From Hormiphora californensis (Eukaryota; Animalia; Ctenophora): a stretch of DNA of 64,000 bases. The notes beneath the pieces were generated by a model. The model saw only the letters and a program-made list of their open reading frames with translations, was not told the DNA's origin and made no database searches. The stretch spans positions 3,224,001-3,288,000 of the forward strand of contig CM035354.1 of the NCBI GenBank assembly GCA_020137815.1. The letters are read 5' to 3'. Both the position numbers and the translations under genes were made by a program. Positions 1 through 64,000 of this stretch are shown here, piece after piece (within the stretch, counting starts at the first letter, position 1; every line of letters starts with the position of its first letter).

Positions 1-54
<54 letters not shown>

Positions 55-110
55 CTCTCTCTTCCCTCTCTCTCTCTTCTCTCTCTCTCCTCCTCTCTCT
101 CTCCTCTCTC

Positions 111-154
<44 letters not shown>

Positions 155-158
155 TCTT
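1..158. repeat. (CT)n microsatellite, imperfect
   Basis: Directly visible; similar (CT)/(GA) tracts recur throughout the window (e.g. 2633-2682, 6469-6520, 23311-23390, 38635-38739, 39863-39930). Confidence 0.97.
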
Positions 159-1442
159 TGAACTCCCTCTCTTTGAACTCCTCTTCTTGAGCAGCCCCTG
201 GCACACAGGTGCACTGATAATGATAAGGTTCGGTGGAGCTATAGGCTCTGTAGACAGTAAAGAATAAAGGGACGCTGCATCGACTACTACATATGTATCA
301 CTATCAATGATAGTTCTTTCTCTCTTCAAAGTAAAATTATTATTTGCGATGATAGCAAATAATTTTTTTTTCTTTGACGAGAGAAAGAATGTGATATGAT
401 AAGAAAGGAATGGACCGTTATTATTTCTTAACCAGCTAGTAACAATATGGTAAAGAGATTAATGGGGGGGGGGGACTGGCAGGTGAGCTTTGTTATATAA
501 TCGGGCAGTGATCTGCTGCAATAAAGTAATGGTTAGTAACAAAGGATCCTTGTTCAGGCAAAGACAACGAGGCTAGAGCAGAAGGAGAGCAAGGAAGAGA
601 AGAAGGAGAGGGGTATATAATAGCGAGAGAGAATAGAAATCTAGATCAGCGCTATTTAGAGGGAAGGGTAAGGAATAAGAGGGAAAGAATAACGGTAACG
701 ATTATATGATAATGACAGCTAACATGAATGTGATTATAAGTCGCAATCACTTGTTAAACAGATATTTAACTAAATTGTTTCTGATCCTATATATAGCAAC
801 TTTATAGGCTTCCTCAACAGTCAACATTTAACTCATTCTTATTCTCTCTCGTCATCTCTCTCTCTCTCTCTGTTTCTCTCTCTCTCTCTCTCTCCCACAC
901 GTTTACTCAATATAAAGCCTTGAAAAAGACTGCGATCACGCGTCCTGATTGCTATTAGAAACATGTGCCTCACAAATCCTACCATGAGCTTTTGCAGCAA
1001 GATTTCAAACAAACAGGGTAAACCGGACTAAAGCTCTCAGTAAGCTGTTTAATAAACAGTGTTCATAATGTGCTATAACTGCAATTATTGCGGCCTTGGA
1101 AAAAGCCGCCCGTAAACTCAAGCCTTCAAGAAATTATCTTCATGTCTTGTAACAAAGTGGCCGAGTCTATTTAATCGACATGATACTAACAGTTAGTCAA
1201 ACATTGGCAGCAGAGTTAAGATTAAGGGAGGTAATTGCTTCAGGCAGGTGGTAGGTAACTAATGTAGAGAGAGATAGAACGAGAGGCTCCCCGGTGCTAC
1301 TGAGGAAAAATTATCAAGTTCCTTCGCCACTACATCTTTCTTTTTAGCCCTCTCATTTAACTCCATGAATCCTCTAGGCTACACTCTCTCCCTCAACAGC
1401 ATTATACTTTCGCTCGGATCTGGACGATTTGGCTGTCCACAC

Positions 1443-2629
1443 TTAACAAGTTACTAGCAAAAGGAACGGCACATAACAACATATTAACATATCATGATTA
1501 TGCACATACTCGTTTTTGTCTTGAGAGGAACAAGGGCCTATAGGATGGGCCAATAACAAAAGAGCGAATGTGTCGAGACTTGAGAGTTGAGACGTAGTCA
1601 TAAATAACATAAGCGGCTTGTACTGAGAAGTAATGGAAGAAATGTCCTTCGAGGCATCTGAACACGTAACGTACCACACAATATGCCACACAAAAAGCGG
1701 AGGGAGAGCAACGTGTTACTTGTGAGGGTGTATGCGTATACAAAATAGAGAGAGAGCTGACAAAGTGTTCTGTCATGTCAGGAAATGGTATCCTCAATCG
1801 TATTGAAACAATAATATTTTCGTTTTGCTCACTGGAATGTTTTATGAAGGATTAAAAATTTCCCATCCATTTATTACCCAAGCTATAACAGAAAGATCGA
1901 ATATCTGTTCCAGACTGCAGATTTATAAACCTATGCCTTTTGCAATTAGTTACCCTAATGGGGAAAATTATACGGCTACTTAATAAAACAATTTCCATAG
2001 GACCATTATGGTCCTATCACCTATGGAAATTGCACACAGTAGTATATGACATATTATTATTAATAACAATGGCATTAATATCAAGGCTTGTTGGTCCACT
2101 GTGAACATCCCGGGAACACCCCTATTATAATAGAAAGGACTACCATGACAATGGGGACTGTAATGACGATGTATATTATTCATCACCACAACCGCTGGTG
2201 ATATACTAATGATGAAGAAAACCAATGAATGGGATCAAAGCTCGCCTGTCTATCACATGATAACCGCATGGAAGTAGAAGGATCAAGGGACGTAGACAGA
2301 CTGGGATATGTTTAAAATGTAAAGTCATTAGTAAGTAAGTCTATAGTAATCCAGTAATCGATGGAGATATATATGTCTGGGAGAATTCAGACAGAATGTA
2401 CTAACTGGATTTTAAGCTGGTACTGGCGAAATAAACTCCTCCTTAGATCAGAAAATCAGGAGGAATTATCGAATTTTAAAGAGACGGGGAGAAAGCTTTC
2501 TCTCTCATTTCTCAAATCAGGAGGGTTATTAGTAGACATAACGATAATTGAGGGAAATTGAATAATGACCACCGGCATTCCACTGGAAGAGTGAGTGAAG
2601 AGCAAAAATTAAATGCAGTAATGAGTGAG

Positions 2630-2688
<59 letters not shown>

Positions 2689-3381
2689 AGACATAAACAA
2701 TGAAAATATCTTTACCGTTTTGTAGCATAAATCCTCAAAACTAACAGATCCAGAACGAACTTTGAGAATCCGCTCCTCAAGAGCGAACATCGACTTGATG
2801 GCCTGCGGACAAGGATTTTGGTAGAAAACATAGAAAATTAGTTGCATTCTTCTAATTTGTTAATCATTCTTTTTTTGTCATCCAGGTGAAGATCTGTGTT
2901 GCCCTATTCGACTTTCTCTCCGTGCCCCACGACAAATTTTAAGGAGGGTTAGATAGAACATGACAAGGTCAGTGTACATTTCCACACCCATATAACACCA
3001 CCTGTTACCTCGAAAGGGTTCTTGTGTTTTAACTGTAGCATGACATGTTGAACTGAAGCCAGCGGTTCTTCCGAGAGCCATTGGGGAGCCCGAGAGGAAG
3101 ACTCCGGTCGCCACTCTATCACCGCATTACCGTGGATCAAGGGCGAACAGAAAATACCAATACTGAAAAACATGGTGTTTACCGTGACGCAACAAATGGT
3201 ATCTACATTCGAATTGTGATACAACATTATGATAGTGGAATGATTTTTTAAACCTCATCAAGACGATTATAAGGCAGGTACAGGTGATGACACGGTACGC
3301 ATGACACGAACAGAACATGCCATGTCGATAGTACAACTTCTCAATGGCGCTCGTCAGGTTATTCAAAACTTCTCTCACCAT
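1443..3381 (-). CDS. SCAP: SREBP cleavage-activating protein (SCAP) homolog, 5' part; multi-exon, 3' extent unresolved
   Basis: ATG at 3381. Spliced reading gives MVREVLNNLTSAIEKLYYRHGMFCSCHAYRVI...LM|SIGIFCSPLIHGNAVIEW...PQWLSEEPLASVQHVMLQ|AIKSMFALEERILKVRSGSVSFEDLCYK|...CLLIT, which parallels human SCAP (FYNHGLLCASYP, PEWYVGAPVAYVQQI, SLEELCLQV, CLLLSP). LMLFMTTSQLSSLD near 1600 resembles the end of the sterol-sensing domain. Frame breaks below about 2520 look like sequence errors. The gene probably continues toward or beyond the window start. Confidence 0.8.
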
Positions 3382-4114
3382 ATCCCTAGTTGGGTAAGAA
3401 AAGGTAATAAGAATCAATCAATAAAATCCTACTTTAGTAGATACTATTAAACACGATTTGACTACGCCAATCAGCAACATTTACTCCATATCTACACCTA
3501 AACTAAGATACAACATATTTGGACTATCCCAGTTCCTATTTTGTTCTGTCAGGCCAATGTTCTGACCACGGTTCTCTATGAGAATAGGGTCAGGACTCAG
3601 GCCAACCGCCAATGCTCTGATTATTTAAAACGAATAATCGACGTTCATTTTGCTTGCTTGACCCTGTTTGAACAAAACAACGTGCATTTGGGTGATGCAG
3701 TTTTGCAGTGTAACTTCGATTTCTTCATTTTTAGTACCCCCTCCCCACCAAATTTCTAAGATTTTAGATTTTAAGCGTGAAAACGGGAAAAACCTGATCA
3801 TAAGAAAATTTTTGATGTTTTTTTTAATCTTCTTTTTTTCTTTCCGTGGATACCTGACACCAGGGTCTTGGATAGGACACCCACGTACGTCGCCCCTTTC
3901 CAAGAGGGAGTGTGTTTCATGGTTTGGCGACCAAACCACTCTACCGCTTTAGCTAAACTAGCGCATATCTGATAGAGATTTCAAATCCCTAGCCAACAAA
4001 GGTAACCATAACTGTAAAGAGGCCGGAATCTTCCCTAAAACTGCTGGTTTTCTAAATTTTAGTTTAGTTTTTCAATTTCTAAAAAGGGGGGTGGCGGCCA
4101 ACATCGGCCTGAAT

Positions 4115-4715
4115 ATAAATAGGTGTAGACACTTAACAATGATAAAAACTGTAATAAATTAAATATAAAATGAGTCTATTGCCCCACTTGATATAGCTGC
4201 TCGTCCCTGTTGCCCTCGCCCCTCAATCTACCCCGATGCCCCCTGATGGAAACAGTTATTGATCGCACCATGGCGAAAGATAGCCTGAGTCGAAGATAAC
4301 GGATGCATTGGTCGTAGGTGTATCCCGTTTTCTTAGCTTTCTTATCGGCTAGCTGTTTCAGTCACTGAAATTCAGTGTCTTTTTGAATTCCCGACCGAGA
4401 CCCCCCGTCGTGGACATTACCAGAGGTGTAAATGAAGATTTTTCCACTTCAATGACCCGATGAAGGTAGCCAGTCTTTTTCTCCCTCTCATGTTTTTCAT
4501 ACACTTTAGAGATTGCCTGGTTAGAGTTGGATGCCACCCTAGGATTAAATACCCTCACATCAAAATAGGTGTTATCCATGCTAGACCAGAAATCACGTGT
4601 ACTGATATCTAGGCGAGCTCCATCCGCCGTAATAGTTCCCTCTGGGAGACTCATTCCTCGTACATTTAGCAGATGGGGTTCAACTTTCGTGTCATGACAC
4701 ACATTACTGAACTCA
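4115..4715 (-). mobile_element. 5'-truncated CRE-clade-like non-LTR retrotransposon fragment (C-terminal restriction-like endonuclease domain)
   Basis: VCHD..VEPHL...ARLDISTRDFW...YFDVRVFNP...YEKHEREKK.GY..RVIEVEKSSFTPLVMSTTGGLG continuing, after a 14-nt insertion, to LRLRLSFAMVRSITVSIRGHR and a stop at 4176, then an AT-rich tail. This is the typical PD-(D/E)xK REL domain of CRE-type elements. Confidence 0.82.
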
Positions 4716-5096
4716 ATTTCTAAAATCTCAAAACTTCAACTTTTTAAGTTTTTCAAATTCAAATTGAATGCAATTTTGCGCGCGCGCGATTGGCACGCGC
4801 AAAACTCGAGCCGCGCTTCGTCTTTCCAGTTTTGAATTGGCCATTCAACGTCCGATCAAATTGAAACACACAAGTTTATCAAAAGTATAAGTTACAAAAT
4901 TATTCATCACCAAATAACAATAATATCAAACATGTTCTAGTTATACTCTCACTCTCTCTCATTCATTCAGATACATAACTCGTGACGGAAAACTGGGGCG
5001 ATTAGACACATTTTGTTTTCCCATAATTTTCTCTTTCTCTTGGTGATGCTCTCAACTTGAAAACTAATCAAGACGTGTTCTCTCAATATATCTAAC

Positions 5097-5507
5097 TACT
5101 GTAAAACTAGATATTTTCGTGAGATTTTTATTTTCGCTCTTTCTTTTTGGCTGGAAAATCCGCGAAAATTAATTCCGCGAAAATATTTTGGCCGATTTTT
5201 TACAGAAAGCTCGTGCAAGTTATTTCAGGATGACACATTTTACTTTTAGTACTAAGTCAACGACAATCGGTTCATCAGATCTTAGAGCCAATCAGCAATG
5301 AGAAAATGCTCACATTTCATTGGTCTACGCCAAGCAGGTCTGGTGTCTCATGGCAATGATGACTGCACTCTTGGCGTAATTATATAATAGACTAGGACCG
5401 TGAAATGGGGGTAGCAGTGGGATTAGCGAAAATTAAAATCGCGAAAATAGCGAATTTTGATCGAATCGCGAAAATTAATTGCCTCGAAAATATCTAGTTT
5501 TACAGTA
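5097..5507. mobile_element. MITE with about 21-bp TIR and TA target duplication (Tc1/mariner-like)
   Basis: TA|CTGTAAAACTAGATATTTTCG ... CGAAAATATCTAGTTTTACAG|TA, with subterminal CGCGAAAAT motifs. Confidence 0.85.
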
Positions 5508-6465
5508 TATATAGTTTCGCGTTGTTTGGGATTATTACGCGTATATATTGTACTTGGTAACGTAGTCAGTGGGAAATATTAAACAGTGCACAACGCTAGA
5601 AAAGAAAACCCCTAATACTCTCTCTCACTCTCACTCTCTTACTCGGTGTTACAAGACGAGTTATATATTTGTTGTTGTCATGAATCATAGTAATATTATT
5701 TGGTAAATACTCTCTTAGTGATCTAGTTTTATCACCGTTTCTCTATCTCACTCTCTCAGCTCTCTTTCTCTCTCTTTTTTTCTCTCTCTCTCTCTCTCAC
5801 TCTCTAAACGGATATCGTAGTTATAGGGTGAATTGTATACTACACACTCTCTCTCGTGCTTCAAAGCCCAAAAAACATCCATATTAAACGTCCATAAATG
5901 AGTTTATTACTAATTAATTAAGCTATCAGGTAGGCACACATCGTGTTGTATTCATAGGGCCGATACACGCTGTCCATCATGGTGCTGGTGGACCCAGGAC
6001 AGGTGGGGGATAAAGTGTTAAAAAGGGAACAACGATAAAATATTATTGCACCACGGCAGGCAAGTGTCGGTGGTATCAGCAAGATGTACATCAACAGGGT
6101 CGTAACGACACAAAAAATAGAAATGATTCTATCTGGTTTGGCGTTACGACTGCAGCAGATGCACAACTTGCTCATATACACACACAAATAGATAATTCAG
6201 GCCGTAATAGTTTCTTAAAACTGCTATATAAACTCTAGAAGAGGGTGTAGGTGTTATTTACATGTTTTAACAATCTATAATTGTCTTTTCTCTTTATAGG
6301 AGAATAGGGGAAAAAGAGGAGTCTTTTTCCATATTTCAAGCACGTGTTATGTAGAGGTACACATGTTAGGAATGAAAAAATATCCAATACATCATGTTCC
6401 GCTCACACAATCACACACACTCTCACACCTGAACACTTTCTAGTTTTCAGGGGCCATTATATACC

Positions 6466-6523
<58 letters not shown>

Positions 6524-6687
6524 GCTCTCACCAGTGTCATTCACCCTCACACACTCACACTCACACTCAGGGGGTTGTTGGTTTTGTACAGGATATACAC
6601 TAGATTTTGCCAAGGAAAGAGAGGAGCTTAGAAGATGGTCATAACAGTTTTCTCTCTCTCTCCTCCACAAATGTTCTCAAACACAGC

Positions 6688-12475
<5,788 letters not shown>

Positions 12476-12739
12476 CTGAGAGGGGGAGGGGGTGTTATAG
12501 AATCACTGCAAATATGGGATGATTCAGTGGTAAAAACTAAAAAAGTATCAAAGTAAATCTCAGTTCCATTATATGATTTATCTATCAGATTTGTGTGACG
12601 TTAGTATTCGGTACATGTCAGTGTGTGTGAGTGTTTCATGGTGATGTAATGGCGGGAAGGGGATACATTGTGTGTAGGGGAAGGGGACATGTGTGTGAAC
12701 CTAATACAGTCTACAGTCATAACAATACATTCATCATCA

Positions 12740-15700
12740 GCTGCAATGGAAATTTTAACTTTCGTTTTTGTTCCAGGTAAAAATTTAAACGGAAGAAAAA
12801 GTTTTGTTTAGATTTACAATCCTTATTCCAAAGAAGCAAAAGAGGGGGAAGAAGAAAACGGACAATTTTTCCTAGCCTGTCGTAGCACACGTAACCTAAT
12901 TATACCCACACAAAACAAACACACACAACAACCCAAAACCCTCCCCCAAAACCCCTTTTTCCCTATTAACGTTTTCTTCCCCAACAATTCGCTTTCTTCA
13001 CCTTTATAAATCCTATTTCTTTCCCCAAAAAGCCCCGACCCGAAAGTGCTTCCTCCCCACAAAACTTTTGATAGATGGGGGGGAAACTTTCAAAAAGGGG
13101 GTTTCCATTTCTTTTCACAATTAAAGTATTATGTTTCGAAAGGAAAAAAAAATTTTAAAAAGAAAAGAGGGGGAAACCAAAAATAGGAAGAGAGTGAGGG
13201 AGGATGAGCTGTGCAATTAACAAGGGAAAAAGAATAGCACCCCGGATGAAAAAAATTGGGGAGGAGGGGGAGGGGAGAGAGAAGAGAAGAACGTAGGAAG
13301 GGGGTGGAGAAGAATGAGACGGGAGATGGGGGTGGTATGGAGCTTTTTTTTTTTTTCCCCCTATTTTTTTCCGCCCCCCTTTTTTTTTTCCCCCCCTTTC
13401 CCCCCTTTTCCCTTTTCCCCCCCTTTTTGGGGGCCCCCCCCTTTTTTTTTTTTTTTTTTTTAAAAAAAACCCCCCCCTCCCCGGTTTTGGGGGAAAAAAA
13501 GAAGAATTTTAGTTTAAAAAAGGGGGGGTTGGGAAAAAAATAAAAATAAAAAACCAAAAATAACCCCTACAAAACATAACCTGCAGTTGGGGGGCAAAAA
13601 TTTAATTTAAAAAAAATTTTAATTCTTAAAAGTTGGTGCCGTCCTTAACCAAAAACCAAAAAAGGGATTTTGGGGGGGGCCCCCCCCCCCCCGGGGGCAA
13701 AAAGAGAGGGGGGAAAAAGGGGATTTTTGAGGAAGAGGGAAAAAAAGGAAAAAAAAAATAAAATTTAAAAAAAAATTTAAAAGAGGGAAGAAAAGAGGGG
13801 AAGAACGATTGTTTTAAATTTGGTTCCCAATAGCTTATTCCCATAATTTTCATTTTGAAAAACCCAAAAGAGGGTTTTTTAAATACTTCCCAATTTAAAA
13901 TGAAAAAAGGGTTTATTGCAACAAAATCCCCCCTTCCCCCCTTTATACCCAAAACACATTTCACGATTACTAAGGGGAAAACCAATTTTTTTCCCCCTTA
14001 AATCGGGATTTAATTTCCCTTTCCCCAAAAAGGGGTTTTTGGGGGAAAATTTTAAAAAAAGGGTTTTTGTCCCCAGTTAATTTTTTGTACTTGTTTTGAA
14101 GGGTTAATTTGACGTTTTAAAATAAAAACAGACAAAAAGGGTTAGTAAGAAAAAAGAGGGGGGGGAAAAAAAAGGGGGGGGGGGGGGTTTTTTTTTTTTT
14201 TTTGGGGGGGGGGGGGGGTTTTTTTTTTTTTTCCCCAAAAAAGGGTTAGTCAGCGGTTTTTTTTGTTTGTTGGGGTAAATTTTTTTCCCCTTTGGTTGCC
14301 CCCTTTTTTGCCTCCCCGAGCCCCCAAAACTGTCGCCCCACACATCCCACATGGGGGGTTTTTAAATTAGTTTTTACTAAAACATACCAACCCCGGGCCC
14401 CCTCCCTCTCTTTTTTTTTTTTTTAAAAAAAAAATTTTTTCCCTTTGGGGGTTTTTTTCGTCCCCTGTATGCAAAATTTAAACCCCCGGGGGGGGAACCT
14501 ACGGGGGAAAAATAAAAAACCCTAATTTCCTTTTTTTTAAAAAATTTTTTTAAAGGGAAACCAAAAGTACCTAATTTTTTTGGGGGAAAAACTCTTTTTT
14601 AAAAATGGGGGGGTTTTTTTTTCCCAAAAAATTGTCGTACGGGCAAAAAAATTCATCACACAAAAAAAAACCTTTCTCTTTTTCTTTTTCTTTTTTCCCC
14701 CCCTTTTTCCCGCCCTTTTCTATATTTCTCTCTTTGCGTGCAGTAGCACCAAACAAACCAAAATAACCGACACACACAAATCTGCAGAAGCAACATAAAA
14801 CATACAAGTAACAAACGTTTCGCGATTTTTCAACGGGTTTTTTGGGGCGGACAATTTTTTTTTTACTAAACTTTTTATTTGCTGTTAAATTCCGCAAACA
14901 CGATGTACACAATTACTGATGTAATGTTTGTTCACTTTTTTTTCTGCCGAATGAATCATCAAGTGTGTGTTTTTAAAATAGCGCAAAAACATGCAAAACA
15001 GATGAGTGCCAATTTACGGATATAAAAATCCGAACTCCATCTTTTTTTTTCATGCCCTTTAAAAACAAGAGGCACTCTTCCCCCTTTCTTTCCTTTTCCC
15101 TCTCTCTTTCTCTCCCCTCCATTTTCTCCTCCCACAATTTGATTGGTGCTAAAGGGAAAAATATGATTGACAGCATCGCAAGGGGGGGATAGAGAGAGAG
15201 AGAGAGAGAGAAAGGGAAAAGAAAAGAGAGAAAAGAGAGAGAGGGGAGGAGAGAAAGAGAGGAAAGAGGGAGGTTAAAACAATTTTCCCCCTCAACCCCC
15301 CTTAATTCCCCACCCCATTTCCCCCTTTCCCCTCTCTTGCCTTTCTCTCCCCCTCCCCTTTTGTATTTTTTCACTCCTCTTTTCCCGCCTTTCCCCCCTC
15401 CCCCCTTCCCCTTTCCCCCTTTCCTTTTTTTCCCTTTCCCGCTTTTTTACTTTTTGTTTCCTGGCCCCCTTCCCCCTTTCCCCTTTTTTTCTTCCTCCCC
15501 TTTTGTTTTAATTCCCCCTTCCTTTTCCTCCCCCTTTTCCCCCTTTTTCCCCCTTTTTTTTCCCGGGGGTTTAACTTTTTGTTTTCCACACCCTTTTGTT
15601 TTTTGAAAAAAACCATAATTTATTTTGGACAAAAAAATTCTTTCATTAATTTCAAAATTTCGTTATTCCAGGGGGGGTTTGGGAGACTTATGTTTGCCAA

Positions 15701-16570
15701 CAGGGACAAAACTTTTTTGGGAACAAAATTAAAATTTCTTATTTAAGTGTTTTCATAAAAAAGGGGGGCAAATTTTTGAACGGTTGGAACACAAAGGGCG
15801 GGGTTAAATATGAAAAAAATTTCGGGAATTAAATAATTAATAATTGGTTATTTTAGTGGTTTTAAAAAAAGAAAAAGGTTTTATTTAAGAAATCCAGAAA
15901 AATTGGTTGAGCCCCCCCCAGGTCTTATGCAAATTCCAAACTTTTTTTAAGAAAAAAAATGAAAAAAATTTGGGGTTTGCTTTGTTGTGTTTAAAAAAAA
16001 CTGTCCCAAATGAATTTTAAGAATAATTTTAGTTTTTTAAAATTTTTTTTTTTACCCCTTAAGTTTTTCCCTCGGCGATACCTAAAAAAAAAAAGGGTTT
16101 TGGATAAAAAAGGGTGTATTTTTGGGGGGGAGAGTAAATATGGTGTTCAATAGCGGGGATTGGAGTGGGGACCCGACACCACCTAGGTGGGGTTAGGGGT
16201 ATAAAACATGGAAAAGAAGGGGGAAAAACAAATTAAAAAAAGAAAAATAGAGCAAAAAACTTCGGGTTTGGGGGGGCCCACCAAAACCGAATTTGGGGGG
16301 TCAAGTTTTTTATTTCCCATTTGGGCGAAAACCGGGCCTTCCTTTTGAAAACCTCCTCGCCTAATTCCAAAAATGTTTAACAAAGTTATAAAAGCAAAAA
16401 CAACTGCAGGGTTAAAATTTTACCTTCACCAAATTCAAGTATTATTCAATATTTTCCCTTGAATTTAACGCTTATTAGGGGGGTTTCTCTTGGGGGAACT
16501 TTAAGCTTTTTTGAAAACTTTCAAAATCGATGAAAATTTCCCCCAATAAAAAGTCAAATTTTTCTTGAGG
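12740..16570. other. Low-quality, homopolymer-inflated assembly segment
   Basis: Abrupt switch to long A/T/G/C runs. The clean MRM2 ORF degrades exactly at its edge, and the expected MYPT1 5' exons are unreadable. Confidence 0.9.
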
Positions 16571-17111
16571 GGCCTTGATAAATCTTCATCACCGTACAAC
16601 CACCAACTGCCAAGTGTTCAAAGCAAAATTTTATCACATGCCCACAAAGCTTCACGCTGTTCACATGATCAAAATCAGCTAAGCCACTTACAGAATGTAT
16701 CATGTCGCTTATCACTAAGTCTGGTTTTCCTTCCCCCCATAGATCACTCATAACAGCTGATATTTTCTGACTGTCTTCAATACTTGTATTTGGCAAAATG
16801 TATGCACCGGAAACAGGTTCAAAGTTTTGGAGGTCAATGGATAAAACTGCTGGCTTGCCCTCAACCGGACGAAGATTCTTCGTGGCAACTTGAGTCCAGG
16901 ATCCTGGAGCAGCACCTAAATCAACAACCCGAGAACAGTGCTTAAAAATCTTGAACCCGTCATTTATTTCAATCAGTTTGAAAGCTGACCGACATCGGAG
17001 GCCCTCTGCTTTAGCTGCTTTAACGTAGACATCACTTGATTGCCGTTGTTGCCAACGGTTACCTCCGGAAAAACAGCGATAGAAGGTCGCCAGGGCGGAT
17101 CTTCGATTCAT
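16554..17111 (-). CDS. MRM2: Mitochondrial rRNA 2'-O-methyltransferase MRM2 (FtsJ/RrmJ family); C-terminus garbled
   Basis: W..RQSSDVYVKAAKAEGLRCRSAFKLIEIN, SAM-binding VVDLGAAPGSWTQVA, DLVISDM, GGCTVMKIYQG, with an N-terminal transit-peptide-like segment. Confidence 0.92.
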   Translation of the reverse strand: MNRRSALATFYRCFSGGNRWQQRQSSDVYVKAAKAEGLRCRSAFKLIEINDGFKIFKHCSRVVDLGAAPGSWTQVATKNLRPVEGKPAVLSIDLQNFEPVSGAYILPNTSIEDSQKISAVMSDLWGEGKPDLVISDMIHSVSGLADFDHVNSVKLCGHVIKFCFEHLAVGGCTVMKIYQGPSRKI

Positions 17112-17239
17112 TTCAGCGTCACAATTCCTTTTCCATTGGTTCTAAAACTATGTGTAATGAAAGGGACGAATATTCAGCTGTGGAGACTTTCTCAAGTAAA
17201 CTATAATGGCTTCATTACTCATATTTCTTAGTTTAGAGA

Positions 17240-18652
17240 TTATGGCCGGGAGGCGGGATCCGAGAAAAACTCGGGTTTAAAAAAATTTGGCAGGTTTGAA
17301 AATTTTTGGCGTGCAGCTCAGTTTTTTTAGCGTGTGCATAGCAGCGGGCGCGATTATAATCTGGGTGTCTTGCAGCCTGTTTGGTGCGCGCTACCAAAAG
17401 AGTATACTTAGACCGACTTTTTTCAAACGGCTATAGCCATGGAACCACATGGCCGATTTGAGTAAACTAAACGGTATCAGTTAGAGAATCGATAGCCCTA
17501 ACCGATAACCCCAATAGTGGAAGCTCTTACGGTAATTCCCACGCCCCGTGGAAAAGTTTTTGACCGTGGGAAAGTTTTCAAAGCGTGGGAAAAGAGAGAT
17601 ACATACAATAACTATAAAAAATAAATTGTTTTTTCTTAGTTATTGTATGTATCTCTCTTTTCCCACGCTTTGAAAACTTTCCCACGGTCGAAAACTTTCC
17701 CACGGGGCGTGGGAATTACCGTAAGAGCTTCCACTACAAACCAAACCCTAACCAGACCCTAACGGATAGCCCTAACCCGTCGCGCGCGCCAAAACTACGA
17801 ATTGTTAGCAATGAATTGGCATACGTTGCAGGCCCCGTTGCGGGGGTGCGCGCATGAGGGGGCTGCAGCGCATTCCAAAGCAATGAAAGGCACCCAGATT
17901 TTAACGTTTTCCCATAGCAGCTCAGTGCACCGGGCCGCGCGGCGCAATGACATGCAGCGCATGCATAAGAAAATCCGCGCGTTACATAAAATGCAGTGAC
18001 GTACGGCGCGGGTTCTAAATAAAAAACGAAATAAAAGAAAACGCCAACCAAACTTCTGGAACTTTTTTAAAGACTTTTCGGCAAGTTTTCTTGCACCCTT
18101 GGAATGCGCTGCAGCCCCCTCATGCGCGCACCCCCGCAACGAGGGGACTGGAGGGAATGCCGCGCGCGCGTTTGGCCTGATCCCGGCTGGGTCGAAGATA
18201 ACTTTGCGGTCGAAAAAACGGCGGTGCTTATAACTTTGGCTCCTGAAGTCCGTTTGACTTGATTCTTTCACCAGTTGTTAGATCTGACGATTATCTACCT
18301 TGCTGTTTTTGAGAGAAGTTAATTGGACTTAAGAAGGCTGAGCAATAGCCGTTGAAAGATGGGTTGTTTTCAAAAAGTGACGTCACAGATTCTTGCAGGG
18401 ACACCTTTTTTAAAATTTCATTCAAATTTTGATTTTACCGCACTCGATTTTGCGGAGTTTGGTTCATATCTCCTGTTCCTGATAAGATAGAGACCTGAAA
18501 CCGGTTGCATTTGAAAGCTGTTATCTTCCTCTTTCCAACGCTACCAAAACGATTTCTGTACCTTATCTGGAACCGGAGATATGATTGATTATGTATTCCC
18601 CCCTAGCGCGGTATTCCCTCCAGGCCCCTTATATTATATTATAAGGGGCCTG
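17240..18652. mobile_element. Composite non-coding repeat block between divergent genes
   Basis: GC/CpG-rich. Contains an about 45-bp inverted repeat (17833-17879 vs 18098-18145), degenerate CCCTAA units, a nested fold-back element and a terminal hairpin at 18621-18652. Boundaries are approximate. Confidence 0.5.
17515..17736. mobile_element. Fold-back non-autonomous element, Academ-like (TAG...CTA, 3-bp TSD CAA)
   Basis: caa|TAGTGGAAGCTCTTACGG...CCGTAAGAGCTTCCACTA|caa; about 100-bp near-perfect arms with an AT-rich spacer of about 22 nt. Confidence 0.85.
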
Positions 18653-19362
18653 CAACGTATGCCAACTTGCACCCAAAACACCGGTGCAAATGACCGCCTA
18701 AGAGTTAAGAGGACAGGAGGTTATTCACAAAAGACGTCCGCATGAATTGTTATTTTTTAGCCCTTTTCCTGAGCAGTCTGCTGGTGCCTGACCCTTCCCA
18801 TTGTCACACTTTTTTCAAGAAAAATGAATATAAATTTTATGGGCCATGGGTGTCTCATCAATCACGCTCTCCTGTTCACCTCTTACTCTGCCAAATTATT
18901 GGAAATATCACGGGGGAGCTGATAGGGATGCAACAGTCCACTTTTAAAGCAAAATTGATCCCTTAAATCTAAAAAAGCAGACTATCCGATCATGTCAGAG
19001 ACCCCTCTCTCTTCGTCCTAGACTGTCCGATTTTGAGAAAGCCCCTTCTACTTCTCCCCTTTCCTGCGACTTCTTTTGTGAATGGCCCCTAAAAACAAGT
19101 TTGGCAACCGTAAAATCCCGGTCCCTACGCCGTAGGGACCGGGATTTTACGGGAGTAGGCCGTAGGGCCTACGGCCTACGCCCTTGCAATTCTTTGTTTT
19201 CTTCAAACCCGACAGTGTCAAATTATTGTAAACAGATTTAATAATAATAATCAAACCCGAATCTTGTAATCTTTGAATCAGACACCCACTTGATTGTTGG
19301 TATCTGTGTTCTTTGACCTTTTTACTGATAAACGTAACAAAATTCTTTCAGGACTGTTAACC

Positions 19363-19645
19363 ATGGCCCAAGGAATGAAAAAAGATTGCAAAGGCACAAA
19401 GCCAGAAACGGAAAAGACCAACGGGCAAAACGAAGAAAGGAGCAAAGGCCTGTCCGCCTAAGGCAAACGCCAGACTCCAACACCTTCTAGTGAAGAAGCA
19501 GATATCTAAAGGAATTAATTCCAATATCGAGGAATCTCTGACAAAAGCCATGGCGAATGACACTCACAATTTTACTATCGTTAAAAACGCTCTGACGAAA
19601 GAGTCTACGAAGAAGAAGAAACCTCAAAATGTCCAGAAGAAGTGA
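19363..19645 (+). CDS. C19orf53: Leydig cell tumor 10 kDa protein homolog (C19orf53/UPF0390); one extra A in a homopolymer, absent from the ORF track
   Basis: Removing one A at about 19380 gives MAQGMKKIAKAQSQKRKRPTGKTKKGAKACPPKANARLQHLLVKKQISKGINSNIEESLTKAMAN...KK*, which matches the family pattern MAQG..K / KKG...PK / I...IE. Confidence 0.8.
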
Positions 19646-19773
19646 ACAGTGTTACAGTTAATTTATTGTCCAGCTTTTACTCTATTTAAATCAAACCCGT
19701 TTATTACTTAACAACACGTGTAAATTAATGTCCACAAATTTGTTTTTAATCTCCTCCCAATCTTTCTTTAGGA

Positions 19774-20019
19774 ATGAAGCCGGCCCGTCCTCCTAATACT
19801 CAAGGCTTACAACCAGAAGCCCTCTACCAGGTTTACTTGGACAAATTTGTGGCACAAATTGCTAAATCCAACGGATGGCAATCCATTTCTCCGGATGCTC
19901 TCTCTACAATGACAGAGCTCCTACAAGATTTCATCCGTAAAATTGGACGTTGTGCTGTCAACCCTCTGACATGCGGTCGACTCACCCTCTTTTCTAGAAA
20001 ATTAATGGGGAATAAATGA
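19774..20019 (+). CDS. Bromodomain-associated (BTP) histone-fold protein, TAF3/TAF8-like; N-terminal fragment
   Basis: LDKFVAQIAKSNGWQSISPDALSTMTELLQDFIRKIGR...CGR matches the BTP domain. The downstream frame cannot be followed. Confidence 0.7.
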   Translation: MKPARPPNTQGLQPEALYQVYLDKFVAQIAKSNGWQSISPDALSTMTELLQDFIRKIGRCAVNPLTCGRLTLFSRKLMGNK

Positions 20020-21832
20020 GTTGGGGTCAACCCTGCTGGGTACCTCGATCCGACTCAAAACTTCCTTGCGAGGTAGGGGGGGCGCGAGACGAGAACAGAG
20101 GAGGGGAGGCAGGTATTAGGCTAGGAGGGGTCAGGAGGACAGCAGCGGGAGAGGTGCGGAGGGAAGATTGGAGGGCGCCGGGAAGTTGCGTACTAGATGG
20201 AGGGAAAGGAGAAGGTGGAAGCGACATCTTATCACACGCTCGAGCGAGAGAGAGAGAGGAGGGTTTTCGCGGCTGAGGGTAGAGGAGAGGAGAGGAGACC
20301 GATCTGTATCTGTGCTGAGTTGGAATGAGAGGGAAGAAGGTCGGGCGGGCGACTGGGGAGGAAGTGGAAAGGATAGGGGGAAGCTGCTACTGATACAAAT
20401 CGTGCCCAGTCCTCCATGACACTCCTGCATGTACGTCATGTGTGTCTTTCCATATTTTATCTCTCCCAGCTCCCCACCCTCGCTTTCTTGTTCTAAAATA
20501 TGTACCCAGCAATATTCAGGTCTGGACGACATCGTTTCTCGAGTTATACAGTTTAGCTGTCATAGCTCTCGAGAGGTCGCTCTTTGCTACTACGTCGATG
20601 AATCACATTCTCTCTCGTATGAATTTTGCCTTCAGCTCCTACTCAACCTACTTAATCATTCCGTGTGATTGCTGCGTGTTGCTGAAATTATACTAATCAT
20701 CAGGACCAGCTCACAATGGGGGATGTGTATGTGTGGTTTGAGCCTGTAATTTACTCATTGTCCAACAATGAGCTCGTATTCCCTGGCAGATGCCTTTAGA
20801 TCTACCTTTGTCACTTTGTGTGTTGTGTTTTCCTTTAGATTGACTTTTTTATTGTTTTCAAGATTATTTCGATTAAAACCGAGATTTGTGAAATCCCCCT
20901 CATGGAATACACTTTCAATTCCAGGAATTAATAATTCCTGACAAATCTAAAATAGAGAGGGAGAAAGAAAGAGTGTATTGCAGTTTATTATATGTGACAT
21001 AAATTATTATGAGAGAGAAACATTTAAACTACAATGTTTATATAGCGTATAGCCCCTGTTATTATTTATACAGCTGCCCGTGGTTACACGTGCTATTAAT
21101 TATACAACACCACAACCTATCTATTTATCTACAACGAAATAATACAGCTGTATTGAGGACACCTATCTATTTATCCCGATTTATCTAGATTTATCTCCAC
21201 CTGCGTCCTGCTTTCTTGCCATACAATATCCCTCCTCTTGAAAATCCCGTCTCTCTCCACCTGTTTTCTTTATGGTTAACATTATAGATATTGTGGCTTC
21301 TCCTGCAACTGCAGGCAACAGGATTCTGTGGTCTGCAACAACTATAGAAAGTAGGAGAAACTATTTTAACTACACTTTTGACACCCAATTTGTATTTGAT
21401 TTGTATCTCATGCTCTAGTAATGTACATTCATGTGTTTCAGTATTTTTGTGAGCAGTTTGTTGAGCTGTAATATCGAGGGGGGCGTTAACAGGACACCTG
21501 GGGCTCTTTTCTGAACAGGTTTATGAAGATTCTTAGGAACTTTTTGGCGTTAACAGAACACCGGTACCCTTACACTGGACTTATAATCCAGCGCTAACAG
21601 ACTGTATCTCGCTCACTCCCGTCCCCCTTGCAGCTGTAAACGCAGCTGAAATCAATGAGAGTAATGTGAGGATCTGTGTGATACTAGGGTCTTTCAGTGC
21701 TATATATATTGTGTTCCATGTATCTTCCAATTCATTTCATCTGGGCACGATGCCCCCTTCCTCTCCTTACCTGTACAGTCGTCAGTCACTATAGGGGATA
21801 CACTATGTTTTAATCAGTTTCGTCTCTGCCCC

Positions 21833-21983
21833 TAAAGTGGGGTTTTTTTGAAGTTGTCCCAAACTCATGCGTGTGTGATATTTATAGTTTTCCCCGTGCA
21901 CCACATGTTAACATGTGATAGGCGCACAAACAAACGATCGCTGGAGAAGAGGGGGGTGACAACTTCAAAAAAATCCGACTGTA
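21833..21983. mobile_element. MITE, same family as 43786-44057
   Basis: TAAAGTGGGGTTTTTTTGAAGTTGTC ... GACAACTTCAAAAAAATCCGACTGTA. Confidence 0.7.
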
Positions 21984-23304
21984 CTTAGACACACCATTAA
22001 GTAAGAACAAGTAATAAATGGGGATAAATGGTATTCAACTGAGAAAATACACACAGCTGTGTTATACTGGGCCTGGGTCTGTAGTGCTGAACAAATTTGC
22101 ATTGCTCCTTGCTGATTGCTAATTCCTCTGAAACTCACTCACTCCCTCCAAGGCTCCAAGGTAGCCTTCACTTACTGTCTAAGTTTAGCCTTCCCTCCCC
22201 TAGTCTGAATACCCTAAACAGCTCAGGTCATTGTATCTCTCTAAGGGATTAGACCCTGTTTCCTTAGGATGCCGCATTTTAATTGATTCATTTATACTTG
22301 CTTAAATACTGTTTTCTTTCTATCTCTAGAGATCTTTCTCTTTCACTCTCTCCAGGCTTTTTGCGTTTATTGCAAAGTTTTCACCTGTTATATTCGATAG
22401 GGGTACAGCTTGGATCACAATTTGCCAGTGCAGGGGGTATCCATTTTCTAGTCTCTCACCAACTTTCTCTACAAATCTATCTCTCTACTTTATTTCCCTA
22501 TCCTCTCTTTCTATCACGGCCAAGTCAAGCGTCTCTTTATATTTTATATCAACATGTGCATCAATCTTTTCTGCTCGAATTAATTAATCCCTCTCACCTT
22601 TCTCTGCAACTAAATTGAAATAGCAACTTGGCCATCTTACTACAATATATAGTGAGAGAGAGACTGGATCAGTTAAGATACCAGACACCGTACAATTGAT
22701 CCTAAAAAGCAACTGGACACATCTAACGAAACATGATTATATACATGATACATCGTGGCTGTCTTGTTTTGTTGAATATTAAGTAACAACTAACAATACA
22801 CCCCATCACTTGAGTGACGCACATTTTGCCTATCGTTCCGTCTCTCACTATTTACTACGAACTGCATTACTTCCTGCAGAACTGCAGATGTACATGTAAT
22901 AACGTTATGCACCCAAGCTCTTTCACTATCTTTTTCTCTATTCGTCTCTCTCCTTCTCTCACTCCCTCTTTCTCCCTCTATCTCTCTCTCTGGGATCATT
23001 TTTTCGAGTTTCTCAGCTCCTATTTCTACCTACGCATACTTCAAAATTTAGAACACATAAAAAGACTTTACTTATAAAATTATCTCCTCATCTCATGATT
23101 TAATAGTCATCCAAAGCATACTTAAATTTAGGAGTGAAGCCTAGGTATGCAGTATATGCAGTATAGTTGGCTCCAACACGTCATGTACAAGATAGCAACA
23201 CGATAGGAACTGGGATTGGGATACAGATAACGAATATGAAGTAGTACAGGGTTAGTAAGAGGGAGAGAGGGAAAGGGGAAAGAGGGAGAGCGACAGAGAG
23301 ATAG

Positions 23305-23398
<94 letters not shown>

Positions 23399-23978
23399 CG
23401 ACAGAGAGAGGGAGATAGAGAGAGATGGAGAGATAGAGCCCGGAGAGAGAGGGAGGGAGAGAGAAAGAAAGGGAGGGAGACAGAGAGGGAGTCAGATAGA
23501 GACTATACTCGAGAAATTGACCGCAAAGATAGATACAAGTTACGTGTGTATTGTAGACCACTGCTGCACTTCTACCAAACACAATATTATACTACTTAGT
23601 ACTCATCTATAACAGTGTTATATCATTAATTTTTGATCCTTCGTCTGTGATTTTGCTGCTTTATATAATTAGTGATCATCAGAAGTAACCTCTGCTAAGA
23701 ATTATAGGTGATTTCTGTGGTGTGATATATTGTAGCATGCAGCGCATCATTGACGATAATTGACATTTGGACCGGAGGAGAGACGATTTATAGTAATTAG
23801 AGCCCCCTGTCGGGACACATGGGTCAGGGTGCAAGGAATCTATCCAATAGATTTGAGAGAGGGAGAAGAGATCTATTCGTGTTATGTCGGTCAGACTGGT
23901 ATTATTAGTGTCAGTGGCTGTCCGATTAATTATTCATAGAGTTGCAATTATCCACTGTAAGTGAGAGCGGGATAGAGT

Positions 23979-24075
<97 letters not shown>

Positions 24076-24420
24076 AGAAAGAGGGCTGATGGAGGCCATG
24101 GCATGTACTTATTTCCCGGTACTGTTTCTGAAGACACCTCGGCCCGAGCTCTCATTTATAGTTTCTAATTGGTGATATCACCACGAACATACTATTTTCT
24201 CCCTTTTTCTCTCTCTTTCCCTTTCCATCTATCAGAGTCCAAACTGCCCGTGTGTTATGTCCTACATACGTAAATAGCCTCACATCAGCAATCTACATCT
24301 TTACCCCTTTCCCTCGATCGTTCCATTTCCATGAAAATATACAGAGAACCGCTTGCCGACACTGTTTTCTCATCTGTGTGGAACAGGTGGACCGTGTAGG
24401 CTCCCGAATGCAGATCTAAG

Positions 24421-24538
<118 letters not shown>

Positions 24539-24927
24539 AATCTTCTTCTCCCTAGATAATATGCTGTTAGCCGGTCATGTGTGGGTGCAGAATTTGCTGA
24601 TGTTTCTTTTGTGTGTGGGTAACTATTAGGAGTCGGATCCTAGAGAGTTGTTTGTGTCCCAGACTTATAACTGTGTCCCTTTTATATATTGCATCTCTCC
24701 CTTCTAGAGCATCCAGTTCCTCCTCTCCCGGCTGTACTTTAAAACTGTATTTAATGTTTAGATGCCATCTTGAACAATTGTTTAAAATAGTTTTTGGTGG
24801 TTGTGTTTTGAGAATTTTTATCCGGCAGTTTCTCATTACAATAAGTTCATTGCATGTTCTGAAACATAATGCAGTATAATGATCATTATTTTGTTACCCG
24901 GCAGGCGGCACATCTCTTAATGTCACC

Positions 24928-26641
24928 ATGTCTTCTCGGACAATGGTCATCCTAAATGAGGTAAGAAACAATTTGCCCAGTTCTACACCAGTAATTAATA
25001 ATGATTACTAATGATTGATAATGATTACTGCAGTCAGACCCCGATTGACTGGGCAAAATGGCTTTCCCCGACCATCCCGGTAAATCGGGGTCTGACTGTT
25101 GTGCGTATTTTATAATTTGTGATTTTACTAATTTTAGATTCTTATGATTAACATATTTTGTTTTTACTAAAGATTAAAAAGAATGTACGTATCCATAGCA
25201 CCGTAATGGTCAGCTAGATTGACAGTATAGTCCAGTTGAAACATAGAGTCCGAATTTCTCGTCATTATATGGATCAGTCTTAGGCCCCCTTTGCCACATT
25301 ATCATTTGTACAAACTAGGACACCTATGATTATAGTTGGCTTTATCCCGCCATTTGACGGCCCTAATTTAGGCCATAAACAGATCTCTACGCTACTTACA
25401 CAATTACATATTCTAAGATTTTAGGCCATTATGTACGCATATATTTTTGCTAATGAAGTCTGGCCAATGCAATGGTTTATTTAGGCAGCTGCAGACCACC
25501 AATGTTTTAAATCTACCATATTATGATATCATCGTGTGTGGGATTTAAAGTAGAGTAGTAAAATATTACCCCCTACTGTTGTACTAAATATTATTTAATG
25601 GTATTTTGTTTTGAGCGGTTGATCCTTGGCCGCGTCTAGACGAGTGGTAGGTAGCTGCTTATATAGTAGGCTACTGCATGGTAGATTAGCTACCACTGCA
25701 CTCGGCTGGATCTTAGGGAGCAGTTGGAGATTGTGTTTTGATTGTACTAACTATTGTTTTGCATTGTTTCTTGTCCTCCGGGAAGTTGTTCATGGCCGCT
25801 TCCAGGTTCGGAAGTAAAATGTAAAAGACAAAGGAAATGCCTATTTAAAAGCATGGGTACTGGTGTGCCGACAGAATATATGTAACTGAAGAAACTGTTA
25901 CTGAGTAAAATGTAGAAGAAGAGGAGAGATAGTCGAAAAGATACAACAGAAAGTTAATGCATTTGTCACTGTGGCCATAAAACAATCACATCTATTGTTT
26001 TGCACGAGCTCACTTACCTTCTCTCCCTCACCCCTTTATTTCCTTACATCATGCCGCGTGTTCCACAATTGTTTCGGTCATTCTGAAATTAGTCGCCAAG
26101 CCGTCTGTTATCGGTCTTTTTCTCCGTACGACATATATTTAGAACGGGATATAAAATCCGACAAGCTGTGCTTACAAGTAGTGAATTGAAGAGACTGCGT
26201 TGTGTGAGAGAGAGAGAGTGAGAAAGAGAGATAGTGAGAGAAAGAGAGAGGGAGAGATGTTAAAAAGAAGGTAACGAAGAGAATTATGCACACAATTAAC
26301 TCGAGACCTTGCACACAGTCAACAACATGAGAGTGAGCTAGAGAGATAAAGAGAGAGACAGATATAAAGAGAGAGGGAGAGAGATTGCTTGTGTGAGCTG
26401 TATGGATGGCTATCACGCACTGACCTAGCTCATTTTTCAGAATGCATCTTTCTTTCCACTTTTTTTTTCTTTAATCCGTGCGTTTCGTTTGATCTTTAAT
26501 AGCTCATCACCAGTCACCACAAAGATTCACCTTTTATTATAATATCAACGTGGTCGTGCATAAACATAGTAATTATGTAGTCCTTTATCCTATAATACTC
26601 TCCAACCCTTTCTCTCGACTATATTCGTCTATAGTTTTGCC

Positions 26642-26703
<62 letters not shown>

Positions 26704-29700
26704 TTTCTTTCTCTCTCACCATCTTTCTTTCTCTCACTAATTTTCCCATCCTCTCTCTATCCTACCCGCTCTCTCTCTCTCTCGATATTTATATTTACCA
26801 CACGTTCATTTCGCATCAGTCCGCTCCTCCTTTCTATTCCTATTATATCCCACAGAACGCTCCTCCCCTTCTCACTCATCCCTTATTATTCTTGCTAATC
26901 CTCTCTCTCTTCTCGCTTATACTCTCTCGCTCTCTCGCTTATACTATTGCATCGAGTTCAGAGTGTTTATCGCCACCGCATTTCCATGATGCGTGGTGGT
27001 GTGTACATGATGTTGTAACAGGTGGTGGATTTCTATCAGAGTTACTGGGAGTATGCTAACGAGAGATTATAGAGAGAGAGAGAGAGGGAGAGAGAGTGAG
27101 AGAGAGAGAGCGAGAGAGAGAGAGAGAGAGCGAGAGATAGAAACAGATAGTGAGATAGTGAGTGCAAGATTGATAAACTCTAGTAGAAGAAAGAGAGAGG
27201 ACAGAGAAAGCGAAAGGAAGAATGAGAGAGTGGCACCTAGCCGAAACAAAGGACCAAGTAAACAGAGAACGCTCCAGCTCGGCTTCTATTGCAGTCTTTA
27301 TATTTGTGTTGCCGTGTTGAATTGTCTTAGTAATGAAAGCTGCAAGTTTAATATATATGAGCATTGAGCAGCTCACTCCTTTTCGGTACATTGTAGAGAC
27401 TAAGAAGGGATGTTGAAATAATATAGATTTAGATAAAAATAGCTCTATGCCGTTGAGTAGTTGAGCAGTATCGGTTTACAGTGTTAAAAGTTGCGAAGAC
27501 CATCTGTTTCCACACTTCTTCAGTCCATAACCGCAACCTGTATTCTTGTTGTTGTATTACTGCAACACACTCACAATATAGTAGTGTTTGTTACATGCAT
27601 CTTGATCTTACTCTGTCAGTCCTCCATTCGGTAGGAAAGAGTTGTTGTTTTTATTTTCCAAGCTACACTCATTTTATCTCAATATATCTGTTGCTTAGCT
27701 ACCCCTATAACATATGGACCAGCTTTATTCCCCCTCGGGATATCAAGTATGTTTCAAATCAAACCCTTCATACCTATGTAATTACTGTAGTACATTAGTT
27801 ACTTAATTACTGTAGTACATTAGTTAAGGCATCGAAACTTTGGTAAAATTCCGTCTTGTGATGTGAGGTAGTTTAACTGTGATTATACCCTGCTTTTAAC
27901 AAAATTTAATACCAGCATTCCTTGAAGTTCGAGCGAAAGAACCAGTCAGATCATGTCAAGTGGTATAGTTACGGGTAGAGTGCTTTGTAGACAGTATAGC
28001 TGGTATAGCTGCACTAGTAGTGTATCACTACACCCAGATCTGCAGACAGAGTTCAATTTTATATATTTGCACGGTCTGTTGACCATATAAGGAATTCTTA
28101 CGTAAAACTGCAGTATACTATTCTTACTATCTCATCTCTACCCCCTAATATGGGAGAGCGTCATAGTCTGCATCTCAACTTGAGATTTCTTGAGATTCTT
28201 AAGAAACCTTTTAAGATTTGTGACACGTCCCGGTGCACTCTTGAGTGTCGGGTGGCAACTAGCCGGTTATTGGGTGATTATGGGGCAGCACTACGATCAC
28301 GGCATCAGATCTACCGTAGAACAATTTTGTCTGAATACAGTTTTACAACTACATACCCATGTTTCAGAACAAAAAATTTAATTCCAGGATTTATCTCTTT
28401 AGTAACACACCTCCTTCCCCCCAGGTGATACCAGCGTGGCGAGCGGATGGCTTCAAATCCAAGTTTGAGAATGACGAGATAAAGCTCCTCTACAGTCAAT
28501 ACTTTTTCAAGCAGAAACTAGACATGGTCGTCAAGTTTATCATTGTCCTGGGCCTCAACGCTCTCCTCTTCTTTATCTTCTACTTTGCACACTCTAAAAA
28601 GTTCCTCGAGCTGCTCATCTTGGTCATCGTAGTATTTTTCATATGTATAGTTATGTTTATTGAACTTATAAACACTCGGAGTTACTCAACCAAACACTTG
28701 ACACTAATGTCCATTGCCATTTGGACGGTTCAATGTATCATGTTATATGCCCTGATATTCTTCATCCCCGCCGACCAACGAACTCCAAGTGACCACGTGG
28801 CATTGGTTGTCTTTATAACATTTGTCACCTATACCATGCTCCCTCTTTCCCTGATTTACACGGTGGCCCTGGGGCTCCTCCTTGCTCTCTCCCACGCGCT
28901 TGTCACGGGACTGTGTGCAAAGCAGGACACTGAGCACTTCAGTAGACAATTGATAGCCAATATACTGGTGTACATTTGTAGTAATCTGTGTGGCTTGTAC
29001 CACCATCATTTGAGTGAGATAGCACATCGCCGGACCTTTCTTGAGACGAGGGGGTATGTTAAGAACCAGCTGGAGCTTAGCCAACAGAAGGATCAACAGG
29101 TTAGTTCCATGTTTTTGTTTTCTGTGTGTGGGTAGATTAGAAGTGTCTTAGAGTATCTTGACACTCTGAGAAACTGATCTGTTCACAATTTGTTTGTATG
29201 AGAGTATGTCTCGTGACCATATATTACCATAGTTTTACAGAATGACAAGTTACTAGAGAGAGCCTTGTGTTGTACAGACAAATATAACAGACTCGCTCCA
29301 CGTCTTAGAATGTACAGACAAATAGACATTGGACCACAATATTAGTAGGCGATAATATAATATTGATATATCATGGACAGAGGGAGTGGACAGAGGGAGT
29401 GGCGGACAAATTGTGAACAGATTGAACAGATTTTCGAAATGTTGCATTTTAGAGTCCACACCGTACACTGCTGTGAGAAAGATATTGAATGAATCGATAA
29501 GAGAGAATGGAAGGATCGAGAAACTAAAATAAGCGACGGCTCTATTAATAGATCGCATACGACTTTCATTATAATATTCACAGTCATGATAAAGACCTTC
29601 TGGGGTAGTATAATATGATATTTCCCTTTATGTATCTCCAATATCATTATAGAGCATCAAGTGTCTCGACTTTGATCTTTATTCGCTATCTTCTTCAAGA

Positions 29701-32700
29701 AGAGAATTATAATCATGATAATCATGATAATGTACTAGCAACTTACCACATCACATGTTTCTTTCGCTTTTATATCTTTCCCTCACCTCTATTGCACAGG
29801 TTTTTTTCTTCAAAGAATTCTGAATTACAGGACTATCGACTATCTAATGAAATATGGAAGAATATCTAGGCGAATAACGTGATATTGGGCTGCATAGTGC
29901 ATACCGGATACCCATAATCATAATATTCGGATAATCCCTCGACACATCTTACTGAGAGGGAGAAGGAGAGGGAGAGAGACAGAGACAGAGAGAGAAGAAT
30001 GAAAGACATGGTTTCAGCGCTCTAGACAGACCTAGACAGAGAATCTGAGTGCCTAGGAAGTGTGAAGTCATGCTCTAATCACACTCTCACACAATGAACT
30101 TCGCTGCATATCCCTCAGCTTCCTTCTGTTCTATTCTTGCACTTCCTCTCTCTCTAACACACGCTATGAGGCACCAATATCATCAATGAACCCCATGCAT
30201 TGACCACGTGATGCCCATATATGGTCATGATCTCCTCCCTTCCCCCCAGGAATCCTTGCTCAAGTCGGTGTTACCGGAGTACATAGCGAAGGAGATGTTG
30301 GCGGACATCCTGGAGAATAACAATCAGCGGGAACATGCCATGAACTTACAATTCCGAAATATCTATATCCGGAAACACGACAATGTTAGGTTTGTTAACA
30401 CTGTGAGGGCCGGGAATACAGTAATTATAGTTGAGGGGAGGGGTTGCTATCACTATCAGTTGCTATGGTTACAATTTAGGTTACAACCCAGCAATTTTGT
30501 ACAAGTGGGTTAGCTACCATAACCAATGGTTATTAACCATGGCTATATCTTCAAAATAATACTCCCTGTCAATCATCTTTCTATACAACCCATCCCCCTC
30601 AGCATCCTATTTGCGGATATTGTTGGATTTACCAAGATGGCCTCTGGGTGCACTGCTCAGGAACTGGTAAAAATATTAAACACCCTGTTCGGAAGATTCG
30701 ACGATTTGGCAAAGGTAACTCATTAACAATTAAATATAGTTTATAGGATTCAAGGTATTTATCTCATCACACGACACACACTGCATACTAAAGCGTCATG
30801 TATGTGTGAGACATTTAATTAATTGCTCTCTGTCATCTCGCCGGTGTACACCTGGCGTTTTTCTATCATATTCGAGTAAACTGTGGAAATCGATTTCACA
30901 TCTCTTCTCCCCTGATATATTCGACCAGCCATGTCCGTAACAATATATCCCCACGGAGAGATACTATTTACTCTTTTGAAACGGAGAGATACTCTTTACT
31001 CTCAACCCAAAATGTCCTGCTACTTGAGAGATATTAGGTCATTCGGTAAATATCTGGACAGGTATGTTTGTGAGAGAACGGAGCTAGATAGAGCCAAGCG
31101 ACCTATTCCAGCGTCTTCCTTGGACATTTTTAGGTTGGACTAGGATGGTGGGAACCTTCGCCTGCTGGCAGTATTGCCTCACAAGCAATATGTTTCAATG
31201 CTACTCTAGCTGCCGCTTTATGCTAACTTTTAACTCAATTTTGGACCAATATGACCTACTTCCGGATCATTCGGAAAGTTTTTAACCCTATATATAGCTT
31301 ATTAAATGCCTTGAGATACTCCATAAACCTTTCTGAAATTTTTGGATAAAATTTCTAGCATGGAGAAGCGATTTTCACTAGATTTGGTAAAGCTGAATTT
31401 TAATTTTTTTTACAAATGTTGAAAAAAGCCGCCATGAGCCAGGTACCCATTGACCGATCGTAATAAAACTAACCTAGAAAATTGTATAAGCTAACATTTA
31501 ACGTTGGATTCAAGTCATTTAGACGTTTAGAACGTACAAAAACGGCCATGAAGTGCGCAAGGAGCAATTTTGGCAAAAATCCAATTTTAAGGATGAAGAT
31601 GGAATCTAAACGCTTCAATTATGGTTGCATCATCTTCAGGCTAAAAAAGTGATCTAGGAACACTGGTCAAACCGATCATCTGTCCCCAATAGAGAAAATG
31701 CCATGACATATTCAATCATCCGTAGTGCCACAGTTTTTTCTTGCATAAAGCGGCAGCAAGAGTAGCATTGAAACATATTGCTCGTGAGGCAATACTGCCA
31801 GCAGGCGAAGGTTCCCACCATCCTAGTCCAACCTAAAAATGTCCAAGGAAGACGCTGGAACAGGTCGCTTGGCTCTATCTAGCTCCGTTCTCTCACAAAC
31901 ATACCTGTCCAGATATTTACCGAATGACCTAATATTATGTGTCTCCTTCACCTCACCAATTCTCAGACCTTTCTTTGTCTTTTGAACCTTTCTATGTTGT
32001 ACAAACCTCTTAACTTTCTATTGTTATGGCACTCTAAAGTTTCCCTGGAGGGAAACTAGAGTGCAGCAGATCAAGGTAGTATTATATAGGGTAGTATAGG
32101 GTATTAGTAGGGAATCTTTCCTTCTAATAGAATCGAATACTATACCTTACCTGTCGAACCCTCACCTCAAATGCAATGTGAGCCACCCAAAAACTATGGT
32201 TACTAAAACCAAGCCGAACACACTGAACAAAGTACACTCTCGGCCCTCGGGTGACTTTCTCATACTACTTCCCCCTGCAGAAAAACAAGTGCATGCGGAT
32301 AAAGATACTAGGTGACTGTTACTACTGTGTGTGCGGAGTTCCCGATCCTGATCCGAATCACGCCATCAGCTCTGTACTAATGGCATTTGATATGATCACT
32401 TGTATCAAGTAAGTAATGAGATATTAGAGATGATTATCAGAAAATATTGTGAGTTTTGAAATGTTTTACTGTTGTTCTTTAAACTGCTTGGGAGGCCTAG
32501 TCACTACTTCCACATTTTTCCTTCTCTCTCCCTCCTCTTCTTCTACCATCCATGTACAATGCTAAACCCGATTAATGACAACTGAGTGTTGAAACTTGAA
32601 TCCTTCGGTAGTAATCCCGTTAAGTAGTTTCTATAATGATGATGGTTAAATTTGAAGGAGAGTGCGAGTGACACAAATATAACTTTGAGACATATGAGCA

Positions 32701-35700
32701 TGTCTCGGCTACGAAGAACGTGACCAATATAATATATTCATTATAAAAGTTCATTTGTTAGAAAGTTCGATTAATAATATAGCGCATATAAACACCAAGT
32801 GTGATATTACTTTACTCCAGATCAGATCTCATTTAATTCATTTAATTCATGATGTAGTAGGTACACATTATATTAACTCTGTCCACCTCTCTCTCTCCAG
32901 GGAGGTTCGGGACAATACCCGGGTTGAGGTTAACATGCGAGTTGGTATAAACTCCGGTCCGGTGCTCTGCGGAGTCCTGGGTCTTAGGAAGTGGCAGTTT
33001 GATGTTTGGAGTGATAATGTTACCATTGCAAATCATATGGAGAGCGGCGGACTAAGTGGGTATGTGATTATCATGTTTTGTTATTGGGTACTTTTTTAAT
33101 TAATTGACTAATTAGTTTTACCTACAAACGAAGCGGGTTCGTTAATACAACCTTTCGGCTTTCACGACCTTTGTGTATAACACGTTTTTATCTGCAATGC
33201 AGGAATATTTGGTTTTGAATAATATCACATAGAATATCAAATATATTTTTCATTAAAAAACCATGCGTTACTATGGTAACGATATCTTAAATATAGAACT
33301 CCCCAAGCTGCGAGCGTATGTTATTAAGTCCACGAATATGATTTAACACGTTGGTAGTTCTTGTGGTGCTAAGCAACGCGATTCAGCAGAACTTTAGTGG
33401 TAAACAACCAGTGAACAATACGGGGAGGATTTGTTTTTAAACAATTCCTTGATTTAAACAATTTCTGATTTTGTTCTTTCTCTGTGCGGCATATTCCCAA
33501 TTTCTAAATTTAGAAACTGCTGCTCATGCTCGTTTGAATACTTGTTATAAATAAACCGCAAACAATAATTATAGTCCTCACCAGAGTTCTTAAATGTTTC
33601 CCACGATTGCTCCCAGATAAGATGACATGTTACATAGGTGCTTCTTGATAGCCATAACAATTCATTGTAGTAGGGACGAATCTCTTATAAAAAGAAGTGG
33701 CTGACTCACTATTTGGTGGAAAGCAAATTCCGGTTGTAACCCACCTATTTTGACCCGCTGAACACGATCCCGTTCATAGGTAACGTCGCAAAAGTGAAGA
33801 ACATGCCCAAATCGGCCACGCCCTTTTACCTGTATTTTCAGCCTGTAGCCAAAAACATAAATCCTCTTAGAATAGGAGTAGAGACACATCTGAGGGCACT
33901 AAAGTGATCAGCGCCCTCGCATTAGTGGGGGTAGGTGCTGGAATTAAGTCTCTATCTCATCTGGTTAATTAGATAATTGGATAATTAGGTTTGCGCATAA
34001 CCGTTTTTCGGCTATATGGCTATAGCCACTTAGAAATGGTTTAGAGACTTTTCACTGGCGCCATTTTGTAGGCAATAGCCAAGTTATGGGGGGTCGACGT
34101 CGGACTTTTAAGCTCTATCTCCAACCGTTTAGCCGTTATTGGGCTTAATCGATGCTCAAAATGAGCGAAAAACGGTAAAAAGCCCGATTTTGAGCATCGA
34201 TCAAGCCCAATAACGGCTAAACGGTTGGAGATAGAGCTTAAAAGTCCGACGTCGACCCCCCATAACTTGGCTATTGCCTACAAAATGGCGCCAGTGAAAA
34301 GTCTCTAAACCATTCCTAAGTGGCTATAGCCATATAGCCGAAAAACGGTTATGCGCAAACCTAATTATCCAATTATCTAATTAACCAGATGAGATAGAGA
34401 CTTAATTCCAGCACCTACCCCCACTAATGCGAGGGCGCTGATCACTTTAGTGCCCTCAGATTTGTCTCTACTCCTATTCTAAAAGGATTTATGTTTTTGG
34501 CTACAGGCTGAAAATACAGGTAAAAGGGCGTGGCCGATTTGGGCATGTTCTTCACTTTTGCGACCTTACCTATGAACGGGATCGTGTTCAGCGGGTCAAA
34601 ATAGGTGGGTTACAACCGGAATTTGCTTTCCACCAAATAGTGAGTCAAAAAATTAAGATTCGTCCCTACTATTGCATTTTGTGGCCATACTGTTTCCCAA
34701 GAGTGATGTAACCTTTCTGAATCCATGATTTATCCGGTGAAGGAATTGTTATACAGTCGGACCCCAATTTACCGAAAAGGGTTTTGCCCGGTAAATCGGT
34801 GTGACCGGTAAATCGGGGTGAAATACAGTTAATTTCCTCCCGGGAAATCGGGGTCAGACTGTATAACAAAATAAATAACGATATAATGGCGTTGAATCAA
34901 TAAATTGACAGAAGCTTTCGGGAGCACTGTGTTTCTCGTCTTCAGCTATGACATGTTACATAAAGTTGCGAAGGGGGGGGGGGTTGCGAAAGAGTGTTAC
35001 ACTTCTTTACTAGTTACTTGAGCATATATTTGTGGGGTTAACGTTTTCTATTCATCTTAATAGGGATAATTATTTCGAATAATCATTCACAACTTTATAC
35101 TATGAGTCGTGTCATGGTGTCTTGTATTTCTAAATAAATTGGAACCACTGGCGTATGGCTCCAAATACTATCCCCAATGGTTCAAACCACACTACCAACC
35201 CTCCTATGTGTAACTATGGTAACACCTTTCCTCAGGAGGGTAACTATGGTAACCCCCTTCCTCAGGAGGGTAACTATGGTAACCCCCTTCCTCAGGAGGG
35301 TAACTATGGTAACCCCTTCCTTAGGAGGGTAATTATGGTAACCCACTTCCTCTGGAGGGTAACTATGGTAACCCCTTCCTTAGGAGGGTAACTATGGTAA
35401 CCCCCTTCCTCTGGAGGGTAACTATGGTAACCCCTTCCTTAGGAGGGTAACTATGGTAACCCCCTTCCTCTGGAGGGTAACTATGGTAACCCCTTCCTTA
35501 GGAGGGTAACTATGGTAACCCCCTTCCTCTGGAGGGTAACTATGGTAACCCCCTTCCTCTGGAGGGTAACTATGGTAACCCCTTCCTTAGGAGGGTAACT
35601 ATGGTAACCCCCTTCCTCTGGAGGGTAACTATGGTAACCCCTTCCTTAGGAGGGTAACTATGGTAACCCCCTTCCTCTGGAGGGTAACTATGGTAACCAC

Positions 35701-38629
35701 TAACCCTCTTCCCCAGGAGGGTGCACATCTCGGCTGCCACTAAGAACTGCCTGCCTGTGGACGTGCAGTGTGAACCAGGCAATGGAATGGAGAGGGACAA
35801 ATACATAAAGGAGAAGCAGATCACTAGTTTCCTTGTCCTCAATCCTGAATCGAGTGCTACACAATTCGAGGTGAGTCAGCCTTTTATATCTCCAACCAAA
35901 AACAATTTGAGGTGAATTTAGTCAGCCTTTTATGGATCTCAATTCTGGTTTTGTGAGGTCCGAGAGAGATAATTATATATACGGAGCGAATAGATAGAAT
36001 GAGTGAAAGAAAGATGTATGATGTTGAAGAGTCTTGAGCGAGATAGAAGATTATAATAAGTGTATGTCAAATCCTGACATTCAGTTTATCAAGAGCAGTA
36101 TCCACAACAATTTTACCCTTATTCGGGGATGAGCCTTAGCCCCTCTTATCTTCCCCTTCCTTGTCTTTGGTGTGGGGTGGGGGAAGAAGAGGCATAAAGG
36201 TCCCAGGCTGAGTAATGTCAACACACCTAGTAGGGGTGGTAACCAAGTAATCAGGCTGTAGATTTGCAGTGGCAAACGTGGGCTTATTCGGGCCTGAACC
36301 TTCATTTTGTTGCTTTATCCATCAACAAGTAAACATTTCATTTTCCTTAGAAAGGTAGCAACAACTATCTTCCATGCAGGTACTACGTTTCCATGGTTAC
36401 TACGTTTCCATGGTTACTAGTAATATTACTATCCCATATCTAGGTGTTGGAGAAGTATCGCCGTGTGATAGCCGAGAGTCAGGGAGCAAATGGGGAAGAA
36501 GAGGAGGAGGAAGAGAGTTTAAATGGTGTCCCTGTGTTAGCTGGACTAGAGGGAGGTCACACAAATGGAGTGGATCAGATAGGAGGAGGATACTTTGCCG
36601 CCAAGAAAAATAACAGCAAAGATGATCTTAGTCGGAACGGGTAGGTGAAATACATGTGCTGATATTCCACAAAAAAAAACCTGTTGTAGCTGTCACATTT
36701 TAAACTTCAATATATTTTCGATACGTAAACCTCACCTCGACAATCGATATGGGGTGACATTAAATACATTTTGACTTGATCTACTCACAACTTTCTCAAC
36801 AATAAATATCCGCTATTTATAGCTACGGACTAAAACGATAATTTGAAGTTTCTCACATCTATTTTTATCGCGGCGATCAATGCCGAGTCTCGACTAAACT
36901 TTGAAGTTGTTAAAATTGATTCTCTAGAATTCTAGGATTTAATCCCTCGAACCCCTCCCAGAAATAGTGTAACAGATGACGAAATGACGGTACACCAATA
37001 CGTGGGCAAATGGGAATCTGTCACCCCCTTCGCTCCTGCCAATGCCGCCAACTGTAACAACGATAAAAACGCGAAGAACGTCATTTTGAAGGTACATCTC
37101 ATATTATGTGACACTCATTTGTGACACTGTATGTGGGAAGGAGGGCCCTTTATATATTGGGTGTACTAGTAACGAGCTATGCTACAACCAAGCTATTTAT
37201 TTGATGAGGCTGATGAGCTATTTATTTCATGAGGCTCAGTACATTTCACTGTCCCCTATAATAGTACCCCCTATAGTACCTCTTACACAACTAGCACCCC
37301 CTCATTTCACAACTAGCGTCTAGCACCACCTCACTTCACCCTTTCTCCATGTGATCAAAGTTCCATGTGAACATTAGCTGAACTAATTAAATTTATGAAA
37401 TATTATCTATATTTCATTACAGGTGGGCTTATTTCCCATGCACGCCAGTATTGCAGGACGAAAGGGTCGGAATCAGGTGATGAATCACCAGCGAGACCTA
37501 GATCAGGAGGTTAACGAGTGCATGAGGAAACAGGTGGAGGATGGGAGGAGTCAGAGGCACAATGAAACTACGGAGAAAATACACCGACTCTCACTGAGGT
37601 ATTAATGTGTTGCTAATGTGAGATAAGACGTGTAGAAACCTTTTTGAAGTTTATATCGAACAGCAGTTTACTGTCCTAAGATCTCAAAATCTGACCTGGT
37701 CTCGGGTCCCCTCTCCCCTCACTCCCTCCTTCTCCCACCTAGGTTTAAGAGCTCCCTAACGGAAACAGATTTCCAGCACCTCCCGGACAACATGTTCAAA
37801 TACTACCTCGCCTGTGCCTTCATGGTTTTCCTCTTCATTGGGGCCATCCAACTGTGTATCCTTCCCTACCGGCTAATCACCGTGATAGCCTTCACATCAG
37901 CGCTCGTCATCCTGTCTATCTGTGTGGTAGTTGCCATGGCAACGCCCCGGTTTTGTGAGTGTCTCCGGCAATTCAGTGCCATTATCACAGAGAGCAACAA
38001 GATACGAGTTGTGCTGGCCATTCTGACAACAGTGATCGTGTATGTGGTGGCCTTCATACAAATTGTGAGTACAGGGGGTTTCGGTCAATATAAAAACTGC
38101 TTAAAATCTCAATAAAAGTTGTCACCACCTATGTGGCTCACAACGCATTTTATTTCATAAAAGTGGGCTCTTTGAGGGTTCAGAAGATCAAGTCACCACC
38201 ACCCAGACTAATTACTTTTTACAACCTCAGATAAGTTGTAAGTGTACGGAAGGTGAGGATAACAGTTGTAATGGAGTTCGGACACGGGATCCTACTGCCC
38301 AACAGTGCGACTTTCCCATGGTAAATAACAAGTTTTAACGTGCACAATAATTCACTATTTAGCTTCTTGTAATTAATGATAAATGCCTTTTTTCTTATTT
38401 TCTGGTGTTCTGCTTTATTTCACATTCTCCCCGCTACTATCCAGCTTGATTCCGTTTGGTCATGTGATATGTGACATGTTTATCCCATATCCTCATTTCT
38501 TTGAATATTTTACCAACCACTAATTTGTTTCAACGTTGTACAACATGCGCCTTTGATTCTTTAATGATACCTACTAATTCCTTCTCTTCTTTCATCTTTA
38601 TTTCTCTTCATATCTCTGAAAAATCTTTT

Positions 38630-38716
<87 letters not shown>

Positions 38717-39853
38717 TCTCTCTCCCTCTCTCTCTCTCTACATATAACAATCTCTCTTTCTCGTTCCTTAGCTAAAGTAACACTCTCTCCCTCCCAGTAT
38801 TTCTACATCAGTGGAATGTTGGCCATGTTGTGCAGTGCGGTGTTTCTCAAGTTTGATCACATCATCAAAGATGTCCTAATGGTACTGGCGATGGTATCCT
38901 ATATCGTCATCATGCACGTAACCCATGCTGATATATTTGATGCTCACGATGAGTTTCTCGTCACTTCCGTCAACAAAACACTGTGAGTTAGTATAATGAG
39001 TTTAGATAAAACGCTGTGAGTTAGTATAATGGGTTTAGATAAAACTGTTAGTTAGTGGTTCATATTAAATGGGGGGGGGGTTTGAAATCGATTTGTATTC
39101 GGTTTAGAAAAATGATGTTAACCTTGGTTATGTGAGGAGAGAGTCGAGAGAGGTCCGAAAAAGGCAAGGTTAATCAGGATGAACTGAATGTTAAATCTTT
39201 CAGAGAGGAAGAGAAAGTGAACATGCTACTTCTGAAAGAGTACGGTACAGTGTACCTGCTAATGCTTGGACTCGCCCTAATTTCTCTCGGTAAGATCGAT
39301 GTTAAAGTCTCTCTCCCCTCCCTCATTACATTTTCTATTGCTGTACGGCATCGGTACTTTCATTCCTCTGAGTGTTTTTTACCTAATATGGTCATGTGAC
39401 TATTTCAGGGTTTGAGGTCGAACGAACAGCTCGTGTTGACTTTCAACAAAGACGCCAAGCGGCTGAGAAAAAGGATCAAATGGAGGATTTCAAGACGAAT
39501 AATGGCATTTTGCTCCGGAACCTCCTTCCCGGGCACGTCGCAGAGCACTTTATGGGATGTGGCAAAATTGTAAGCGGCGACGACACAGAAGAGAGCCATC
39601 TCGCGCTAAGGCGCTCTCTTGCTGCGCGCACAACCTCACATACACAGACTGAGCTGGTACCGATTGATTGAAGTTCAATTTGAACTGACTGCTGACAGCC
39701 CATTTTCGAGGCTTAGATTGGTCAAACTGATTTGAGACACGCACGATCCAAGCACAATTTGAACTTCTGACAAGTGACACATTTAGTCGAGACCTGGTGG
39801 CAGCTGTTTTTCAGAACTGTCCTTTTATCTCGCTCTCTCCAGTCTCCTCCCCC

Positions 39854-39937
<84 letters not shown>

Positions 39938-41137
39938 TCTCTTTCTCTCCCTCTCTCCTCTGACCTCTAAATCCTTCTCTACCTCACCTTCCTACAGGGT
40001 TTATACCACGAAGACCACTACAACGTTGGGGTAATGTTCGCTTCGATCCCCAACTTTTTTGCTGAATTCTACGCCGAAAATGACGTGAACAACAATGGTA
40101 TCGAGTGTATGAGGGTGCTCAATGAGATCATTGCTGATTTTGATGAGTTACTGGAAAAACCTAAATTCAACTGCAGTAAGTATACTAATTACAACTTATA
40201 TATCGAGAAAGTTCTCTGTTCGGCACAAGACGACCGCTTTTCTGAGGGGGTCTGTCAATCATCTAACCAATGCTGTTGTATTACATCTTGTTCTAAGGAT
40301 TGTTAGCTAAATAACAGTGTTATTAACACTGTACCTCGTCAGTTGAGAAGATAAAAACGATAGGAGCAACGTATATGGTTGCTGCCGGTCTCACACCTAA
40401 AGTGGTCTACGATGGCTCTGAGACTGATGTTGATACGTACCTCTGCACTTTATGCGAGTTTGCATTTGCCATGCAGGACTGTATCAAGAGGATCAATAAA
40501 CACTCATTCAATAACTTTCAACTTAGGATGGGTGAGTACTGAGTTATTAGTGAATGTTCGGTTTCACTCACAAATGTTTCATTTACTGCTGCTAACTGAG
40601 ATTCGTATTAAAGAATGTACTGTTTCGTCAACATGGGACTTTTCGGACTCATACAATTCACATCCTCAATAAATAGTTTCCCAAAATAAATAATTCCCAA
40701 ATCCCTCGCTTACAAATCCATTTCAGGGATAAACCACGGTTCGCTGGTGGCTGGAGTTATCGGGGCCACCAAACCACAGTATGATATTTGGGGTAACACC
40801 GTTAATGTAGCATCTCGGATGGAGAGTACGGGGAAAATTGGGAAAATTCAGGTAAAAATCATCATGCTCATGTTGCTCATTCCTCCGGCTTGACAGGTCT
40901 TTACTTGCTTTGTTCGACCCTCTTACCCTCTCTCTCAAATGGGTTTGACCAAAACAAGGCAGGTCGTGTATCCAATATTCATGAGTAATAATCCCCCTTT
41001 CTCCCTTGCAGATAACAGAGGATAGCTCGCACAAACTGGACAGATATGGTTTTAGATTTGACGATCCACATTTTGTGCAAGTCAAGGGAAAGGGTAACAT
41101 GAAGGCACGGTTTTTAATTGACAGAGTAGCCAGCTAG
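24928..41137 (+). CDS. Transmembrane adenylyl cyclase (class III, two TM clusters plus C1 and C2), about 19 exons
   Basis: Putative first exon 24928-24960 (phase-compatible, less certain). 28425-29099 TM cluster 1. C1: 30250-30389, 30603-30714 ([10 protein letters not shown]), 32281-32408 ([12 protein letters not shown]), 32901-33059 (MRVGINSG...KWQFDVWS), 35717-35870 (RVHIS). TM cluster 2 from 37743. C2: 39998-40156 (MFASIPNF...[14 protein letters not shown]), [39 protein letters not shown], stop at 41137. Confidence 0.96.
25031..25098. mobile_element. Short pogo/Tc1-like MITE
   Basis: CAGTCAGACCCCGATT ... AATCGGGGTCTGACTG; related to 34752-34863. Confidence 0.75.
31035..31931. mobile_element. 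Long-TIR non-autonomous element, Academ-like (TAG...CTA, 4-bp TSD ATAT), in an adenylyl cyclase intron
   Basis: atat|TAGGTCATTCGGTAAA...TTTACCGAATGACCTA|atat; TIRs of about 190 bp (31035-31223 and 31743-31931) around an about 520-bp non-coding core. Confidence 0.87.
33668..34671. mobile_element. 1-kb fold-back element, Academ-like (TAG...CTA, 3-bp TSD TTG), in an adenylyl cyclase intron
   Basis: ttg|TAGTAGGGACGAATC...GATTCGTCCCTACTA|ttg; near-perfect arms of about 490 bp with an about 24-nt loop near 34175. Confidence 0.9.
34752..34863. mobile_element. pogo/Tc1-like MITE with TA TSD
   Basis: TA|CAGTCGGACCCCAATTT ... AAATCGGGGTCAGACTG|TA. Confidence 0.8.
35210..35722 (+). repeat. 29-30 bp minisatellite (about 16 copies) built from the adenylyl cyclase intron/exon acceptor junction
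   Basis: Unit AACTATGGTAACCCC(C)TTCCT(CA/TA/CT)GGAGGGT; the real acceptor CTTCCCCAG|GAGGGTGCAC at 35716/35717 is the last unit. Confidence 0.95.
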
Positions 41138-41740
41138 CGGTAAAAGAGAGCTGAACTTCACCGCCGTAAAACTCTCAATCACATGATTAGATGCAGACAG
41201 GAAAGAAGTTTTAAAATCTGTTTAAATTAAATTGTGTGTTCTATTCCGTATTTGTATAATGTATTTAACCACGAAGATTCATCATGCATCTCTCTCCCAG
41301 AGATCCTCTGTACCTCCCCTGTTTACTATTAGTAATACTAAACAGTTTAGTGTGCTCCCAGGTGTGCACTGCCATGTATAATTTTGTATTTAGTGTTTTA
41401 TTTTCGTAACATAACACCTCGATCTTTAGTTTTCACGTGACTTTTAAACCAGAACCGGCTTGTTTAATTTTGTACAATTGTCGGGTAACGGCTACCGCGA
41501 AGTTTTCATTTGTATGCTGCGAACTTAGGACGCGCACATGGCACGCGATGGATTCGCGCGCGTTTGAACATGAAAATAAAATAAAACTTCAAGTTGTCAG
41601 ATTTAAAAAAATCTTTTTGGTCGTCTGTTTTGTTTTTGACACTTAAACCATCGATCTGACGCGTCTGTGGCCAATTTTGTTCTTGTGTTAATGATAACAA
41701 ATATGGGACCGAATGGAAATGATCAAATAAATGTTTTAGA

Positions 41741-41974
41741 ATGCTGATGAATATTGCTCTCCGACGTGGCGGACCCGCTGCAAGCCGAGCTATGGCCCGT
41801 GCTCTCAGCGACGACGGTGGTGCCATTGTTGACGACAAAAAGGGTGCATTTGCAAAGAGAGAGAAGAGTTTGGAAGAACAGTACATCAAGAGAAAGGAAG
41901 CTGAGGAGATGGCTGCTTTCCGAGCGGAACTAGCAAGACTGAAAGCGGAGGTCGATGAGCTGAAGAAGAAATAA
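41741..41974 (+). CDS. ATP5IF1: Mitochondrial ATPase inhibitor IF1, intronless
   Basis: Transit peptide, then GGAI...GAFAKREKSLEEQYIKRKEAEEMAAFRAEL plus a short coiled coil. Confidence 0.9.
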   Translation: MLMNIALRRGGPAASRAMARALSDDGGAIVDDKKGAFAKREKSLEEQYIKRKEAEEMAAFRAELARLKAEVDELKKK

Positions 41975-42218
41975 ACTGAGAATTGTCATAACACTTTATA
42001 AAAGCATTTAATTAGTGTGTAAATAGTTCAATTTACTATTAATGAGGTTTCAATATTTATATTTAATACACTATATAATACATTACACACAATTTATTAC
42101 CAGCTATCATAACTATTTTCGTGTTTTGCTTACTTTCGCCTCCATTATTGAATATCTCGAGGTAATGGTGTAGTCTTAATCAATAGTATCGCTAATTTTC
42201 TTCCTATATTTTAGCAAA

Positions 42219-47474
<5,256 letters not shown>

Positions 47475-48512
47475 CCTGTGACATGAGTTAACCTTTAACA
47501 TGGGTTAACCTTTAACATGAGTTGACCTTGATGTGACATAAACAATATATAATTGACTTTGAGCTCAACAAGAGACTTTTTTCTGACCACAATTTCTTGA
47601 TTTTGTGGAGTGATTCAGAATCTGGTGTGCAGCGAAAGTATTTCGATTGTGAAAATCATATTCAAAAACGAAAGTGTGTCTTCCGCACTTTTGGTTCAGA
47701 TTTTTATTGTTTTGTAAAACCTTTAATCAAAGTTCTTTTTCAAAATGTTAACTGTATAAATTATTCGTTTCTCAATTCGGACGGCGACAATGAGACAGAG
47801 AACTACATTTTATCCTAAATATTATGAGCATAGAGCCAGCCCACTGGAGTGACAATGTTTTATCTTTCCTTCTAGTTTTAATTCATGAGATTAGCTGTTT
47901 TAATTTTCACCACAATCCACATCTCCGTCGTGTGAAGAAGGAGCCAGCTGAATCTAATGCCAGCTCTTTGATGGGAAGAAACTCCCGTCAGCCGTCAGGG
48001 GCCTGGTACACCTAGTGCCAGGAATCAGGATCCAGTCTGCCTGGCCTGGAGACGCCGACAGAATCTGAGCGCACTCCACTGTCGACGCTGGACTAGTAGA
48101 CAGCGTTTCACTTTAAGAATTTGTCAGAGCATTGGCAATTAAAAACAATGCACAGCTGTCGCGTCGGTCCGGCTAGATCTACAGTTGGTGCCATTGCTAC
48201 CTATTCTCGCTTATGTGAGACACAGGTGTCCATGTCACCAAGATCTATAACAGGTCATTCACCAACCCAGTTTAGATTCTCACCAATGTGCTCAGATTGG
48301 CCTTGGATCACCAGCAGACAGCTCAGAGTGTGTTACCGCCGCCGTGGGTAAGGAGTGGTGATTTGACCCGGTACAGATTTCTCTGCAGCAGAGCCTCATC
48401 ATCTGAGGGTCTGGGTTGTCTAACAGACCGCGGTCGACCGTTCCCATCTATGTGGCAGCGCCAGACCACGTTTTGCCGTTTTGATTCTACTATACCGCCC
48501 GACTAGACAGTG

Positions 48513-49330
48513 TAGTCAGGACCACTATTGGTGCGCGGTCGTGCCCACGGAAGGAGTGCTTGGATCATCTTGAAACCGGTTTTAAGTTCACTAATGCATA
48601 CCCAAAAGTGTCTGTAGCCATTTGGGTGATGTTCTGACAATCCAATCACGAGTTATGACCGAAAAACAGTCAAAAAAGACGTTTTAAAGTGACAAAAAGG
48701 AGGATCTGAACACAGCCCTTATATGAAGGGCTGGGGCTTTGAAACTTCTTGTGTGGACAGAGAATCGTCCAAATTTGCAGTGTCAACTTTCAGATAGTTT
48801 CTATCTTTTGTAGTTATCTAATTAGAGTCGTTTAAACATGTGAGAAGTTGCTAAAGGGGCCTATAATACTGCTTGTGAAGTGATCACTTGACGAGATTTG
48901 CCCAATTAGAGAGCGGATTAAAGCATACAAGCGGTGAGAGCAAGCAATATGAGATGGAAGTAGTACCTAATCACCCTGTTTTGCAGGGTCATAAAGATCG
49001 TCTCACATGTTTGAATGGCTCTAATTACATAACTACAAAAGATAGCAACTATCTGAAAGTTGACACAAATTTGGACGATTCTCTGTCCACACAAGAAGTT
49101 TCAAAGCCCCAGCCCTTCATATAAGGGCTGTGTTCAGATCCTCCTTTTTGTCACTTTAAAACGTCTTTTTTGACTGTTTTTCGGTCATAACTCGTGATTG
49201 GATTGTCAGAACATCACCCAAATGGCTACAGACACTTTTGGGTATGCATTAGTGAACTTAAAACCGGTTTCAAGATGATCCAAGCACTCCTTCCGTGGGC
49301 ACGACCGCGCACCAATAGTGGTCCTGACTA
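48513..49330. mobile_element. Long-TIR non-autonomous element, Academ-like (TAG...CTA, 3-bp TSD GTG)
   Basis: gtg|TAGTCAGGACCACTATTGG...CCAATAGTGGTCCTGACTA|gtg; arms of about 330 bp with a spacer of about 150 bp; inserted in a GC-richer intergenic repeat-like block (about 47900-49500). Confidence 0.9.
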
Positions 49331-49796
49331 GTGTGCAATGTGCATAGAACAGGTCGGTGCCGCCAGATAGATCACCATGACCATTGTATCTGGTTTTCAC
49401 CACCACCATCCTATACCAGTCCCTTGCCTACGGGCGCGCGAACATGAGGGGCGCGACGTGCCCAAACCAGTCCCATACTTCACCGAATTGTCGCAAAGAC
49501 AAACAGCTGTTTAAAAGAATAAATAATAGTGAGTGTAAAAAAATAGTTTGCACTTTGCTTATTTAAAATGAAAATAAATTAAGGTTTTAAAAATGATATG
49601 TACTCTTGGTTCGAGAAAATTTCTTCGTTCGGTCACGGGACTAGACTTTTGAGTTCAGTCAACTATATTTTGGTGCTATAACTATATTGTCTTCCTCTCT
49701 TCTAGAACGTACATTAAACAAAATAGTGTTTTGAGTTTTGATAATCTACACTGCAAATGAAAATTACACACTCTCTCTCTCCATTATTCTCCTTGT

Positions 49797-50825
49797 CTAT
49801 TTATAGTAGGTAGACCTCTTGAATGGCCATGACCAATCCTCATCTTTTCTCCTCCACAAATTGGCCTTTCTCTGGGTAGTAACATTCTCCGCCCACTCTT
49901 GTATCCCATATTTCCCTCTCCAGGTGTCAGCCCAGCGCTTGTCCCATAACTCTGATGCAACACCTAGCAAGGGAGGGTAGGGGGAATTAGGGGAGGGAGG
50001 AAGGGGAGTGACAGCAATTGTAGATTTGAAAACCATTTTATTTCAAACAATATAGATTGATCTGGTATGACACAACTTACCAAAGTCTTTGCAGCACCGA
50101 GTAAGCGCAGTCGCCTTGATCCTCTCCGCGGCATCTGAATAATTCTGATTCTTTGAGAAAAAGTTGGTTTCTCCGAAAGCCTGTGAGATGAACCTCTCGT
50201 GGCAGTAGAGAGCGTATTCCCGGACCAATTGGACGTACTTCTGGTCGGGATCCGTGGGCGGGAGTTCCTTGATATCGTCCACGGGAATGAGGGCCCAACC
50301 TCCATGTCCAAATGCCTTGTTTAGTAGGGATTTATAGTGGTCTTCGGGAACTGATAACGTCCCATCTTTACCAAGGAGAACCTGAAATGGAGAATTGTGT
50401 GTTAGAACTGTGTGTTAGTTGGATGGGGAGAGCTGGAATATACTTAGACCACCCAATTAGTAGTTATTAGTTCCTCACAACCTATCAATCAAAGCTACTA
50501 CAGTGGGTAATGACTAATGGCACTGAGCCGTCTTTAACGAGGTAGTAGTTAACACTAAACTCGTAAGGGAGCATTGAGGCCGGAGCATTACAAAATAGAA
50601 AGAAACCCAAGCTCGATATACAATTACCTTATCTTCGGGGATTGCTGAAGTAAGGACACTGGATACCTTGCTCTCAAATGGAATTCCAACTTTTTCAAAC
50701 CTCCGATCAAGCTGAATATCTCCCTCTCCCATCTGGTCGCTCTCTGTTGCAGAGGAGAGACCTCTGGCTCCATTGGGGAGAACTAGGGAACGGAGGGCAA
50801 ACACTGCCCGAACTGACCTTTGCAT
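49797..50825 (-). CDS. MGM101: Mitochondrial genome maintenance protein Mgm101 (Rad52-type single-strand annealing protein), 3 exons
   Basis: Exons 50825-50628, 50381-50081 and 49963-49797: transit peptide, then PF...DGTLSVPEDHYKSLLNKAFGHGGWALIP...VREYALYCHERFISQAFGE...E.IKATALTRCCKDFGVASELWD...ENVTTQRKANLWRRKD...PFK, collinear with yeast Mgm101. Confidence 0.93.
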
Positions 50826-51269
50826 GGCTATAATAACGGGTGGATAAAGGTTGTTTGGAAAGGGGATGGGTCAAGGAGGGTCAGGGGTCAGAGGAAAGGG
50901 GGGTCAGAGGGGTGAGCCCTGAGAGAAAAGGGGATAAAATAGGGAAAACGTTTAAAAAATGAGACAAAAGAGAAAAAACAACGGCGTCATTTTCGTAATA
51001 ATTTCAATGATTCATCAAGTGGGTAAAACACAGCAAAAATAATTTCACTTTTAGGAAAAAAATGTTCATTTTTGGAATTGGAATCAATTGATTGATCTGA
51101 ATTGTCTTATCTGGGGTTCTCGATTCCTAATCCCTTTGAATAAGAAGATCTGAGAAGTGAGAGTAGAATCAACGCCGCGAAGTGCCTGATCTTATTTTCT
51201 AGTAGTGTATCATGTACGGACAAAAGTCGAAAAAAGTCCCAAAAACCACCAAAACCAGCCAAATTTCCC

Positions 51270-52418
51270 TCATTTTACGGAGCTTTTAAACCGAACCTGA
51301 AGAGCCTTTCCATTCAACTGATACCCATCAAGCATCTGGATCGACCTACATGCGTCCTCATAGAGCGGCATGTGGACAAATCCGTAACCCTTACAATTGC
51401 CATCAGGGTCTACGATCGGTTTCACTGTATTAATAGCCCCAAACCGTGCAAAGAGTGCATAGAGCGTCTCATTGTTAGCAGTCGGGGGGAGATTATACAC
51501 GAACACACTCCACCCCTTCTCTGGATCATACGAATCATCGTGCTTGCTGGTGGCACTAGCCGCTGTGGGGGGTCCGTGACGTATTATACCACTGTTAACC
51601 GGACCAGAAGAAGCACTATTCCATTTGCTCTGCGGTGGTATTTGAGCGGTTTCCCTGGCTGGATCATGTTGGACACTCTGATACCCCTCTGTGACCTCAT
51701 TCGACCAGGATGATGGTTTGTACGGATCAGAGAACTCTAAACTATCCTTGGTTGGTCTACTTGATCTGGCCATTGGAGGAGGGGCCAGTTTAGCGGGTCT
51801 GATGACACTTCTTGGGTGTGGTGGACGGAGGGGGTACGGCTGGGTAACAACCCTCCTCTTGGTCAATAGTTCAGGGGTCGCCCTCACTGTGGGTGGGTCA
51901 GCAAACCTCACCACTAGATCATCTTTAGCACCAATATTGACCCCATTTAGTGCCGTGATCGCATCATCAGCCTCTCCCTTCAAGTTATACCTCACATAAG
52001 CTTTACCACGGTGCTCACCCTCGTGTGTCCTCAGGACCTTGTGGGTTATAATGGTCCCATACACAGAGAACATCTCGTGAAATTCATCATCTTCCATTTT
52101 CTCTGGAATATTCTCAATCACCAGATTTGTCTCCCTCGTATCCTCTCCAGGTGGCCGGGAAAGTGAAACTCGTAAAGTTTTCCTGCCCATCTTGTACCCA
52201 CTGTACTTCCTAATGGCTTTATCCGCCGCCTCCCTGTCCTGATATTTAATGAACGCGAACCCTCTGCTAATCTGAGATTTACCATCTCTGATCACTTTCA
52301 CCGATTCAACCACCCCGCACTCTCCAAACATCTTACACAGCTCTCCCTCGTCGACCGTTTGAGGGAGATAGTTCACTATGAGATTCGTGCCGTCGTTAGA
52401 GCCTCTGATCTTGGACAT
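51270..52418 (-). CDS. ELAV/Hu-like RNA-binding protein with 3 RRMs, intronless
   Basis: MSKIRGSNDGTNLIVNYLPQ (ELAV RRM1 signature), SRGFAFIKY, a second RRM, a hinge, and RRM3 WSVFVYNL...CKGYGFVHM...LQVRFK. The likely ATG is 52418 rather than the ORF-track start. Confidence 0.93.
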   Translation of the reverse strand: MSKIRGSNDGTNLIVNYLPQTVDEGELCKMFGECGVVESVKVIRDGKSQISRGFAFIKYQDREAADKAIRKYSGYKMGRKTLRVSLSRPPGEDTRETNLVIENIPEKMEDDEFHEMFSVYGTIITHKVLRTHEGEHRGKAYVRYNLKGEADDAITALNGVNIGAKDDLVVRFADPPTVRATPELLTKRRVVTQPYPLRPPHPRSVIRPAKLAPPPMARSSRPTKDSLEFSDPYKPSSWSNEVTEGYQSVQHDPARETAQIPPQSKWNSASSGPVNSGIIRHGPPTAASATSKHDDSYDPEKGWSVFVYNLPPTANNETLYALFARFGAINTVKPIVDPDGNCKGYGFVHMPLYEDACRSIQMLDGYQLNGKALQVRFKSSVK

Positions 52419-53093
52419 AACGGCGAGAGCGGTGCCTTTTACAGAAAAGTAAAAATGGTGAAAAGTGGAAAATGGGAAAATGGTTAAAAGTGGAAAATGG
52501 GCGTCCAAAAACAAGAAATAATTGGACAAAAACGTGTTGTAGTTCAAGAAAGTCGGTAAGTTAAAAAACGGTTTGAAAATTACACTTCAATTGACGTGTT
52601 AAAAAACAAGGTGGGCTCCCTATCAACAATTAATGTTAACTTATTTAGTTAATCAATCATTGCCTTGTTTGAACAAAACAAATCAATCAATGGTGAACTC
52701 TGTGTAATAAGTTTTACTTGGGTCTTCTAATCCGACTTGGTTGGAGACTGAAACAGCGCGCTCCAAACACAATCAAACAATTCGGCGATCGCGCGTGCTC
52801 ACCGTAGACAGAAATGCGTGTGCCCTGTGTCGTGTGCTTATTCTCAGACCGTACTATTTTGAGACGTTTTGAAGCCAACAAAAGCAGCCGCAGGCACAAA
52901 AATACGCTGTGACAGCAAGTGTTATGTCACACAGACTAGATTTGTCAGTCGACTGAGAAAAAGATAAAAAACAGTGAACCGTGAATAATAAATAGTCTCC
53001 CTAGTCTGCATTCGTAGTATGCGATACATAAGATTAGCAACGACTGGCGCTACGTCATTTTGTAATATAGTGTAAGCACATTACACACTCAGT

Positions 53094-54657
53094 CTATGGA
53101 GAGATGTCTCGGTATTTTGGGGAACTCCTTCGCTTCCCAGAACTCCTCTCATGTTGGTGATATCGGTCTGATTTCCGGGATGAGGAACCTCTGTGCCGGT
53201 CCCGGGATCTGGAACGGGACCTGGGAGGAGGGTTGGGGGTTAGAACGGGACCTGGGAGGAGGGGTGGGGGTTAGAACGGGACCTGGGAGGAGGGTGGGGT
53301 TAGAACGGGACCTGGGAGGAGGGGTGGGGTTAGAACGGGACCTGGGAGGAGGGTGGGGTTAGAACGGGACCTGGGAGGAGGGGTGGGGGTTAGAACGGGA
53401 CCTGGGAGGAGGGGTGGGGGTTAGAACGGGATCTGGGAGGAGGGGTGGGTTAGAACGGGACCTGGGAGGAGGGTGGGGGTTAGAACGGGACCTGGGAGGA
53501 GGGGTGGGGGTTAGAACGGGACCTGGGAGGAGGGGTGGAGGTTAGAACGGATCTGGGAGGAGGGGTGGGTTAGAACGGGACCTGGGAGGAGGGGGTGGGG
53601 GTTAGAACGAGTAACGATTAATAAATGACACAGTCAGAAAATTTAACAAAACTGCATAGTTGTTAACAACATTAACAAACCTTGACTCTTTAGAACTTGC
53701 AGAACTCTCACTGCTACTTCTACTGCGATGCATCATAGCCTCTCTCTCGGCATCCTTCCGACTATACCCGAAACCAGGCCGGTCCGGTCTCCCACCACCC
53801 CCACCACCCATACTACCCCCACCATGATGACCACCATGAGAGGACGAGGAATGGCGGGAAGAGGGCGGCGGAGCCCTGCTATCACGATCATAGTTGTATT
53901 TATATCCCTTATTGTGTCTACTGCTGCTTTCCCGTTTGCTGCTACTTTCCCGTTTGGATTCCCGTTGATCAGGTGGCTTGTAGTCTCGAACATGGTCAAC
54001 CTGGTGGGGGATAATAGGGTGAGCCCTGTTGAACGGGAACTAGACATGGTCAGCCTGGTTGTTAGAGGCGTTATCAAGGGGTTAACGATGCGAATTAGAG
54101 GCGTTTAGTTATCAAGGGTGAACGATGGGAACTACCAGGAAAGAAGTTTATTTACTTGTAACTCGCGACCTCTACATAATCTGCTCCAGGAAAGATCACA
54201 TTACCTTGAGAAAGCGGTTACACAGTCTAATTCCGTTGAGATTGTCTACCGACAGAACGGTACTTCTCTGATCCTCAAAGTTGATAAAACTGAAACCTTT
54301 AGGTTTTCCGGAGTCCCTGAAATAATCTTTTGTGAATTCCTGGGAGGACAAAAGTTTGTGAGGATGATCATGAACATTTTTGTGATAGATCCTGGGGGAG
54401 GAACTAGTTTGTGTGAGGGCGGAGGGTGAACAGGGGGCGGGTCTCTGACCAATAAGTAAACATTTGTGCATGGCATCCAACCAATTAGGGTGAACTCCTT
54501 TTGTGGTATGTCATGCATACCACATCACCTTTCTCACTAATGAATCACTAATTTTTCTAAATGGGGTTCGTGTAAATATTGAGGGGCTGTACATTTATAG
54601 CCTCATTTTACACGTGTTTGTCCCAAAGTAGAAACATGTTTATTTCAGGTTGCCCTG

Positions 54658-54735
<78 letters not shown>

Positions 54736-54751
54736 AGTTTGTTTGTCGGTT

Positions 54752-54798
<47 letters not shown>

Positions 54799-55083
54799 TT
54801 GTCGATTTGTCTGTCTGGCTGTCTGTAGCTGTCTCTCTTTGTAGCTGTCTATCTGTCTATCTGTCTGTCTGTTCATTTGTTATTACCTGTCCTTCACATA
54901 ATTCAGTTGTATAATCTTCCCATACTGGCTAAACACAGCCTCAATGTCGCCCTCCGTCAGCCCGTAATCAAGGCCCCCCACATAGATCCAAGAGGAAGAT
55001 TTGTATAGATCGTGCCAGCTCTGACGTGAACCAGCTGCTTCAAGTTCCAAATTCTGGGATTCAAGAGCATCCCTCATTGACAT
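53094..55083 (-). CDS. RBMX2: RBMX2/Snu17 (IST3), RES-complex RRM splicing factor, 4 exons
   Basis: SWHDLYKSSSWIYVGGLDYGLTEGDIEAVFSQYG...VKDR|DSGKPKGFSFINFEDQRSTVLSVDNLNGI...|VDHVRDYKPP... then an RS-rich tail. Exons approximately 55083-54887, 54316-54205, 54000-53681 and 53220-53094. Confidence 0.93.
53211..53608 (-). repeat. 30-31 bp minisatellite (about 13 copies) built from the last RBMX2 acceptor junction
   Basis: Minus-strand unit TAACCCCCACCCCTCCTCCCAG|GTCCCGTTC; the last unit continues into the exon GTCCCGTTCCAGATCCCGG (SRSRSR). Confidence 0.95.
54659..54872. repeat. (GTCT)n/(GACA)n tetranucleotide repeat in RBMX2 intron 1
   Basis: Directly visible. Confidence 0.95.
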
Positions 55084-55114
55084 TACTCTGCATAAATATA
55101 TGTTAAGAGAGCGG

Positions 55115-55179
<65 letters not shown>

Positions 55180-55744
55180 GAGAGAGGCGATAACCAGGAA
55201 GGGACACTGGTTGCTACACTGTCTGGAGCCTAAGGGGAGCCAGGAGTATAGAATTAGTCAAACTACATAAAACTCAGTCCTCATATATAATCCATCCACT
55301 ACACACAAATTGTGTGTGACACAATGGACACAATAATCTAACCCGATTATATATCCCTATATGCGTCCCGCACCTTGGAAATAGTTACTCCAGACAGCGA
55401 CAAGCAGTGAAGATTCCAGAAAATAAAAAAACAGTTTTGTGACAAAATCTTCATCATGTGTCAACTAGAATTTCACAACACAATACACATTTGACACACA
55501 CAGAGAAAAGGAATATACAGTCGAAGAGACAACACTTTCTGTACACACTAGTTCTGAGAGGGAGAGTGGAGAAAAAAAGACGCCAAAAATCATCAAATAT
55601 ATTAATTACCGCTCTATTATTCTGCCATATATAAAATCACGTTTGAATCTCTCACGAGATTTGTTCATTTCCAACTTATTTTTTAACACATTCTAAAACA
55701 CCCACTAAAATATCAGCAGCTTTGGCGGTAAGTGAAGCCCCCAG

Positions 55745-57614
55745 TTACATTTCAGCCTCACTAACACTGCTACTTTCACTTTCACTATCGTCCTCCTGGA
55801 GAAACAATGTCGTGGAATTCTCCAGCCCGATATCCTTACAGCTCAACAGAGCATCAGGGGCATCATACGCTGGCAAGATCCGTTTGGGGAAATTAGTAAT
55901 CAGTGTAAAAAAGTTGGGCGCATCCTCACATGTAAATGCAAACTCGTATAGTTCCTTGATACGGACCTCTGGGAGGAATGCACGTGCAACACGGGATCCA
56001 TTAGGTAGCCTGAACAAGAGGGAGATGGTGTGATCCTTAGTTGGTTCCTCCAATTTATCTCTCAACTCCACCCTTAACTCCTCCCGCTGCTTCAACTTGT
56101 TTTCCTTTTCCTCCTGTTTCCTGTCCACCTCCTCCTGTGCTAACCTCACTGCCTCCTCCTCGGCTTTCCGTTGCTTTTCCCGCTCCTGATCTCGCAGCAG
56201 GGACTCATTGAAGGCGGCGTTTTGTTCCTGCATGAGGAGTTGGGAGGTGGAACTCTCACTCACCCTGTTCCTGTTTCGTTGTCGTTGAAGGTGAGGTTCG
56301 TTTTCTAGAATGGCCGTTGTAAGCCGTGATATGACTGCGTCGACAGTTGCCGAGCCCTGGTTCTTGTAGATCAACCTCATTTGGCCCTCCTTGAAGCAGA
56401 GGAGACCGATGAAAGGTGCCCGGGCATTGGTTAGACTCTCTGCCACTCTGCTGCCCTCTCCCGTGCTGGTATCACAACTCCAGAACAGCAGATTGTCCTC
56501 GACAACGCTCTTGAAGAGAGGTGAACAGATGACGTTTTGAGCAAACCTCACGGATGTCTCTTTCTTTTCAGAGTGCAGATATACTAGGAGGAATCGGAGG
56601 TGGCGTTGGGCATGACTCATTGCTTCCTTTAGTGTCCCATGATAAAACCTCGGATGAGTGGAGCCATAACGACGAGTGAACTCCTCGATATACATCTCCA
56701 CTTCTCTACCCGCTTCCCTCTGTGTGGGTACCCCGGACGTGAAAAAGAACGAGTATGCAAAGCTCAGGACGGAGAAAATTGTCTTGAAAATAAACCGAAG
56801 GGGTGCGTACACCGCCCAAATACCACTAAAAAGGATGGTCGAGAGTGCACCGTTGCCATGGTTTCTGTTTATGACGGGTCCTGTTGAAGGGGTAAACCGA
56901 GGACCAATGAAATTAGGATTGTCCTCGCCTAACAGGGGTCCCGCCGGGGATGGAGGGGGTACAAGTCGCTGTCGGACATTATTCAGTTCTGATCGTACGA
57001 TAGGCACCGGTCGCTGGATAACTGGCGTCGCTGGAGTTGGTACAAATGTAGGCGAGGGAGGGTTTATTGGTGGGTTGAATGCCAATTGTACAGCTTGTTC
57101 CAAATCCCAGTTTGCTTCATCTAACAGTTTCATGCATTCTGCTAGATCTGATTTACCTGTATGGAAATTTGAAACATGTCAAGCTATAAGGTCTGAGGAA
57201 CACAAATCAGACTCATCATGATTTTAATATCTGAATTTACACAATTTACATAATCAAATGCTACCCTTGGGTATGATATCCCCTCTTTCTTCTATCGTCC
57301 TGCGCTGTCTCTCTCTCTCTCTCATGTTGTCTCGCACGCTACGTTTAATTCGGGATGGGGCGAGTGAGCGATAGAGAACTCCCTCTCTCCTACCCCCTTC
57401 CCAAAAAGAGAGGGGACACCGTACCCAAATGCTACCCTCCTCTTTCATAATCGAAAGTTATGTACACACCTGTAACTTCCTGGAAGTGACTGAGAATCTC
57501 ATCCTCCTGACTGTTTTGTTGTGATGCTGGAACTGCGATCCCTTCCGCCTCCGCCGGAGAACCTGCCTGGGGTGATTCTGGCTGTGGGGAGTCACTTACA
57601 TCGCCTTCGCTCAT
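55745..57614 (-). CDS. FAF2: FAF2/UBXD8 (UBA, membrane hairpin, UAS, coiled coil, UBX), 2 exons
   Basis: Exon 1 57614-57470 (EDEILSHFQEVTG); exon 2 57156-55745 with LDEANWDLEQAV (UBA-like), a hydrophobic hairpin, HPRFYHGTLKEA...RFLLVYLHS (UAS), EQNAAFNESLLRDQERE, and FRLPNGSRVARAF...TNFPKR (UBX). Confidence 0.92.
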
Positions 57615-57859
57615 CCCTTGGTATTTATTAGGGTTAGAATAATAATGAGCAGTCTTACGTGACATCATTTAATTACATTGAAAGTGTCCAGATCACATAT
57701 CTCAAAACACGGCGAGAAAGGTAGCATTACAAAAACATATAATTTGTGCTTGGGCGATTAAACACAAATCTCCCTAATTTAAACGGTCCGGAAACCCAGG
57801 GACTTGCTAGGTCGAAGGCCCAGCGCGGTCCCTCATCCCAGTTTAAACCTTGGGAATTT

Positions 57860-58860
57860 CTTGTACAAACGATGTTACTCTTTTATCACTTGTCCCTTCC
57901 TGCTCTTCGTCTCTACCGCCCTGTCAGACCTCCTCCTCATACTCCTCGTTCCAGCTCTCTGATACCCTCTGTTCCAGGCTACCGTCCCTTTGATTCAGGT
58001 CACCGCCTCCACTTCTTCTCGACTGCTGACTCCAACCCTTTCCACCCCTTCCCTCTCTACCGCTCTGTCAGACCTCCTCGTATTCCTCGTTCCAGCTCTC
58101 CTCTGATACCCTCTGTTCCAGGCTACCGTCCCTCTGATCCAGGTCATCGCCTCTTCTGCTCACTGGGTGCTCCCCCTCTCCTTCCTCACCTCCATCTCTG
58201 GCCCTCCTTCACCGTTTCCAGCCCTCACCGCCCTTTTTCCTGTCCGTGGTTTCCATCTACTTCCTCTCTCTGAGTTGCATCTCTCCGTCAGTCCCCTGTC
58301 CCCGACAGCCAGGCTCCACCGACACTCCGCTTCCTTCTCGTCGTCTCCACCGCTGGTCTGGACTCCTCCATCTCCCTCCTCGTTCCAGCCCCCCCCCTTT
58401 TTTGATCCGGATCATCGTCTCGCCTCTTGCTCTTCTGGTACTCTCACCTTTTCCATTCCTCACCTCTGGCCCTCCTTCATCTCACCCTTTTCTCCAGACC
58501 TCGCTGCCCTTTCCCAGGAACCCATCCCTAGCTGCTCCCAGTGCTCTTCGTCAGCCTCAGTCCTCCTTTACCTCCGGTCCCCCGCCTCCCGCACGTTGTC
58601 TTACTACCTCTATTCCCTTCTTCCTTTCCCCCTGTTTAAGTGCTCCCTCTCCACCTCACTGCTGTTCACCTCTCTCTTAGCATCGTGTTTCTCTCTCTCA
58701 CCCTTCCAACCGGTCATTCCCACTCCCTTAACCACACTGTTCTCTTCTCCACTTACCACCAACTCTATCACTATGCACCCCCCCCCCCATACACAGATAC
58801 CTTGATCCCTTCTCCCTCCCCCATCTCCCTCCCCACTTCTCCAGATTTCCTCTTTTTTTT
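57860..58860 (+). repeat. 1-kb pyrimidine-skewed element with about 110-bp internal direct repeats
   Basis: 57911-58020 and 58054-58160 are close copies, with a degenerate third near 58370-58480; strong C/T strand bias; T-rich end. Confidence 0.55.
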
Positions 58861-59213
58861 AACTATATTTATTTTTTGAGTGTGTTTTTAAATTATTAAT
58901 TAAATTATTATTGTATTTTCTTGGGTCGGGTAACACCGACCTGAATCATTTTTAAAACTTGTCTAAAACTTGTCTAAAACTTGTCTAAAACTTGTTGAAT
59001 TTGGACAATCACACCCCAAGGCCCAATTTTAAGATAATTTTCAGCTTTTAACACGATACAGGCGGCAGGCGCACCTAACGAAGGTAGCAAACGTCAACAA
59101 TTTTCACCGTTCTTCTCAAAGAAATTTTTTTTTTTCTGAAAATTCACTAACCCCAACACCGATTGGCATCACTTTCCGACAGCCGAAGAGAAGCTGCCGA
59201 AGAGAGAAAGGGG

Positions 59214-59225
<12 letters not shown>

Positions 59226-59257
<32 letters not shown>

Positions 59258-60506
59258 TTTTTTTTTTTTTTTTTATTAAATCTAAAAATGTATACATTGC
59301 ATACATATACGCCCCTTTTTGTGGGCAATTTGGATAGTCCTTTCGATTTAAAATTCAATGGTTAGAGTTCACTTAGCCACATTTAATGACCCCCTTACTA
59401 ATCCAATAACGTCCATTCGGATTATCTCGTTTTAGTTCTTTCAGAGTATCAACAAGAGATTTCCGCTCTCGCTGTTCGTCTGGTGATAGGTCGGGAGAGA
59501 GAAAAACGGATGAAAACTTCTCTGAACTCTGCAGCTGCTTTGCTTTCCGAAGAAGCTGCAGCAAGGATTCCCTTCTTTCAAGGGTGACGATAACAGGTCT
59601 CGCTCGGTCATCAGTCCTTAGGCCAACCCGCTTTGTGGAGGTTACGACAGGTTTCTCATTTAGCTCAGCAAAGATATCCTGAACTTCATGATCAGTAGCC
59701 CTGGCAGTGGTTTCTGGGAGCCCAAATATAACCAAATTCAGCTTTCTATCCGGAGTTGTTCTTTCAGTTGGTGGAGAGGAAACTGTCGCCTTCTTCCATG
59801 CTTCCTTCAGGCGAGATGGAGCAATAGCAGCTGAACAATTCTGTACAAGGACCTTGGAGTAGTCATGCAACTGCTTTTGGACAGACTCCGACATCGAGTT
59901 GTTTTCACCTTTTTGTACTTCAATCAAACTATTTTGTGCTTCTATCAGCTTCCCTTGCAATGCAATCCTTGCTACCCGATGCTTGTCGACTTCTTCTTTG
60001 AACGTGCTAAGTTCTTTCTGTACCTCCTCCAGCTTCCTATTACAGTCCTCCAGTTGCAGGCGTTCTTTCGTTCTAGCACTTTCATAGTTCTTCATCTTAG
60101 TTTCACACAATCGTTTCTCATTCCCTATTTCCCTCCCTAACTGGAGAATGTGACGACAGAGTTTCTTAGTGATAGCCTGGAGTCTTTCTGCATTGTACTC
60201 CTTCAACTTGTAATCTAGTGGTAGTGCTTCCTCAATATATTGACGCTCATTATCCTCCGTATCCTTTTCCAAGATCTCTTTTAGTAAATCCTCTATCGCT
60301 TCTCGCTCGCTTTGACGATTCAGAGTTCCTTTCTTTACCAACATTACATCACTCATTGCATTAAACAGTGTACTTCTCATCGTACTACCCAAACATTCTC
60401 CTATACTTGAAGATTTCTTGGGCTTCTCCATCGTCGTCATAGCTTGGGACTGCCCCTACGGGCGGTTCCGCCATCCTAGGGACATATCTCAAATTAATTT
60501 GTTTGT
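59226..60506 (-). mobile_element. ORF1-only retroposon or retrocopy with a 5' spliced-leader relic, A19+(TAA)n tail and TSD
   Basis: Minus strand: TAATAATAATA | AC AAACAAATTAATTTGAG - 47-nt leader - intact ORF - about 100-nt 3' UTR - A19 - (TAA)n | TAATAATAATA. Confidence 0.85.
59373..60440 (-). CDS. LINE ORF1p-like protein (coiled coil plus RRM/CTD), 355 aa, intact
   Basis: Long coiled coil followed by RKLNLVIFGLPE...RVG...RPVIVTL...LLRKAKQL...VFLSPDLSPDEQRERKSL, the motif series of CR1/L2/L1-type ORF1 proteins. No ORF2 follows. Confidence 0.8.
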   Translation of the reverse strand: MTTMEKPKKSSSIGECLGSTMRSTLFNAMSDVMLVKKGTLNRQSEREAIEDLLKEILEKDTEDNERQYIEEALPLDYKLKEYNAERLQAITKKLCRHILQLGREIGNEKRLCETKMKNYESARTKERLQLEDCNRKLEEVQKELSTFKEEVDKHRVARIALQGKLIEAQNSLIEVQKGENNSMSESVQKQLHDYSKVLVQNCSAAIAPSRLKEAWKKATVSSPPTERTTPDRKLNLVIFGLPETTARATDHEVQDIFAELNEKPVVTSTKRVGLRTDDRARPVIVTLERRESLLQLLRKAKQLQSSEKFSSVFLSPDLSPDEQRERKSLVDTLKELKRDNPNGRYWISKGVIKCG

Positions 60507-60592
60507 TATTATTATTAACCGTATGAAGAGTTAATCGCGATGAGTCTCATTCACATTGGGTTCGATCATTTGCCCCCGGTGTTGGGGTTAGT

Positions 60593-60885
60593 AATAAATA
60601 AATAAATCTTAAAATCACTCACTCAAATAAACAATAAATATTACAAATAAAAAGTCAGTCAGTAAAATCACACATTGCGATGGGAGGTGGAGTCGTGAAC
60701 TTTTTCCTCGTGCCCCTCAGTGAGACCAAGGTACTTCTGAGGAGACAGAACCGTATCCGCGTTCTCAAGAAATTAATCACCTCAGCGTATTTGTCCTTGT
60801 GTTTAGTTGAGATGCGTGAGGCTAACTTTTTGATTAGTCGTCCAGCCTCTGGTCCGGAACCTCCGGAGGTAGCCATCACAATCTC
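60593..60885 (-). mobile_element. Second, divergent 5'-truncated CRE-like retrotransposon 3' end
   Basis: VMATSGGSGPEAGRLIKKLASRIS.K....YAEVINFLRTRIRFCLLRSTLVSLRGTR, stop at 60655, then a (TTTA)n tail; homologous to the end of the 4115-4715 fragment. Confidence 0.8.
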
Positions 60886-62000
60886 GAAGAAAACTTTTTG
60901 ATTTTTCAGCTTGAGTAAAAACGCGCGGCGGGGATCTGCAGCGCGTTACATGTTGGTGCGCGCGCGTTTTATTTTATTTTATTTCCAATTTTTTTGGAGT
61001 TGAGTCTGGATTTTCAAAACGAAAATGGAACCAGCCCCAAAAAGCCAGAAAAAGATCCGTTTTCTTTGGCCTACACTGTAGTCCCATGTATCAGGGCCGT
61101 CAAAAACACTTGCAATAGAGGAATGCAACCCACGCCAAGCGGTCCTATCGTTTATTCAGTTTTCTGCCATTTTTGAACAGATTTTGAGCACATCCAAACC
61201 ACACCTCCGATCATCATGATAGTTTTGGATTAACCTAAAATGTGGTTTAGCAAAAAACACTTCCAGGGGTACAAGAGCTCCCGAGACTCCAGGATACAGA
61301 ATAGTCCAAACTCCAAGCTTGGCCAAATATGTGTAGTTGCAAAAGCTAATCTTGTCAACTTTTTTTCTGGGTGAAGCCCAACGCTTCTAAACATCCCACA
61401 TGAGTCATGAACACCCTATGTACGGTCAGTGGGGGGAACTTAGAAATGAGTTCTTCGTGCCAGCTGGACCCTGTTCTGTACTATGTTGTGGTATGTAGGT
61501 CTACATGTATGTCTGTCTTATGGTCCAGTCCCACTGCCGCGGGCCTTACTGGCTGATGGTCCAAAGATTGCGGTCAAATCACAACTAGTCTCTCGTAAGA
61601 TAAGAGACATCTCCTGAGCATGACATTAAACTGCTCACTCTAAATTGGGTTGGTGTACACCAGTACCCCAGTTAGTAGTGCACTGGGCCCAAGTACCTTG
61701 GCTCGATACCAACCCCCCCCCCCCCCTCTGCCCGAAGCTAACGCTAAGGATCCGCCCAGAAATGGGATGACGCCCTGCAAAGGGATGGAGCCCAAATACG
61801 GGATGGAGCCCAGAAACGGGATGGTACCCTGTAATAGGGATGGTGCCCAAAATGGGATGACTGAAAAATAAATGACGTTAATGTTTACGAGAAAATCAGG
61901 TGAAGCGGTTGTGTCCAAAGAGAGTTTTTATGAGATGTTTAACTGTACGTGGTAATTATGTGGAAATTATGTGAAACCGATGTATCCAAATTTTCACTTT

Positions 62001-62224
62001 CTTTTTACACCTCCTGTCAACTTCTTCCCTCCCACTCCCCCAACCCAGTAGTTACAGTTTACCACCCCCCCCAGTGGAGCCTGATTGCACAACGTTCAAA
62101 CAAAAAACTTTTTACACCTCCTGTCAACTTCTTCCCTCCCACTCCCCCAACCCAGTAGTTACAGTTTACCACCCCCCCCCCCCCCCCAGTGGAGCCTGAC
62201 TGCACAACGTTCAAACAAAAAACT
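62001..62224. repeat. Tandem duplication of about 107 bp
   Basis: CTTTTTACACCTCCTGTCAAC...CAACGTTCAAACAAAAAA occurs twice. Confidence 0.9.
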
Positions 62225-62284
62225 TAAGAACAGAATAGCCGTTGAAAATTTCAGGGTTTTGTTCTTAAAGTAAAAAGTAAATTT

Positions 62285-62355
62285 GTTATACGGGATTTGA
62301 ACCTTGGACCTCACGTCTCAAAGTTAGGCGCTCTAACCACTCGGCCATTACGGAG
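62285..62355 (-). pseudogene. tRNA-derived sequence (pseudo-tRNA or SINE head)
   Basis: A box TGGCCGAGTGGTTAGAGC and B box GGTTCAAATCC at tRNA spacing, but acceptor and anticodon stems do not pair well. Confidence 0.6.
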
Positions 62356-64000
62356 ATAGATTTCTAAAATTCTTAGGGGACTTATACCCGATCTGTGTCA
62401 CTAAAACGCAGTGGACCCATAAAAAAAAACAAATAACTTTGCCGTCAGTATGTATCGACAGAGTTAAGATGTTAAGTCGAGAAACACTGGATACCCTCCA
62501 AAAACCCCCCTACTAAAGGTTAAAACAACGTAAGACACGCTAACACCCTCCCCCATCCCCTAGCTATCTCTAGGATCACCATCCGAAAATGGCAGTCAAA
62601 TCGAAACGCTATCAACGCGTTACAGAAGGGGACACAGACCCGACACTATCACTTCTGCTGTCTCTGATAATACTTGCTACCGTGTACACAAGCATGGAAG
62701 AAGCGACAACGCAAACCCCATTTCCGACCCTCCAAGACAAAGGAGTGCAGACCCACGAATCGGGACAGACTATCAACACACACGGTAAGAACATACCCCC
62801 CTGTCTAACATACATCAGTCAACTAACTAAAACCCCCTACCTCGTCCCCAAACATATAAGTAAACATGTTAAGAAATAACATTAAATCTTGGTCATAAAT
62901 AGGGTGCACATCTGTAAGGCGCGAAGCCCCAGCCCAAACGAAAGTCCATACTCCCTGAGCGCGGATAGGCACGCGCGATAGGATTACATAGAATCTTCCA
63001 AGAACAAAGCAGTGACGTAATAATTCTAGAAAGTTACCCCTGAAGAGGGAGAGCAATCCTAATATTAGGTACCACTTCTGTTTTACTGCATTCTTGTGTG
63101 TGTTCTGCTTTCACAATGCTCGGTTAGTATACAAAGACCTAGACTAGACATAGAAAATAAACTCTAACAAAGTAACACCCTCAGTAAACTCCATTGCTTG
63201 CAATATTCCTCTAAATCTTCCCTGACCAGACCTTACAAACAAAGACATTCTTGGAATTCATAAAAGAAACCAAAAAGCTTGAAAATAAAAATACCGGGGC
63301 GCCCCCCCTCACTCCTCACCTTGTCATGGGGTAGCCCCGGTCCTCACCCATCTCACAACAAACCCACCGAGACGCCTCACGGCAACTCGACATCCCGGTG
63401 GTAACCAAGTTCTTCAGTCCATTCATTCACGTGCACTTGTAACCCCCAGCGGTGGCTAATCCCAAACCCGGGAAGCCTTCCATGGTCAACCGTGGGCCCC
63501 TAACAAAGGCCCCAAAATGCACCAACCGCTTTCAACAACAACAACAACAACCCTATGTACGGTGGATCATAATTATCGAGCCACCCAACTAAGTATCAAC
63601 TCTCAGATTGCTGAGTGAGGTTCACAAAAGTTTTCATAACCCTCCATAACATAAATGTATCAAAATTAGTATCAAAATCTTTGCCATGCTACGGCCCCGG
63701 TGTGAGAGCGGACAGACTGGGAACATGTCAACAAAATCTTATTATTCAATACAAAAAGGACCCAAACTTGATTCACCGACGACCAACCTTAAATCGTCGT
63801 CAAGAATCACATCCCTCAATATGATATCTTTCTCTCTCCCCTTTAAAGATTTATGGGATCACATATGTGCACATGCCGCACACTGCACTGTATCCCAGTC
63901 TCTCTTTCACTTTTTCTCTCTCGAGTCTCGGATCACATATCGCATTTTTGCTCATGTTCGGTATCTCCTTCTCCATCTTCCTTTCTGTGGCTCACATCTC

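Follow-up and report, generated by a model that had tools for sequence, protein, structure and literature searches.

A ctenophore ORF1-only retroposon family headed by the host spliced leader

A minus-strand insert in Hormiphora californensis raises the question of how a retroposon that encodes a single ORF1-like protein, and that begins with what looks like the end of the host spliced leader (SL), obtains and renews its RNA. The window we analyzed is a 64,000-nt stretch of this ctenophore's genome, in which the insert occupies ~1.3 kb and holds one gene. A sequence-only reading had proposed that the insert is a reverse-transcribed, SL trans-spliced RNA mobilized in trans by a LINE, and that it would need no internal promoter because the SL relic supplies every new copy with a splice acceptor. 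The layout described there (17-mer, leader, intronless ORF, A19 and (TAA)n) was found in place, and inspection of the ORFs confirmed that the insert codes for neither an RT nor an endonuclease. The features of the insert and its target, in the order of the minus strand, are listed here.

60518-60592, no strand assigned: MITE half receiving the insertion, with its 16-nt inverted end at 60577-60592
60517-60507, minus: TAATAATAATA, TAA tract at the 5' junction (the 'TSD' of the sequence-only reading), which likely arrived with the insertion
60506-60505, minus: non-SL dinucleotide AC, absent from that reading and common to copies in other flanks
60504-60488, minus: 17-nt relic of the SL 3' end, identical to the published SL
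60487-60441, minus: 47-nt leader with two upstream ATGs and a YAG at leader nt 12
60467-60450, minus: GCCC-N4-GGGC leader motif, also in the distant relatives L001 and L002
60440-59373, minus: intronless gene for a 355-aa protein, predicted to be type II ORF1-like (variable N-terminus, long helix/coiled coil, RRM, CTD)
59372-59275, minus: 98-nt 3' UTR
59328-59311, minus: 18-nt 3' UTR motif with a GCCC/GGGC stem-loop, identical in L002
about 59306-59289, minus: predicted AU-rich hairpin, 3' of the 18-nt motif
59274-59256, minus: A19, first part of the tail
59255-59215, minus: (TAA)13TA, second part of the tail; (TAA)n is common to L002
59146-59214, no strand assigned: other MITE half, with its 16-nt inverted end at 59146-59161

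The 17-mer occurs once in the 64 kb, and the same is true of its last 10 nt. Both ATGs of the leader (60441-60487, minus strand) are out of frame with the main ORF; the second is in frame in P0002 and fused through a deletion in P0009. An Rfam search returned nothing close to a gathering score.

The 17-mer had been taken for a ctenophore SL relic in the sequence-only reading, and the comparison with the host confirms this, as it matches the last 17 nt of the published H. californensis SL at 17/17 positions; the possibility that the species' SL ends differently was checked and did not hold. The SL sequence is printed in PMC8527503, where 718 genomic SL copies are counted in this species, and no other paper in the literature covered contains the 17-mer string. 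Use of the SL is seen in the public sequencing run X1, which is labeled 'DNA?' and behaves as RNA because it skips the intron of the neighboring gene (57154-57468) and has zero depth over the repeats at 57669-58837 (vs 96-472 in the DNA run X2). In X1 the neighboring gene carries the last 21-22 nt of the SL, joined at 57618/57619; the window sequence has an AAG acceptor at this point. The organism thus uses this SL. The product of this gene is, from our reading of its sequence, presumably UBX/FAF2-like. In X1 the gene is trans-spliced at two positions 3 nt apart (57617-57619, minus strand), and the window allele offers a single AG there. Two proteins of the P0062 family, P0208 and P0073, have a common 16-residue upstream peptide preceded by different residues; the start of this peptide resembles the start of the SL open frame, and a second SL type may head this family. 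Another SL-headed transcript, the third, is record 3 of X1 (depth 7.5); its leader starts with a few similar letters, and it possibly comes from a distant subfamily related to P0011.

For the protein, a first search with the ORF gave 11 clusters at 42-99% identity, and 3878 proteins were retrieved with a profile at an E-value limit of 0.001; the named relatives come from Pleurobrachia bachei. One relative, P0015, lies on another contig of 1406 nt and is identical to the window's protein, and among close subfamilies the N-terminal 110 aa are 38-56% and the C-terminal 130 aa 75-91% identical. Pfam gave no meaningful match for the ORF or for 116 aligned relatives, a PDB sequence search with the profile gave no match, and the ESM Atlas gave unnamed clusters plus leads below 0.9 to baculovirus FP families and nothing further. 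The ORF1 assignment rests on predicted structure. A model from the single sequence was poor (pLDDT 53.5) and was set aside, and the AlphaFold2 model built from 116 sequences (pLDDT 82) shows a long helix (84-201), an RRM and a small C-terminal domain. With this model, the Foldseek ranks 1-11 are all human L1 ORF1p (best E 2.2e-6), and VIA-align against human L1 ORF1p gives Z 11.0 with an rmsd of 2.5 over 87 residues, vs 9.1 for the best unrelated RRM. These matches are in line with the LINE-ORF1-like ORF of the sequence-only reading, and the protein is predicted to be a type II ORF1 with a coiled coil, an RRM and a CTD.

Evidence on copies was drawn from assembled contigs of the public runs and from metagenome loci. 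The element is deeper than the neighboring gene in all three DNA runs (200-567 vs 35 in X2, thousands vs 256-444 in X6, and 6-11 vs 0 in X3), where summed contig depth is no copy number and filters can hide contigs. Record 5 of X2 is identical to the window up to 60506 and continues into a different flank, record 16 of X6 is identical as well and also ends at 60506, and two X6 contigs depart at 60484 and 60479 into other flanks, representing 5'-truncated copies; altogether three different flanks were seen at element 5' ends. A second subfamily, with 6 differences over 60450-60504, includes additional SL sequence (11 nt in X2, 10 nt in X3), so that the 5' ends of the copies vary from no SL to 17 nt or to 28 or more nt. 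Four further X6 records were derived arithmetically and reproduce all 11 depth bins to within 0.1; one of them shares just the last 5 SL letters (junction 60492) and could carry the possible second SL type mentioned above. The multi-copy family with distinct flanks and variable SL lengths, which the sequence-only reading had led us to expect, is thus borne out by depth and junctions in X2, X6 and X3 and by the metagenome locus L002, and an origin from SL-bearing RNA is supported too. No contig in X1, X2 or X6 spans 60507-60515, which fits an insertion polymorphism or a filter gap.

The RNA-type run X1 holds contigs of the element over 59345-60278 (4 differences) and 60312-60504 (0 differences), and the family is therefore transcribed. 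At the 5' end, RNA contigs of X1 end at or slightly past the 17-mer, and the window-type one starts exactly at 60504 without a predecessor; among contigs, no RNA record places a longer SL on a copy whose relic is known to be shorter, which weighs against the trans-splicing cycles discussed below. In X8, which is declared as RNA, no contig was found on the 176-nt junction stretch, which is no proof of absence. The longest family-member contig measures 2548 among 58 with a length and 3122 among 69 of 71 listed, sizes that weakly fit ORF1-only elements, most contigs being short. A search for longer family proteins found only P0061, a P. bachei gene-model fusion to PSF3. We conclude that the window insert is a recent copy of a transcribed multi-copy element.

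A first metagenome scan found no relatives among 593 candidates, and 51 viral contigs held neither relatives nor SL matches. A second metagenome scan gave 14 loci with relatives of the ORF, two of which, L001 and L002, contain the 17-mer. L001, which may be DNA or RNA, begins inside the SL (26/26 nt), continues into a 318-aa ORF and ends at the stop codon. L002 consists of 461 nt of flank, 38/38 nt of SL, a leader, a 318-aa ORF, a 3' UTR, (TAA)n and flank, and since it is flanked on both sides it is a genomic copy; its tail is without an A-run and no TAA tract stands at its 5' end. The proteins are 39% (L001) and 36% (L002) identical to that of the window and 32% identical to each other. All three leaders share the GCCC-N4-GGGC motif. 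L002 and the window also agree in the 18-nt 3' motif, which is identical in the two, in having a second predicted hairpin and in the (TAA)n tail; tail and flank follow within about 120-160 nt of the stop codon in both. The nucleotides after the SL differ across the three (ATA, CAG or TTT), and a YAG follows the SL's GAG at 3, 6 or 12 nt (12 in the window). In a quick tree, the window, L001 and L002 fall in one clade of 13 of the 61 rows (SH-aLRT 88), which is nested in a 20-row clade (SH-aLRT 97); L003, from the wider clade, is a sequence without a 5' end and without the 3' motif, which speaks against the generality of this layout. The distant relatives L009 and L012 (29-30% identity) precede an endonuclease-RT (APE-RT) ORF2 and have long branches in the same tree. 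The tails of these two LINEs are unlike that of the element, and among the loci covered no partner LINE with the same tail was found.

The possibility that the insert is a one-off processed pseudogene, or that its likeness to the SL is due to chance, has the single copy in the 64-kb window on its side and nothing else. It was checked and did not hold, as the depth is that of a multi-copy element, several flanks occur, and two distant relatives are headed by the SL; we consider this explanation next to impossible. A diversified SL-headed ORF1-only retroposon family in ctenophores is real in our view and, as far as we searched, was previously unlabeled. The P. bachei model P0009 (1/316 proteins with an SL-reading motif) reads through 12 codons of SL into the window's leader, with about 30 codons upstream; it may represent either a genomic copy whose SL is almost complete or an error of splicing in the gene model. 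The ORF1-like frames of L004-L008, which also speak against generality, have no SL, and no ORF2 was seen within 120-500 nt downstream; L004 and L008 have downstream motifs in common, and these loci are possibly other ORF1-only families from other animals. Matches of the 18-nt tail motif in prokaryote genomes (26, with about 17 expected by our estimate) are close to chance and were disregarded, and its 3-mismatch matches at 34058 and 34274 represent both arms of a single long inverted repeat, which was not linked to the element.

The 11-nt repeat at the two ends had been read as a target-site duplication, which is doubtful, because contigs of the empty target lack the 11-mer and retain only TA. 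The empty MITE is 146 nt long with 16-nt inverted ends, and its contigs in X1, X2 and X6 join 60516 directly to 59214; they may stem from other MITE copies instead of this locus. The MITE is very high-copy (depth >100 times that of the neighboring gene in X2 and X6) and is present in X1 too. From the sequence comparison, the true target duplication is probably TA only, and (TAA)n is to be read as the element's own tail, since L002 has the same tail without the A-run. Because of this, the insertion itself most likely introduced the TAA tract at the 5' junction, which would derive either from upstream sequence that a master copy passed on or from a template switch to a tail; a TAA expansion in this one MITE copy that predates the insertion is possible. 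We rejected the tract as the tail of an upstream RLE-type fragment, as a MITE half separates the two. Two 5'-truncated fragments of this kind lie at 60593-60881 and at about 4150-4735 (both minus strand), and we take their frames to resemble the C-terminal, restriction-like endonuclease end of CRE/R2-type retrotransposons; they have no Pfam match, and the Atlas places them at 0.96 with unnamed eukaryotic clusters. The fragment at 60593-60881 adjoins the MITE and makes the locus a nest of three elements. Elsewhere in the window, long near-perfect palindromes or inverted repeats (33702-34647, 17515-17736, 48513-49330 and 31031-31935; up to 947 nt, 97%) are probably foldback or MITE-type elements.

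How the RNA of such an element arises can be explained in several ways. We favor, with moderate confidence, a mixed model, in which a multi-copy, non-autonomous retroposon is recurrently SL trans-spliced and mobilized by a LINE, the source of transcription being left unspecified. Either read-through or a promoter within the conserved leader motif would give rise to the RNA. Trans-splicing would then add the SL, with the terminal AG of a long relic in an earlier copy as the probable acceptor. The ORF2 of a LINE, presumably of APE type, would then copy this RNA in trans by target-primed reverse transcription, guided by the 3' stem-loop and the (TAA)n tail, and reverse transcription would halt at variable points within the SL. 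Repeated re-acquisition of the SL has good support, because the SL matches that of the host over 17-38 nt while the bases that follow have diverged completely. If the element spreads through RNA only, new masters begin with the relic, and its terminal AG is therefore the natural acceptor; in the 38 nt of SL in L002 this is the only AG.

A strictly promoterless cycle, which extends the sequence-only reading to an old ctenophore superfamily of ORF1-only retroposons, would use the relic as the acceptor, re-cap any read-through with a fresh SL at the same nucleotide and leave mobilization to a LINE via the stem-loop, and this we hold as a tentative possibility. The relic ends in GAG with a YAG downstream, and GAG is the rarest acceptor triplet, which speaks against a clean cycle of this kind, as does the conserved leader motif, which could be a promoter element. 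AC plus the 17-mer recurs in different flanks, and for this reason the template of the window's sub-lineage was probably unspliced; the inherited AC counts against a simple re-splicing cycle because re-splicing would remove it. Since this sub-lineage was probably copied from unspliced RNA, the spliced and unspliced routes likely both operate, which the mixed model accommodates.

The same leader motif bears on an explanation in which an internal promoter lies in the leader, the SL is inherited as a selected 5' part, and trans-splicing happened once or rarely. The conservation of GCCC-N4-GGGC in all three leaders, the fixed start at AC plus the 17-mer in several copies, and the YAG triplets behind the SL, which remain untrimmed though re-splicing might trim them, would fit it. 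In the window and in L002, the first YAG is closely followed by an ATGGCG that may resemble a YY1 site, and this would count for it as well. In dinoflagellates, the SL might itself promote transcription (suggested in PMC12014239). However, families that are 32-39% identical match the host SL perfectly over 26-38 nt, the match breaks off sharply at the last AG of the SL, and a never-renewed SL would be eroded by 5' truncation; moreover, about 30% of Hydra TE long reads carry an SL according to PMC12220107. We judge an internal promoter of this sort unlikely.

Alternatively, trans-spliced mRNA could stem from a few master loci, either a domesticated ORF1 gene family or old masters, each equipped with a promoter and an outron, and every SL-headed copy would be a dead-end retrocopy. 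SL heads and variable truncation fit this equally, and the ORF is apparently under constraint. Such masters might have appeared as contigs that leave the leader at AG into non-SL sequence, but none does so in X6 or X2, and the depth of X6, X2 and X1 at 60451-60510 is fully explained without one; this is a weak negative, as graph simplification can prune such a contig. The 3' stem-loop is conserved and, together with (TAA)n, has the look of a signal for retroposition, the subfamilies are many, and the AC-type copies imply that an SL-headed copy served as template, so that dead-end retrocopies seem to us quite unlikely.

We compared the element with known systems for which it might be mistaken. 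HAL1 elements have an L1-style poly(A) tail with a long TSD and an internal promoter in the 5' UTR. The element described here has a (TAA)n tail, L002 is without an A-run, and the empty target keeps TA. HAL1 (half-L1) of mammals is described in PMC5753468 as a non-autonomous non-LTR element with an L1-type ORF1p only, and the present element is alike in coding for ORF1p without ORF2, in being dispersed in multiple copies (from depth, flanks, L002 and P0061 beside PSF3) and in being presumably moved in trans. It differs in its ctenophore host, in a 5' end made of the host SL, in a tail of stem-loop plus (TAA)n and in having no long TSD. HAL1 is derived from L1; the present element may or may not be, as the type II ORF1 predicted here is not L1-specific and occurs in the L1, CR1, L2 and R1 clades according to PMC4120745. 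For the relict-SL retrogenes of dinoflagellates, PMC12014239 proposes a cycle of retroposition, re-expression and new trans-splicing. The likeness lies in genomic copies tagged by a 5' SL relic (17 nt in the window, 38 nt in L002 and at least 28 nt in the second subfamily of X2). In dinoflagellates, however, host genes are concerned and relics can be stacked, whereas the present family is a selfish ORF1 family, and each of its three sequenced 5' ends (window, L001 and L002) bears one relic without any stacking; re-splicing in L002 would leave no stack, because its SL has no AG but the last. A parent that is an ordinary host gene does not fit the predicted LINE ORF1p-type product, the conserved 3' stem-loop and (TAA)n.

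Transposable elements of other animals also use host SL trans-splicing, as reported for TE RNAs in Hydra (PMC12220107) and suggested for Schistosoma mansoni, where six TE-like genes have an internal SL (PMC5832876); the accessible portions of these two reports describe no family with SL-headed genomic copies across deeply diverged subfamilies and no ORF1-only element. The trypanosome L1Tc, as summarized in PMC1874656, has an internal promoter and unspliced RNA. PMC7986045 and PMC9911081 contributed nothing further. In the literature covered (titles and the opening parts of abstracts of openly accessible papers), we found neither an SL-headed ORF1-only element nor this ctenophore family. NeSL, SLACS and CRE are non-LTR elements with an RT and an endonuclease of their own, and their insertion targets are SL RNA genes. 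The insert is like them a non-LTR element adjoining SL sequence, but it has no RT, its SL end is followed by a leader without a GT donor, and its target is a MITE.

Non-LTR elements lose their 5' ends on copying, so that keeping a promoter is a standing problem, to which internal promoters and self-cleaving ribozymes are known solutions. A host SL serving as the element's 5' end would, if true, be a further, host-supplied answer to promoter loss, and if the promoterless cycle is true, trans-splicing by the host takes the place of the 5' promoter, which LINEs without exception must otherwise preserve. The family is a natural test of whether an SL can act as its own acceptor, and it shows ORF1-only elements in an early-branching animal group. 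For the annotation of these genomes, copies are at risk of being annotated as SL genes or merged with neighboring sequence in a gene model, as in P0009 and P0061, and some of the several hundred SL copies reported from ctenophore genomes may be accounted for by them.
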